A stretch of DNA of 47,463 bases, from positions 1 to 47,463 of the forward strand of contig CAMRBT010000001.1 in NCBI GenBank assembly GCA_947040475.1. The letters are read 5' to 3'. The notes under the pieces were generated by a model. That model was not told the origin of the DNA, did no database searches, and was given only the letters and a program-made list of their open reading frames with translations. Below, piece by piece: positions 1 through 47,463 of the stretch; within the stretch, counting starts at the first letter, position 1, and each line of letters starts with the position of its first letter. Origin of the DNA: an uncultured Brevinema sp. (GTDB taxonomy: Bacteria; Spirochaetota; Brevinematia; Brevinematales; Brevinemataceae). Position numbers and translations under genes: made by a program.

Positions 1-1305
1 GCTATTGCCTTTACCAATAATGATGGTACTGCAGCTTTGGCTACCTTAGTCGGTTATGTTGTGTTTTTAGGTACTGTTGGTGCTATTGCAACAATCAATG
101 GTGTTGCAACAAAATCTATCTTAAACATTCAATCTCTTGATATGGGTGCTGTAGGTGGATTGTTAGTTGGTGGATTATCTGCCTTTGTTTTTAATAGAAC
201 CTATAATACGCAATTACCAGAAATCTTAGGATTTTTTGGTGGTAAAAGATTTGTTCTTATTGCGAATGCCTTATCATGTCTTCTTTTAGGAATAGTAATG
301 GTATTTGTTTGGGCACCTATTGGAGGAGCTATTCAGTCTTTTTCAAACTGGGCTGCTTACGAAAATCCAAATATTGCTTTCCCAATGTACGGCTTTTTAG
401 AAAGATTACTTATTCCTCTTGGTGTCCACCATGTATGGAACGTACCTTTCTTCTTTGAAATCGGTAATTTTGATAAAGCTAATCTAATTAGTGTCCAAAA
501 TGAAATGGCTTATTTAGCTCAAAATGCTTCTGATGTTCTTGCTGGTACTGCTCTTCCTGCTGAATTAGTAAAGGGTGAAATTCCTCGTTATCTCTCAGGA
601 GATCCTACTGCTGGGAATTTAGCTCCATCATATTTGTTCAAAATGTGGGGACTTCCTGCTGCTGCTATCGCAATGGGCTTTAGTGCAAAACCTGAAAATC
701 GTAAAGCCGTAATGGGACTAATGATCTCTGCTGCTTTAACATCATTCTTAACTGGTATTACAGAACCTATTGAATTTTCATTTATGTTTGTAGCTCCATT
801 ACTTTATTTAGTACATGCTGGTTTAGTGTTGTTAGCTTATCTTGTCGTAACTCCTATGGATATTCGTCATGGTACCACCTTTTCCCACGGATTGATTGAC
901 TATACTCTTCTTTATGGTTTAGGACAAAATCAACATATGTTGATCCTCTTAGGACTGGTATGGGCAGTATTATATTTTGTCGTGTTTTATTTTGCTATTA
1001 AGATATTTAATATTCAAACTCCAGGTCGTGAGGATGTATCAGCTTCATCTGCTCAAAATGTGAGCGTTGATGAGATTGCAGAAGTGCTTGTTCTTGCTTA
1101 TGGCGGTGCTGGCAACATTACTACTACTGATGCTTGTATCACAAGATTAAGAATTTCTGTTAAAGATGCTTCTCTTATCAATCAAGACAAATTAAAAGAA
1201 TTAGGAGCAAAAGCTGTTATTGTTTCTGGAAACGGAACACAAGCTATTTTTGGAACTAAATCTGATATCTACAAAAACGAAATGAATAAATTTATGAAAA
1301 GATAA
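1..1305 (+). CDS. PTS sugar transporter EIIC-EIIB (glucose/N-acetylglucosamine family), 5'-truncated by the window edge
   Basis: The frame is open from nt 1 (AIAFTNNDGT precedes the listed Met at 37). A polytopic EIIC core is followed by a C-terminal EIIB module with the phospho-Cys motif DACITRLR. Neighbours are ptsHI, crr and nagA/nagB homologues. Confidence 0.85.
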   Translation, partial: AIAFTNNDGTAALATLVGYVVFLGTVGAIATINGVATKSILNIQSLDMGAVGGLLVGGLSAFVFNRTYNTQLPEILGFFGGKRFVLIANALSCLLLGIVMVFVWAPIGGAIQSFSNWAAYENPNIAFPMYGFLERLLIPLGVHHVWNVPFFFEIGNFDKANLISVQNEMAYLAQNASDVLAGTALPAELVKGEIPRYLSGDPTAGNLAPSYLFKMWGLPAAAIAMGFSAKPENRKAVMGLMISAALTSFLTGITEPIEFSFMFVAPLLYLVHAGLVLLAYLVVTPMDIRHGTTFSHGLIDYTLLYGLGQNQHMLILLGLVWAVLYFVVFYFAIKIFNIQTPGREDVSASSAQNVSVDEIAEVLVLAYGGAGNITTTDACITRLRISVKDASLINQDKLKELGAKAVIVSGNGTQAIFGTKSDIYKNEMNKFMKR

Positions 1306-1326
1306 AATAACTTATTTTCTTAAAAA

Positions 1327-1352
1327 CCCTCTAGTATATCTAGAGGGTTTTT
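1327..1352 (+). terminator. Rho-independent terminator after the PTS EIICB gene
   Basis: Hairpin ccctcta/tagaggg (1327-1347) followed by TTTTT. Confidence 0.8.
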
Positions 1353-1404
1353 TGGCGTATTTAGTGTAATAATAAAGGATCACAATAAAGATAAAAAAAT
1401 TTAT

Positions 1405-1434
1405 TTGACAATATCTTTGTAATAAGACTATACT
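1405..1434 (+). promoter_or_regulatory. sigma70-type promoter for the MATE gene
   Basis: TTGACA (1405-1410), 18-nt spacer, TATACT (1429-1434), about 18 nt upstream of the ATG at 1452. Confidence 0.55.
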
Positions 1435-1451
1435 ATCATAAGGATATTCAA

Positions 1452-2819
1452 ATGCCAAATTATAAAACACTAACCCGTAAAATCACCCCTCTCGTATTAG
1501 CGATAGGAATCCCAGCTAGTTTTCGATCTCTCTCTCTTTATATACAACAAATTATTGACACCATGTATATTGGTCAATATAGTAGCGATAGTTTGCTTGC
1601 TCTTTCATCTGTCGTTGTTCCTTTTTGGATGTTTGAATCTATTTGGATTGGTATAGCATCGGCGACTACCGTGATGATAGCTCAGCGTATTGGAGCTAAA
1701 AATAAAAACTCCGCTACCAAAGTCGCTCAAATGACTTTCTTACTAGGGATTACGCTCTCTTTATGTTATTTTGTTTTTTGGCAAATAATGAGCCCTACAG
1801 TAACGAGATTGATGAATTTGACAGGTGCACCCGCTAATAATGCTATTATTTATGTCAAAACGGTATCTTTCGTATATTTGTTTAGATTTGTTGGAATAGG
1901 AGCTCCTGCTTCTATTTTGGAAGCTTTGGGAAATACTAGAATGATTATGTGGGCGACTCTTGCGCAGAGTGCAACCAATATTATTTTAGATCCTATTTTT
2001 ATTTGGGGCTTAGGTCCTATCCCAGAATTAGGCATTCAAGGAGCTGCCCTTGCTACAGTATTAGCAGAGCTTGTGGCTGTAATAATTTTAAGCACTTATT
2101 TTTGGAGACATAATTATCTCAATATTAAAACTAGTAAAATCTCGCCTTTACAAGTGCATATCAAAGAAAGAATCTCGCTAGGAATGCCCATCACCATAGA
2201 GGTGATGATTTGGAGTTTGTCTACTTCTACGATCATATCTATGATGAATAGTAAATTCCCTTTAGGTGGGGCACTCTTTAATGTGGGATTTTTACTGAGT
2301 GATATGTGTTATAGGCTTTTATATGGATTTGATATTGCCAATATGTCCTTAATAGGTAGAGCTTTTGGTGCAAAACGAAAAGATAGAATGATAGCGACGA
2401 TAAGATCCGTAACCAAAAACAAATGGATAGCAGGAATAGCTATCATGATACTATTTTATATATTTAGATTCCCTATTGTTAGTTTATTTTCTAATGATCA
2501 AATGATTATCCAAACTACTCTAGATAATTATTTATGGATTCTGAGTATATCTATTGTTTCTTTATCGGTAGGAATTAATATGAGCACCTTAAATGGTATG
2601 GGCTATGCTCGTTACGTTCTATATGTAAGTCTTGTTGCTATTCCTTTACGTGTTATCTTAGCTTATTGGGTTTTATATCATACAGATTTTGGTATTGCAG
2701 GAGTTTGGGCAGCAACTATCGTTGAAGAATTGTTGAGAATTATATTAACTTATATTATTCGAAATCATATGTTAGACAAATATTGGAGTAAGTGGACTGT
2801 TGCAAAAGTTTCTTCATAA
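1452..2819 (+). CDS. MATE-family multidrug/oligosaccharide efflux transporter
   Basis: 455 aa, about 12 hydrophobic spans, two-fold internal repeat architecture typical of MatE (NorM/DinF-like). Confidence 0.75.
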   Translation: MPNYKTLTRKITPLVLAIGIPASFRSLSLYIQQIIDTMYIGQYSSDSLLALSSVVVPFWMFESIWIGIASATTVMIAQRIGAKNKNSATKVAQMTFLLGITLSLCYFVFWQIMSPTVTRLMNLTGAPANNAIIYVKTVSFVYLFRFVGIGAPASILEALGNTRMIMWATLAQSATNIILDPIFIWGLGPIPELGIQGAALATVLAELVAVIILSTYFWRHNYLNIKTSKISPLQVHIKERISLGMPITIEVMIWSLSTSTIISMMNSKFPLGGALFNVGFLLSDMCYRLLYGFDIANMSLIGRAFGAKRKDRMIATIRSVTKNKWIAGIAIMILFYIFRFPIVSLFSNDQMIIQTTLDNYLWILSISIVSLSVGINMSTLNGMGYARYVLYVSLVAIPLRVILAYWVLYHTDFGIAGVWAATIVEELLRIILTYIIRNHMLDKYWSKWTVAKVSS

Positions 2820-2831
2820 AATTATTATTAC

Positions 2832-2868
2832 AAAAAAAAGCTCTTAGTTTATAACTAAGAGCTTTTTT
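2832..2868. terminator. Bidirectional terminator between the convergent MATE gene and ptsH
   Basis: A-tract, 10-bp stem gctcttagtt/aactaagagc (2840-2862) with a 3-nt loop, then a T-tract. Confidence 0.85.
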
Positions 2869-2885
2869 ATTTTATCATTAAAAAA

Positions 2886-3149
2886 TTAATCTTTGAGAGT
2901 TGCAAAGAAAGCAACTAATTTTTCTCCAATTGCAGCTTCTTCTCCGCCAGAAATATGAACTTTTATCATATCTCCTTTTTTAACAGCTAAAGACATAATC
3001 TTAAGCAAAGAATTACCAGCAACTTTTTTGTCACCTTTTTCTAATTCTATTGTTGATCCTTCAAAACTTTTTACCATTTTGACCAGTTCATTCCCAGGTC
3101 TTGTATGAAGTCCTGTATCATTTGTTACTGTAATTTCTACACATGTCAT
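2886..3149 (-). CDS. ptsH: Phosphocarrier protein HPr
   Basis: 87 aa. Active-site motif GLHTRPG near the N-terminus and the region ...NSLLKIMSL..., typical of HPr. Confidence 0.93.
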   Translation of the reverse strand: MTCVEITVTNDTGLHTRPGNELVKMVKSFEGSTIELEKGDKKVAGNSLLKIMSLAVKKGDMIKVHISGGEEAAIGEKLVAFFATLKD

Positions 3150-3176
3150 TGTTCACTCCTTAATATAATTTTTATT

Positions 3177-4916
3177 TTATCTATTTAATACTTTTGCTAG
3201 TGATTCTGTTAAGAATTCTTTTATTTCTGTTCCTGTACCTAAAGAAAGAACTTTTTGAGCAATCTCTTTGGTTTCTGCCATTGTTGTTGCACGAACGATT
3301 TCTTTGATTTTTGGAATACTAATAGCACTCATACTTAATTCTGTCACACCAATACCCATCAAAAATAAAGTTGCAAGAGGGTTTCCACCTAATTCTCCAC
3401 AAACACCAACCCAAACGCCTTTTGCAGTAGCTGCCGCTGTTGCTTGAGCCATGAGACGAAGCACGGCAGGATGAAGAGAATCATACAAACTAACAATATG
3501 AGGATTTCCTCTATCGACAGCCAAAGTATACTGAGTAAGATCGTTAGTACCATAACTGAAGAAATCAACAATGTCAGCTAATTCATTAGCAACCATCGCA
3601 GCTGCTGGTGTTTCTATCATGACACCACGCTGAATATTCGGATCAAAAGCAATTCCTTCTGCAAGGAGCTCTTTTTTACATTCTTCTAAAATATCATTAG
3701 ATTTTTGCACTTCTTCTAAAGAGATAACCATAGGGTACATAATCCCTACTTTACCAAAAGCAGAAGCTCTTAAAATAGATCTTAATTGAGTTTTGAAAAT
3801 ATCGATTTTGTCCAAACATACTCTCAAAGCTCTCCAGCCCAAGAAAGGATTTAATTCATGGGGAAAAGCAAAATAATCTAAGACTTTATCCCCACCAATA
3901 TCTAAGGTTCTAATAATTACAAGATCTTTATCAAAGGCACGCACCACATTAGCATAAGCATTTGTTTGCTCTTCTTCTGAAGGCCAGTTTGATCTATCCA
4001 TATAAAGGAATTCACTACGATAAAGCCCAACACCTTTTGCCCCTTGATCTAAAGCAGGTTTTGCATCTATATCAGTACCAACATTAGCACAAAGATCAAA
4101 ATGCACTCCGTCTTTGGTAACGGCTGGTAAATTTTTGAGAGTCTTTAGTCTTTCTAGTTCTTTTTTGTAGTCTGCTAATTTGTTATCATAGTATTTTTTA
4201 TCATCAGCACTTGGGTTGATAATAATATCACCTTCAGAACCATCTAAAATAATTTCTTGTCCATTTTGAACATGATCCAAAACTTCTCTTGCTCCAACGA
4301 TTGCAGGAATTACTAAAGTGCGGGACATGATAGCCACGTGAGAAGTAGCCCCACCTTCAGCAGTAACAAATCCTAAGACTTTTGTTCTATCCATTTGAGC
4401 AGTATCTGAAGGAGTTAAATCAAAAGCTATCACAATAGAAGAGTCTTCGATCTCTGATAATTGAGGAATATGTATCCCTAAGATATTTGAAACAAGACGT
4501 CTAAAAATGTCTTTCATATCAGCAGCACGTTCACGCATATAGGAATCTTCCATAGTGCTAAACATTTCTATATATTGATCTGCTACTGTTTGTGTAGCTT
4601 TATCAGCAGAGTAAAGCTCATCTTTGATTAATGCTTTAACTTCTTCTTCCATCCCTTCATCGAGTAGGATCTCTATATGTCCATCAAAGATCTCAGCTTC
4701 TTCGGCACCAATATTTTTTAAAGTAATGTCTTTAACTTTTTCTAATTGTTCTTGTGCTTTAGCACGCCCTTCGTCAAACAATTGATATTCTTGTTCAATT
4801 TGAGAAGTAGCAATTTGTTTTTCGTTGATTTTAATTTCTGGCGTAGCAAAAATAAAAACTTTCCCTGAAACAACGCCAGGACATGCTGATATCCCTTTGA
4901 TTTTAATTGTAGCCAT
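3177..4916 (-). CDS. ptsI: Phosphoenolpyruvate-protein phosphotransferase (PTS Enzyme I)
   Basis: 579 aa. Motifs GGATSHVAIMSR (phospho-His), YGTNDLTQY and GVCGELGG. Confidence 0.95.
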   Translation of the reverse strand: MATIKIKGISACPGVVSGKVFIFATPEIKINEKQIATSQIEQEYQLFDEGRAKAQEQLEKVKDITLKNIGAEEAEIFDGHIEILLDEGMEEEVKALIKDELYSADKATQTVADQYIEMFSTMEDSYMRERAADMKDIFRRLVSNILGIHIPQLSEIEDSSIVIAFDLTPSDTAQMDRTKVLGFVTAEGGATSHVAIMSRTLVIPAIVGAREVLDHVQNGQEIILDGSEGDIIINPSADDKKYYDNKLADYKKELERLKTLKNLPAVTKDGVHFDLCANVGTDIDAKPALDQGAKGVGLYRSEFLYMDRSNWPSEEEQTNAYANVVRAFDKDLVIIRTLDIGGDKVLDYFAFPHELNPFLGWRALRVCLDKIDIFKTQLRSILRASAFGKVGIMYPMVISLEEVQKSNDILEECKKELLAEGIAFDPNIQRGVMIETPAAAMVANELADIVDFFSYGTNDLTQYTLAVDRGNPHIVSLYDSLHPAVLRLMAQATAAATAKGVWVGVCGELGGNPLATLFLMGIGVTELSMSAISIPKIKEIVRATTMAETKEIAQKVLSLGTGTEIKEFLTESLAKVLNR

Positions 4917-4956
4917 ATCTGATTCCTTTAGATAATTTTTTTTATTGTTTTATAAA

Positions 4957-6930
4957 TTATTTATTGATTTTTTCTTCAACAGGTATATAGCGACCATTAA
5001 AGACAACTCCGTGTACATTTAAATCGTCATCTAATATAGTGATATTAGCTTTATAACCAGCCTTAATGTAGCCATACTCATCGTCTTTTTTAATAGATCT
5101 AGCTGGGTAAAGAGAAGCCATTCTAAAAGCATCTTCTAAAGGCACTTTGACATATTTTACTAAGTTCTGAACACATTTGTCCATCAAGATCGCTACCCCC
5201 GCTAAAGTGCCATCTTCAGCGACACATTTGCCATCTCTATGATAAATTTTTCGTCCACCAAATTCAAATTCTTCTATATCTGTCCCTGCTGGTGCAGCGG
5301 CATCACTAACGAGAAAAAGGTGATCGCCTAATGATTTATAAGCAACATCTACAGAAGCATAGTTACTATGGATTCCATCCACAATAATCCCTGCATAAAT
5401 ATTATCATTTTCTAAGACTGTTCCTACTGCACCAGGTTCTCTGGAGTCCATAGGGCTCATCGCATTATATAAATGAGTTGCCATGGTAATCCCATGAGGG
5501 ATTTTTTCTTTTAATTGATTGTGAGTACCATTGGTATGACCCATAGATACAATCACCCCACCATCTGCTAATTTTTTAATGTCTTCTGCTGTATTTTCTT
5601 CTGGTGCTAGAGTAAGGATTTTTCTGTCTATTTTAGCGTTAATAATAGCATCTAACATTTCTTGAGAAGGTTTTCTAATATGTTCTATGGCATGAATTCC
5701 TTTTTTCATTTTAGAAAGATAAGGACCTTCAAAATGCCAAGCAATAATTCCTAAGATATTTTTATTTTCTATATGATTAATAAGATTTATAGCTTCTAAT
5801 ATTTTTTCATCACTATTAGTAATAAAGGTAGGTGCGTAACTAGTAACCCCATGTTTAAGATTTGTTTCAAACATTACTTGGAGAGCATCAATGGATATAT
5901 CATAATTAATATCTGCTCCACCACAACCATTAACTTGAAGATCTATATATCCAGGAACAATAGTTTTTCCTTTAAGATCTATTTTAGACATTACGATATC
6001 TGAAGAAGCATCCATTTCTATACTTTTGATTCTATCATTTTCGATAATTACTGTTGCATTATCAAGGAATTTTTCACCATCAAATACTCTAGCATTAACT
6101 AAAGCATAATAAGATTTGTATAAGCCTTTGATTAAAATTTTAGGATGAATACTTTTTGATTCTACTTCTTTATGATAACGATAGGTTCTTAATCTAATAT
6201 CGGCTACGGCATCTTCACTAGCAACAAATGTTGCTTTTGTATGCATTTGCAATGCTGAAGCAGGATAGAGGTGATTGATTCCCTCTTCAATACTTACCTG
6301 CAATGCTCTAGATTTATTAGCTCCCTGAGCTAATACTATAATTTCTTCCGCATCTAGGAGTGTTCCAACACCAATAGTTAAAGCAACTTTAGGAACTAAA
6401 TCTAAATTACCATTAAAAAATTTCGCATTCGCAACACGGGTTTCAAAGGCTAATTCTTTATCTCTTGTACGTGATTGTAAGGAAGATCCAGGTTCGTTAA
6501 AGGCTAAATGCCCATCATCGCCCAAACCACAAACCCATAAATTAACACCACCATAAGATTTGATTAATTCTTCATAACGTAGTGCTTCTTCTTTGATATC
6601 TTCTGCCAAAGCATTTAGTAAATGAATATTTTTTACTTGAGCATCAACAAAATTGAAAAAATTTGTATTAATAGTTGAAGAAAAACTATTAACATTGGTA
6701 GGATCTATTCCTAGATATTCCCCTGTATTAAAAAAAACTACATTTTTAAAACTTAATACACCATCTTGATGGAATTGAACAAGTCTTTTGTACATAGGTA
6801 GGACAGTTCCACCACCCGGTATTCCTAAAACAAAAGGTTTGTCTTCCGTTGGGGCAAAATCAAGTATTCTTTTTGCAATAAAATATGCAGACCAATCGCC
6901 AACGTGTTCTTCTGTTATAATTAATCTCAT
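4957..6930 (-). CDS. Fusion protein: glucosamine-6-phosphate deaminase-like domain (N-terminal, NagB) plus N-acetylglucosamine-6-phosphate deacetylase domain (C-terminal, NagA)
   Basis: The N-terminal ~260 aa align colinearly with NagB (MRLII..., GLGDDGHLAFNEPGSSLQSRTR, ALTIGVGTLLDAEE). The C-terminal ~390 aa align with NagA (YIDLQVNGCGG, HFEGPYLS, SMGHTN, ATHLYNAM, LVSDAAAPAG). Confidence 0.9.
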   Translation of the reverse strand: MRLIITEEHVGDWSAYFIAKRILDFAPTEDKPFVLGIPGGGTVLPMYKRLVQFHQDGVLSFKNVVFFNTGEYLGIDPTNVNSFSSTINTNFFNFVDAQVKNIHLLNALAEDIKEEALRYEELIKSYGGVNLWVCGLGDDGHLAFNEPGSSLQSRTRDKELAFETRVANAKFFNGNLDLVPKVALTIGVGTLLDAEEIIVLAQGANKSRALQVSIEEGINHLYPASALQMHTKATFVASEDAVADIRLRTYRYHKEVESKSIHPKILIKGLYKSYYALVNARVFDGEKFLDNATVIIENDRIKSIEMDASSDIVMSKIDLKGKTIVPGYIDLQVNGCGGADINYDISIDALQVMFETNLKHGVTSYAPTFITNSDEKILEAINLINHIENKNILGIIAWHFEGPYLSKMKKGIHAIEHIRKPSQEMLDAIINAKIDRKILTLAPEENTAEDIKKLADGGVIVSMGHTNGTHNQLKEKIPHGITMATHLYNAMSPMDSREPGAVGTVLENDNIYAGIIVDGIHSNYASVDVAYKSLGDHLFLVSDAAAPAGTDIEEFEFGGRKIYHRDGKCVAEDGTLAGVAILMDKCVQNLVKYVKVPLEDAFRMASLYPARSIKKDDEYGYIKAGYKANITILDDDLNVHGVVFNGRYIPVEEKINK

Positions 6931-6978
6931 AACACACTCCTATGTACAAAGTACAAATATAGTAATTTATTTATTTAT

Positions 6979-7731
6979 TTATTCGTTAATTAAGGTAGTC
7001 AAGGATCTGCTAGCAACTTTATCTACCATAAAAGTAGTTTTAGGATGCATTTGTAAGACAGATGCAGGACTCATATCCGAGATCGCTTTTTCTAAACAAG
7101 ATTTAAGTGCAAACGCTTTATGGACACCATATACAACAATCAGAATTTCTTTAGCTTCACAAATCGTTCCCACACCCATTGTTAAGGCTTGGGAAGGAAC
7201 TCTAGCTATATCGCCACCAAAAAATCGGGCATCAGCTTTGAGAGTTTCTGAGGTTAATGTTTTTAATCGTGTTCGAGAATGTAAGGAAGACCCTTGTTCA
7301 TTAAATGCTAATTCTCCCATAGCTCCTAAAGATCCTAAGAAAAAATCTATTCCACCAACATCTTTAATTTTTTGTTCATATTGTTCACATTCTAAAGAAA
7401 GATTTTCGGCAGTTCCATTTAAAGTATAAATATTTTTAGGAGAGATATCAATTTTAGAAAAGAATTTCTCTTGCAATTGTTTAAAATAATCTTGCTGTTT
7501 AACTTGTGAATATCCCACAAACTCACCCGCATAAAAAATAATAACATTCTTGAGAGATACCTTTTTTTCTTGTACATAGCGTGCAAGCTCTTCACAGATA
7601 CTTAGCACGGTAAATCCTGTAGACAAACTCAATACAAAATATTCTTTTTGATTGTTATTAATTTTATCAACGATTTTTTGAACCGCAGATTTTACAATTT
7701 CATCTCTATTAAGGAGCACTTTTACTTTCAT
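6979..7731 (-). CDS. NagB/6-phosphogluconolactonase-family paralogue with degenerate active-site residues
   Basis: Colinear with NagB (LAFNEQGSSLHSRTRLKTLT, ALTMGVGTICEAKE). I prefer the ATG at 7731, which has GAGGGTG 7 nt upstream, over the track start at 7758. Confidence 0.75.
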   Translation of the reverse strand: MKVKVLLNRDEIVKSAVQKIVDKINNNQKEYFVLSLSTGFTVLSICEELARYVQEKKVSLKNVIIFYAGEFVGYSQVKQQDYFKQLQEKFFSKIDISPKNIYTLNGTAENLSLECEQYEQKIKDVGGIDFFLGSLGAMGELAFNEQGSSLHSRTRLKTLTSETLKADARFFGGDIARVPSQALTMGVGTICEAKEILIVVYGVHKAFALKSCLEKAISDMSPASVLQMHPKTTFMVDKVASRSLTTLINE

Positions 7732-7860
7732 TATCACACCCTCATATTTTTTGATCATAAATAATCATAGCATATTTTTGATTTTATGCAAATCTAAATT
7801 ACAAAATATATGTGTACTTCAATAAATAATAAGCATATAATTTATTTATTTAACTATTTA

Positions 7861-7889
7861 TTGACTATCTTTTTTTTTCATTGTATAAT
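7861..7889 (+). promoter_or_regulatory. Near-consensus sigma70 promoter for crr
   Basis: TTGACT (7861-7866), 17-nt spacer, TATAAT (7884-7889). Confidence 0.65.
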
Positions 7890-7935
7890 TCATTATAATA
7901 TATAAACAAAAATATTAGAAATTTAAGAGGTTATT

Positions 7936-8415
7936 ATGTTTAATTTTTTCAAAAAGACTCCAAAAGTCATTGATATCTATTCTCCTTTAGATGGAGAACT
8001 ATTACCGTTAACTGCATCCCCAGACGAAGCTTTTGCACAAGGAATGATGGGAGAAGGGCTTTGTATCAGCCCTACAAAAGACACTCTTTATGCTCCTTTT
8101 GATTGTGGAGTAAATATATTTCACACCTTACACGCAGTTGGTTGTGACAATGGTGTTATAGAAATGATCGTACATATAGGTATGAATACCGTACAATTAA
8201 ATGGCGAAGGATTCAAAGCTTTAGCACCTCTCACAGGCAATGTTAAAAGTCAAACTCCTTTAATTTCTTTTGATCAAGATGTTTTATTATCCAAAGTAGA
8301 AACTCTTATTACTCCAGTAATCGTTGTAGAAAAACCAGAAACTGCTACTTTAAAAATTATTAAAGATTCTGGATCTGTAACAGCTGGCGAATTAATTATG
8401 CAAATAATTCTATAA
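7936..8415 (+). CDS. crr: PTS EIIA component, glucose family (Crr-like)
   Basis: 159 aa. Motif HAVG...GVIEMIVHIGMNTVQLNGEGF carries both EIIA-Glc histidines. An RBS GAGG lies upstream. Confidence 0.9.
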   Translation: MFNFFKKTPKVIDIYSPLDGELLPLTASPDEAFAQGMMGEGLCISPTKDTLYAPFDCGVNIFHTLHAVGCDNGVIEMIVHIGMNTVQLNGEGFKALAPLTGNVKSQTPLISFDQDVLLSKVETLITPVIVVEKPETATLKIIKDSGSVTAGELIMQIIL

Positions 8416-8451
8416 AATATTATTTCAAAACAATCACTTTACTAAACAAAA

Positions 8452-8475
8452 CCCCCTAAATATTAGGGGGTTTTT
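8452..8475. terminator. Bidirectional terminator between crr and the convergent 491-aa gene
   Basis: Stem ccccctaa/ttaggggg (8452-8470) flanked by A- and T-tracts. Confidence 0.8.
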
Positions 8476-8485
8476 ATTTTTTATA

Positions 8486-9961
8486 TTATGCATTTTTATT
8501 TTGACGCCAAACTTGTTCTTTTTCCCAAAGTTGACCATAGTAGTAACCTTTATTACTAAGTTTGATTTTATTTTCTTGAGGAAGAGGCACATAACGCCAG
8601 AACACATAACGTGCATTTTGTTCTAGTTTTTGCATACCTTGAGTTTCTTTTGTCATCCAAATAAGATAATCGGTAATAAACAATGTTTTTAAATCGCCTT
8701 TTAGCTTGGCTTCGAGATAGTATTCATAGTAACGACCTGTCAATCCTTCTTCCATCCAATAGTAAGAAGCAATTTCTTTGGCAGCTTGCCATCGAATATC
8801 CCCTATTCCTGTTAGTAGAGACAAATCCGCAGATCTAGTAAAAATAGGAAGGACTACCCGCCCTCGACCAAATTGTTTATTATCATTATCTAAAGCTTCC
8901 CAACATGCTCCTGTAGCACCATAACCAGGTAACAAAATCATATAAGGCATAATATTCATAATTTCGCCTTTATAAGTGCGTTCAAAAGCCTCAGGATCTA
9001 AAGCTAACCATTGATTTAATTTTTTCTTTACTGTTTCTCTAAAGAGATAGTCTCTACTTTCTTTTGGTAAAAATCCAGATGTTAATAAAGGGAAAGGATT
9101 CCCTTTACGTCCTACTGTCATCTTTACCATTTGACGTAAATTGCTTACTTCAGACATTAAACTTTCTTTATTATTTGAACTACTTTCTTGAGCTCCACCA
9201 CCACTACCATTGTTTTCTTCTTGTAATTCATCAAGAGATTCTTGAGCTTTTGCCATGACACGGGCACACAGTGCCATTTCTTTATTAATTTTTCTTATTT
9301 CTTTATGAAGAGAAGGTATTTCATCTAAAGCTTTAGTTTGATCAGCACTATAAACACCCTCATATCTTGTTTCAGGATCTGAATGTATTTCTCGTAACAC
9401 ATCAAATATCAGAGATAAATCATGTAAGGTCTTATCTCTCTGTTCCTTAAACAAATCAAATCTTCCCTTTTCTACCTGTAATAAAGCTACATGTTTTTCT
9501 TGTTTACCACTTACTACCTGAGCAGTTTGAGCTGGTGACGCTGCAGCAGAAGGACCTTCTGTTTCATCAACAGCTGAAGGTTTTATTTTTCCGTCAACAA
9601 TCCCTTGAAGCCATTCATCAGCATAAAACATTGTTTCTGATTCATAATCAACAGGAGTTAGAGGTTGATTTAAAATAAATTTTTGATCTTCTGGAGATAA
9701 ATTCCTAAGATCAACGAGTCCATAACGGAGGAACATTCTTTTAGCAGTACTTAATTCGGGGTTGATCAATTTAGCGACCATAGGATATAGTTCCCAAAAC
9801 ATATTACCTAATTTATCTCTATACATACGCTTATCTTCTTTATCAGTAGCTGTTTCATAGTTTTTTTTCATTTGTAAAAATCGTTCCGCAAAAGCATCTT
9901 CTATTCCTAGCAAAAGTTTTTTCACATAACTATTATCTGGTAAATCTTGATATAATCCCAT
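8486..9961 (-). CDS. Hypothetical cytoplasmic protein (491 aa), no family recognised
   Basis: Long clean ORF with no signal peptide. Two globular halves are separated by Ala/Ser/Gly-rich low-complexity and coiled-coil-like segments. Confidence 0.6.
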   Translation of the reverse strand: MGLYQDLPDNSYVKKLLLGIEDAFAERFLQMKKNYETATDKEDKRMYRDKLGNMFWELYPMVAKLINPELSTAKRMFLRYGLVDLRNLSPEDQKFILNQPLTPVDYESETMFYADEWLQGIVDGKIKPSAVDETEGPSAAASPAQTAQVVSGKQEKHVALLQVEKGRFDLFKEQRDKTLHDLSLIFDVLREIHSDPETRYEGVYSADQTKALDEIPSLHKEIRKINKEMALCARVMAKAQESLDELQEENNGSGGGAQESSSNNKESLMSEVSNLRQMVKMTVGRKGNPFPLLTSGFLPKESRDYLFRETVKKKLNQWLALDPEAFERTYKGEIMNIMPYMILLPGYGATGACWEALDNDNKQFGRGRVVLPIFTRSADLSLLTGIGDIRWQAAKEIASYYWMEEGLTGRYYEYYLEAKLKGDLKTLFITDYLIWMTKETQGMQKLEQNARYVFWRYVPLPQENKIKLSNKGYYYGQLWEKEQVWRQNKNA

Positions 9962-10094
9962 TCTATCACCCTTAATTTTTATATTTACAAATACAATCTA
10001 TTTTATTATATTAACTTAATTTATTTTTTCAACAAATTAACTATTTTTTATTATTTTCTTTTTATTATTATTTTTATTATTTTATAGTAGATAC

Positions 10095-10123
10095 TTGAAT
10101 AAAGAACATTAACATTGTATAAT
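10095..10123 (+). promoter_or_regulatory. sigma70-type promoter for murI
   Basis: TTGAAT (10095-10100), 17-nt spacer, TATAAT (10118-10123). Confidence 0.55.
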
Positions 10124-10160
10124 AATGAACTAATTATATTAATTTTATAAGGATTTCACT

Positions 10161-10913
10161 ATGTCATTCATTGGTGTCTTTGATTCAGGTCTTGGAGGTT
10201 TAAGTGTTCTCAAACATCTTCACCAACAATTTCCTCACGAAGAATTCGTTTATCTTGCCGATTCTCAGAATATTCCTTATGGTGAGAAAAATACAAATCA
10301 ATTAAAAGAAATATTCAACCATAATATTAACTGTTTCAAAAAGGCCAAAGGCATTGTTGTGGCTTGTAGTACGATAAGTAGTTTGATCCCCGAAATAAGC
10401 CCTCCAAAAATTCCTGTATACAGTATTATTGATTCTTTAGTGCAAACATATACTCAAGAATTTAGTGACATTAAGAATATCGGCATTCTTGCGACATCTT
10501 TTACAGTAGAGCATGGTGCTTATTTAAATGCTTTTAATCAGGCTAATTTTAGTGCAAATATTACACAAATTGCAGCACCACTACTAGTGCCTGCCATAGA
10601 AAATAATGCAGACAATATTGTAGAAATATTAGATCAATATATTGCTCAATTTCCTAATAACATTAAACATTTAATCTTAGGTTGTACACATTATAATTTA
10701 TTATTAGAAAAATTTCAACAGAACTATAAAAATTTAACAATAATAAATCCCTATAGTGGAATTATACAACAAGTATCATCTATTATTTCTAAAGAAAAAA
10801 CAGATATTATCAAACCTCTTGTGTTTTTAACGACCAAATATAGTGAGAACTTGCAAAAAATTTCAGAAGAAATAATGCAACAAGATATTATTTGGGAATC
10901 TATTTCTCTCTAA
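10161..10913 (+). CDS. murI: Glutamate racemase
   Basis: Motifs GVFDSGLGGLSV, VVACSTISS and LGCTHYNLL (both catalytic Cys motifs). Confidence 0.9.
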   Translation: MSFIGVFDSGLGGLSVLKHLHQQFPHEEFVYLADSQNIPYGEKNTNQLKEIFNHNINCFKKAKGIVVACSTISSLIPEISPPKIPVYSIIDSLVQTYTQEFSDIKNIGILATSFTVEHGAYLNAFNQANFSANITQIAAPLLVPAIENNADNIVEILDQYIAQFPNNIKHLILGCTHYNLLLEKFQQNYKNLTIINPYSGIIQQVSSIISKEKTDIIKPLVFLTTKYSENLQKISEEIMQQDIIWESISL

Positions 10914-10945
10914 AATTCACTTCATATCAATATCTAGGAGATATC

Positions 10946-12001
10946 ATGAATAAAAAAATCATTGTATTTATCACTTTACTATGTACTCTATCTATCAACA
11001 CTCCCGCAGCTGTCGTCAATCAAATTATAGTTAGTGTAGGCAGTATCGCTATTACTAGTTTTGACATTGCTCGTATGCGTGACTTTGAAGCTATTATTGC
11101 TCAAAAACGACCTACTTCCAACGAAGCCTTAGAAAAACTTATTACTTTATCTTCTTTGTTAGTAATTGCAGAAAATAATTCCGATTATTATATGGACGAA
11201 GTAGAGTTAAGAAAACAAATTGGCACTATGACAAACAATCCTTCAGACCCAAATAGTCCCCAACGTAAAAAATTATACGAAGATTATAGTGACTTATATA
11301 GAATGCTCATCAGATCAGATAAAGTCAAAAAAGGATTGATGTTTGGTGATGTCCATGTAAAAGCAGAAATTAACAAACCTATTCCTATAGGAGAATCTAA
11401 GGCATTCTACAACAAAAACAAAGCTCAATTTAAAGATTCTCCCTTCCCAAAATTCAATCTTATTATTTTTGCAGTAGCAGCCTCAGACAAATGGACTTTA
11501 ACAGAACTTTCTGAAGTAGAAACAAAAATGCAAGCACTTGCTAAAGATCTTGATACTTCTAATAATTTTAATGCCCTAAAAAAGAAATATTCTTCTTTAC
11601 GATTTACTGCCTTTTCTGGAGCTACAGGATTATTCACTCCCGATATTCTTATTCTTCAAAAGAAAATCCCCGATGAAATTCTAGGAATTGCTCTTCAACC
11701 TTCTTTGAATTTGGGTGGAGCTCCTATTCCTATTGTTAAAAATAAAGGGATTTTTATTCCTCAGCCTATTCCTTTTAGAAGTACAGGGGTATCTACTTAT
11801 CTCACCATGAAAATCCTTGATGTTGTTCAACCACAACAACTTAGCTTAGATATCGCATTACCAAGAGTAGAAGAAATGATCAAATACGAAAGAGCTGAAA
11901 AAGCAATAGATAAATCTATCAAAAAGAGAATAGCCGAAGGTGAGATCACTCTCACTCCTTCCGATAATAGCTACAAAAATGTTTTTAACAAATTTAAATA
12001 A
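10946..12001 (+). CDS. Secreted SurA-N-like periplasmic chaperone / degenerate PPIase-like protein
   Basis: I prefer the ATG at 10946 with AGGAG 5 nt upstream. It has a signal peptide (MNKKIIVFITLLCTLSINTPAA) and a SurA N-domain-like start (VNQIIVSVGSIAITSFDI). I could not see a convincing rotamase motif. Confidence 0.45.
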   Translation: MNKKIIVFITLLCTLSINTPAAVVNQIIVSVGSIAITSFDIARMRDFEAIIAQKRPTSNEALEKLITLSSLLVIAENNSDYYMDEVELRKQIGTMTNNPSDPNSPQRKKLYEDYSDLYRMLIRSDKVKKGLMFGDVHVKAEINKPIPIGESKAFYNKNKAQFKDSPFPKFNLIIFAVAASDKWTLTELSEVETKMQALAKDLDTSNNFNALKKKYSSLRFTAFSGATGLFTPDILILQKKIPDEILGIALQPSLNLGGAPIPIVKNKGIFIPQPIPFRSTGVSTYLTMKILDVVQPQQLSLDIALPRVEEMIKYERAEKAIDKSIKKRIAEGEITLTPSDNSYKNVFNKFK

Positions 12002-12032
12002 ATAATAAAGATAAGATATAGGAATCACAATC

Positions 12033-12548
12033 ATGATAGAAAAAAGAATTAGTGCACGAAGATACGGACGTTTATTAGCAGTTTTATATCTTAACGACAA
12101 CATAGAAAATATTAGCGATGAAGCTATTCCTTCTATATATATAGAAAAATTAGAAACATATTTACCAGAATACCCTACCCTACCCTCAAATGTTCAAAAT
12201 CAAATTATTCAATTTGCTCAAAGTACTATTATGAATGTCTACGATCAAGAAAAATCATTGATTGAGGTTGTTGCTAAGACTAGTACTAATAGAACTTGGG
12301 ATAAATTTTTAACCCTAGATAAAGCTTTGTTATTAATAGGTGTCTTAAATCTTCAAAAAGAAGACACTCCTTCTGTGATTGTTAAAGAGATTCTCATTGT
12401 TAGTGATATGCTAAACAATCAAAATGCGGCTCCTTATTTATCAGGAATCCTAAAAAGTATTGCTTTCCCAATAAAAGAAAACACTTCTGTATTTGGTAAT
12501 TTTAAGAAAACCTCAAAAATCAGATTAAAAACACCTCGACAAGGATAA
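12033..12548 (+). CDS. nusB: Transcription antitermination factor NusB-like
   Basis: N-terminal ARRYGRLLAVLYL and C-terminal LDKALLLIGVLNL...PSVIVKEILIVSDML...YLSGILKSI parallel the NusB consensus (R..A.Q.LY; DRAILRLA..EL; INEAVELAK; FVNGVLD). Confidence 0.6.
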   Translation: MIEKRISARRYGRLLAVLYLNDNIENISDEAIPSIYIEKLETYLPEYPTLPSNVQNQIIQFAQSTIMNVYDQEKSLIEVVAKTSTNRTWDKFLTLDKALLLIGVLNLQKEDTPSVIVKEILIVSDMLNNQNAAPYLSGILKSIAFPIKENTSVFGNFKKTSKIRLKTPRQG

Positions 12549-12552
12549 TATT

Positions 12553-13170
12553 ATGATAAAGTCTTTAGAAGAATTGTATAAAATTATTAATGTCTTACGT
12601 TCAGAAAATGGTTGTCCTTGGGATAAAGCACAAACGATACAATCCTTAGACAAACTTTTTTTGGAAGAATGTTTTGAACTATCTGATGCCATTCAAGAAA
12701 ATAATTCCAAAGATATTTCTGAAGAGCTTGGTGATGTTACTTTTATGCTTTTACTACTCAGTCATATTGCCCAGCAAGATGATGTTTGTAACTTGCCTGA
12801 TGTATATAATCAAGCAATAGAAAAACTGATTTTTAGACATCCTCATGTTTTTGGAGACACAAAAGTATCCAATCAAGAAGAAGTCATTGCTAATTGGGAA
12901 CTATTGAAGAAAAAAGAAAAATCAGAACGTAGCAGTACCTTTGATGGAATCCCAAAATCTCTCCCTGAGATGATGCGTTTTGACAAATTAATGAGAAAAT
13001 TATCTACCCACAATCAAAATATACAAGACTACAAAGATCATACCCCTACACCCAAATCAAGCCTCAAAGATACATTAATTCAATATGCTTCCGAAGGACA
13101 TAGTCTCTCACAATTAATGACAGAAATTAATACAGAAATCGAAACACAAGCTAGACAAAAAGGATTATAA
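12553..13170 (+). CDS. mazG: MazG-family nucleoside triphosphate pyrophosphohydrolase
   Basis: Motifs GCPWDKAQT, EECFELSDAI and EELGDVTFML. Confidence 0.85.
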   Translation: MIKSLEELYKIINVLRSENGCPWDKAQTIQSLDKLFLEECFELSDAIQENNSKDISEELGDVTFMLLLLSHIAQQDDVCNLPDVYNQAIEKLIFRHPHVFGDTKVSNQEEVIANWELLKKKEKSERSSTFDGIPKSLPEMMRFDKLMRKLSTHNQNIQDYKDHTPTPKSSLKDTLIQYASEGHSLSQLMTEINTEIETQARQKGL

Positions 13171-13182
13171 TTTAGGTAACTT

Positions 13183-15240
13183 ATGAAAATTCCTGAACTC
13201 AAAACCATTCCCATAGCTCAACATTACACAGAGCGTCAAAGTTATTTACTTCACAAAATGGGGATAGAGAACTTAGAAGATCTTATCACTTATTTTCCTT
13301 TTCGTTATGAAGACAGATCAGAGATCAGCACCTTAACAGATCTCGTTTTTTCTCAAGAAACGGCTGTTATTAGAGCTACTGTTACCGCTCAAGAATCTTT
13401 TTTTTGGAACAAAAAAAGACAAGTCAAAATCCTTATCACCGATCATTCTGCTAGTGCTGAACTCGTTACTTTCAATATGCGTGGCATAGACAAATTAATG
13501 TCTGTAGGGCAAGAATTTTATATTTATGGCAAATTTGAATTTCGCTTTAATAAAATCCAATCGTCTAATTTTGAATTTGAAACCATAGAAAAATTTGGAT
13601 CACCGACTTCACTCTTGGGTAAAATAGTCCCCGTTTATCGTGTTACCGAAGGATTACGACAAAAAGAATTTTATAAAATAATCAAAAAAGCTTTTGATCT
13701 TTCGCTCAAACATATTAAAGATCCTGTACCCAAATATTTTAGAGAAAGCAGAAATTTGTTAGATAAAATAGCCTGTTTACAACAATTACATTATCCTGAC
13801 ACCTTTTCACAATTAGAAAAAGCAAGAGTACGCGGTGCTTATGAAGAATTTCTCTGCACAAGAATAGCCCTAGAACTGCGAAGAATGCAAGAGATCAAAG
13901 TAATAAAAGAACATCGTTATCCTAACAAAGATATCTTAGCCAAATTTGAACAAGAATTACCCTTCAAGATGACTTCTGCTCAAGAGCGTGTGATTCAAGA
14001 AATATTTGAAGATCTCAATCAAGAACATGCCATGCACCGACTCCTTCAAGGAGATGTTGGTTCTGGTAAGACTACCGTTGCTCTAGCAGCGATGATTCTT
14101 GCTGCTGCTAATGGACACCAAGCTGCTTTTCTTGCCCCTACAGAAGTTTTATCTTTTCAACATTATAAAAAAATAAAGCCCCTTTTAGAAATATTACAAA
14201 TTCCTTGTGCTTTATTGACAGGAAGCTTTTCTACCAAAGATAGACAACCCATTTTAGAAGGGTTAAAACTCGGTACTCTTCCTATTATTATAGGAACGCA
14301 TGCTTTGTTTCAAAAAGAAGTTATCTACAACAATCTCACTTTAGTGATTATTGATGAACAACACAAATTTGGGGTAGAACAACGTGGGATGCTCATCAAA
14401 AAAGGAGAAAATCCTGACATTTTAGCAATGACAGCCACCCCTATTCCTCGTACTATTACTTTATCATTATATGGAGATCTAGATATTTCTGTAATCGATG
14501 AACTACCTGCAGGAAGACAAGAAATCACAACGACCCATGTCAAAAAAAGTCAATACAGAGCTATGTTGGATAAATTACATAAAGAAATACACAAAGGTAG
14601 ACAGGCTTTTGTTGTATGTCCTTTTATTGAAGAGAACGAAAATATGGCAGATGTAAAATCTGCAGAACAAGTATATGCAGATTTTGTGAAACTCTTTCCT
14701 CAATATAATATTAGTATTATTCATGGGCGTATGTCTCAAAGTGAAAAAGATCAAATCATGAAAGAATTTGCTTTAAATAATTCTCAAATTCTCGTTGCTA
14801 CTACCGTCATCGAAGTAGGGATTGATATTCCTAATGCTACAATTATGATTATAGAAAATGCAGAACGTTTTGGATTGGCTCAATTACACCAATTACGTGG
14901 ACGTGTCGGTAGAGGAAAAGATAAATCTTTTTGTTTTGCTGTAAATCATGGATATGATGCAGATCTTCGTTTAGATATTTTTTGTTCTACGACAGATGGC
15001 TTTGTAATTGCTGAGGAAGATCTCAAAATTAGAGGTCCTGGTGAAATTTTAGGCGTCAAACAAACAGGTGTCCCTGTTTTTAAGTTAGCTGACTTTGCTA
15101 AAGATCAAAAAATATTACAAGCTTCCGTCAATGATTCTCAATTAATTTTTGAGAAGGATCCCAAGCTTGAACTACCTATACACCTATCATTACTGGAATT
15201 TTTAGAACTAGATAGTTCTTTCAGAGTATTCTCTGGATAA
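13183..15240 (+). CDS. recG: ATP-dependent DNA helicase RecG
   Basis: 685 aa. N-terminal wedge/OB region, then helicase motifs GDVGSGKT, IIDEQHKFG, MTATPIPRT and QLHQLRGRVGRG. Confidence 0.93.
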   Translation: MKIPELKTIPIAQHYTERQSYLLHKMGIENLEDLITYFPFRYEDRSEISTLTDLVFSQETAVIRATVTAQESFFWNKKRQVKILITDHSASAELVTFNMRGIDKLMSVGQEFYIYGKFEFRFNKIQSSNFEFETIEKFGSPTSLLGKIVPVYRVTEGLRQKEFYKIIKKAFDLSLKHIKDPVPKYFRESRNLLDKIACLQQLHYPDTFSQLEKARVRGAYEEFLCTRIALELRRMQEIKVIKEHRYPNKDILAKFEQELPFKMTSAQERVIQEIFEDLNQEHAMHRLLQGDVGSGKTTVALAAMILAAANGHQAAFLAPTEVLSFQHYKKIKPLLEILQIPCALLTGSFSTKDRQPILEGLKLGTLPIIIGTHALFQKEVIYNNLTLVIIDEQHKFGVEQRGMLIKKGENPDILAMTATPIPRTITLSLYGDLDISVIDELPAGRQEITTTHVKKSQYRAMLDKLHKEIHKGRQAFVVCPFIEENENMADVKSAEQVYADFVKLFPQYNISIIHGRMSQSEKDQIMKEFALNNSQILVATTVIEVGIDIPNATIMIIENAERFGLAQLHQLRGRVGRGKDKSFCFAVNHGYDADLRLDIFCSTTDGFVIAEEDLKIRGPGEILGVKQTGVPVFKLADFAKDQKILQASVNDSQLIFEKDPKLELPIHLSLLEFLELDSSFRVFSG

Positions 15241-15260
15241 GTAAAAAATCAATAAAAAAA

Positions 15261-15288
15261 CACCCTTTTATTTAAAGGGTGTTTTTTT
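15261..15288 (+). terminator. Rho-independent terminator after recG
   Basis: Stem cacccttt/aaagggtg (15261-15281) followed by T7. Confidence 0.8.
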
Positions 15289-15298
15289 ATTTTTTTAT

Positions 15299-15330
15299 TA
15301 AAGTTTGAGATATTGCCTATCCGATACATA
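15299..15330 (+). promoter_or_regulatory. Candidate flaB1 promoter, either sigma28-like or sigma70-like (ambiguous)
   Basis: One reading is TAAAGTTT (15299-15306) ... tCCGATAc (15320-27), which resembles TAAA-N15-GCCGATAA but with an N17 spacer. The same bases also read TTGAGA-N17-ATAAAT. Confidence 0.4.
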
Positions 15331-15558
15331 AATGTAATCTTATACACTTTGAATTTTACGGTGTATTGATAAAAGTATTTAGTTTATCTAATATATTTTC
15401 GGTCTTATTTTAAAAAACTTAATAATATTTATAAAAAAATTACGGATAGAATAAAGGATATAGGAGGAACAGATATTAAATCCAATAGGAGTTGGACTTA
15501 ATATGATTATATCATTAAAATTAATCAAAAAATACTTACATGAATCAAGGAGGATATC

Positions 15559-16419
15559 ATGATTATTAATAACAACATCAGTTCCATTTTTGGGAACAGG
15601 CAGCTATCTATTGGATCAGCTAATACTGATAAAAACATGGAGAGATTGTCTTCAGGTATGCGTATAAACCGTGCTGGTGATGATGCTTCTGGACTTGCAG
15701 TTTCTGAAAAAATGAGATCACAAATTCGTGGTTTAAATCAAGCTCTTAGAAATACTCAAGATGGTGTATCTTTTATTCAAACAACAGAAGGTTATTTGCA
15801 AGAAGTAGGAAATGCTCTTCAACGTGTACGTGAACTTTCTATTCAAGCAGCCAACGGTATTTACTCCGATGAAGATCGTGGATATATCCAAGTAGAAGTA
15901 TCTCAAATGGTCGAAGAGATTGATCGTATTGGAGAGCAAGCTCAATTTAATGGTCTAAAAATGCTTTCTGGTATGTTTGCTGAACCAACAGCTGAGAGTG
16001 TACCTGCTTCCGAAATGTATTTACAGCTCGGTGCAAATATGGATGAAAGAGTACAAGTATTTGTTGGTACAATGAATGCAACTTCTTTAGGTCTAAAAGA
16101 TATGGCAACTCAAGAGCCTATTTCAATGGCAACTCAAGATAGTGCTAATTTAGCTATAGGTACTATTGATCAAGCCCTTTCAAAAGTTAATGCACAACGT
16201 GCTGACTTAGGTGCTTATCAAAATAGACTTGAATCATCAACACGTAGTATCATGGTTGGATCTGAAAATCTCCAAGCTGCCGAATCTCGTATTCGTGATA
16301 CCAATATGGCTCAAGAATCTAGCTTATTAGCTAAAAACCAAGTCTTAACACAAGCTGCGGTTTCCATGTTAGCTCAGGCTAACCAAAAACCTCAGATGGT
16401 TTTACAACTATTAAGATAG
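15559..16419 (+). CDS. flaB: Flagellar filament core protein (flagellin) FlaB, copy 1
   Basis: 286 aa. MIINNNIS..., RINRAGDDASGLAVSEKMRSQIRGL, RADLGAYQNRLE and a C-terminal ...LLR. A strong SD AAGGAGGA is present. Confidence 0.95.
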   Translation: MIINNNISSIFGNRQLSIGSANTDKNMERLSSGMRINRAGDDASGLAVSEKMRSQIRGLNQALRNTQDGVSFIQTTEGYLQEVGNALQRVRELSIQAANGIYSDEDRGYIQVEVSQMVEEIDRIGEQAQFNGLKMLSGMFAEPTAESVPASEMYLQLGANMDERVQVFVGTMNATSLGLKDMATQEPISMATQDSANLAIGTIDQALSKVNAQRADLGAYQNRLESSTRSIMVGSENLQAAESRIRDTNMAQESSLLAKNQVLTQAAVSMLAQANQKPQMVLQLLR

Positions 16420-16436
16420 GCTATTTAATCAAAAAT

Positions 16437-16465
16437 GTTTCCTAATTTTATTTAGGAAACTTTTT
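16437..16465 (+). terminator. Terminator after flaB1
   Basis: Stem gtttcctaa/ttaggaaac (16437-16460) followed by TTTTT. Confidence 0.75.
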
Positions 16466-16594
16466 GATTTTATACGGTACTACTAACATATCATTATTTT
16501 CCTCTAAGAAATTATATATCATGTCTTAATCTACTATTTAGAAAGAGACTCTACTCTGTACAAGGATGGATATATATTCAAGGAGGAATAATAT

Positions 16595-17527
16595 ATGATT
16601 ATTAACAATAATATTAGCTCTATTTTTGCGAATAGACAAGCTAGTATGATAGATGGCAAAGTTTCTAAAAATATGGAACAACTATCTTCAGGAATGCGTA
16701 TTAATAGTGGTGCAGATGATGCCTCAGGGCTTGCTGTTTCCGAAAAAATGCGTACTCAAATTCGTGGTTTGGATCAAGCCATGAGAAACACCCAAGATGC
16801 CACCTCTTTCATTCAAACGGCAGAAGGTTATTTACAGGAAGTAACTAGCTCTTTGCAACGTGTAAGAGAATTGAGTATTCAAGGGGCTAATGGGATTTAC
16901 ACTGATGAAGATCGTGGATATCTCAACCTAGAAATAGGATTACTTGTAGATGAGATTGATCGTATTTCTAATACGGCTCAATTTAACACAATGGCCATGC
17001 TCAATGGTAGATTTGCTCAACCTGGTGTTGTAGCACCTACTGCTGAAGTTGTTGCAGATCCGGGTCAAGCCGTAGCTGATAACAACATTCCCCCTGCACC
17101 TGTTATGGATACAACTAGTGGTTTATTGCTACATATTGGACCTAATCAAGACGATAATGTACAACTGTACATTAGAGAACTTAGTGCTGAAGGATTAGGA
17201 CTGCGTGATGGTGACGGTAACGTTACTATTGGAACAACATCTGCTGACTTAGCCAATTTATCCATAGGAAAAATTGACAGTGCACTTAGTGAGGTAACAA
17301 GTCAAAGAACAGAACTTGGGGCTTATCAAAATAGATTTCAAAGTGTATATCAAGGCTTATACATTGCTTATGAGAATACCACAGCTGCTGAATCTCGTAT
17401 TCGTGACACTAATATGGCTCGTGGAGTTAGTGACCTTGTTAAGAATCAAATTCTTCAACAAGCATCTGTCTCTATGATTGCTCAAGCAAATCTAAAACCT
17501 CAAATGATTCTCTCTTTACTATCTTAA
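16595..17527 (+). CDS. flaB: Flagellar filament core protein FlaB, copy 2 (divergent, with a central insertion)
   Basis: 310 aa with the same conserved N- and C-terminal flagellin domains. It carries a ~24-aa Pro/Ala/Val-rich insertion in the variable middle. Confidence 0.93.
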   Translation: MIINNNISSIFANRQASMIDGKVSKNMEQLSSGMRINSGADDASGLAVSEKMRTQIRGLDQAMRNTQDATSFIQTAEGYLQEVTSSLQRVRELSIQGANGIYTDEDRGYLNLEIGLLVDEIDRISNTAQFNTMAMLNGRFAQPGVVAPTAEVVADPGQAVADNNIPPAPVMDTTSGLLLHIGPNQDDNVQLYIRELSAEGLGLRDGDGNVTIGTTSADLANLSIGKIDSALSEVTSQRTELGAYQNRFQSVYQGLYIAYENTTAAESRIRDTNMARGVSDLVKNQILQQASVSMIAQANLKPQMILSLLS

Positions 17528-17572
17528 CTCGACTCCACAAGAGTTAGAGTCTCTTTTTTTTTCATTAAAAAA

Positions 17573-17598
17573 TCCCCTAGTTATACTAGGGGATTTTT
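17573..17598. terminator. Bidirectional terminator between flaB2 and the convergent transporter gene
   Basis: Stem tcccctagt/actagggga (17573-17593) flanked by A5 and T5. Confidence 0.85.
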
Positions 17599-17629
17599 AT
17601 TTTTTATTTAATATCAATATAAAAAATTA

Positions 17630-18799
17630 CTATGCCAGATCTGTATCTTTTACTGTAGAATCAATAATTACTGCTAAGGCTCCATCTCCTGTTACATTAC
17701 AAGCAGTACCAAAACTATCTTGAGTGAGATACAAACTAATAATCAATGCTGTCATTGGTTCAGTAAAACCTAAGTTACTTTGTAAGATACCAACAGCAGC
17801 CATTACTGCTCCTCCTGGCAATCCTGGTGCAGCAACTGTTATTATTCCTAATAATAACATAAATCCTAACATATCTGGTATAGATATAGGTATGCCTGAA
17901 ATTAATAAAATTGCAATTGAACAAGTAGTCAAAGTAGTCATAGACCCAGACAAATGAATATTAGCACATAAAGAAGCTACAAATTCAGCAATTTGTGGTC
18001 TAACACCATTCTTTTTAATTGCTTGAGCTGTTACAGGAATAGTAGCAGCAGAAGATTGAGTACCTACTGCTGTCATATAAGCAGGCAACATATTTTTAAT
18101 TAAGGTTACAGGATTCTTTTTTGCCATAGCTCCTGCAATAGTATACTGTACTGTTAATACTATCAAATGCAAACAAATAACTACAATAAACACCTTAGCA
18201 AAAATACCTATCACGACTACTACTTGACCAGAATAAGCCATCTGTGCAAACACACCAGCGATATGAATAGGAAGTAAAGGAATCACAATTGATTTAATAG
18301 TATCTGAGATAATGGCATGGAATTCTTGAAATCCATTTTTAAGAGCAGTGCTTTTTAATCCAGCAATACCAATCCCTAAAATAAAAGATAAAATAAGTGC
18401 TGTCATCACAGACATTAATGGAGGCATAGCCAATGTTAAATAAGGGGCAACAGATTTAGAGGCATCGGCTAATGTTGTAATAGTAATACCAGATAATAAT
18501 TTTGGTAAGATAGACATATCAACCATGACTACAGACATACCAACAAGTACGGTAGAACCATAAGATAATGCTACAGTAATACCTAATAATTTTTTGGCAC
18601 TACCTCCTAATTCGGCAATACCATAGGTGATAAAAGCCAAAATTAATAAAGGAATAACAAAGGATAAGAATGATCCAAAGAGACTATTAAAGGTAGCTAA
18701 TAATCTAACAAGTATTTCTACATTGCTTAGCCCCACTACTATCCCTATGGCTATACCCAATATTAACCTGACTAGCAGATTGTTTTTTATATTATTCAT
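17630..18799 (-). CDS. Dicarboxylate/amino acid:cation symporter family transporter (SstT-like)
   Basis: 389 aa polytopic protein. Motifs TQSSAATIPVT and the C-terminal ...DSFGTACNVTGDG are typical of the DAACS family. Confidence 0.8.
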   Translation of the reverse strand: MNNIKNNLLVRLILGIAIGIVVGLSNVEILVRLLATFNSLFGSFLSFVIPLLILAFITYGIAELGGSAKKLLGITVALSYGSTVLVGMSVVMVDMSILPKLLSGITITTLADASKSVAPYLTLAMPPLMSVMTALILSFILGIGIAGLKSTALKNGFQEFHAIISDTIKSIVIPLLPIHIAGVFAQMAYSGQVVVVIGIFAKVFIVVICLHLIVLTVQYTIAGAMAKKNPVTLIKNMLPAYMTAVGTQSSAATIPVTAQAIKKNGVRPQIAEFVASLCANIHLSGSMTTLTTCSIAILLISGIPISIPDMLGFMLLLGIITVAAPGLPGGAVMAAVGILQSNLGFTEPMTALIISLYLTQDSFGTACNVTGDGALAVIIDSTVKDTDLA

Positions 18800-18915
18800 A
18801 ACTAACTCCTTATTTATAATATCTATTATTATAACTTGATTTCAAATATTATACAATAATAAATTCTTTTGTCTCTCTAATATTTTGAGATATTGCCAAA
18901 ATCTCATTATAAGTA

Positions 18916-18944
18916 TTGCAATATATTGTACATTCTGTTATACT
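18916..18944 (+). promoter_or_regulatory. sigma70-type promoter for ileS-lspA
   Basis: TTGCAA (18916-21), 17-nt spacer, TATACT (18939-44). Confidence 0.5.
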
Positions 18945-18979
18945 AAAACAATATATTTTATTAAATGGAAAGGTGTGCT

Positions 18980-21724
18980 ATGAGTAAAAAGAATTCCTAC
19001 CCAGTCAATCTCCCCAAAACTAGTTTTGATATGAGAGCTGGATTAGTCAATAAAGAGCCTATAATGCTCGAAGAATGGGCTAAAAAAAACATTTACCAAA
19101 AACGATTAACTAAACAAGAAAAAGCTCCTACCTTTATTCTTCATGATGGTCCTCCTTATGCTAATGGAGATATTCATATAGGAACATCATTAAACAAAAT
19201 TTTAAAAGATGTCATTTGTCGTTACAAATATATGGAGGGATTTAATGTTCCTTTTATTCCAGGTTGGGATTGTCATGGACTTCCTATAGAACTAAACACG
19301 CTAAAAGCTTTGGGCAAAACTGCTGATTCTTTGACTCCTTTTGAAATTCGTGAAAAATCTCGAGAATATGCTCAAGACTTTGTCAACAAACAACGCAACA
19401 GTTTTAAGCGTCTTGGTGTACTTGCTGATTGGGATAATCCTTATCTCACCATGTCTAACGATTACGAAGCATCTATCATCGAAGCTTTTGGAAAATTAGT
19501 AGGAAATGGCTATATATATAGAGGACAAAGACCTATTTATTGGTCTCCAGATAGTAGAACAGCTCTTGCTGATGCTGAGGTAGAATATCACGATCATACT
19601 TCCCCTACTGTTTATACACTCTTCCCTATTGCTAACTTCAAAGATGTTAATTTACCAGAAAAATCTTATGTGATTATTTGGACTACTACTCCTTGGACTT
19701 TACCTGCTAACGTGGCTATTGCTTTTCATCCCGATGAAACTTACGAAGCTGTTACTATTAATTCTGGTATTACCATGATTCTTGGGTCTGCTTTAAAAGA
19801 ACAAATACTAGCTCTTACAGGAGCAACAGAAGTTTCAAGTAAATTAATTTCAAGAGCTGATTTAGAAAAATTACAAGTAATGCACCCTTGGATCAAAAGA
19901 GAATCCAAAGTAGTATTCGCTGATTATGTAACGATGGACGCAGGTACAGGTATTGTTCATACAGCACCTGGACATGGTACAGATGACTATCATACAGGAT
20001 TAAAATATAATTTAGAAATTTTATCTCCCGTTGATGACGAAGGACGCTTTACTGCTGAAGTACCAGAATGGCAAGGAGTCAAAGTCTTTGACGCCAATCC
20101 AAAAATCATAGAACATCTCAAAACATTAGGATTGTTATACTTTACCAAAGACATTGTTCACTCATATCCTCATGATTGGAGAACAAAAACTCCTGTTATT
20201 TTCCGTACAAAACCTCAATGGTTCTTCAAAGTTTCAGATCCTGAACTTTCTTCCAAAGCTTTAGTCGCAGTTTCTACTTCTGTAAAATGGATACCAGGTT
20301 GGGGTGAAGACAGAATCAAAAATATGCTCACGGATAGACCTGACTGGTGTGTATCACGCCAACGTAAATGGGGTGTACCAATACCTGCATTTTATTGTAA
20401 AAAATGTGAAGAAGCAGTTATCTCCGAAAAATTAGCAATGGATATTGCTGCTCGTGTCCGTACAGAAGGCTTAGCTTTTTGGATAGAAAACGATGCTAAA
20501 GCATTATTACCACAAGGGTTTACTTGTCCTCATTGTAATCATACCGAATTCACCAAAGAAGAAGATATTTTAGATGTTTGGTTTGATTCAGGATCTTCTC
20601 ATTATGCTGTTCTTAACAAAATTGATGCTTGCCCTGCAGATCTTTATTTTGAAGGAAATGATCAATATAGAGGTTGGTTCCAATCTTCTTTATGGAATAG
20701 TATGGCTATCAATGGACACCCTCCTTTTAAGACTGTCCTTACTCATGGTTGGGTATTAGACGAACTTGGTCATCAAATGCATAAATCTGCTGGAAATTCT
20801 GTATCACCATCAGAAGTTACTGACAAATTTGGTGCAGATATCCTTAGATTGTGGACAGTAACAGAAGATTACATGAAAGATCTCAGAATAGGCGATAATA
20901 TTATCCAAAAGACCGTAGATCTTTATAGAAAATTAAGAAATACTTTCCGTTATCTTTTAGGAACATTATTTGACTTTACTAGTGATGATCGCTTAACTTA
21001 TAATCAACTAACAAAGTTGGATCAGCATATGTTACATAAGCTGGCTACTTTGAAAACAAATTATAAAAAATATATGGATAATTACCAATTCCATAGAGCA
21101 TATAGAGAAATATTTAATTTTACTATTATTGATCTAAGTGGAGAATATTTTGATATTCTAAAAGATAGATTATATATTTCTAGCCCTAATGATCCTTCCA
21201 GAAAATCAGCACAAACAGTGCTTAGTTATCTTTTAGAAGAATTAACAGCTATGCTTTCACCAGTATTAGTATTTACTTGTGAAGAAGTTTATAGTCATGC
21301 TCCTTTCACCAAAAAAGAAGAGTCCATTCATTTGTTGATGACTAATGCTATCCCAAAAGAATGGGTTAATGATACTTTAGCTCAAGATTTTGAAATACTC
21401 AATACTATCAGAGAAGAATCTATGAAGCAATTACAAGTACTTCGTGATTCTGGCAAAATAGGATCATCTTTAGAAGGACAAATTTTTGTCAATTGTAACA
21501 AAGCTACTTTTGATAAAATCACCCCTTATATTAGTGATCTTACAGAAATGTTAATTGTTTCTTGTGTAGAATTAATAGAAAACGAACAAGAAGAAATAAC
21601 AATCACAGCACAAACAGCTCTTAGTTCCACCACACAAAAATGTGAGCGTTGTTGGAAAATCAAAGAAACTGTACAAGATGGGCTTTGTGAAAGTTGTACT
21701 TCTATAATTAAAGAATTCGAATAA
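18980..21724 (+). CDS. ileS: Isoleucine--tRNA ligase (bacterial type 1 with C-terminal Zn finger)
   Basis: Colinear with E. coli IleS (FILHDGPPYANG, GWDCHGLPIE, CVSRQRKWGVPIP, C-terminal CERCW...CESC). I prefer the ATG at 18980, which has GGAAAGG upstream, over 18965. Confidence 0.95.
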   Translation: MSKKNSYPVNLPKTSFDMRAGLVNKEPIMLEEWAKKNIYQKRLTKQEKAPTFILHDGPPYANGDIHIGTSLNKILKDVICRYKYMEGFNVPFIPGWDCHGLPIELNTLKALGKTADSLTPFEIREKSREYAQDFVNKQRNSFKRLGVLADWDNPYLTMSNDYEASIIEAFGKLVGNGYIYRGQRPIYWSPDSRTALADAEVEYHDHTSPTVYTLFPIANFKDVNLPEKSYVIIWTTTPWTLPANVAIAFHPDETYEAVTINSGITMILGSALKEQILALTGATEVSSKLISRADLEKLQVMHPWIKRESKVVFADYVTMDAGTGIVHTAPGHGTDDYHTGLKYNLEILSPVDDEGRFTAEVPEWQGVKVFDANPKIIEHLKTLGLLYFTKDIVHSYPHDWRTKTPVIFRTKPQWFFKVSDPELSSKALVAVSTSVKWIPGWGEDRIKNMLTDRPDWCVSRQRKWGVPIPAFYCKKCEEAVISEKLAMDIAARVRTEGLAFWIENDAKALLPQGFTCPHCNHTEFTKEEDILDVWFDSGSSHYAVLNKIDACPADLYFEGNDQYRGWFQSSLWNSMAINGHPPFKTVLTHGWVLDELGHQMHKSAGNSVSPSEVTDKFGADILRLWTVTEDYMKDLRIGDNIIQKTVDLYRKLRNTFRYLLGTLFDFTSDDRLTYNQLTKLDQHMLHKLATLKTNYKKYMDNYQFHRAYREIFNFTIIDLSGEYFDILKDRLYISSPNDPSRKSAQTVLSYLLEELTAMLSPVLVFTCEEVYSHAPFTKKEESIHLLMTNAIPKEWVNDTLAQDFEILNTIREESMKQLQVLRDSGKIGSSLEGQIFVNCNKATFDKITPYISDLTEMLIVSCVELIENEQEEITITAQTALSSTTQKCERCWKIKETVQDGLCESCTSIIKEFE

Positions 21725-21733
21725 GAGGTTAAG

Positions 21734-22288
21734 ATGACAAATAAAAAATACAATATATTATTAATAGCCATTGTTTTGGGGACTTTTAGTATAGATATGT
21801 ATAGCAAATGGCTAATTTTACAAACTTTTAATTATCAGCCCTACCCTCTCAGTAATTCACTTTCTATTATTGATATTTATTTCAAATTGACTTACGTTCA
21901 AAATTTTGGAATTACTTTTGGATTATTGAGTAATTTACCACAAAAATATACAGTAGTTATTCTTTCTGTAACCTCCTCTGTTGCCTTAGTTATATTAGGA
22001 TATTTTTACCTCAATATCACCAAACTCCTCAAAGAAGTTGCAGTCCCAGCTGGTAAGATAGCTTTAGCGATGATTTTTGGTGGAGCTTTAGGAAATATTA
22101 TTGATAGAATGATTAGAGGATTTGTTGTTGACTTTTTAGACTTCGGAATTCCTACCTATCGTTGGTATACTTTTAATTTTGCTGATGTCTTTATTGTATC
22201 AGGTTGTATTTTATTATCTATCCTTATCATGTTCTTTGAAATTAAAAAAGTAAAGCTTGCTAAAAAAACTGATACCCCAGTATCATAA
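21734..22288 (+). CDS. lspA: Lipoprotein signal peptidase (signal peptidase II)
   Basis: Motifs GGALGNIIDR and FNFADVFIVSG. The ileS-lspA synteny is classic. Confidence 0.9.
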   Translation: MTNKKYNILLIAIVLGTFSIDMYSKWLILQTFNYQPYPLSNSLSIIDIYFKLTYVQNFGITFGLLSNLPQKYTVVILSVTSSVALVILGYFYLNITKLLKEVAVPAGKIALAMIFGGALGNIIDRMIRGFVVDFLDFGIPTYRWYTFNFADVFIVSGCILLSILIMFFEIKKVKLAKKTDTPVS

Positions 22289-22316
22289 AACAATTAAACA
22301 ATTTTTGAATAAAAAA

Positions 22317-22342
22317 AGAGAGCATATAGCTCTCTTTTTTTT
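22317..22342. terminator. Bidirectional terminator between lspA and the SpoIID-like gene
   Basis: Stem agagagc/gctctct (22317-22335) flanked by A7 and T8. Confidence 0.8.
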
Positions 22343-22356
22343 GTTAGAATATTTTA

Positions 22357-23466
22357 TTAATATATTTTTTTTAAGCGTGTTCCTTGATAAAAATGGCTTA
22401 GTATCTGAGAATAATTAGCTCCTCTACGGGCTAACTCCTCAGCTTCCCATTGTCCCATACCCACACCATGTCCATAACCAGAACCTTTAATCACGAGATT
22501 TCCCGATTTTGAAATACCCATTTGAGCTCTTGTACTTTTCATATTACTATAGCCCATTTTAGCTCTAAAATGATCCCCACGGACAGAAGTGATTTTACCT
22601 TTGGTATCTTTAATATTGATCTTATTAATACGACCAGAAGTAGAACGAGACGCAACATTTACCGATTTAATTGTAGTAGTTTTGTACTGTTGTTGTATTT
22701 TTTTTAGAGGAACTTGTATAGCCCATGAACTATTTGGATTTTTTTTAGAAGTATATGATTTCACAGGTTTTAAGTAAGGTTTATTATCACCAATCTCATA
22801 TCCAGCGGCACTCATACCACCTATAGAAGAAGAAAAATATGATTTTATCAAAGTCCCTTTATAAGTCAATACCTGACCTTTAGTAGCTAATACTGCTCTC
22901 GAAGTGTTTCTATGTTCTTCTTGAACACCCTTGTAAACCTGAGATCTTGTATCACTGAAAACATCGAATTTTCTATTTTTATTACGCCTACTACGCTGTA
23001 TTTCGAACAAGGCATAAGTCCTAGCCGCAATAGCTTGAGCTTTTAGTGTTTCATGATTCCACGATTTATATACTTCAGATGGGACAACACTTAATAAATA
23101 CCGTTCTAATTCTACATTATTGACCAAACTAAGTCCGTTTTTTTCTCTATGGACAATAAAAGCACCTCTATAAGTGCGTCTATTAACAGAAAAAGATGAG
23201 CTCCCTAAAACCTCTATACTTTGTGCTTTTAATAATTTATTATTGAGTAAAATTCCTTGTTTGTGAAATTTAATATCTAAATTTCCTTTGTGAGAAACTT
23301 TTTTATCATTCGCAACAAGAACATAATTATCTTTTAAAAATATTTTGTAGCTTTTACTCGTACCTAAAAGAACTCTTGTTTGTATTTTTTTTGATGGACT
23401 TGCTGAGTGAGAAACATTTGATAAAATCAATGATACAAATAATACAATATAGAATTTTTTTAACAT
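22357..23466 (-). CDS. SpoIID/LytB-domain protein (peptidoglycan lytic-transglycosylase/amidase-enhancer family), secreted
   Basis: Motifs AQAIAARTYAL, DTRSQVYKG and SYFSSSIGGMS. I prefer the ATG at 23466 with AGGAAG upstream, which gives a signal peptide MLKKFYIVLFVSLILS. Confidence 0.8.
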   Translation of the reverse strand: MLKKFYIVLFVSLILSNVSHSASPSKKIQTRVLLGTSKSYKIFLKDNYVLVANDKKVSHKGNLDIKFHKQGILLNNKLLKAQSIEVLGSSSFSVNRRTYRGAFIVHREKNGLSLVNNVELERYLLSVVPSEVYKSWNHETLKAQAIAARTYALFEIQRSRRNKNRKFDVFSDTRSQVYKGVQEEHRNTSRAVLATKGQVLTYKGTLIKSYFSSSIGGMSAAGYEIGDNKPYLKPVKSYTSKKNPNSSWAIQVPLKKIQQQYKTTTIKSVNVASRSTSGRINKINIKDTKGKITSVRGDHFRAKMGYSNMKSTRAQMGISKSGNLVIKGSGYGHGVGMGQWEAEELARRGANYSQILSHFYQGTRLKKIY

Positions 23467-23529
23467 ACATCTTCCTAAAAATAGATAAAGATATATCGAC
23501 AAGAGCAAGGTACAAACTGAAGAAAATTG

Positions 23530-24132
23530 CTAAAATAACTGGGAGAGGATATCTTGGATTTGGCTATAAAGATAAGATGTTTCACCATCATTATTAAGGA
23601 CAAAATCGGCTAAGTATTTGTGATTTTTAATGTCTTCTTGGGACGCAAGCACATGATCTATCCAAGCGCTAGTATGCCCTCTTTTGAGTAGACGAGGATA
23701 AAGAATATCGTGGGACATCTCTATATAGATAAGATGAGTATAAGGAATACTATCTCTCACTTTATAAAAAAAAGCACCCTCTATAATAGTATGATTGTTA
23801 TTTTGAGCTAATAGTTGATTAGTTTTTTGAATAATAATAGGATGAGAAAATTCTACTAATTTGGATAATTCTTGAGGATTGTTAAAAACCAAATCCCCAA
23901 GTTTTTTTCTATTAATAGTACCTTGTTCCATGATCTTATCGCCAAACAAAAGCACTAAATCATCACTATATTCATTAATTACCTGATGCCCTAAAAGATC
24001 TTGATTTATATAATTCCATTGATGTGATTCAAAAGTCTTTGATTCAAAAATGTTTGATTCAAAAAATTGAGAGACGGTGCTTTTTCCTGTCCCTACCTGT
24101 CCATAAAGACCTATGATATATCGCTTATTCAT
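23530..24132 (-). CDS. coaE: Dephospho-CoA kinase
   Basis: P-loop GLYGQVGTGKST and overall CoaE length and layout. The ATG at 24132 overlaps the upstream stop by 8 nt. Confidence 0.75.
   Translation of the reverse strand: MNKRYIIGLYGQVGTGKSTVSQFFESNIFESKTFESHQWNYINQDLLGHQVINEYSDDLVLLFGDKIMEQGTINRKKLGDLVFNNPQELSKLVEFSHPIIIQKTNQLLAQNNNHTIIEGAFFYKVRDSIPYTHLIYIEMSHDILYPRLLKRGHTSAWIDHVLASQEDIKNHKYLADFVLNNDGETSYLYSQIQDILSQLF
24026..24070 (-). repeat. In-frame 15-nt tandem repeat x3 inside coaE
   Basis: Plus-strand units gattcaaaagtcttt / gattcaaaaatgttt / gattcaaaaaattga encode QFFES-NIFES-KTFES directly after the P-loop. Confidence 0.9.
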
Positions 24133-26233
24133 CTTTTTCTTCGACGATAGTAGGGAAGAACATTTCTTGTAAGTCAATAGCTTTTTTTATAGGAGTGGGC
24201 ACATAATATCCACTAGACACTACACCACTCACGCCAAAACGCTCTAATTTTAGAACAGTATCTATCCACGCATCTGGAGTACTAGAATAGTCATGTCCTG
24301 TATATTCTACGAGATACTCTAAAGGTGGAGCATTTTTAATAAGAGCATGTAAATCCATAATCTGTTCTGCATTTTTATTCGCTTGAAAATATTTACCATG
24401 AGAATCTTCCGCTATTTTTTGCCAAAATTCTATATTTTGAGTACCAAAATTAATTACATAAATAGGAATACTATTTTGATCCGCATAAGTATTAACAACA
24501 TCTGCACCATATTCTGAAAAAGAATCTTGATAGCCTTCCCCTGAAGTAAAGACAATAATAGCTCTATTTCTAAAATTATTTAATAAAGAAGTCACCGAAT
24601 CATAAATAGGAACATCCCAAGAGATTGGAATTTCAGATTTTGATTGATAATTCGTTATAGATGCCCATATTTTTGAAACACTAGCTGCTTGGAAGTCTGA
24701 CCTATATGTCTTATCATCTACAAAAGTAAGCCCTACTTCGTCAGCACCTGAGGTATTACTTAAAAAAGTTTTTAAATAATATTCTAATTGAGGAAGATAA
24801 GCTTCTGCTGCTAAACTTTTATCAATGACTAGCGATAATCTCATATTTTTTCTATATTTGTTAATACCCTCGACTAACAATTCTGATATAGGTTGATCAA
24901 ATTCTGTGATTGATAACTCTTCTTTAGAAAGTCCTGTAATAGGAGATCCATCTTTATTTCTAGCTCTCACCACAGAATAAATATAAGGATAATTATCTGT
25001 GAGGACTTGTGGTATTTCTATACTAATATTGCCATATATTCCTTGAAGTGGGGTGTAAATAGCAATTTTTTCACTATTAAAATCGGTACGCCACACGATT
25101 TTGTCTTTGTCTTTAACCATATCGAATGGAGTGACTAATTTATCCCCAGTAACAAAAGAACTGGTCGTTTTAGTGATGGTATTATAAATATAAAGATATC
25201 CCGTTGCATCAGAAATATATAATTTATCATCTTCTAAAAACAAACCTCTAGGCTCTTTTAAAAATTCTTGTCCAATATTAGTGATAAAATTACCATCAGT
25301 ATCAAATAAAACTAAACGCCCTTGATTGTTTTTACTTATATCAGTTACATAAATAATATTTTCTGTTACTACTATATCCGTTGGTCTATATAAATATCTT
25401 TCGCCAAAAGAATACACATGAGATCCATCAGGAAGAAATTTTTGTATTCTATTATTACCATTATCAGCAATATAAAGATATTGATCTTGAGAAATTGCTA
25501 GTCCCATAGGTCCTGATATTTGATTTGATAGAGATCCTGTCTCCCCAAAACTAAAAGCCATTGTCCCAAAACTATTTCTATTGAAGGCGAATATTTTATT
25601 TTTTTTATAATCAGCAACATATAATAAATCATCAAAAATTGCCAAGCCCATAGGCATCTCTAAAAGAGAAGGCATAAACAAACGAGATCCATATTTGCCG
25701 ACGATGGTATTTGCACTATTCATAACTACTACTTGTTTTTTTCCTATGGAAGACACATATTTTAGGTCTCTATTACTATCATAAGTAACAAAAGATGTTC
25801 TAAAAATATCATGTCCCCCTTGAATAAATCCATCATAGTATTCTCTAAAAATATAAGGATTTTCATATTCATAGCCTTTGTCTAAAGCAATTTTAAAATA
25901 CAGTGTGTTAAGTTGCTCTATTACTTGATGATCGGCAACCCCTAAACGCACCAACTCTTCCCAAGTTCTTATGGCACTTTGAGCATATCCTGCATATAAA
26001 TAAGCCAAACCTAAACGGTATTTTGCAGCATGATTTAAAGGTTCGTAAGATAAAGACAATTCAAAAGCTTGAATAGCAGCAGCGTATTTTCTTTCGTTAA
26101 AAAGTGTGATTCCATTTTTCATTTCTTGTGTAGAAATACTTACATTAACGACATTTTGTGTATATGTAGGCACAAAAAAAGTAATGCTAATAAAAAATAG
26201 GACATTGTAAATTATTTTTTTCAAGATTTTCAC
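24125..26233 (-). CDS. Secreted TPR + NHL-repeat beta-propeller + vWA-like domain protein
   Basis: Signal peptide, then TPR-like helices (AAIQAFELSLSYEP...AKYRLGLAYLYAGY). Repeated NHL-like blades follow (LYVADYKKNKIFAF, LYIADNGNNRIQKF, IYVTDISKNNQGRLVLFD, LYISDATGYLYIYN). The C-terminal region is vWA-like (LSLVIDKSLA..., AIIVFTSGEG, IPIYVINFG). Confidence 0.65.
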   Translation of the reverse strand: MKILKKIIYNVLFFISITFFVPTYTQNVVNVSISTQEMKNGITLFNERKYAAAIQAFELSLSYEPLNHAAKYRLGLAYLYAGYAQSAIRTWEELVRLGVADHQVIEQLNTLYFKIALDKGYEYENPYIFREYYDGFIQGGHDIFRTSFVTYDSNRDLKYVSSIGKKQVVVMNSANTIVGKYGSRLFMPSLLEMPMGLAIFDDLLYVADYKKNKIFAFNRNSFGTMAFSFGETGSLSNQISGPMGLAISQDQYLYIADNGNNRIQKFLPDGSHVYSFGERYLYRPTDIVVTENIIYVTDISKNNQGRLVLFDTDGNFITNIGQEFLKEPRGLFLEDDKLYISDATGYLYIYNTITKTTSSFVTGDKLVTPFDMVKDKDKIVWRTDFNSEKIAIYTPLQGIYGNISIEIPQVLTDNYPYIYSVVRARNKDGSPITGLSKEELSITEFDQPISELLVEGINKYRKNMRLSLVIDKSLAAEAYLPQLEYYLKTFLSNTSGADEVGLTFVDDKTYRSDFQAASVSKIWASITNYQSKSEIPISWDVPIYDSVTSLLNNFRNRAIIVFTSGEGYQDSFSEYGADVVNTYADQNSIPIYVINFGTQNIEFWQKIAEDSHGKYFQANKNAEQIMDLHALIKNAPPLEYLVEYTGHDYSSTPDAWIDTVLKLERFGVSGVVSSGYYVPTPIKKAIDLQEMFFPTIVEEKDE

Positions 26234-26358
26234 CCTTCATTTCTATATTATAGATATCATATTATATAATATAATAGAGAAATAATACAATTTTGTACCT
26301 AAACACATTTAATAATAAACCGATATAAAGTTATTATTTTATAAATACGAGGACTACC

Positions 26359-26832
26359 ATGACATTTAGATATTTTTCTATCATTATATTTAGCTCTATA
26401 ATGATACTACAAAGCACATCTCTCTATAGCCAAAATCTTGTTTCTAAAAAAATTCCTTCCCTAAATATTACATCTGGGTCTATTTTTGATCAATTACAAG
26501 AAACTATTTGGGTCGCCTCAGATATCAAAAATAATACTGATCTCTATGTTGTTTTTAATAACAACAGGTACGGAAGAAAAGCTGTTTTACGAGGAACACC
26601 CCCAACTTACCCCTCAGAAGTACACCCTATAAAATTTGTTAAAACGGGAAGACTTGCTAATTCAGGGATTTTTATTGTTCCTTCTCAAGACAAAATATTA
26701 TATTATTCTTTTGTTTTTCTCAATCCCTATTATTTATTAATATCACCGGGATATAATAAAATAGAGCCTTTATTAAAACTTGAAATTCCAGAATATTTGA
26801 CAGATGGTTATATTTTACAATTAGTATATTAA
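26359..26832 (+). CDS. Hypothetical secreted protein (157 aa)
   Basis: N-terminal hydrophobic signal sequence. No family recognised. Confidence 0.5.
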   Translation: MTFRYFSIIIFSSIMILQSTSLYSQNLVSKKIPSLNITSGSIFDQLQETIWVASDIKNNTDLYVVFNNNRYGRKAVLRGTPPTYPSEVHPIKFVKTGRLANSGIFIVPSQDKILYYSFVFLNPYYLLISPGYNKIEPLLKLEIPEYLTDGYILQLVY

Positions 26833-26899
26833 AAATGACAAAAAAATATTATTAGTTGAAAATGCTTGATAAGATAATATATAATAAGATAAGATAAAA

Positions 26900-26930
26900 A
26901 CAGACAATAAACATTTATTGTCTGTTTTTT
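26900..26930 (+). terminator. Rho-independent terminator
   Basis: 11-bp stem acagacaataa/ttattgtctgt (26900-26925) followed by a T-tract. Confidence 0.8.
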
Positions 26931-26951
26931 TGTCATTTTTTTTAAAAAGTG

Positions 26952-26980
26952 TTGACATTTTGATCAATATGATGTAAGAT
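26952..26980 (+). promoter_or_regulatory. Strong sigma70-type promoter for the 290-aa putative outer-membrane protein gene
   Basis: TTGACA (26952-57), 17-nt spacer, TAAGAT (26975-80). An SD AGGAGG lies before the ATG at 27022. Confidence 0.6.
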
Positions 26981-27021
26981 ATCCCATAGGGTTTAATTAA
27001 TATAACACATAGGAGGCAAAA

Positions 27022-27894
27022 ATGTTGAAAAACACTTTTCTTATATTAGCAATATTATTTGCTACAAACGTAGTTACCTACGCTCAGGACACCCCTGCGG
27101 TAACTAAAAATATTTCATTTTACATGTGTGGAAGTTCAGGTAATTTTAACCCTGATGCTGGCGATATGCTCGATTCTTGGTCAGAAATGGGTGTAAGTTA
27201 CTCTCAGAATTTTGCTAACGCACAGTGGCTTACTGTTACTGCAACTGCTGCTATTTGTACTGCAAACTCAGGATTTCTAAAAAAACCTGGTAGTGATGAA
27301 TTGGCTGGAGCTGCACCACATAATCTTGATGTTACTGGTTATGGTCAAGTTTATTTTTCATTCTTTAACTATGCTACTATCGGTGTACAAACTGAAGGTC
27401 GTATAGATATTGATCTAAAATATAAAGTTGCTCTTCCTGCAAATCAAAGTTTGACTTTCCGTCAATTTATGTGGTTACATCCTACAGGAAGTCCTTTTTA
27501 TGCTACATTAGCAAATCCTACTGGATTTGAAGACGATGAAGATGGGAATCCTGATCCAGACAAACCTATACACACACGTAATGTTGTTGATCATTTAGAT
27601 TATCGTATCGTTTATAGTGTTGGTTTTCACCCAGAATGGTCTTTTTCATCTGATTTACGTTTCCGTTTTAGTGGTAATGTTGCTAAAGGTTCTACTGCAA
27701 AAGCTGACTCTCCACAAGCTTTGAGAGAAAGTTTTAACATAAGATGGAATAATACTATTAATTATAGTAATGCTAATGGATTGGGTGGTTATTTCACTTT
27801 CCGTTACCAACCTAATAAAATCTTAGTAAAAACAGAACATACTATCAGTGTACTTGCTGGTATCTCTTACTCATACGATTTATCTGCCCTATAA
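27022..27894 (+). CDS. Putative outer-membrane beta-barrel / surface protein (290 aa)
   Basis: Signal peptide ending ...TYAQ, then alternating-hydrophobicity strands rich in aromatic residues (YFTFRYQP, LRFRFSG, YRIVYSVGF). It has its own strong promoter, SD and terminator. Confidence 0.45.
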   Translation: MLKNTFLILAILFATNVVTYAQDTPAVTKNISFYMCGSSGNFNPDAGDMLDSWSEMGVSYSQNFANAQWLTVTATAAICTANSGFLKKPGSDELAGAAPHNLDVTGYGQVYFSFFNYATIGVQTEGRIDIDLKYKVALPANQSLTFRQFMWLHPTGSPFYATLANPTGFEDDEDGNPDPDKPIHTRNVVDHLDYRIVYSVGFHPEWSFSSDLRFRFSGNVAKGSTAKADSPQALRESFNIRWNNTINYSNANGLGGYFTFRYQPNKILVKTEHTISVLAGISYSYDLSAL

Positions 27895-27925
27895 GATATA
27901 ATCTTTTGACAAAAATAAATAAAAA

Positions 27926-27955
27926 CACCTCTATTAAGTTAGGGGTGTTTTTTTT
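27926..27955 (+). terminator. Terminator after the putative outer-membrane protein gene
   Basis: Stem cacctct/aggggtg followed by T8. Confidence 0.7.
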
Positions 27956-28005
27956 ATTAAGATTCTAATATAGAATTTTATTTTTTATGAAAATCATTTA
28001 AACAA

Positions 28006-28038
28006 TAAAAAGCACCTCTTTATAGAAGTGCTTTTTTA
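28006..28038. terminator. Terminator downstream of glgB (minus strand), hairpin usable in both directions
   Basis: Stem agcac(c)tct/agaagtgct (28011-28032) with flanking A- and T-tracts. Confidence 0.6.
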
Positions 28039-28081
28039 TTTATTTGTTTTATATATGAATATGTTTTAACATGACTATGTT

Positions 28082-30229
28082 TTAATATGGGTAAACTTTA
28101 AACATCACAGCAGATAAAGGCCCTAGATTTATTACTAAAGAATTATCCATGTTTTGCCATGGAATTTGTTCTGTATGAGTATATTCATCATTAAGGATAT
28201 TCGCCCCACCATAATGAGAGCTATCACTATTAAAAATTTCTTTATAAGAGCCCGCAACAGGAGCACCTACTCTATAATTTTCTTTAACGACAGTATTCAT
28301 ATTCAAGACGACTAATATTTTGTTGCCGTCTTTGTCTTCTCTCACCCAAATTAATAATCCAGATTGAGAATTATCACAATCTATCCAATTAAAAGTACGA
28401 GGATCGCTATCAAGTTGATAAAGAGCAGATTCTGTACTGTAGAGATGATTGAGGTCTTTTACTAAATAACGTATTCCTGTATGCAAGACATAGCTATTAA
28501 GATGCCAATCAATAGATTGATATTCACACCATTCCTGCCAAGGAGCCCATTCTTGCCCAGCAAATAATAATTTTTTACCAGGATGTGCCCACATATAAGC
28601 ATACATCAATCGTAAATTTGCAAATTTTTCCCAATCGCCACCAGGCATTCTATCTAATAAAGTACCCTTTCCGTGCACAACTTCATCATGAGAAAATGGA
28701 AGAACAAAACGCTCACTAAAAGCATACATTAATGAAAAAGTTATTTCTCCGTGATGCCAAGCTCTGAACAAAGGATCTATAGCAAAATAATCTAAAGTAT
28801 CATTCATCCAACCCATATTCCATTTGTAGGTAAAACCTAATCCACCGACAGATGTTGGGGAAGTAACTCCCATATAAGAAGTAGATTCTTCGGCGATAGT
28901 CATTACTGTTGGGTAATAGCGTTCAATTTCGGCGTGAAGAGATTGTAAAAACTCTATAGCTTCTAAATTTTCACGTCCGCCATGTCTATTGGGGAGCCAC
29001 TCTCCAGCTTCACGAGAATAATCTAAATAAAGCATAGACGCAACAGCATCTACTCTTAAACCATCTACATGAAACATATCTAGCCAATATAAAGCACTTC
29101 CAATTAAAAATTGTCTGACTTCATTTCGTCCAAAATTAAAAATATAAGTACCCCAATCATTATGCCAGCCTAATCTAGGATCTGCGTGTTCATATAATGC
29201 TGTTCCATCAAAACGGGATAATCCATGAGGATCGTTTGGAAAGTGAGCAGGTACCCAGTCCAATATTACTCCAATACCACTTTGATGTAAATAATCAACA
29301 AAATACATAAAATCATGAGGTGAGCCATAACGAGAAGTAGGTGCATAATAGCCTGTTACTTGATAACCCCAAGAGCCATCAAAAGGATATTCTGAAATAC
29401 CCATTAATTCAACATGGGTAAATCCATGTTCTAAAATATAATCAGCTAAAGGCTCTACGACATCTCTATACGATAAAGAATGATTGTTTTCATCTCTAAT
29501 CCAAGTATCTAAATGACATTCATAAATACTTAATGGCTCATCGATATGTTTGGTTCTTGTTTTTAGCCAATCTTGATCATCCCAAGCATATCCTTCTAAA
29601 GGATAAGAAATAGAAGCTGTATTAGGTCTCAATTCTGCATAAAAGGCTAAAGGATCACTTTTTTCGACAATGTTTCCATCTTTTGATTCAACAGCGAATT
29701 TGTATTTTACAGAAGTAACCACTTCTGGAAGAAAAAATTCCCAAACACCAAATTCATGACGGGGACGCATATAATGTTTGTTGTTATCCCAACAATTAAA
29801 TTCACCCATAAGACGTACACTACTGGCATTAGGAGCCCAAAGGGTAAAGAGCGTTCCAGGAATACCTTCACATTCTGTCACATGAGCACCTAGAATTTCC
29901 CAAATACGTCTATGCGTACCTTCAGAAAATAAATGTAAATCAAAATCACTAAGCATAGAAGGAAAATTATAAGGATCTTTTTCTGTCCATTCATGATCAT
30001 CTTTTTTATATTTTAGCACATAGTCTATTTTGGAATCTAATTCCGTATAAAAAAATCCATCTTCGTTTTTTATAAGAGCTATTTCTTTGTTGTTTTTAGT
30101 GTTAATGATTTTTAATGAGTCTGCACCACTATGTAGAGTCCTAATAGAATAACCTTTTTTTGTTTCTTGTATACCCAGCACAGCAAAAGGGTTTGATTTA
30201 ATTTCTTTCCACAATTTGTTTAACGCCAT
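28082..30229 (-). CDS. glgB: 1,4-alpha-glucan branching enzyme
   Basis: 715 aa of GH13 type. Motifs GVILDWVPAHF, GLRVDAVASMLY, IAEEST and FSHDEVVHGK. Confidence 0.95.
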   Translation of the reverse strand: MALNKLWKEIKSNPFAVLGIQETKKGYSIRTLHSGADSLKIINTKNNKEIALIKNEDGFFYTELDSKIDYVLKYKKDDHEWTEKDPYNFPSMLSDFDLHLFSEGTHRRIWEILGAHVTECEGIPGTLFTLWAPNASSVRLMGEFNCWDNNKHYMRPRHEFGVWEFFLPEVVTSVKYKFAVESKDGNIVEKSDPLAFYAELRPNTASISYPLEGYAWDDQDWLKTRTKHIDEPLSIYECHLDTWIRDENNHSLSYRDVVEPLADYILEHGFTHVELMGISEYPFDGSWGYQVTGYYAPTSRYGSPHDFMYFVDYLHQSGIGVILDWVPAHFPNDPHGLSRFDGTALYEHADPRLGWHNDWGTYIFNFGRNEVRQFLIGSALYWLDMFHVDGLRVDAVASMLYLDYSREAGEWLPNRHGGRENLEAIEFLQSLHAEIERYYPTVMTIAEESTSYMGVTSPTSVGGLGFTYKWNMGWMNDTLDYFAIDPLFRAWHHGEITFSLMYAFSERFVLPFSHDEVVHGKGTLLDRMPGGDWEKFANLRLMYAYMWAHPGKKLLFAGQEWAPWQEWCEYQSIDWHLNSYVLHTGIRYLVKDLNHLYSTESALYQLDSDPRTFNWIDCDNSQSGLLIWVREDKDGNKILVVLNMNTVVKENYRVGAPVAGSYKEIFNSDSSHYGGANILNDEYTHTEQIPWQNMDNSLVINLGPLSAVMFKVYPY

Positions 30230-30405
30230 ACAAACCTCACCATATTTATCTATTTTAAATTAATTGTCTCTCTTCATTATAGTAATTTTTCACATTTTGT
30301 CAAACCTTTTTATGTTTTATTTGAAAATAAGTTGTAAATAATTGGAAAAATAGGGATTTATTTACTATTTTTAAGATAGTTATATTATTAAGGGGGATCT
30401 AAGCC

Positions 30406-30882
30406 ATGGCATTAGAATCTATCAAAAAAGAAATTGGAAAGGAAATCGAAGCAACTAAATGCTTTGTAGAGCTCGCAATCGCTGCTCAAAAATGTGGCTA
30501 TACCAAAGCTGCTAAATTCTTCATCTCAGAAGCACAAGAAGATTGTGAACATGCCTTTTTATATGCAAGAGAATTAGATAAATATAGTGGGATTTTAGAT
30601 GACGATAGAAATATCGTAGAAATCACCAAAGCTTTTTATGAGCTTGAATATGGTGCTATAGAAAGAATTAGTGAAATGTATAAAGAAGCCCACAAAGAGG
30701 ATCTTCGTAGTATTCATCCTTTCCTTTCAAAAATGATGGGTAAACACACTGAAGATTGTTACAGAGCTAAAAAACTCCTCCAAAAAATCGAAGTTTTATT
30801 TTCAGCAGATTCTCTATCCGATATAGAAACTTTATTTGAAGATGAACAAGATGAAGATGATAACAATCTCATAGATAACTAA
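30406..30882 (+). CDS. Ferritin-like four-helix-bundle protein, paralogue 1 (acidic C-terminal tail)
   Basis: Helix pattern and motif ...SEAQEDCEHAF... resemble the ferritin/rubrerythrin superfamily. Clearly paralogous to the next gene. Confidence 0.5.
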   Translation: MALESIKKEIGKEIEATKCFVELAIAAQKCGYTKAAKFFISEAQEDCEHAFLYARELDKYSGILDDDRNIVEITKAFYELEYGAIERISEMYKEAHKEDLRSIHPFLSKMMGKHTEDCYRAKKLLQKIEVLFSADSLSDIETLFEDEQDEDDNNLIDN

Positions 30883-30952
30883 AAATACTATTGTATAGCT
30901 CTCAAAAATCGTCTATAATAAGTTAAATAAAATTTATTATTAGGAGATTGTT

Positions 30953-31405
30953 ATGGCATTACAATTGGTAAAAGACGAAGTCTTAAAAGAAATGGAAGCA
31001 GTGAAGTGTTTTATTGATCTAGCTATCAAAGCACAAAAAGCTGGCTACGAAAAAGCTGCAGAATATTTTTTAGCACAAGCTAGAGAAGATTGTGGACACG
31101 CTTTTAACTATGCTAAAGAATTAGATAAATACGGTGAAGTTCCTGGAGACATGACTATCACTAGTATCGTTCAAAAATTCGTAGACTTAGAAAAAGGTGC
31201 TGTCACTAGAGTTTTAGCAATTCAAGATGAAATGGTAGCAGAAAATAACAAAGGACTAGCTCCTTTTGTATTACATGTTTTACAAGATCATTCTGACGAA
31301 GCATACGTAGCTCAAAAACTTCTTCAAAAAGTAGCTGTTCTTGACAAACAAGAAGCTCTTAATGATATTGAAGAATTATTTGCTCAATTATTAGAAAAAG
31401 AATAA
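30953..31405 (+). CDS. Ferritin-like four-helix-bundle protein, paralogue 2
   Basis: Roughly half of the positions are identical by eye to the preceding gene (MALxxxKxE...VKCF..LAI.AQK.GY.KAA..F...A.EDC.HAF.YA.ELDKY). Confidence 0.5.
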   Translation: MALQLVKDEVLKEMEAVKCFIDLAIKAQKAGYEKAAEYFLAQAREDCGHAFNYAKELDKYGEVPGDMTITSIVQKFVDLEKGAVTRVLAIQDEMVAENNKGLAPFVLHVLQDHSDEAYVAQKLLQKVAVLDKQEALNDIEELFAQLLEKE

Positions 31406-31441
31406 TTCTTTCATAATAATTTTCTTAAATTATAAAAAAAA

Positions 31442-31472
31442 AGCACATACTTTGTTGTATGTGCTTTTTTTA
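31442..31472 (+). terminator. Terminator after the ferritin-like pair
   Basis: Stem agcacatac/gtatgtgct followed by T7. Confidence 0.8.
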
Positions 31473-31612
31473 TTTTTACTACAATCCAGTCTCGAATTGT
31501 TAAAAGTTGTTAAGAATTAAAGCGCTTTAAAATTTATTTTGATTGTATTATCTCTTATTATAAACTATAATAATACTAGAAACCCATATTTTATATACTT
31601 AGGAGTATACAA

Positions 31613-33268
31613 ATGAAAAATATTTTACTTATTTCTTTATTCTTTATGACGATATCTTGTGGCACTAATCAAATTGCTTTGGAGCAGATTCCTGATAATG
31701 CTATTATCACTAAATCAAATAATTTCCTCAAAGTCAATCCCTATCTTATTGCACCACTTTCTGCAGAACTGCACATTTTAGCACCTAATGCTGATCTTAC
31801 CATTACTGTAAAAGGTCAAGACGGTAAAGATTCTGATCTTTCCTACACTTGGAAAAACACTACTAATACTATTTTCCCAGTCTTAGGAATGTATTTTGAA
31901 CATACGAATACTATTACTATTGCTACCTCCGCAATGACTAAAACTGTTCAAGTAGTCATCACGAACAAAGCTGCAGAGTTTATTAAATCTATAGAAGTCT
32001 TGGTCAACAATAGACCTGTGAACGCAGAGCGTAAAAACTTTCTCAATTTTCACAATCCTGTAGGTGTCTTAAACGATCTTTTTGCCACCGATAATTATGG
32101 TAAGATAAGATGGTATCTTTCTAGTGTTAATGAATTACATGCGATGAAATTTAATACCACTAATGACGAAGTACAATTTTCTATATTAAACACTGTCTCT
32201 CCAGAGGTGCTTACATACAATATGGTGGGTAAATTAGTCAATACTGTAAAAGGTTCTGAAATACCTACCTATAACGTCAAAGAAGCCGACAAAAGATATC
32301 ATCATGACTTCTTTTATAGAGATAATGGAAATATAATTGTTTTGGATAAATCTCAATATGGTGTTGAAGATGCCATTTTAGAAGTTGATGCTAAAGGCAC
32401 TATAGTTCAAGAAATCCACATTGGTGATTGGATTAGAAAAACTATTAATAATGACCCTAAAGACAATACAGGATTAGAAAATTTTATTTTTGATTCAGAA
32501 AGTAATCCTATTGATGAATATGCATCTGGTATTAGATATCCTGGAATGCCTGATGAACAAAATGCTATTGATTGGGCACATATTAATGCCATAAGTTTTG
32601 ATGAAGCTACAGATACTCTTTATTTATCTTTTCGCCAACATGGTATTTTTGCCTTTGACTATAACACTCAAACACTAAAATGGATTTTTATGAGAAAAGA
32701 TTATACTATTCCTAGTGGAAATCGTATTTTTTATAACCTTCCAGATAATATGGTATATGTTTATGATGTTCCTGCTTTAGCACCTTATGTTCTAAAAGGA
32801 ATGAATGGCGTAGATCATCCTCATGCCATCACTTTCCTCTCAAACAATCAATTTATGGTTTTTGATAATTCAGGTGATGATGGAAATTACCCTGAAGAAG
32901 GATCTCGTTTATTAGTATTTTCCGTAGATGAAAAAACAATGACAGCTAAATCAAATTGGGAGTATAGACATACTAACCCAGACGGAAAATTAACCTATTC
33001 ACAAATTGTTTCTGATATAGACAAAACACCTTTTAATTCTTATGTTGGGACTTTTGGAACTGCTACTCCTTTCCCTTTTATAGAAATAGCTGACAACAAA
33101 AAAGTTCTTTTTGATATGAGATTAAATCTTGTAGCTAAAGGTGCTGGAGAAAGTGATGTGGCTATGCCTATTGCTTGTCCTACTGCAAGACTCATACAAA
33201 ATGGAATATTTTTATACAGAGGCGATTATGCTTCTATCTATCCTAGTATGTATAAATCTATAGACTAA
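31613..33268 (+). CDS. Arylsulfotransferase (ASST)-family beta-propeller lipoprotein (putative)
   Basis: Lipobox MTISC. Motifs RYHHDFFYRDNGNIIVLD and IDWAHINAISFDEATDTLYLSFRQHGIFAFDYNTQTLKWIF match my recollection of the ASST family (HHD; DW.H.NS...D......S.R......ID...G...W). Confidence 0.55.
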   Translation: MKNILLISLFFMTISCGTNQIALEQIPDNAIITKSNNFLKVNPYLIAPLSAELHILAPNADLTITVKGQDGKDSDLSYTWKNTTNTIFPVLGMYFEHTNTITIATSAMTKTVQVVITNKAAEFIKSIEVLVNNRPVNAERKNFLNFHNPVGVLNDLFATDNYGKIRWYLSSVNELHAMKFNTTNDEVQFSILNTVSPEVLTYNMVGKLVNTVKGSEIPTYNVKEADKRYHHDFFYRDNGNIIVLDKSQYGVEDAILEVDAKGTIVQEIHIGDWIRKTINNDPKDNTGLENFIFDSESNPIDEYASGIRYPGMPDEQNAIDWAHINAISFDEATDTLYLSFRQHGIFAFDYNTQTLKWIFMRKDYTIPSGNRIFYNLPDNMVYVYDVPALAPYVLKGMNGVDHPHAITFLSNNQFMVFDNSGDDGNYPEEGSRLLVFSVDEKTMTAKSNWEYRHTNPDGKLTYSQIVSDIDKTPFNSYVGTFGTATPFPFIEIADNKKVLFDMRLNLVAKGAGESDVAMPIACPTARLIQNGIFLYRGDYASIYPSMYKSID

Positions 33269-33289
33269 AAATAAATCTCAAATAAAAAA

Positions 33290-33313
33290 CCCCCAAAATT
33301 TTGGGGGTTTTTT
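33290..33313. terminator. Bidirectional terminator between the ASST-like gene and moxR
   Basis: Perfect palindrome cccccaaaattttggggg flanked by A6 and T6. Confidence 0.85.
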
Positions 33314-33355
33314 CTATTGCTTAGCGATATAATATTTTTAATATTTATATAAGGT

Positions 33356-34339
33356 TTAAGGTATCTCTACTCTTTGTAGAATTTGATCGATAAGAGTATC
33401 TGAAGTTAGTCCCTCAGCCTCAGCTTCAAAAGAAATCAACAATCTATGTCTTAATACTTCATGAGCAACACCTTTTATGTCTTCAGGAATCACATAAGCT
33501 CTTCCATCAAAAAATGCTTCTGCTTTGGCAGCTTTAAGGAATGCTAAAGAAGCTCTTGGAGATGCTCCAGCACGAATATATTCAGATTTGATTTGTACTG
33601 ATTCAGGCTCTCTAGTCGCATAAACAAGATTAACAATATATTCCATGATTTTTTCATCAGCATAAATTTGTTTAACAAAATTCTGTAAATCAAGAACTTG
33701 TTCTTTGGAAATAACTTTTTTCGGTTCTGGAATATGCAATCCACCCATACGAGAAATAATTCTTTTTTCTTCAGCTCTGGTTGGGTAATTAGCAATTACT
33801 TTTAATAAGAATCTATCCATTTGCGCTTCTGGAAGTGGATAAGTTCCTTCTTGTTCTATAGGGTTTTGAGTAGCCATTACCAAGAATGGATCTGGCAATT
33901 GATAAGTATTATCCCCAATAGTGATCGTTTTTTCTTGCATCGCTTCTAATAATGCTGCTTGCACTTTTGCTGGAGCACGATTGATTTCATCGGCTAAAAC
34001 AAAGTTTGTAAAGACAGGACCTTGCTTTACTTCAAAGTTACCAGTACCTTGATTATAAATTAGCGTTCCTCTAATATCTGCAGGCAACATATCAGGAGTA
34101 AATTGGATTCTATTAAAATCTAAATCTAAAATTTTTGCAAGTGTACTAATAGACAATGTTTTTGCTAATCCTGGTAACCCTTCTATAAGAATATGACCAC
34201 CGGTCAATAAACCCATCATCAAATATTTATAGACTGATTTTTGTCCTACAATAACTTTTTCGTATTCTAGTTCAATTTGATTGAGTATTTCTTTTTTTTC
34301 TACTGCTAATTCTGTAATACGACGAATGTCCATATCCAT
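33356..34339 (-). CDS. MoxR-family AAA+ ATPase
   Basis: 327 aa. Walker A GLPGLAKT, Walker B FVLADEINRA, MATQNPIEQEGTYPLPEAQMDRF and the C-terminal lid GASPRA. Confidence 0.92.
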   Translation of the reverse strand: MDMDIRRITELAVEKKEILNQIELEYEKVIVGQKSVYKYLMMGLLTGGHILIEGLPGLAKTLSISTLAKILDLDFNRIQFTPDMLPADIRGTLIYNQGTGNFEVKQGPVFTNFVLADEINRAPAKVQAALLEAMQEKTITIGDNTYQLPDPFLVMATQNPIEQEGTYPLPEAQMDRFLLKVIANYPTRAEEKRIISRMGGLHIPEPKKVISKEQVLDLQNFVKQIYADEKIMEYIVNLVYATREPESVQIKSEYIRAGASPRASLAFLKAAKAEAFFDGRAYVIPEDIKGVAHEVLRHRLLISFEAEAEGLTSDTLIDQILQRVEIP

Positions 34340-34369
34340 AATTTCGCCTCCTTAGTCTGTTTTATTTTT

Positions 34370-34906
34370 TTAATAACTAATCATTGATAAAATGCCTAAA
34401 ATAAATAATTTTAAAGCATAAGTATGTTTTGGATTCAATCTATGAAAATTAAAGTTAATACTAATAGCCGTAATAGTACATAAAACAGCCATAAATCCTA
34501 AGCCCAATCCTAAAGAATACACCATACTATCCACCGCATTAAAATCTTTTGCTATAATTACAGAAAAAACTAGGGGCAAAATAGCATCGCCTCTACGAAT
34601 AAATCCTATAACGGTATCTTCTAAACGGGATTTTGGTAATAAAAATCCTATAATCACACTCAATATCACTTCAAATCCAATTAAAACAATCAAGAGAAAT
34701 AATTCTTTTCCAGGAAAATTAAAAAATGGTCTTAGATTAATCATAATAACCGTTTGAATCAGTATAAAAGTAATCAATCTCAAACCAACCCAAAAGGATT
34801 CGCTCAAAGTATAAGTAAATAATACAATAACACCCAATCCTACCGCATGCCACACAAATATATTTTCAAAAAACATGCCTGAAACTAAAATATCTATTAA
34901 ATTCAT
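34370..34906 (-). CDS. RnfA/NqrE-like integral membrane protein (highly divergent)
   Basis: 178 aa, six hydrophobic spans, colinear with RnfA (ENIFVWHAVGLG ~ NNFVLVKFLGLC; ILPLVFSVII ~ FLPLITTNCA; GILSMISY ~ GLMSLAF). An ATGA overlap links it to the upstream gene. Confidence 0.5.
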   Translation of the reverse strand: MNLIDILVSGMFFENIFVWHAVGLGVIVLFTYTLSESFWVGLRLITFILIQTVIMINLRPFFNFPGKELFLLIVLIGFEVILSVIIGFLLPKSRLEDTVIGFIRRGDAILPLVFSVIIAKDFNAVDSMVYSLGLGLGFMAVLCTITAISINFNFHRLNPKHTYALKLFILGILSMISY

Positions 34907-35532
34907 TGTGTGTTTTCTCCTTTATCAGAACGAAAGAATCCCATAAATCCAATAAGTATAGCAATAATAAAAAAGATCATTGCTCTCATATTAATAGCTG
35001 ATAACCAAAATATTTTTGTATTTTTAATGGTATTTTCAAAACTTTCAAAAATAGAATCTCCACCAAAAATAAAAATTTCACCAAAAGCTCCAAATTTAAA
35101 ATTTAATGATCCATGTAAAACAATATCTCTCACACAAGAAAACAGAACAACTAAGATAGCAGAGATAAATGCTTCGACAAAAGGGGCTGATTCTCTATCA
35201 TTTTCATGATCTTCTAACCATCCTATTAACATAGAGGATGCTGTCATCGATGCAGGAAAAATTAAGGCTAATTCTTTGTATAAAGCCCAATCTACCATAC
35301 CGATTAATAAAACATAAAAAGTCCCACCACATACTCCAAAAAAAGAAGTAATATAAAAAGCGTCAGTTGTATGAATTCTTTTTTTTAATAAATCAACAAT
35401 CATTGATAAAAAAGGATAAAGAATTAAAACCCCCACCCCTGCCACAACACCTTGATAAGCACTATTCATCGTAAAAATTAGAGGATATAGACAAAATCTA
35501 ACTAATGGACCATGGGCTATTTGTTGTTTCAT
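34903..35532 (-). CDS. RnfE/NqrD-like integral membrane protein (highly divergent)
   Basis: Colinear with RnfE (RFCLYPLIF ~ LLGLCPLLA; ALIFPASMTASSMLIGW ~ GIFIPLIVTNCIVVGR; VRDIVLHGSLNF ~ LREIIGNGTLF). I prefer the ATG at 35532 with AAGGA upstream over the GTG at 35562. Confidence 0.5.
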   Translation of the reverse strand: MKQQIAHGPLVRFCLYPLIFTMNSAYQGVVAGVGVLILYPFLSMIVDLLKKRIHTTDAFYITSFFGVCGGTFYVLLIGMVDWALYKELALIFPASMTASSMLIGWLEDHENDRESAPFVEAFISAILVVLFSCVRDIVLHGSLNFKFGAFGEIFIFGGDSIFESFENTIKNTKIFWLSAINMRAMIFFIIAILIGFMGFFRSDKGENTQ

Positions 35533-35533
35533 A

Positions 35534-37162
35534 TTATATTCCTTTATTCGTGGTAAATTCACTATAAATTACAGACCCTTTTCTAAAAGCATCTATGATT
35601 CTATGACTTACAAGAGGATTTTTACTACTATATTTTTCTATTTCTGTATCATTTAATATTTCTGTCATCTTATTAATATCTTTACCTATTAATAATTGCC
35701 TTAATCTCATATCAATAAAAAAAGAATGAGCCGTTTTTAATTGTACGACTTTTACTTCTTTGATAATGTTATCTTTTACTAAGATCAATATATTAATATA
35801 GGTTCTATACAAACTGGAATCGCTGTTAATAATATAAGACATTTCGCCTTGAGTGTCCTCTGCTTGGAAAATATTTTTATTAAGGTCTATTTTTTGAACA
35901 CGATAATCAGGAAAAATTTCTGCTACAATATTCAGAAAATATTGATCTTCTCTTTGTTTGAAAGTATCATTAGGAAGAAAACTCACATTAATAAGAACAC
36001 TAGTTATCATCAACAAACCAATACTAATTCTTATAACATATCTTTTTGATATTTTAAATCTTGATTTGAAATTTTGAAAGGTATTGATTGTTAGTTTAGG
36101 GGTTCCAAAAACAGATCTTTTGGAAATAATTTCTATTAAAGAAGCACTAATATTCATTATTATTGCAGCAAAAATATGATTAATAACATAGTTAGATCTA
36201 AAAAACATCATTGAAGCGATTATGGCAGTAATAATAGTAGCAATATATCTGCCTCTTTTATTATTAATAGGAATATTGCTAGCAATAATAAATACAGCAA
36301 AAAACCATAAAGAGAGATTGTATACAAATCCTTGTATTAAAATATTCATCGCATTAGGAGTGCCTATGAGTTGAAAATAATAGATTAATAAAAAAACAAA
36401 GCTATACAGTATAGGTATAACAGGATCTATAATTTTATTGAAAGATAACAGTACATAAGCTAATAAAACAATGACAATAGAGCCAAGCCCTATATTGTAA
36501 GAGTAAGGGCTAAGAATCATAGAGAATAAATTGCCAGAATTTTGTGTTAAACTGTCTGTATAATTTTTTATTAAATCGGTATAAGCTACAATACCATTAT
36601 TGTATAAAAATGCTTTTTCAGGTACTTCAGCAATAATATGATTTGCGTCTATTAATGCGGTTAAAAAAGAAGGATTCCCTAGTGTTGTATTAGCTTCTTG
36701 TATCATAGGAACAAGGTAAAATAAGGTGAAAGTTGGTTCACTCATATAGATAGAAACAGTGGTAGAGCCTGCTAATATTCCTAATAACACAGGAGAAATA
36801 ATAGGTCTTCCCTGTACTGATAGCACGCTAGAACCAACTATCATCATGACGATAACACCTAAAACATTAGCATAGATAGATATTTGAGGAGAAAGAATAA
36901 GAACGTAGCTAATTACAGATATATGCCATAATAAACTATTAAAAAAGAGTGCTTTGTTAAAAAATTGGTACACCCACACAATAATATATGCTGTAAAATA
37001 AGCAATACATAATTGTTTGAGGACACTATATCCAAAAAAGAACAGAGAACAGAACAAGACAAAATATAAAATCAAAAGATGTTTTTTGTGTTGATCTTCT
37101 ATTGTTCTTGTATGATGAAGAAAAGGTGCTTCAGAGACTACTTTATCAAAAACTTTAAGCAT
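35534..37162 (-). CDS. RnfD-like membrane domain fused to an RnfG-like periplasmic domain (divergent)
   Basis: The first ~360 aa are polytopic and colinear with RnfD (EAPFLHH ~ SSPYTH; ...FIIASNIPINNKRGRYI ~ FILTDPVTASTTNRGRLI). One further TM segment and a ~170-aa soluble tail follow, laid out like RnfG/NqrC. Confidence 0.5.
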   Translation of the reverse strand: MLKVFDKVVSEAPFLHHTRTIEDQHKKHLLILYFVLFCSLFFFGYSVLKQLCIAYFTAYIIVWVYQFFNKALFFNSLLWHISVISYVLILSPQISIYANVLGVIVMMIVGSSVLSVQGRPIISPVLLGILAGSTTVSIYMSEPTFTLFYLVPMIQEANTTLGNPSFLTALIDANHIIAEVPEKAFLYNNGIVAYTDLIKNYTDSLTQNSGNLFSMILSPYSYNIGLGSIVIVLLAYVLLSFNKIIDPVIPILYSFVFLLIYYFQLIGTPNAMNILIQGFVYNLSLWFFAVFIIASNIPINNKRGRYIATIITAIIASMMFFRSNYVINHIFAAIIMNISASLIEIISKRSVFGTPKLTINTFQNFKSRFKISKRYVIRISIGLLMITSVLINVSFLPNDTFKQREDQYFLNIVAEIFPDYRVQKIDLNKNIFQAEDTQGEMSYIINSDSSLYRTYINILILVKDNIIKEVKVVQLKTAHSFFIDMRLRQLLIGKDINKMTEILNDTEIEKYSSKNPLVSHRIIDAFRKGSVIYSEFTTNKGI

Positions 37163-38393
37163 TAGACTGATCCTTTATTATCATTTGACCCTCTTTGATG
37201 AGTTTTCCTAAGGGAATAAACGAGGGACAAACATAACTACATAAATTACAATTAATACATTCTTTCAAATGATTTTCCAAAGCTCTATCATATTCTTTAT
37301 GCTTTATAAAATCTACTAATTTTACTGGCTCAAGTCTAATAGGGCAAACTTCTACACAAGCGGAACAATAACTACAAAGTAATTCTTCTGGAGGAGTATT
37401 GGTTCCTTCAAAAATCATTATTGCATTCATATTTTTCGTAGTGCCTTTTTGTTTTTCTAATGGTAGCCCTTGAAGAGGGCCTCCAGAAAACATTACATAG
37501 GAATTTTCTAAGGAAAAAGGACGCATAAATTTAGCAATAGGAGTACCGATTTTTACACGAAAAATGCCATGTGATAGGCTATAAGCCCCATCTACTGCTA
37601 TTACTCTATCAGTCACTGGTTTATTATAAAATAAGGCTTCGTAAATAGCATAGAATACAGTAGGCGAAAACACCACCAATCCTGCATCAGAGCAAAGGTC
37701 TGATTTATTTAATTCTTTATTAAAAAGCTTATTAATCAGTAGTTTATCATCATTCAAAGGATAACAACTATCTAACTCTACCACTGTTTTTTTATCGTCA
37801 AAAATAAACTGTTCTATTGTGTCTTTAAGTTGTTTATCTTTGGAGATGGCAAAAACAATATTTTTAGCACCTAACATTAATCTTAATTGATGGGCTATCT
37901 GCATAATTTCTCTAGTTTTTTCTAATAAAAGTACATAGTCCCCTACAACAAAGGGCTCTCCATCAACAGCATTAATCACAATAGTTTCTATTTTACGTTG
38001 CTCATAAGCTTTTGTTACTTTTTCATGAATGGCATATTCGCTATCATATTCTTCTAATCCATTAATTCCAGCATCATATATTTTTTTGATTATAATATCT
38101 GCTGACAATCCCACAGGAGTGGTTAAGTCATATATTTTTGGAGTAATAGTTTTATCTCTTTCTAAAACAAGATATTGTTGTTCTTGATGTTGTTGTATTT
38201 CTTTTATTATTCCTGCTACAGGGCTATGAGTTAAAAGATGCTTTTGAGAATTAGAGGTTAAAACTTGTCCTTCAGAAACGAGATCACCTACAGAAACGTG
38301 AAGCTCACTATCAACAGTAATAAAATAAAAATCATGAATGTTATCATTTTGAATAGATTTATTTTTGCATCGATCTTGAGAAACTAGATTCAT
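37155..38393 (-). CDS. RnfC-like protein with two 4Fe-4S ferredoxin motifs (divergent)
   Basis: N-terminal barrel-sandwich motif VSVGDLVSEGQVL...HSPVAGIIKEI. Further motifs INAVDGEPFVVGDYVLL, SGGPLQG, and the two clusters CSYCSACVEVCP and CINCNLCSYVCP. I prefer the ATG at 38393 with AGGAG upstream over the GTG at 38420. Confidence 0.6.
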   Translation of the reverse strand: MNLVSQDRCKNKSIQNDNIHDFYFITVDSELHVSVGDLVSEGQVLTSNSQKHLLTHSPVAGIIKEIQQHQEQQYLVLERDKTITPKIYDLTTPVGLSADIIIKKIYDAGINGLEEYDSEYAIHEKVTKAYEQRKIETIVINAVDGEPFVVGDYVLLLEKTREIMQIAHQLRLMLGAKNIVFAISKDKQLKDTIEQFIFDDKKTVVELDSCYPLNDDKLLINKLFNKELNKSDLCSDAGLVVFSPTVFYAIYEALFYNKPVTDRVIAVDGAYSLSHGIFRVKIGTPIAKFMRPFSLENSYVMFSGGPLQGLPLEKQKGTTKNMNAIMIFEGTNTPPEELLCSYCSACVEVCPIRLEPVKLVDFIKHKEYDRALENHLKECINCNLCSYVCPSFIPLGKLIKEGQMIIKDQSNA

Positions 38394-38504
38394 TATTACT
38401 CCTATTTTCTTATAGAACACTTTCTATTATTATATCATATTAGCACAAAAAGTCAATATATTCAAAGTATTCTCATTAAATTTGTAAAAAAAATGAATAA
38501 TTCA

Positions 38505-38534
38505 TTTACAAAAGTGTCTATTATATAGTATAAT
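38505..38534 (+). promoter_or_regulatory. sigma70-type promoter for the 226-aa gene and recO
   Basis: TTTACA (38505-10), 18-nt spacer, TATAAT (38529-34). The -35 element is embedded in a palindrome. Confidence 0.45.
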
Positions 38535-38559
38535 TAGAAAATTAAACGAGGAGGTTTTC

Positions 38560-39240
38560 GTGGACAAAAATACGCAACAAAAAGAACAAGTGTCTCAAAA
38601 AACACATTCTCAGAAAAAAAAATATAAAAATAAATCTCATAAAAGAGATAATCACAAAAAAGATTCTAATACTCCTAAATGGGATATAGAAAAATCACCT
38701 CGTGATATAGAAATATCTGCAACAAAAGCTGATCTTATGAGTATTTTAGAAGATGTTGATCCTGATGAATTATTGATGACTTCTCTTGTACAACAAAGCA
38801 GAACAAAAGCTTTACCGACAATGGCTCCTAAAAAAGATCCTGTTAATTTGATGGATTCCTTTGATTCCATAGATCCCGAGAATCCTGAAAATCCAGATCA
38901 ACCTATTTCTGAAGATCCTACTGTAGTAAAAATAGATCTTACGCTAACTTGTCCTATTTGTGAAAAACCTATGCGAGAAATTATGTATGCTTTACATGAT
39001 TATGAGCATGATAGTTTGGCACATTTTGATTGTGTACACAAAAAAGTAATTGCTTCCGTTAAAGAAAAATTAACTCCCAATAGATATCTTGCTTATTTAG
39101 GTAGTGGATCTTTTGGTATTATGGAATCTGGTAAAGATAAAAAATCAACACAACTCATCGAAAAAATATATCCTGGAGCACCTCTCGAAGAACTGCTTAG
39201 TGGTGATGATCAGCAAAAATTATTGGATGAAGAATTGTAA
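38560..39240 (+). CDS. Hypothetical protein with a Lys-rich basic N-terminus and a C-terminal Cys/His (Zn-ribbon-like) module
   Basis: GTG start with GGAGG 6 nt upstream. Motif CPICEKPM...HFDCVH. Its stop lies 2 nt before the recO start codon. Confidence 0.55.
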   Translation: MDKNTQQKEQVSQKTHSQKKKYKNKSHKRDNHKKDSNTPKWDIEKSPRDIEISATKADLMSILEDVDPDELLMTSLVQQSRTKALPTMAPKKDPVNLMDSFDSIDPENPENPDQPISEDPTVVKIDLTLTCPICEKPMREIMYALHDYEHDSLAHFDCVHKKVIASVKEKLTPNRYLAYLGSGSFGIMESGKDKKSTQLIEKIYPGAPLEELLSGDDQQKLLDEEL

Positions 39241-39242
39241 TA

Positions 39243-39887
39243 ATGCAAAGACTTTGTGAAGGTATTATTTTATCTAAAAAAGGTTTTGGTGAAGGACATT
39301 TGATTCTAAATTTTCTTGATTCTGAGTTTGGAAAGATTACCTTGACATCTTATGGATCTGCCTTAGAAACTGGCAAAAGACGAGCTTTGTTATTATCTGG
39401 ATCTTTTATAGAAGGACTCATCAAGACCGCTCCCAAAAATAATGATCGCTATTTATTAAGTGATACTAAAACGATTTTTTCCATGGATAACATCAGAGAA
39501 GACCTAAAACCTATGGGCTTTGCTTTTTTTACCTTAGAGATCTTAGATATGCTCATTATGGAAGGGGATCTTTTTCCTTATTATGCTGATTTATATACAG
39601 CATTCACCCTATTTGACCAAACTTTAGACGAAAAATATCTTCTCTTCTTTTTAGCTAAATTTTTGAATGGAGAGTCTTGGCTGGATATCCCAGAACAAGA
39701 TCGCTTGCAAGACCAAACAAAGCGATTTATTTTAGATTCACTTAGTCACCCTATAGAATTTCTTCAGGGTAAAAATATCTCTACTCCTCGTAGACATGAA
39801 TTATCTTACTTTTATGCTCATGCTGTCAAAAGAGCCAAAAATATTATGCCTCATTCTTTAGAATTATTACGCTTTCACGAATTTTAA
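39243..39887 (+). CDS. recO: DNA repair protein RecO
   Basis: 214 aa. The N-terminal OB-fold start (CEGIILSKKGFGEGHLILNFL..FGKITLTSYG) is typical of RecO. Confidence 0.75.
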   Translation: MQRLCEGIILSKKGFGEGHLILNFLDSEFGKITLTSYGSALETGKRRALLLSGSFIEGLIKTAPKNNDRYLLSDTKTIFSMDNIREDLKPMGFAFFTLEILDMLIMEGDLFPYYADLYTAFTLFDQTLDEKYLLFFLAKFLNGESWLDIPEQDRLQDQTKRFILDSLSHPIEFLQGKNISTPRRHELSYFYAHAVKRAKNIMPHSLELLRFHEF

Positions 39888-39895
39888 TCAAAAAA

Positions 39896-39918
39896 ACACC
39901 TTATAATAAGGTGTTTTT
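39896..39918. terminator. Bidirectional terminator between recO and the convergent lipoprotein gene
   Basis: Stem cacctta/taaggtg flanked by A7 and T6. Confidence 0.75.
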
Positions 39919-39935
39919 TATTTTTTAATTAATTA

Positions 39936-40394
39936 TTATTCAGCTTTTACAGTAGCTATGGGAACAAGATGTTCAAAAAAAACAGCCTCTTCGCTATTTT
40001 CTCCATTAGTAGTAGATATTAATAATACTCCTTCCTTCCCCATCGCTACATAGGTTTCAGGTCCTACCAATCGAAACAGTCCTTGATCTTCTAATTCTAA
40101 TCTTATAAACTGAGCTATGTGTTGTTCTACAGAGGGAGTAGTCTCTGTTGCTGGAACAAAAATTATATTAAGAGATCCGTCCCCTCTCATTTCTAATTCT
40201 GTTCCTTCTGCTACAGGACTCGTAAGATGCACACCAAACTCTCTTGTTATGAATCCTACTCCTGTTGTTTTACCTAAAGAATAACTGCCTGAAAGACCTC
40301 TCAGATATCCTTCTTCATCCAAATTAGGAGAACAACCCGTCATTCCCATCAAAATAGCAAGCACACAAACAAACTTCAACATTATATTTTTCAT
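39936..40394 (-). CDS. Small lipoprotein, paralogous family member A
   Basis: I prefer the ATG at 40394 with GGAGAG upstream. Lipobox LMGMTGC, followed by ..GYLRGLSGSYSL. Confidence 0.6.
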   Translation of the reverse strand: MKNIMLKFVCVLAILMGMTGCSPNLDEEGYLRGLSGSYSLGKTTGVGFITREFGVHLTSPVAEGTELEMRGDGSLNIIFVPATETTPSVEQHIAQFIRLELEDQGLFRLVGPETYVAMGKEGVLLISTTNGENSEEAVFFEHLVPIATVKAE

Positions 40395-40477
40395 ATGATA
40401 TCTCTCCATATACATCAGTATAAGACAGTGGGGCATATTTGTCAATGTTCTCTATCATAGCCAATAGAATAATACTA

Positions 40478-40852
40478 TTAAGTTGTTTTCATTCCAAATA
40501 AAGTGATAGTCGTGAAATCAACTTCTTGATAGTTTGTACTACTATTACCCATATATAACATATCTGTTTGATAAAAAACAGGAACATATCCCACGCCATA
40601 ATTAGAGTCAATAATATAGTATGTCGCTTTATTTGGTGAAAAAACATGATGTAATTGATAAATCAAGTTTCCTTCTTGAGAGATATTTCCATAATGATCT
40701 ACGGTAGCCATATCTCCCGGCACTCTATAACTCTTATAAATTCCTTGTATATTATTAATATATTCTTTTTCTGCTGAAATAGAACAGGAAGAAATGATTA
40801 CAGATAGCATTGATAATATAAGAATAGTAAAAGATCTGATTATTATTTTCAT
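40478..40852 (-). CDS. Small lipoprotein, family member B
   Basis: Lipobox VIISSC, followed by EYINNIQGIYKS. Confidence 0.6.
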   Translation of the reverse strand: MKIIIRSFTILILSMLSVIISSCSISAEKEYINNIQGIYKSYRVPGDMATVDHYGNISQEGNLIYQLHHVFSPNKATYYIIDSNYGVGYVPVFYQTDMLYMGNSSTNYQEVDFTTITLFGMKTT

Positions 40853-40973
40853 AAATTGTTTCTCCTAAATCTTCATAGTTATAATATAGAAATATTTATA
40901 AAAAAAATGAAATGAAATTAGACATTATATTTTAATAAGAGTATTTTTATATTATAAATGGGGGGGAGATCTT

Positions 40974-41309
40974 ATGAAATTAAAGATATTACTCGGACTT
41001 TTACTATTATGTGGGATTGGTATCAATTTTTCTTATCTATTCAATTCATCAAATCAAAATATTGAGGGAGTTTATCGTATTGCAAATACTCATAACGCTC
41101 TCACCATCACAGATTCAAAACAACTCGTCTATAATAATAAAATTATAGGTTCTTTTATCGCTCACAAAAACAATTTAGAAGTATATAAATTAGTGGACGA
41201 TAGATTTTTATATTTATCTTCAAAAAACAATACTAATATTCTTATTTCTAAGACCTACAAATGGAATCTTTATCCTCTTTATTTCCCTCTTCAAGGAGTC
41301 TTATTATGA
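40974..41309 (+). CDS. Small secreted protein or lipoprotein, family member C
   Basis: Signal sequence LLGLLLLCG, followed by NQNIEGVYRI. SD GGGGGAG lies upstream. Confidence 0.55.
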   Translation: MKLKILLGLLLLCGIGINFSYLFNSSNQNIEGVYRIANTHNALTITDSKQLVYNNKIIGSFIAHKNNLEVYKLVDDRFLYLSSKNNTNILISKTYKWNLYPLYFPLQGVLL

Positions 41310-41659
41310 ATAAATCATTATTATTATCAACAATCTTATTTTTATTTTTAACATCTTGCAGTGGCGCTGCTCATCTTTTTAGAGAAAATGCTCAAGGAAC
41401 TTATCAATTATTATCAGATCCTTCTGTACAATTTTCTATAGATACTACGGGAAGTATGGCTGGAACTCCAGAAACACAAATGTTTTTTTATCAAGGTATA
41501 TCAGAAAGCGAAGCTATTTACACTAAAAAAGTTGATCGTATTAAACATTATGTACCTATTAGGCTAGATGGTCTTACTTTATATTATAATACTCCTCAAA
41601 AATCATCTCATAGTGTATCTTTTAACAACATGGTTCCTTATGCAAAAAAAATTTCCTAA
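41306..41659 (+). CDS. Small lipoprotein, family member D
   Basis: The ATG at 41306 forms an ATGA overlap with the previous stop. Lipobox FLTSC, followed by HLFRENAQGTYQL. Confidence 0.6.
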   Translation: MNKSLLLSTILFLFLTSCSGAAHLFRENAQGTYQLLSDPSVQFSIDTTGSMAGTPETQMFFYQGISESEAIYTKKVDRIKHYVPIRLDGLTLYYNTPQKSSHSVSFNNMVPYAKKIS

Positions 41660-41694
41660 GTAATTATAAGATAACTAAAATTGGGGGAATTAAC

Positions 41695-42201
41695 ATGAAT
41701 CTATTTACTCATAAAAAAATTATTATTATCAGTGTTTCTATCATAATAAACGCTATTATCACCGCCTGTAGTGTAAACACAGACTCTATCAACCCAGAAG
41801 ATGAGGTTTATTTGTCCTTTGTTTTTGGGCAATATACCCTTAGTGAAGCTGGAGCTACTTTATTAAATACAGCAGACAATTATTTCGTTAATTCACCAAA
41901 TCCTTTATATAGTACAAAAGATGCATTTACGATGAATAATTTTGGATATGCTGATATTTATATAGGTGTCGCAAGGGTTACTCTTCAATTCCAACATGCT
42001 ATCGTAGATGATGCTAACTCAGCAGTATTTGAAGTTATCAATCCTAGCCCAGAAAATTCAGGTGCTCTCATTAAAAATAATAGATATCTAAAAATAAAAT
42101 TCGATAACAACACCAATCTCATATTTTCTTCTCAATATACTGACACTCCTCAAGATGCTGAAAAACTAAGCACAAGTCTCCTCTTCTCTACTCGATTATA
42201 A
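41695..42201 (+). CDS. Small lipoprotein, family member E
   Basis: Lipobox IITAC, followed by EVYLSFVFGQYTL. SD GGGGGA lies upstream. Confidence 0.6.
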   Translation: MNLFTHKKIIIISVSIIINAIITACSVNTDSINPEDEVYLSFVFGQYTLSEAGATLLNTADNYFVNSPNPLYSTKDAFTMNNFGYADIYIGVARVTLQFQHAIVDDANSAVFEVINPSPENSGALIKNNRYLKIKFDNNTNLIFSSQYTDTPQDAEKLSTSLLFSTRL

Positions 42202-42333
42202 TAATAAAAACTTATATATTAACTATATTTTATTTTTTATAATTTACTCATGTATTTCTAAATAAATCCGAAACTATACTATGGTAACACTGATGTTATT
42301 TAGATAGAAATTTCTTTTTGAAAGAGGGAAAAC

Positions 42334-42675
42334 ATGCAAATAGTAGGTCAACAAGCGTCTTTAGCGATGAATAGAAGTCAAACTCATGAGTTTGCCCAGC
42401 TAAAAAACAAAGCTTTAGATGATAAAAAAATCAAAGAAGTATCTCAAGAATTTGAATCATTATTTATAGAAATGATGTTTAAAGAAATGAGAAAAACACT
42501 TGATAATAAAAGTTTGTCCGGAAAAGAATCTCCTGGACAAGAAATTTTTGGAGATATGCTCTACACAGAGTACGCAAAAAACACTTCTAAAATTGGTGGA
42601 TTCGGTCTTGCTCAAATGATAGAAAACTCCTTAAATCCTCAAATTCAAGAAAGATCTATTTATTCATATAAATAA
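42334..42675 (+). CDS. Flagellar rod-binding protein (FlgJ N-terminal domain-like)
   Basis: 113 aa. Motif EFESLFIEMMFKEMRKT matches the rod-binding domain signature (FE..F...ML..MR). It has no muramidase domain. Confidence 0.75.
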   Translation: MQIVGQQASLAMNRSQTHEFAQLKNKALDDKKIKEVSQEFESLFIEMMFKEMRKTLDNKSLSGKESPGQEIFGDMLYTEYAKNTSKIGGFGLAQMIENSLNPQIQERSIYSYK

Positions 42676-42731
42676 AAAAAGGAAATGTTTTAAAAAATAA
42701 TTAAATAAAAGCTAATTATTTTTTAAATTGA

Positions 42732-42761
42732 TCCGAAAATTCATTAAGTGCAAGGAAGCAC
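42732..42761 (+). promoter_or_regulatory. Candidate sigma28-type -10 element plus leader hairpin presenting GGA (CsrA-like site) upstream of flaB3
   Basis: TAAT (42713-16), N15, tCCGAAAa (42732-39). Hairpin gtgc-AAGGAA-gcac at 42748-42761. SD GGAGGA at 42779-84. Confidence 0.4.
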
Positions 42762-42788
42762 GGAATATGATACATCATGGAGGATGTT

Positions 42789-43661
42789 ATGGTTATTAAT
42801 AATAATATATCTGCGATTTTTGGAAATCGTCAGTTAGAAGTGCAAGGTCTTGCAAATTCTAAAACTATGGAGAAACTTTCTTCAGGTATGAGAATTAACA
42901 AAGCTGGAGACGATGCGTCTGGATTAGCTGTTTCTGAAAAAATGCGTGCACAGATCAAAGGTTTGAATCGTGCTAACATGAATACTCAAGATGGTGTTTC
43001 TTTCATTCAAACAACTGAAGGATACCTTGCTGAAACAACACAAATACTACAACGTGTTCGTGAACTAGCAATTCAATCTTCAAACGGAATTTACACAGAT
43101 GAAGATCGTGAATATATCCAAGTTGAAGTTTCACAAATGATCTCTGAATTAGATCGTATTTCTGAAGATGCTCAGTTCAACGGAATGAAGATGCTTACAG
43201 GAACATTCGAAAAAGCAACAGCTGAAAGACCAGCTCAAGCTTCTATGTGGATTCACCTCGGTGCTAACATGGACGAAAGAGTTCAAATAAACATTGGAAA
43301 TATGAATTCTCAAGCTTTGGGACTTAAATCACCTGTTGGAAACCCAATTACAGCGTCTTTTATTTCTTTAGGAACACAAAATTCTTCTAACGCTGCTATC
43401 GGTCTTGTTGACCAAGCATTACGTACTGTTAACTCACAAAGAGCTGATTTAGGTGCTTACCAAAACAGACTTGAATCTGCTACACGTTCTATCCAAATCG
43501 GATATGAAAATCTTCAAGGTGCAGAATCACGTATTCGTGATACTAACATGGCTAAAGAATCAAGCGTACACGCTAGAAACCAAGTCATGATGCAAGCTGC
43601 AAACGCTATGTTAGCACAAGCTAACCAACAGCCACAACTTGTACTAGGACTTTTGAGATAA
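42789..43661 (+). CDS. flaB: Flagellar filament core protein FlaB, copy 3
   Basis: MVINNNISAIFGNRQ..., with conserved N- and C-terminal flagellin domains and a ...GLLR terminus. The ATG at 42789 has the same SD spacing as flaB1. Confidence 0.95.
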   Translation: MVINNNISAIFGNRQLEVQGLANSKTMEKLSSGMRINKAGDDASGLAVSEKMRAQIKGLNRANMNTQDGVSFIQTTEGYLAETTQILQRVRELAIQSSNGIYTDEDREYIQVEVSQMISELDRISEDAQFNGMKMLTGTFEKATAERPAQASMWIHLGANMDERVQINIGNMNSQALGLKSPVGNPITASFISLGTQNSSNAAIGLVDQALRTVNSQRADLGAYQNRLESATRSIQIGYENLQGAESRIRDTNMAKESSVHARNQVMMQAANAMLAQANQQPQLVLGLLR

Positions 43662-43683
43662 TATTATTTATTATATCAAAAAA

Positions 43684-43710
43684 ACTCCTAACTTCGGTTA
43701 GGAGTTTTTT
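43684..43710 (+). terminator. Terminator after flaB3
   Basis: Stem actcctaac/gttaggagt with a ttcg loop, followed by T6. Confidence 0.85.
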
Positions 43711-43749
43711 GATTATATTCGTACATTAACACTCTATATCTGATTTCAC

Positions 43750-43778
43750 TTGATATTACACAAAAAATATAATATAGT
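43750..43778 (+). promoter_or_regulatory. Orphan sigma70-type promoter
   Basis: TTGATA (43750-55), 17-nt spacer, TATAGT (43773-78). No ORF longer than about 40 codons follows before the terminator at 43963. Confidence 0.45.
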
Positions 43779-43962
43779 ATCGTATGGGAGAATTTCAAAT
43801 GAAATCTATTAAAAATATAATTTATTAGAGGCTAGGTATCAATTATTCCTACTGACAGAAGAATCATCTTTGGAGTTCACAAGAACTCTCTGTATCTACC
43901 GCATCTAAAAAAGAGGTGCTATTTAAATAATTTTTAAAATAATAATATTATTCAAATCAAAA

Positions 43963-43989
43963 ACACAGTTTATAAAGACTGTGTTTTTT
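43963..43989 (+). terminator. Orphan rho-independent terminator (sequence paralogue of the one at 44413)
   Basis: Stem acacagt/actgtgt followed by T6. Confidence 0.7.
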
Positions 43990-44057
43990 ATTGCCCTTTT
44001 TAAATAAAATCATTAGCTTTGATACACGACTTTATAAAAGTCTGAGAGAGGATTATT

Positions 44058-44390
44058 ATGAAATTTTTATTAATAGCACTATTGTTTTTGACTTCTTGTT
44101 CTACTGTATCTGAAGACGGATTTTTAAATCAAGTCATGGGAAAAATTGCTTACGATACAGACAGTATTATCACAAAAAGAGGAGAGTTTTCTAGTGATGG
44201 GAGAGAGTTTAACTTCGTAGGGGGCACTATTCCTATAAAAATATATAAAGCCAAAGATCAAAACACTGCCTATTATATAGAAAAAAAAACAGGTGTTACT
44301 ACACGATATAAATTTAGCATTAATGGTAATGAATTGACAATAGATGCAGAAAATGGACAGCCACCCAATACTCTATACCTAAATAACTAA
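44058..44390 (+). CDS. Small lipoprotein, family member F
   Basis: Lipobox FLTSC, followed by GFLNQVMGKIAY. SD GAGAGAGG lies upstream. Confidence 0.6.
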   Translation: MKFLLIALLFLTSCSTVSEDGFLNQVMGKIAYDTDSIITKRGEFSSDGREFNFVGGTIPIKIYKAKDQNTAYYIEKKTGVTTRYKFSINGNELTIDAENGQPPNTLYLNN

Positions 44391-44412
44391 GAATATCTCT
44401 TAAAAATAAAAA

Positions 44413-44441
44413 ACACAGCCCTTACAGACTGTGTTTTTTTT
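44413..44441. terminator. Bidirectional terminator between lipoprotein F and bamA
   Basis: Stem acacag/ctgtgt flanked by A- and T-tracts. Confidence 0.75.
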
Positions 44442-44473
44442 ATAATTATTTTAATTTTAGAGTAAAACTTTAC

Positions 44474-44533
44474 TCAGACTAAGCCTGCCTAGAATAGACT
44501 TGTCTAGAATAGACTTGCTTAGAATAAGCCTTG
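44474..44533 (-). repeat. Four tandem 15-nt units in the bamA reading frame, each encoding four residues plus a stop
   Basis: Minus strand reads caaggcttattctaa / gcaagtctattctag / acaagtctattctag / gcaggcttagtctga, which is QGLF* ASLF* TSLF* AGLV*. The first unit is the real bamA 3' end. Confidence 0.9.
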
Positions 44534-46981
44534 GATTGAGAATACAAATTCCCACCCTTCCCAGAAACTTGAATTATTAGCAAGTTGGAAGGAACCACCC
44601 ATCCATTCTACAGGTCTAGCTGCATAGAGTCGTATTGGTAATACAGGTAAGTTGATCGCTAAACCAACACCAAAACTCATAATATAATTAGGTCTTTTCC
44701 AAGAGAAATCTTCCCAGTCAGCAAAAACAGCACCATAGTCCCAGAATGCAACTGCTCCAACAAAGCTCCAAATAGGAATACGTGTTTCTATAGAGAAGTA
44801 TGAGGTACTTTCACCTTTATTTAAGTAATTTAACCAACCTCGCATCTTATAAACACCATCGAAATTCATTAAGTTGGCATCTCTATAAGAGAATTGTTGT
44901 CCAAATTGAGGAAATAAGAAAGCCATATCATAATGGAAGGCTATTGTTAATTCCCAGAATGGTTTAAGGTAATAATCAAAACTATAAGTCATATTAATAA
45001 AGTGAATATCTCCACCTAGGATACCACCAGAAAAAGATACAAATAAAGCTGTGTTTATCCCTTTAGTTGGCCATAGACCACCATCAGTATTATTAAATCG
45101 TAATGTGGTATAAATACTACTTTGTAATGTCCAACCCTGATTTCCATCTGCGATAGAATCAATAAGACTATCATCTATTTGCCAAATACCATCAAATTTT
45201 AGAGGTGTAGAGAAGTTTGCTAAATAATCTCTGAAGATATTAATCTCATAACCTAGATTAGCATTCCAATAAACAGCAAATTGAACACCAACAGCTAAAC
45301 CTATACGGAAACTCAATCTTGTATATTCGCTTTCAGATTCGTAACTATTTAATACGTCTTCTGGATTGTTTTCATAGTCAAAATCTGTTCCATCAATAAA
45401 TCCATCTCTATTTTCATCAGTAGGCATATCTATGTATTGATTGTTAAAAACACCAAGAATAAAACTTATAGAGAAAGGAGAGTTAAAAATAGCTGGTTCT
45501 GTAAAGGTGATTTCACCTAATTGTCTGTACTCACCGTATTCACCACGTATAGAAACTTGTAAGCCTCGTCCTAGAAGATTTTTTTCTGATAGTTTAATAC
45601 CAGCACTAAAACCACTAACCGTTCCATAACCAACAAGGAATTCTATCATCCCCGTTTGTTGTTCTGTAACTACAAAGTCCACATTCACTAAGCCCTCAGC
45701 ACTACCAGGAGAAGGCTCAACTCGAACATCTGAGAAGAATTGAGTTTGCATAATTCTGTTATAACTTTGTTCAAGCTTATTATTGACGTATAACTCGCCT
45801 TCTTTAATTTGAATATATCTTTTAATAACACTAGGTAGTGTTTTGGTGTTTCCACGAACATTTATATTTTCTATATGAGCACGAGAACCTTCAAAAACAA
45901 CAAAAGCTGTATCAATAATATTATCTGCTCTTTTTTCTTGTACGGCAGAGATATTTGCAAATAAATATCCTCTATCCGCATAACTTTTATAAATCGCAGC
46001 TCTATCTTGTTCAATTTTAGTTTTGTTATAAACATCACCTTTTTTGAGTGTTAGAAATTGAAATAATTCTTTATCTGAGAAAATAGTATTATTTTCAAAA
46101 GAAAAATCACCAACAGTATAAGGAAGACCTTCTATGATATCTATTCTTAATACAATACCACGTACTGTTTTAGTTATTTCACCTTTTTTATTTGTGGAAA
46201 CAATATCTTCGATATCCCAAGTATAATTAGGGATAGTCATATCCATATATCCATTTTCTTGATAAAAAGCTTGAATTATTTCTTTATCTATAGCAAATTC
46301 TTCTTCTTTAAGAACCCCACTACGAAAAATCCCTAGTTTCTTTTTGGTTTTCATGATGCCTTGAAGTTTGCTTGCTTTGAAAGAATCATTTCCTGTAAAA
46401 ATAATATCTCTAACAACAATTTTTGGACCTTCAGCAACTTCAAAAATCAGATCATATTGTCCCGGTAATTGTTTGATAGGTGCTAAACGATAAGCAACTT
46501 CTGATTCCAAATTACCTTCTTCTTCAAAATATTGTTTTAAGTCATAAACAGCAGCTCGAACAGCAGCCTCTCTAAAAGCCATCCCTTCTTTAAGATCGAT
46601 TTCATCTTTGAGCTTGCCCGCTTTAAAACGAGAAACACCCTCAAAGACGATTCTATCTATTAAGGATTCTTCTTTTACAATAAAGGTGATTACCACCCCT
46701 TCTCTTGTGTTGCTAATATCTACTGTTGCTGTTTGAAATCGTTGCATAGCGTACAGATCTTTTAGAGCAAAATTTAATTTCTCTGTAGTGAACGTATCTC
46801 CAGGTCTTAATTGAACAACATTGAGAACATCGTTTTCACTTGTTGCTTTAAGTCCCTGAAATCTGACTTCTGCTACTACTTTTGACATATCTTGAGCATT
46901 TAAATTAGTTGCAAATAAACAACTTAAGATTAAAAAAACTTTTGTAAAAAATTTCAATAGAGATCTCCCAATTATATTCAT
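44519..46981 (-). CDS. bamA: Outer membrane protein assembly factor BamA (Omp85/D15)
   Basis: 820 aa. A signal peptide is followed by repeated POTRA-like modules (V..I.F.G......L) and a C-terminal beta-barrel ending ...FSIQGLF. Confidence 0.9.
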   Translation of the reverse strand: MNIIGRSLLKFFTKVFLILSCLFATNLNAQDMSKVVAEVRFQGLKATSENDVLNVVQLRPGDTFTTEKLNFALKDLYAMQRFQTATVDISNTREGVVITFIVKEESLIDRIVFEGVSRFKAGKLKDEIDLKEGMAFREAAVRAAVYDLKQYFEEEGNLESEVAYRLAPIKQLPGQYDLIFEVAEGPKIVVRDIIFTGNDSFKASKLQGIMKTKKKLGIFRSGVLKEEEFAIDKEIIQAFYQENGYMDMTIPNYTWDIEDIVSTNKKGEITKTVRGIVLRIDIIEGLPYTVGDFSFENNTIFSDKELFQFLTLKKGDVYNKTKIEQDRAAIYKSYADRGYLFANISAVQEKRADNIIDTAFVVFEGSRAHIENINVRGNTKTLPSVIKRYIQIKEGELYVNNKLEQSYNRIMQTQFFSDVRVEPSPGSAEGLVNVDFVVTEQQTGMIEFLVGYGTVSGFSAGIKLSEKNLLGRGLQVSIRGEYGEYRQLGEITFTEPAIFNSPFSISFILGVFNNQYIDMPTDENRDGFIDGTDFDYENNPEDVLNSYESESEYTRLSFRIGLAVGVQFAVYWNANLGYEINIFRDYLANFSTPLKFDGIWQIDDSLIDSIADGNQGWTLQSSIYTTLRFNNTDGGLWPTKGINTALFVSFSGGILGGDIHFINMTYSFDYYLKPFWELTIAFHYDMAFLFPQFGQQFSYRDANLMNFDGVYKMRGWLNYLNKGESTSYFSIETRIPIWSFVGAVAFWDYGAVFADWEDFSWKRPNYIMSFGVGLAINLPVLPIRLYAARPVEWMGGSFQLANNSSFWEGWEFVFSIQGLF

Positions 46982-47101
46982 GATTAAAAGCTAAAAAACA
47001 TAGCATTACATCATTAGAGCAGTAAAAATAGAAAATAGTTTATTTAATTAGTATACTATTTTTATGGGAAAATATCAAGTATCTTACGAAAATAAGGACC
47101 C

Positions 47102-47463
47102 TTAAAATCTTTTTTTAAGAGAAATTTCGCCCTTACCTTCTAATTCAGGAGCTGACTGAGCGCTCGGCACTACTTCTATTTGTGCATTTCCCCCTATACC
47201 ACCTTGCCAATTATAAGGTAGTACCCATGTCCATTCTGCACCAACTGTATGAATTTGATTTAAACTGCCTGAGTCTAAACTAGAGTTATCGGGGGATTCT
47301 AATCGTAGATTGTATTTTATTTGTACGCCTTGAATACCAGGTAAATATTGACCAACTTCTAATTCTGAACCGTGGAGAATACTCAATCCTGTTACTGCTC
47401 CTGAACCCGAACCCCCAGATACAGAACGTGTTAGATTTCCTAATACATCTGTTTTTATTTGGA
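47102..47463 (-). CDS. C-terminal end of a TamB-like (DUF490) translocation/assembly module protein, 5' end outside the window
   Basis: The frame stays open beyond the listed TTG at 47386 up to the window edge. ELEVGQYLPGIQGVQIKYN resembles the TamB C-terminal G.YL.P.LY..Y motif. The position directly upstream of bamA matches spirochaetal tamB-bamA synteny. Confidence 0.45.
   Translation of the reverse strand, partial: QIKTDVLGNLTRSVSGGSGSGAVTGLSILHGSELEVGQYLPGIQGVQIKYNLRLESPDNSSLDSGSLNQIHTVGAEWTWVLPYNWQGGIGGNAQIEVVPSAQSAPELEGKGEISLKKRF

Follow-up and report, generated by a model that had tools for sequence, protein, structure and literature searches.

A putatively repurposed Rnf-like gene cluster with a MoxR ATPase gene in Brevinema

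The window (the whole 47 kb stretch of Brevinema DNA that was analyzed) contains five genes on the minus strand at 38393-33356, in the order RnfC-like, RnfD- and RnfG-like fusion, RnfE-like, RnfA-like, and MoxR. The start codon of the rnfC-like gene lies 7 nt past an AGGAG, and the related proteins begin at the same MNL.SQDRC. The stop of this gene overlaps the start of the D/G gene (ATGCTTAA, 37162-37155), the D/G gene is joined to the E-like gene by TAAtATG, and the E-like and A-like genes have an ATGA in common (34903-34906). The only real intergenic spacer of the operon is the 30 nt from the stop codon of the A-like gene to the start of moxR; this spacer includes AAGGAGG, and moxR has a strong ribosome-binding site of its own. 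The cluster is flanked upstream by a divergent pair, a gene for a 226-amino-acid protein and recO, and downstream by a convergent ASST gene.

A promoter-like site with an extended -10 (TTGACT-16-TGnTATAAT; 38456-38429, minus strand) precedes the rnfC-like start by about 35 nt. With 11 of 12 matches, it is the best minus-strand candidate in the region and the sole near-consensus one. Internal promoter-like sites are no more frequent than chance predicts (29 observed versus 32.6 expected). The sole strong terminator of the operon region is a bidirectional intrinsic hairpin (33284-33313, both strands) with a 13-bp stem and T-runs on either side, which is common to the operon and the convergent ASST gene. 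The original prediction was that five minus-strand genes lie head to tail, with the junctions given above, and that no terminator precedes the bidirectional hairpin. All of the ORFs and junctions held up, as did the absence of an earlier terminator in our promoter and terminator scan. We infer that the five genes form a single operon that is specific to Brevinemataceae; co-transcription is deduced from the spacing and the signals, without measurement.

The RnfC-like subunit (412 amino acids; 37155-38393, minus strand) matches TIGR01945 (4e-67, 226.6 bits; the curated NCBIfam cut-off of 245.95 is not reached) and the PDB chains 7zc6_C (1.8e-33), 8ahx_C, and 9eri_C. Its scores against nqrA models are very low (34-65 bits versus cut-offs of 321-450). 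The protein retains two CxxCxxCxxxCP motifs for [4Fe-4S] clusters, and all eight of the cysteines are invariant in the alignment of the clade, as is the family-specific SQDRC. We did not find the GxGGAxFP loop (which binds FMN and NADH) in the RnfC-like protein of any member of the clade, using either profile or multiple alignments; at this site, the Brevinema protein has GLEEYDSEYAIHEK where canonical RnfC has GLGGATFPSHVK. Nor was the ECEPY motif found in the columns that align to canonical RnfC.

The next gene (35534-37162, minus strand) encodes a 542-amino-acid protein with an RnfD-like membrane domain, a linker helix, and an RnfG-like periplasmic domain. It matches PF03116 (1.2e-15, 58 bits), and a fold search with its structure model (pLDDT 78) finds RnfD/NqrB (5e-8) and then RnfG/NqrC. 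A full HMMER search with a profile of the Brevinema D/G protein returned just 13 fused relatives and two distant RnfD-type proteins. The motif that is recognized for flavinylation by ApbE (D-x-x-S/T-G-A-T) does not occur anywhere in the window, according to a motif scan. The site in the G domain (SGAT) is removed by a 5-residue deletion, the motif around the flavinylated threonine of RnfD is absent (the region is gapped), and the canonical RnfD motifs GETS and TDP are degenerate. Among the relatives, P0013, P0018, and P0020 keep SGAT and P0021 has the variant SGVT, while the RnfD site reads STSTPL, SHASPL, or GVSTPM in the deeper-branching relatives. (For RnfD, the alignment around the flavinylation site is less certain than for RnfG or in our other alignments.) Because these deeper-branching relatives retain both flavinylation motifs, along with Pfam FMN_bind matches, and because one lineage (L012) is missing the G domain altogether, the loss of cofactor sites forms a graded series.

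The RnfE/NqrD-like protein (209 amino acids; 34903-35532, minus strand) has no sequence match in Pfam, NCBIfam, or PDB. The best matches to its AlphaFold2 model (pLDDT 71) are 9eri_E, 7xk3_D, and 7zc6_E, and RnfE/NqrD chains make up 9 of the 10 best matches in the fold search (ranks 1-6 and 8-10). Comparison with canonical RnfE by hhalign gave only a weak match (E = 0.0074), in which "vNC" is aligned to "TAS". The identification of this protein as RnfE is thus a model-based prediction that rests solely on the fold search and the weak hhalign match. It does not have conserved cysteines at the [2Fe-2S] positions: the first position is cysteine in close relatives only and leucine elsewhere, and the second varies among serine, alanine, valine, and isoleucine across the family. 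(At the first cysteine, the alignment is less certain than our other alignments.) The RnfA/NqrE-like protein (178 amino acids; 34370-34906, minus strand) matches PF02508 (9e-6, 26.3 bits) and the NqrE/RnfA chains 7xk3_E (1.7e-4) and 7zc6_A (3.4e-4) from PDB. Its cluster ligands are replaced, with GxC becoming GLG or GLA and TNC becoming RGD, and R105, G106, and D107 are invariant in the family. None of the D/G, E-like, or A-like proteins matches any NCBIfam model.

Pfam scans of the window found no ORF with PF04060 or a ferredoxin domain, and hence no RnfB, and the only CxxCxxCxxxC motifs in the window are the two within the RnfC-like protein. The window has no NqrF-like ORF either. RnfB was not found in the relatives' loci, one of which (L005) has a gene for a 56-amino-acid 2x[4Fe-4S] ferredoxin directly after moxR. 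The absence of rnfB and of DUF58 proteins applies to the window and to the relatives' loci only; rnfB, apbE, or a DUF58/vWA partner may lie elsewhere in the genome, which is a caveat to the reading that we propose below. With that scope, the original prediction that rnfB is missing and is not encoded by the flanks held. Its other claims about these proteins also held: profile searches place the ORFs in Rnf/Nqr families (for the E-like protein, the fold search does so instead), D and G are fused, and neither profile nor multiple alignments restored the missing cofactor motifs. Of the cofactor sites of Rnf, the window's genes retain just the pair of [4Fe-4S] motifs in RnfC.

Because RnfB, the [2Fe-2S] cysteines, the NADH/FMN site of RnfC, and the sites for covalent FMN are lost, the complex probably cannot couple the oxidation of ferredoxin to the reduction of NAD+. 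This is inferred from sequence alone, without activity data. Alternatively, the complex might still work as an ion pump that is driven by redox reactions and whose cofactor sites are cryptic, an idea already put forward for the "noncanonical Rnf" of Treponema pallidum. In that case, the [4Fe-4S] domain of the RnfC-like protein would be the direct docking site of a soluble ferredoxin or flavodoxin, the flavins of the D/G protein would be bound non-covalently, and the acceptor would be unknown but possibly periplasmic. In favor of this view, none of the eight Fe-S cysteines in RnfC varies, the deeper-branching relatives retain both flavinylation motifs and FMN_bind matches, L005 has the small ferredoxin gene right behind moxR, and the Rnf of T. 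pallidum, which has no recognizable flavinylation motif, is accepted as probably functional (PMC4436053, PMC7512555). On the other hand, no member of the clade has RnfB, the NADH/FMN loop, or the four [2Fe-2S] ligands; the window's D/G protein also lacks SGAT and the canonical GETS and TDP of RnfD; the G domain is gone from one lineage; and neither a donor nor an acceptor has been identified. Furthermore, a review of the solved structures describes the membrane cofactors as "strictly conserved" and mechanistically essential (PMC12174285). We therefore consider an ion pump to be unlikely. Non-covalent binding of flavins does remain possible, and the Fe-S domain suggests that some redox role persists, which are points against a wholly new function.

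The cassette of C, D/G, E, A, and MoxR is present in all 7 of the relatives' loci whose contig extends to moxR (from Brevinema or Brevinemataceae where the organism is named), even though the identity of the D/G protein falls to 27%. (The cassette loci are L001, L002, L004, L005, L006, L007, L013, and L014; in L004, moxR is truncated by the end of the contig.) The divergent recO pair beside rnfC is conserved as well as the cassette itself, so in this clade, synteny alone is weak evidence of a functional link. For the Rnf-like genes, dN/dS is 0.10-0.24 at dS of 0.46-0.78, which indicates purifying selection. Within the D/G gene, the D part has a ratio of 0.20 and the G part one of 0.135, even though the G domain has no flavinylation motif.

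These data bear on the possibility that the cluster is a functionless, decaying remnant of an rnf operon. The extensive loss of motifs, the faster evolution of the Rnf-like genes relative to neighboring genes, and the scores below the NCBIfam cut-offs would fit with decay. However, the reading frames are intact in all 11 loci examined, with identities down to 27%; dN/dS is low at dS of up to 0.78; the start/stop overlaps of the operon are conserved among the relatives; and family-specific or cofactor-binding residues are invariant (RGD in A, SQDRC in C, and the eight Fe-S cysteines). The Rnf-like genes are under purifying selection and are not decaying, and the selection data effectively refute this alternative.

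The last gene (33356-34339, minus strand) encodes a 327-amino-acid AAA+ ATPase of the MoxR (MRP) type, with AAA_3 (1.4e-64, 216 bits) and AAA_lid_2 (77 bits) domains and intact Walker A (GLPGLAKT) and Walker B (DEINRA) motifs. Its similarity to 2r44_A (1.7e-112) marks it as a textbook MoxR. It is far more conserved across the clade than the Rnf-like proteins are (84-98% versus 27-89% identity), with dN/dS of just 0.03-0.04; such slow evolution is in keeping with a chaperone that has general housekeeping duties and further clients, which counts against the reading we propose. MoxR was expected to be accompanied by vWA or DUF58 proteins, and indeed, a DUF58/vWA gene adjoins moxR in all 10 of the MoxR loci that we sampled outside of Brevinema. 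Neither the window nor 166 kb of Brevinemataceae loci yielded such a partner. Conversely, 80 other MoxR loci were all without an Rnf gene, and we did not find this pairing in the literature that we searched, which was covered only in part. As far as that search shows, the pairing appears to be undescribed, in agreement with the original prediction. The adjacency of the rnfA-like gene and moxR, which was to be checked in relatives, is conserved in 7 of the 7 loci that reach moxR.

It is possible that moxR is merely a passenger in the operon: a general chaperone whose gene landed behind rnfA in the ancestor of the family, has stayed there because gene order in the clade is conservative, and works on other clients. 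The much stronger conservation of MoxR, the strong ribosome-binding site of moxR and the operon's sole real intergenic gap before it, the equal synteny of the functionally unrelated recO pair, and the single origin of the pairing, in one clade, all favor this explanation. Against it, four different downstream contexts follow moxR in the cassette loci; in these independent cases the rearrangement breakpoints lie beyond moxR, and none separates rnfA from moxR; the spacer before moxR is steady at 19-42 nt and contains no terminator; and no Brevinemataceae locus that we examined has DUF58/vWA, which is present in 10 of 10 MoxR loci sampled elsewhere. We judge the passenger explanation to be a serious one, but less likely than the reading that follows.

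Instead we lean, without great confidence, toward a repurposed Rnf scaffold with MoxR as its dedicated ATPase. The original prediction that this is a repurposed Rnf-derived complex is supported; a dependence of the complex on MoxR, which was raised as no more than a possibility, is still inferred. We propose that the operon encodes a four-protein complex of the inner membrane that descends from the Rnf ferredoxin:NAD+ pump and would comprise the RnfC-like protein as the cytoplasmic Fe-S subunit, the RnfD/RnfG-like fusion, and a heterodimer of the RnfE-like and RnfA-like proteins. The ferredoxin-input half of Rnf (RnfB and the four intramembrane [2Fe-2S] cysteines) would have been removed as one unit; the NADH/FMN site of RnfC would have been lost as well, and, in the window's lineage, both sites for covalent FMN. 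Selection would have kept the membrane scaffold, the periplasmic domain derived from G, and the cytoplasmic domain with two [4Fe-4S] clusters; the RnfA-like protein carries its invariant Arg-Gly-Asp at the former site of a cluster ligand. The likeliest new role may be that of a non-pumping Fe-S membrane module, which would act as a redox sensor or gate or would retain a short residual electron path to RnfD; the rocker-switch of RnfA/E may now handle an ion or a small solute. MoxR would be co-expressed as the dedicated assembly or remodeling ATPase of the complex, and would probably act on the RnfC-like subunit, in place of the usual partnership with DUF58/vWA. That MoxR acts on the complex is inferred, as is the kind of activity that the complex would have gained, and there are no expression, interaction, or cofactor data, which tells against this reading.

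Compared to canonical Rnf (RnfCDGEAB; 7ZC6, 8AHX, and 9ERI), the Brevinema cluster has homologs of C, D, G, E, and A in the clostridial order C-D-G-E-A, with both of the [4Fe-4S] motifs of RnfC, and structure searches recover the folds of RnfD, RnfG, and RnfE. In contrast to canonical Rnf, it lacks RnfB, the [2Fe-2S] cysteines of RnfA/E, the FMN/NADH loop of RnfC, and the flavinylation motifs of D and G; D and G are fused; and moxR is in the place of rnfB. The Na+-NQR offers a parallel. NqrA is a cofactor-free homolog of RnfC, and the nqr operon ends, on its 3' side, with the co-transcribed maturation genes apbE and nqrM (PMC12174285). Thus, an RnfC-type subunit can lose its redox cofactors yet remain structural, and assembly factors can be encoded at the 3' end of the operon (PMC12174285). 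However, NQR has NqrF in place of RnfB and keeps the [2Fe-2S] cluster, both covalent FMNs, and riboflavin, while Brevinema has lost these, has no NqrF, and scores far below the cut-offs of the nqrA models.

The noncanonical Rnf of T. pallidum (tp0147-tp0153), which is reported to be co-transcribed and for which a redox-pump function was proposed but not shown (PMC4436053), is also a spirochaete Rnf-like operon with recognizable RnfC and RnfD, other membrane subunits that are poorly recognizable, and no identifiable flavinylation motif (PMC4436053). No link to MoxR has been described for it, and no close kinship was evident from our D/G profile search (without a direct comparison of the sequences). 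As in the systems that combine MoxR with DUF58/vWA or Bat proteins, the Brevinema ATPase is a typical MoxR, but its gene adjoins an Rnf-type cluster instead of genes for vWA or DUF58 proteins. Finally, there is a precedent in RavA-ViaA for MoxR-family proteins that bind Fe-S respiratory complexes: RavA-ViaA binds fumarate reductase (PMC10585395) and also NuoF, which belongs to the fold family of RnfC and, like RnfC, has a Complex1_51K domain (PMC3893208).

The five genes at 38393-33356 of the Brevinema contig lie head to tail on the minus strand, and all of their junctions are exactly as in the original prediction, which described an Rnf-like operon that lacks rnfB and is chained to a gene for a MoxR ATPase. 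On the minus strand, the first two genes overlap by ATGCTTAA (37162-37155), the second and third meet at TAAtATG, the third and fourth share ATGA (34906-34903), and a gap of 30 nt that contains AAGGAGG separates the fourth from the fifth. For the first gene, we take the ATG at 38393 as the start codon, with AGGAG 7 nt before it; we rejected the upstream GTG chosen by the ORF finder because the relatives begin with the same MNL.SQDRC. Within 5.6 kb, the best promoter-like site on the minus strand (TTGACT-16-TGnTATAAT) is at 38456-38429, the sole strong terminator in the region is a 13-bp bidirectional hairpin at 33284-33313, and promoter-like hits inside the operon are no more frequent than in shuffled sequence. 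The five genes are therefore likely to form a single transcription unit, which is an inference and not a measurement of co-transcription. A terminator-like hairpin with a T-run also lies inside the third gene (35440-35412, minus strand), in the codons of a conserved AGVGVLILYPF. We judged it to be probably incidental, as it sits in conserved coding sequence; it is less likely, but conceivable, that it attenuates transcription of the distal genes.

Profile, PDB, and fold searches confirmed that the products belong to the Rnf/Nqr families and to MoxR. (Names on related records place the source organism in Brevinema, within the Brevinematales of the Spirochaetota.) The first product (412 amino acids) is a relative of RnfC: it scores 226.6 bits with TIGR01945, just below the cut-off of 245.95, and RnfC from each of three solved Rnf structures matches it at 1e-30 to 1e-33. 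We considered two other identities for this protein, PrdC of proline reductase (76 bits) and NqrA (34-65 bits), and rejected both, as they score far below RnfC.

The second product (542 amino acids) matches PF03116 (RnfD/NqrB) at residues 9-353. A profile of the D/G fusion had no match among PDB sequences even at E = 10, so a fold search was needed. We used an AlphaFold model built from 16 family members (pLDDT 78). The 15 best PDB matches to this predicted structure are all RnfD/NqrB chains (5e-8 to 5e-5), and RnfG/NqrC chains come next, on the predicted C-terminal domain (probability 0.90-0.99). The proposed fusion of D and G also held; it is a single uninterrupted frame in 13 of 13 relatives. 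An RnfD-FMN_bind fusion is also found in an unrelated, non-canonical Rnf-like cluster from another organism (L009:4920-10109; also on L010 and L011). That cluster has no RnfC, runs in the order ApbE, RnfD-FMN_bind fusion, separate RnfG, RnfE, RnfA, a 65-amino-acid ORF, and a small FeS-domain protein, and adjoins the genes of an oxaloacetate decarboxylase Na+ pump.

The third product (209 amino acids) has no sequence match in Pfam, NCBIfam, or the PDB, even when the PDB was searched with the profile of the E-like family at E = 10. In a fold search with its predicted structure (pLDDT 71), RnfE/NqrD chains occupy ranks 1-6 and 8-10 (TM 0.39-0.58, probability 0.82-0.99), and hhalign places it in register on canonical RnfE (E = 0.0074). 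The fourth product (178 amino acids) matches PF02508 and also, at about 1e-4, NqrE and RnfA from solved complexes. Aligning the E-like and A-like families to each other with hhalign gave no signal, so their expected paralogy is undetectable by sequence. The fifth product is a textbook MoxR (AAA_3 at 216 bits, plus AAA_lid_2) with both Walker A and Walker B intact, and it matches the structure of a Cytophaga MoxR (2r44) at 1.7e-112. It could instead have belonged to a MoxR-vWA-beta-propeller conflict system, but bpMoxR scores only 42.6 bits, far less than AAA_3, and neither a vWA gene nor a propeller gene is present.

According to a 2025 review of solved structures, the membrane cofactors of Rnf and Nqr are the core of the pumping mechanism, and those of the canonical complex are "strictly conserved": a [2Fe-2S] cluster, two covalent FMNs (on RnfD and RnfG), and riboflavin (PMC12174285). 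RnfB supplies electrons to the intramembrane [2Fe-2S] cluster, which is held by two cysteines from RnfA and two from RnfE, and RnfC leads to NAD+ via two [4Fe-4S] clusters and then FMN (PMC12174285). The original prediction had also claimed that cofactor sites were lost, and both profile alignments and multiple alignments support this. No RnfB-like ORF is present in the 47 kb window, and its only two CxxCxxCxxxC motifs are both in the RnfC-like protein. At the ligand positions of the RnfA-like protein, GLG replaces the canonical GxC, and an invariant Arg-Gly-Asp replaces TNC, with its Asp at the ligand position. For the RnfE-like protein, Cys occupies the first position in the closest relatives alone (the others have Leu), and the second position aligns to a residue that varies among Ser, Ala, Val, and Ile. 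In the D/G protein, a 5-residue deletion takes out the flavinylation motif of the G domain (D-x-x-S-G-A-T), and the flavin site of the D domain is gone, as are the canonical GETS and TDP motifs, although the alignment at the D site is the least secure of these losses. In the RnfC-like protein, the canonical GLGGATFPSHVK...ECEPY has become GLEEYDSEYAIHEK...DGEPF, and all 8 of the Fe-S cysteines are kept. Thus, in the window, the canonical electron path is broken at every step except for the Fe-S clusters of RnfC, and the complex cannot be a ferredoxin:NAD+ pump. The joint disappearance of RnfB and the cluster that accepts its electrons is coherent.

Losses on this scale might also be expected if the genes were decaying, and we rejected pseudogenisation based on dN/dS values. 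Between the window and two relatives (dS 0.46-0.78), dN/dS is 0.14-0.19 for C, 0.19-0.24 for D/G, 0.10-0.18 for E, and 0.15-0.17 for A, as compared to 0.03-0.04 for MoxR and 0.02 for RecO. The G domain that lacks the flavinylation motif is constrained in its own right (dN/dS 0.135). The Rnf-like genes evolve more quickly than their neighbours yet are clearly under selection.

The family is very narrow. Searching 1.84 billion representative proteins with HMMER and the D/G profile returned just 13 relatives at E <= 1e-30, most of them fused and about 490-570 amino acids long (two entries are shorter); two distant RnfD-type proteins came next. Similarly, each of the 18 members of the E-like family that has a source name is from Brevinema or Brevinemataceae and is annotated as "hypothetical protein", and matches to the RnfC-like protein form a separate block of at least 341 bits, with canonical RnfC next at 267 bits. 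The cassette C-D/G-E-A-MoxR is present at eight loci from relatives (L001, L002, L004, L005, L006, L007, L013, and L014, with the moxR of L004 cut by the end of the contig), where identity to the window falls as low as 27% for D/G and 41% for both the RnfC-like protein and the RnfE-like one.

These relatives also suggest an order for the losses. The deeper-branching relatives P0013, P0018, and P0020 keep SGAT in the G domain (P0021 has the variant SGVT), and P0013, P0020, and P0021 keep both a D-site motif and GETS, and all four already lack the A/E cysteines, RnfB, and the FMN loop of RnfC. In a more distant relative (L012:3139-5785), the RnfC-like gene is followed by an unfused RnfD-like gene (351 amino acids) and then directly by the RnfE-like gene, which leaves no G domain at all; the contig is too short to show rnfA or moxR. 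The data fit an order in which the clade first lost, at its base, the input half together with the NADH site, then the flavin sites, and finally, in a single branch, G.

Across the cassette loci, the distance between rnfA and moxR remains within 19-42 nt, and what follows moxR varies. There is a convergent ASST gene in the window, L001, L002, and L007; a TauE-like gene in L006; a convergent gene pair, the farther with a weak Pfam match to DUF4340, in L013 and L014; and, in L005, a 56-amino-acid 2x[4Fe-4S] ferredoxin on the same strand, 145 nt downstream (L005:13983-14153). Given these four different contexts, rearrangements have occurred directly after moxR and never between rnfA and moxR. (L005 is from a deeper-branching relative, and the RnfC-like subunit might use its ferredoxin as a soluble redox partner.)

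This arrangement seems to be confined to Brevinemataceae. In a metagenome scan with the window's MoxR (80 loci at 47-57% identity, 0.82 Mb in total), none of the 80 showed any Rnf-like gene in the flanking sequence (up to 8 kb), and these queries did recover every Brevinemataceae locus that served as a control. Instead, the gene immediately after moxR encoded DUF58 in 10 of 10 sampled loci, with VWA_2 as well in eight. Seven such DUF58 proteins had no match at E <= 1 in the window and ten Brevinemataceae loci (166 kb). In spirochaetes at large, MoxR has a link to the vWA proteins of the Bat system (PMC3557215). In the literature searched, we found no paper on Brevinema with Rnf or on MoxR with "Rnf complex", and the best-ranked results for MoxR with rnf gene names did not include MoxR. 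Three points argue against a link between MoxR and the Rnf-like proteins: the divergent recO pair is equally syntenic, the Rnf-like genes change much faster than MoxR does, and a vWA partner might sit elsewhere in the genome.

The other member of the recO pair (38560-39240, plus strand) encodes a 226-amino-acid protein just upstream of recO that is conserved with recO in all relatives. It has no match in Pfam and has a conserved C-terminal Cys/His motif (CPICxKPxREIMYALHDxxHDxLAHFDCV) that may bind zinc. Beyond it, at 39936-42201, are five small ORFs on both strands (111-169 amino acids) whose N-termini resemble signal peptides or lipoboxes; the one we scanned (39936-40445) has no Pfam match. 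The relatives have similar small unannotated ORFs in the same place, between recO and the genes for a rod-binding protein and flagellin. On the other side of the operon, two tandem paralogues of about 150 amino acids each (30406-31405, plus strand; same position in L001 and L007) have weak ferritin/rubrerythrin-like matches in Pfam, below or near the cut-offs. Elsewhere in the window, a 657-amino-acid ORF (4957-6930, minus strand) joins a glucosamine-6-phosphate isomerase/deaminase (NagB-like) domain to a NagA amidohydrolase domain. With the nearby genes for a separate NagB-like protein (6979-7758) and for PTS EIIC/EIIB, EIIA, and Enzyme I, it makes up a compact cluster for the utilisation of amino sugars, in which one enzyme is a fusion.

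A scaffold that is retained under selection would have a new role, which we infer. In Acetobacterium woodii, RnfA/E is a rocker-switch with a buried Na+ site beside the cluster (bioRxiv 10.1101/2024.06.21.599731); the invariant Arg-Gly-Asp at the spot of the cluster could create a site where an ion or solute is handled without redox chemistry, or it could hold the dimer locked. As for the Fe-S domain, its invariance suggests redox sensing or a short residual electron path. The simplest reading of MoxR is that it would be the assembly or remodelling ATPase of the Rnf-like complex, but whether it acts on this complex at all is an inference that could go either way. There are precedents: RavA-ViaA binds NuoF, which is in the same Complex1_51K fold family as RnfC (PMC3893208), as well as fumarate reductase (PMC10585395); the maturation genes apbE and nqrM close the nqr operon at its 3' end and share its transcript (PMC12174285); and NqrA is a homologue of RnfC without cofactors (PMC12174285).

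A bolder reading, which we consider possible and no more, is that the Rnf pump was converted stepwise to a different machine in Brevinemataceae, with MoxR as its obligate partner. The ferredoxin-input half (RnfB and the [2Fe-2S] cluster) and the NADH site would have been deleted first, and the remaining arm, from the Fe-S clusters of RnfC via RnfD to the periplasmic FMN of RnfG, could have carried electrons from the cytoplasm to the periplasm. The flavin sites would then have been lost in the genus-level lineage of the window, and the whole G domain in one lineage, which would leave a scaffold free of flavin motifs whose RnfA/E rocker-switch, with its Arg-Gly-Asp, either transports an ion or solute or acts as a signal of the redox state. 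MoxR would have swapped its vWA/DUF58 adaptor for the RnfC-like subunit. It is also possible that the complex has taken the place of the Bat system, for which a role in exporting reducing power to the periplasm was once suggested (PMC3557215). If this bolder reading is true, a classical MoxR would for the first time have a membrane client that is defined genetically.

In any case, a whole bacterial family keeps all of the subunits under purifying selection and lacks the ligands or motifs for each of the "strictly conserved" membrane cofactors. This raises the question of what an Rnf/Nqr scaffold does without an electron path, and because living relatives preserve intermediate stages, comparing them makes that role testable. 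The targets of classical MoxR proteins are a long-standing question; here, with no vWA/DUF58 gene nearby and a tie to one membrane complex, a direct client can be tested. There is also a caution for annotation. NCBI gives one relative's RnfC-like protein (P0051) the name "RnfABCDGE type electron transport complex subunit C" (others are "4Fe-4S dicluster domain-containing protein" or "hypothetical protein"), so automated metabolic reconstruction could wrongly credit Brevinemataceae with an Rnf pump.

Among the systems described so far, the closest is the "noncanonical Rnf" of Treponema pallidum, which also lacks a recognisable flavinylation motif (PMC4436053, PMC7512555). The HMMER search with the D/G profile showed no close sequence kinship to it, and the literature searched, including that on MoxR in T. 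pallidum, does not state the identity of TP0147. The function of the T. pallidum system is merely proposed, and a link to MoxR is not described for it. By descent, the Brevinemataceae complex is an Rnf derivative, but it falls short on most of the features that define Rnf as an enzyme, and annotation as Rnf should be avoided.

Follow-up and report, generated by a model that had tools for sequence, protein, structure and literature searches.

Rnf and Nqr complexes and their cofactors

The Rnf and Nqr complexes are textbook redox-driven ion pumps. The canonical route of electrons between ferredoxin and NAD+ in Rnf runs through RnfB, RnfA/E, RnfG, RnfD, and RnfC. The covalent flavins of Rnf and Nqr and the metal centre of the A/E subunits are treated as strictly conserved. 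Barquera and co-workers are said to have found that V. cholerae Na+-NQR mutated at NqrB-T236 or NqrC-T225 loses the corresponding FMN. NqrA of Na+-NQR is a cofactor-less homologue of RnfC, and yet an essential and conserved subunit. It is the only cofactor-free subunit of Nqr, a complex in which NqrF supplies a new input module.

The roles of Thr153, Thr164, Arg130, Glu185, Asp248, Asn124, and four invariant cysteines in Rnf have been described, with Asp248 of RnfD as a residue of the riboflavin site and of a proposed Na+ site (PMC9588780). FMN_bind domains (PF04205) which are flavinylated by ApbE serve in extracytosolic electron transfer, as covered by a survey (PMC8238504) and a review (PMC12052999).

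The locus described here lies in a stretch of 47,463 nucleotides from an uncultured Brevinema sp., which was analysed as a whole and is called the window below. With the Rnf systems of C. tetanomorphum (7ZC6), A. vinelandii (8AHX), and A. woodii (9ERI) it has in common the gene order C-D-G-E-A, significant homology of RnfC, RnfD, and RnfA, the folds of RnfD and RnfG, and the RnfC ferredoxin domain for two [4Fe-4S] clusters. Unlike these systems, it encodes D and G as a single polypeptide, has no rnfB in the operon, and carries an appended moxR gene. It also differs from them by the absence of the flavin acceptor threonines, of the aspartate of the riboflavin and Na+ sites, and of the RnfA cysteines, by a degenerate FMN loop in RnfC, and by a protein in the E position which cannot be recognised as RnfE. 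In the literature searched on Brevinema and Rnf, on D-G fusions, and on Rnf or ApbE of spirochaetes, this variant is not described.

A fusion of RnfD and RnfG

The open reading frame 35534-37162 on the minus strand encodes RnfD and RnfG in one polypeptide of 542 amino acids. A fusion consisting of a polytopic D part, one further transmembrane segment, and a G-like tail had been proposed in the original prediction, and this layout was borne out by domain search, hydropathy, and structural modelling, which yielded an N-terminal PF03116 match, a transmembrane anchor, and an RnfG/NqrC-like fold in this order. The RnfD-like part comprises residues 1-355 (36098..37162, minus strand). Its residues 9-353 match PF03116 (NQR2_RnfD_RnfE) with 58.1 bits at a gathering cut-off of 27.7, and the family profile matches RnfD (8ahx_D) with an E-value of 8.5e-19, NqrB being also matched. 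An AlphaFold model of the fusion reached a pLDDT of 85.3 when computed from an alignment of 122 sequences including canonical RnfD, as compared to only 41 from an alignment of 10 sequences. The model shows the ten-helix fold of RnfD, with target-normalised Foldseek TM scores of 0.71-0.79 against 9eri_D, 8ahx_D, and 7zc6_D.

Residues 356-397 (35972..36097, minus strand) form a basic linker and a single transmembrane anchor, seen in the hydropathy plot and as a helix at 373-394 in the model; their counterpart is the anchor with which RnfG begins. According to hydropathy and model, the hydrophobic segment at about 373-397 is followed by a domain of 145 residues composed of a helix, five strands, and helices. 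The helix at 373-394, the strands within 421-476, and the helix at 516-539 represent the transmembrane anchor, the beta-rich domain, and the long C-terminal helix, respectively. As modelled, the fusion is topologically neutral, a predicted cytoplasmic basic linker leading into a G-type anchor helix and from there to the G domain.

Assignment of residues 398-542 (35537..35971, minus strand) to a soluble RnfG/NqrC-like domain is based on transitive homology, Foldseek, and a tail profile. The tail of the window protein alone yielded no sequence match in Pfam or the PDB, PF04205 being absent at E <= 1, and scored below zero against canonical RnfG sequences. In Foldseek, RnfG/NqrC chains were ranked best with probabilities of 0.96-1.0 (0.99-1.0 for the RnfG chains 8ahx_G and 8rb9_G), the E-values for the whole query being only 0.05-0.5. 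PF04205 is matched by four of nine orthologue tails, at best with 7.4e-9, and a hidden Markov model built from tails without flavin sites scored orthologue tails with 29-75 bits, the best of 2100 shuffled sequences reaching 12. The tail profile also matched the FMN-binding domain 8p2b_A (E 1.8e-4). With the FMN_bind domains flavinylated by ApbE the window tail shares the fold, the membrane anchor, and the position at the outer membrane face, but it lacks their [S/T]GA[S/T] acceptor motif and the Pfam match.

The former flavin sites

A search of the whole 542 amino acid protein with the expressions [ST]G[AVSG][TS], ATP, and [AS][TS]P[LM] found no instance, in agreement with the original prediction that SGAT- or TGAT-like strings are missing. 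The E. coli strings it had used for comparison (ISQATPL and FILTDPVT in RsxD, FTGATITPRAV in RsxG) were correct as well. Its assertion that the D part has lost the acceptor threonine also holds; the string quoted for this site does not, as the acceptor column aligns a few residues further downstream. The former FMN site of RnfD is located by alignments to AFLYNNG at residues 184-190 (36593..36613, minus strand), where the acceptor threonine falls on A184 with HMMER and on N189 with MAFFT. Since residues 170-194 contain neither serine nor threonine, the conclusion holds despite this shift. Among 102 canonical RnfD sequences the acceptor threonine is conserved in 97% and the arginine, glutamate, and aspartate of the pocket in 100%, and by this comparison the loss of the D site in the window protein exceeds chance.

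The pocket is altered as well. Arg130, which follows the NPA(L)xG motif, is replaced by I129, Asn124 by S123, and Glu185 of the GETS motif by L226. Asp248 of the TD motif has become S295 within FIIASNIPI (residues 291-299; 36266..36292, minus strand), which stands in place of the canonical F(M/I)(A/L)TDPVT; this change had been noticed before and could be confirmed by alignment. Aligned with the solved RnfD structures, the D part has its residues around the FMN, the riboflavin, and the proposed Na+ site replaced. Of the 107 columns in which the 102 canonical sequences agree to at least 80%, 23 are found in the window protein, 21-32 in other members without flavin sites, and 41-48 in members which retain the sites.

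In the RnfG part, alignment with the SGAT motif of orthologues and the TGAT motif of RsxG places the former FMN site at SKNPL, residues 513-517 (35612..35626, minus strand). The S/T-G-A-T motif falls on K514-N515-P516-L517, with P516 or L517 in the acceptor position, just where the terminal helix begins in the model (residue 516). The ETPGLG-type loop of the G part is also replaced. The alignments thus placed a conserved threonine at neither of the two acceptor sites.

Several candidates for a substitute acceptor were rejected. T195 (in VAYTDL) occupies the column of a canonical lysine after ATPL, is valine in the orthologue P0008, and is not conserved by other lineages without flavin sites. 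The string AGST at residues 131-134 is unconserved and lies within a transmembrane helix, and none of the serines 512, 513, and 519 near the former G site is found in a G-A/S-[ST] context. An SGAT string in the open reading frame 10892-12001 corresponds to the frequency expected by chance.

The operon

The operon has the order rnfC, rnfDG, E-position gene, rnfA, moxR, all on the minus strand. Upstream lies a promoter-like sequence, TTGACT-16-(TG)TATAAT (38429..38456, minus strand), which was assigned by consensus match only (11 of 12 positions, with an extended -10 element). The rnfC-like gene (37155..38393, 412 amino acids) starts with an ATG at 38393 preceded by an AGGAG ribosome binding site, the list of open reading frames having given a GTG at 38420. 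Its product scores 226.6 bits against TIGR01945, below the cut-off of 246, and the family profile matches RnfC 7zc6_C with an E-value of 3e-62. Both CxxCxxCxxxCP motifs of the [4Fe-4S] ferredoxin domain are kept, and the cysteines 349, 352, 355, 359, 388, 391, 394, and 398 are invariant across members. The FMN loop reads GLEEYDSEY instead of GLGGAGFPT and is now acidic; this NuoF-type glycine-rich loop (GxGGAxFPT) is degenerate in seven of eight members, with GLGGEGLPA of member L005 coming closest.

The gene in the rnfE position (34903..35532) encodes a polytopic membrane protein of 209 amino acids from an ATG at 35532. It is conserved in all loci and contains one invariant cysteine (C143). 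The protein had no match in Pfam (in any member), NCBIfam, or the PDB, and no sequence similarity to RnfE/NqrD was detected: comparison with RsxE gave an hhalign E-value of 0.18 and an HMM score of 1.3 bits, below that of shuffled controls, and hhalign against the A-like family did not show homology either. What it has in common with RnfE is limited to the place of its gene, its length, its hydropathy, and the short motif R(D/E)I..(H/N)G(S/T)L. No conserved cysteine occupies the RnfE ligand positions in what is a weak alignment, and loss of the E ligands is therefore weakly founded as homology to RnfE cannot be shown.

The rnfA-like gene (34370..34906, 178 amino acids) matches PF02508 with 26.3 bits. 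Its family profile matches RnfA 7zc6_A with an E-value of 1e-3 and NqrE with 2e-3, and the score against canonical RnfA is 30 bits, compared to 8 for the best shuffled sequence. Both metal ligand cysteines are replaced, GICPF being aligned to GLGVI and TTNCAV to RRGDAI, and both positions are occupied by other residues in all seven members.

A moxR-type AAA+ ATPase gene (33356..34339; PF07726, E 1.4e-64) follows 30 nucleotides downstream of rnfA with no terminator in between and probably closes the operon. Behind it, where moxR and an arylsulfotransferase gene converge, a symmetrical hairpin A6C5 ... G5T6 (33284..33313) is a probable bidirectional terminator. Translational coupling is retained: the rnfC-like gene overlaps the start of the fusion gene by 8 nucleotides (ATGCTTAA), one nucleotide separates the fusion gene from the E-position gene, and the latter overlaps rnfA. 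A gene for RnfB or a polyferredoxin was found neither in the operon or the 47 kb window nor within 10 kb in nine related loci, and apbE was found neither in the window nor in the flanks of related loci. Either gene, or a further rnf or nqr operon, could lie elsewhere in the genome.

Orthologues with and without flavin sites

About 20 fused orthologues of 487-572 amino acids were collected from independent JGI, ENA, NCBI, and Logan assemblies, one close relative being labelled as uncultured Brevinema sp. The distant members came from a representative library with identity look-up, as the homologue search with the family profile had missed them; a scan of genome contigs with the single fusion protein gave no match, and the same scan with alignment A1 led to one Brevinema metagenome-assembled genome (MAG). 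The orthologues share the syntenic operon, with moxR in the same position in every locus examined. None of ten loci from different assemblies contained rnfB, a canonical rnfBCDGEA locus serving as comparator. Adjacency of moxR was not accepted as proof of functional coupling. Synteny in this clade extends over all of the surrounding 20 kb, so that the linkage carries no independent weight.

Both flavin sites are kept in the fused proteins P0032, P0045, and P0040, as ATP or STP in the D part and SGAT in the G part, together with the acidic residue of the TD/TE motif. In P0041 the D site reads ASP, with a serine, the G site SGVT, and the acidic residue is changed to asparagine. P0037 keeps the G site only, and the window lineage has neither. 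The four site-keeping proteins (P0032, P0045, P0040, and P0041), all from MAGs, resemble the window locus in the fusion itself and the syntenic operon, and also in the absence of rnfB and of the RnfA cysteines and in the degenerate RnfC loop; they differ from it by the D and G motifs, GETS, R167, and the PF04205 match, all of which they retain, and by the larger number of canonical RnfD columns. In a neighbour-joining tree the members without flavin sites and the G-only P0037 grouped together in all 100 bootstraps, with the site-keepers outside; the missing motif columns themselves lengthen the distances and may have biased this topology. Because P0032, P0045, and P0040 are fused and keep both sites, the fusion is not tied to site loss; with deep-branching orthologues having both motifs, it predates the loss of the flavin sites.

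Purifying selection on the operon

Comparison of the window with three relatives (dS 0.45-0.84) gave dN/dS ratios of 0.14-0.19 for the C gene, 0.18-0.24 for DG, 0.04-0.20 for E, and 0.12-0.17 for A, as well as 0.03-0.04 for moxR and 0.14 for glgB as a control. The segments of DG which contain the former sites are constrained too (0.07-0.28). The C, DG, E, and A genes are all under purifying selection. Across the clade DG is the fastest evolving, with 22-32% identity as compared to 40-62% for C, E, and A.

What the complex may be kept for

All tests supported the original prediction that D and G no longer provide the canonical route for electrons, and cofactor sites have been eroded more widely than it had seen, including the pocket of the D part, the RnfA cysteines, and the RnfC loop. 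The canonical ferredoxin:NAD+ path is almost certainly gone, and we infer that the complex carries no covalent flavin. Taken together, site losses and purifying selection argue that the canonical path has been lost and the complex kept for another role. We consider a lineage-specific, cofactor-stripped derivative of Rnf, maintained in this Brevinema-like spirochaete for a non-canonical role, to be the best explanation, with a probability of roughly 60%.

Its layout would have arisen from the usual rnf(B)CDGEA arrangement by loss of rnfB and of the stop codon of D and the start of G. An ancestral break in the chain, common to the whole clade, would have removed RnfB and the A/E metal site, and this probably made the remaining cofactor sites dispensable. 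They may then have decayed stepwise, D before G, with the RnfC loop degenerating independently in different lineages. Nqr offers a precedent in NqrA, a subunit of the same superfamily without cofactors yet kept, which the profile of the RnfC-like protein matches with an E-value of 4e-8. In the window this stripping would extend to the membrane subunits; unlike in Nqr, a replacement input module is not seen in the operon. As a best guess, the complex might be a membrane module which anchors the Fe-S-bearing RnfC-like subunit, conducts or senses ions, or does both. Its functional core could be the pair of the RnfA-like and the E-position protein, which have invariant charged residues and are the best conserved subunits. 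It may also be mentioned that the invariant C143 of the E-position protein and the RnfC clusters could allow some redox or metal chemistry to persist.

A more far-reaching version, for which the odds are clearly against, is that of a "pseudo-respiratory" device exapted to a function other than redox chemistry, with all Rnf membrane subunits kept without redox cofactors. Such a device might conduct or sense ions, gated by the redox state of the Fe-S protein resembling RnfC, or it might serve the co-transcribed MoxR ATPase as a client or partner.

It is rather improbable that electron transfer persists, be it by a non-covalent flavin or another cofactor in the D and G pockets, covalent attachment having been abandoned for instance after loss of ApbE, or from the RnfC clusters to another partner. 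The eight cluster cysteines of RnfC are kept in every member, the D and G folds are retained, the genes are under purifying selection, and the site-keeping orthologues show the fused architecture to be compatible with flavin, all of which speaks for such a route. It is opposed by the replacement of the equivalents of Arg130, Glu185, Asp248, and Asn124 and of the ETPGLG-type loop, by the vanished PF04205 match of the tail, and by the lost RnfA/E metal site, the acidic RnfC FMN loop, and the failure to find rnfB in operon and window; threonine mutants of Nqr, moreover, reportedly lose their FMN.

Still less credit is given to the view that the operon is dying out, its genes having lost their function but not yet become pseudogenes, as the eroded cofactor sites in every subunit and the fast evolution of DG might make one believe. 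In about 20 independently assembled sequences the reading frames are intact and have kept their length, the dN/dS values of 0.04-0.24 are similar to that of glgB, and translational coupling and a strong promoter-like site are present. That the tail does not derive from RnfG and the fusion is an artefact of mis-assembly or a frameshift was tested and can be dismissed: the tail of the window protein taken by itself fails to match Pfam, the PDB, or canonical RnfG, but the same architecture recurs in about 20 independent orthologues from four sources, orthologue tails match PF04205, carry SGAT, and are linked to the window tail well above the shuffle maximum, Foldseek finds RnfG/NqrC chains with probabilities up to 1.0, and the order C-D-G-E-A is canonical.

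Implications

Within one fused scaffold and one operon under selection, the clade presents a graded natural series with both flavin sites, one, or none. With this series it can be tested which cofactors are required if the membrane core is to assemble and conduct ions, and it opens a view on how a respiratory complex may be used again after its electron path has been broken. In the site-keeping relatives the chain would be shortened, having neither RnfB nor an A/E centre; a chain of the RnfC Fe-S clusters, the FMN of D, and the FMN of G would, if true, be an undescribed route of electrons from cytoplasm to periplasm. Bacteria of the genus Brevinema are common in the guts of fish and other animals. 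The automatic annotation "RnfABCDGE subunit D" would credit them with a working Rnf pump, which can now be corrected.

The fused protein

Residues 9–353 of the 542 amino acid protein encoded at 35534–37162 (minus strand) match PF03116 above the gathering score, and a family profile recognized RnfD of A. vinelandii among solved structures (E 8.5e-19) as well as NqrB. Downstream of this D part follow a basic linker, a single anchor helix (373–394) and a domain of 145 amino acids, which forms a helix, five strands and a long terminal helix in an AlphaFold model based on a 122-sequence alignment (pLDDT 85.3). With this model Foldseek retrieved RnfD/NqrB chains (target TM score 0.71–0.79) and RnfG/NqrC chains (probability up to 1.0, best-ranked 0.96–1.0). 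The tail alone yielded no match in Pfam or PDB. RnfD is identified by fold and sequence, and RnfG by its fold and not by a sequence model. A hidden Markov model of the flavin-less tails scored 29–75 bits on more distant orthologue tails (top score on 2100 shuffled sequences, 12 bits), and four orthologue tails matched PF04205 (FMN_bind; best E 7e-9). The orthologous fusions, together with these tail matches and the Foldseek result, exclude that the fusion is an artefact or the tail unrelated to RnfG, and bear out the originally predicted RnfD-RnfG fusion.

An exhaustive representative search gave 14 matches only. Apart from members of the close clade, these were a dozen fused proteins (487–572 amino acids, 28–37% identity) and one canonical RnfD (E 3e-4). 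Searching from P0032, an orthologue with kept flavin motifs, added one fused protein, the remainder being canonical RnfD of 300–350 amino acids with at most 29% identity. The fusion is thus real and lineage-specific, being restricted to this clade in the data searched. One close relative stems from a metagenome-assembled genome titled "uncultured Brevinema sp."; a second carries the annotation "Spirochaetota bacterium, RnfABCDGE subunit D". As the order TamB, BamA, FlaB, rod-binding protein, RecO-like gene, rnfC, the fused gene, the gene at the rnfE position, rnfA, moxR, arylsulfotransferase, ferritin-like pair and glgB is syntenic over about 20 kb across ten loci (JGI, ENA, NCBI and Logan assemblies), the fused proteins are orthologues. 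The literature searched contained no account of an Rnf without flavins or with D fused to G, whether in Brevinema or in other organisms.

Loss of the flavin sites

Strings of the types [ST]G[AVSG][TS], ATP and [AS][TS]P[LM] are all absent from the protein, in agreement with the original prediction, which had also quoted the E. coli reference strings correctly. Its claim of a lost D site held, its location did not: the acceptor aligns slightly downstream of the string proposed, to A184/N189, with no serine or threonine within residues 170–194. In RnfD of C. tetanomorphum Thr153 attaches FMN, Arg130 and Glu185 lie around it, and Asn124 and Asp248 belong to the riboflavin or proposed Na+ site (PMC9588780); the window protein has N189 or A184, I129 and L226, and S123 and S295, respectively. 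RnfG Thr164, the FMN-bearing residue where the terminal helix begins (PMC9588780), corresponds to P516 in alignment and model. By these replacements both flavinylation sites and the surrounding pocket residues are lost, and the protein probably carries no covalent flavin.

Within the fused clade P0032, P0045 and P0040 have STP/ATP plus L at the D site and SGAT at the G site, P0041 has ASP and SGVT, and P0037 has lost the D site and kept SGAT. Both sites are lost in the window clade, P0030, P0031, P0034, P0035, P0036 and P0038. In a neighbour-joining tree the flavin-less proteins and P0037 form one clade (100 of 100 bootstraps) with the site-keepers outside, which indicates that the D site was lost first. 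The loss inside the fused clade is thus secondary and stepwise, the G site having followed the D site, possibly in more than one event. From 107 columns conserved to at least 80% among 102 canonical RnfD sequences, site-keepers retain 41–48, flavin-less members 21–32 and the window protein 23.

The operon and its other subunits

The genes rnfC-like, fused D-G, E-position, rnfA-like and moxR form a single tightly packed unit on the minus strand (38456–33284). It opens with a promoter-like site strongly matching the consensus (38456–38429, TTGACT-16-TGnTATAAT). The mechanical starts at 38420 and 35562 are probably too far upstream. The GTG at 38420 lies only 9 nt past the end of the promoter-like -10 element; the likely rnfC-like start, ATG 38393, is preceded by an AGGAG ribosome binding site and yields 412 amino acids as in orthologues. 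The start of the fused reading frame overlaps the rnfC stop in ATGCTTAA, and 1 nt beyond its own stop ATG 35532 begins the E-position gene (34903–35532), encoding a membrane protein of 209 amino acids, the length found in an orthologue. The rnfA-like gene shares 4 nt with the latter, moxR, of the AAA+ type, follows after 30 nt (33356–34339), and a symmetrical hairpin, a probable terminator, closes the unit. Genes for RnfB, ferredoxin or ApbE occur nowhere in the 47-kb window, nor rnfB in any of the ten syntenic loci; a comparator locus with a canonical rseC-rnfBCDGEA operon displays the ancestral order. In the P0032 locus (L002) a 56 amino acid 2x[4Fe-4S] ferredoxin is encoded right behind moxR (13983–14153), with no counterpart in the window.

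Fold and sequence identify both the RnfA-like and the RnfC-like subunit. The former is a recognizable RnfA/NqrE homologue (7zc6_A, E 1e-3; 30 bits against canonical RnfA, best shuffle 8). The invariant RnfA cysteines, Cys25 and Cys113 (PMC9588780), are both replaced (GLGVI, RRGDAI) in all clade members including the site-keepers. The E-position protein showed no detectable similarity to RnfE/NqrD, Pfam, NCBIfam or PDB entries, and no conserved cysteine at the RnfE ligand positions in a weak alignment. It has invariant D91, W92, W115, E130, C143 and R145, C143 being its one invariant cysteine, away from those positions. Its gene, with a polytopic product, is conserved in the related loci L002 (11678–12298), L005 (11635–12252) and L008 (7301–7915); the protein is either a replacement for RnfE or RnfE itself in an extremely diverged form. 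The RnfC-like subunit is a clear homologue (E 3e-62) keeping all eight [4Fe-4S] cluster cysteines, the only cofactor sites found intact in the operon. The GxGGAxFPT loop binds FMN in NuoF-type domains; at its position the window reads GLEEYDSEY, and seven of the eight members have a degenerate loop.

Further genes of the region

MoxR has 96–98% amino acid identity (dN/dS 0.03–0.04). In every locus its gene follows rnfA at a distance of 19–46 nt, with neither an intervening terminator nor a DUF58/VWA partner nearby; since synteny extends over the entire region, this position does not establish a functional link to the Rnf-like genes. Tandem paralogues of about 150 amino acids (30406–30882 and 30953–31405, plus strand) show weak ferritin/rubrerythrin likeness just below Pfam gathering scores; similar-size frames (about 150–160 amino acids) lie between the arylsulfotransferase and glgB genes, two in loci L006 and L010 and one in L005. 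Five small clustered frames on both strands (39936–42201; 111–169 amino acids) begin with a hydrophobic stretch, which in most of them precedes a lipobox-like cysteine, and obtained no family assignment, as is the case for similar-size frames at the equivalent position of related loci. A 657 amino acid protein (4957–6930, minus strand) joins a NagB-type glucosamine-6-phosphate isomerase domain to a NagA amidohydrolase domain; a stand-alone NagB-like gene (6979–7758, minus strand) adjoins it, with PTS EI, EIIA and EIIBC genes around. The SGAT string (FTAFSGATGLFT) of a 369 amino acid frame of no family (10892–12001, plus strand) was dismissed, three such strings in the long frames of the window being about the chance expectation.

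Selection and possible role

Estimates of dN/dS (NG86, window against three relatives, dS 0.45–0.84) were 0.14–0.19 for rnfC-like, 0.18–0.24 for the whole fused gene (D part 0.17–0.22, G part 0.16–0.28), 0.04–0.20 for the E-position gene and 0.12–0.17 for rnfA-like, with 0.14 for the control glgB; segments at the former flavin sites are constrained as well (0.07–0.28). When the wider clade is compared, conservation is best in the A-like and E-position proteins (40–62% identity to the window) and least in the fused protein (22–32%). Purifying selection acts on all four rnf-like genes, which speaks against the unlikely view of the operon as a dying relic.

Electrons canonically pass from ferredoxin over RnfB, RnfA/E, FMN of G, FMN of D, riboflavin and RnfC to NAD+ (PMC9588780). 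By the genes and residues present, the whole clade appears to lack RnfB and the A/E centre and with them the input half of this chain. In most members the NAD(H) end is missing too, and in the lineage of the window additionally the two intervening flavins. With acceptor threonines and pocket residues replaced and further cofactor sites lost, the argument of the original prediction against the canonical path through D and G stands, and the complex would be unable to run from ferredoxin to NAD+. Residual electron transfer by non-covalently held cofactors is the main rival, and a rather improbable one. More probably the complex is retained for another role. It is plausible that the chain broke in the common ancestor and the remaining sites then decayed independently. 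Within this superfamily the closest precedent is NqrA, which is conserved although it has no cofactors. Made from Rnf parts, the complex would work unlike Rnf, perhaps, as a tentative best guess, as a cofactor-less membrane module which may anchor the Fe-S-bearing RnfC-like subunit and/or conduct or sense ions.
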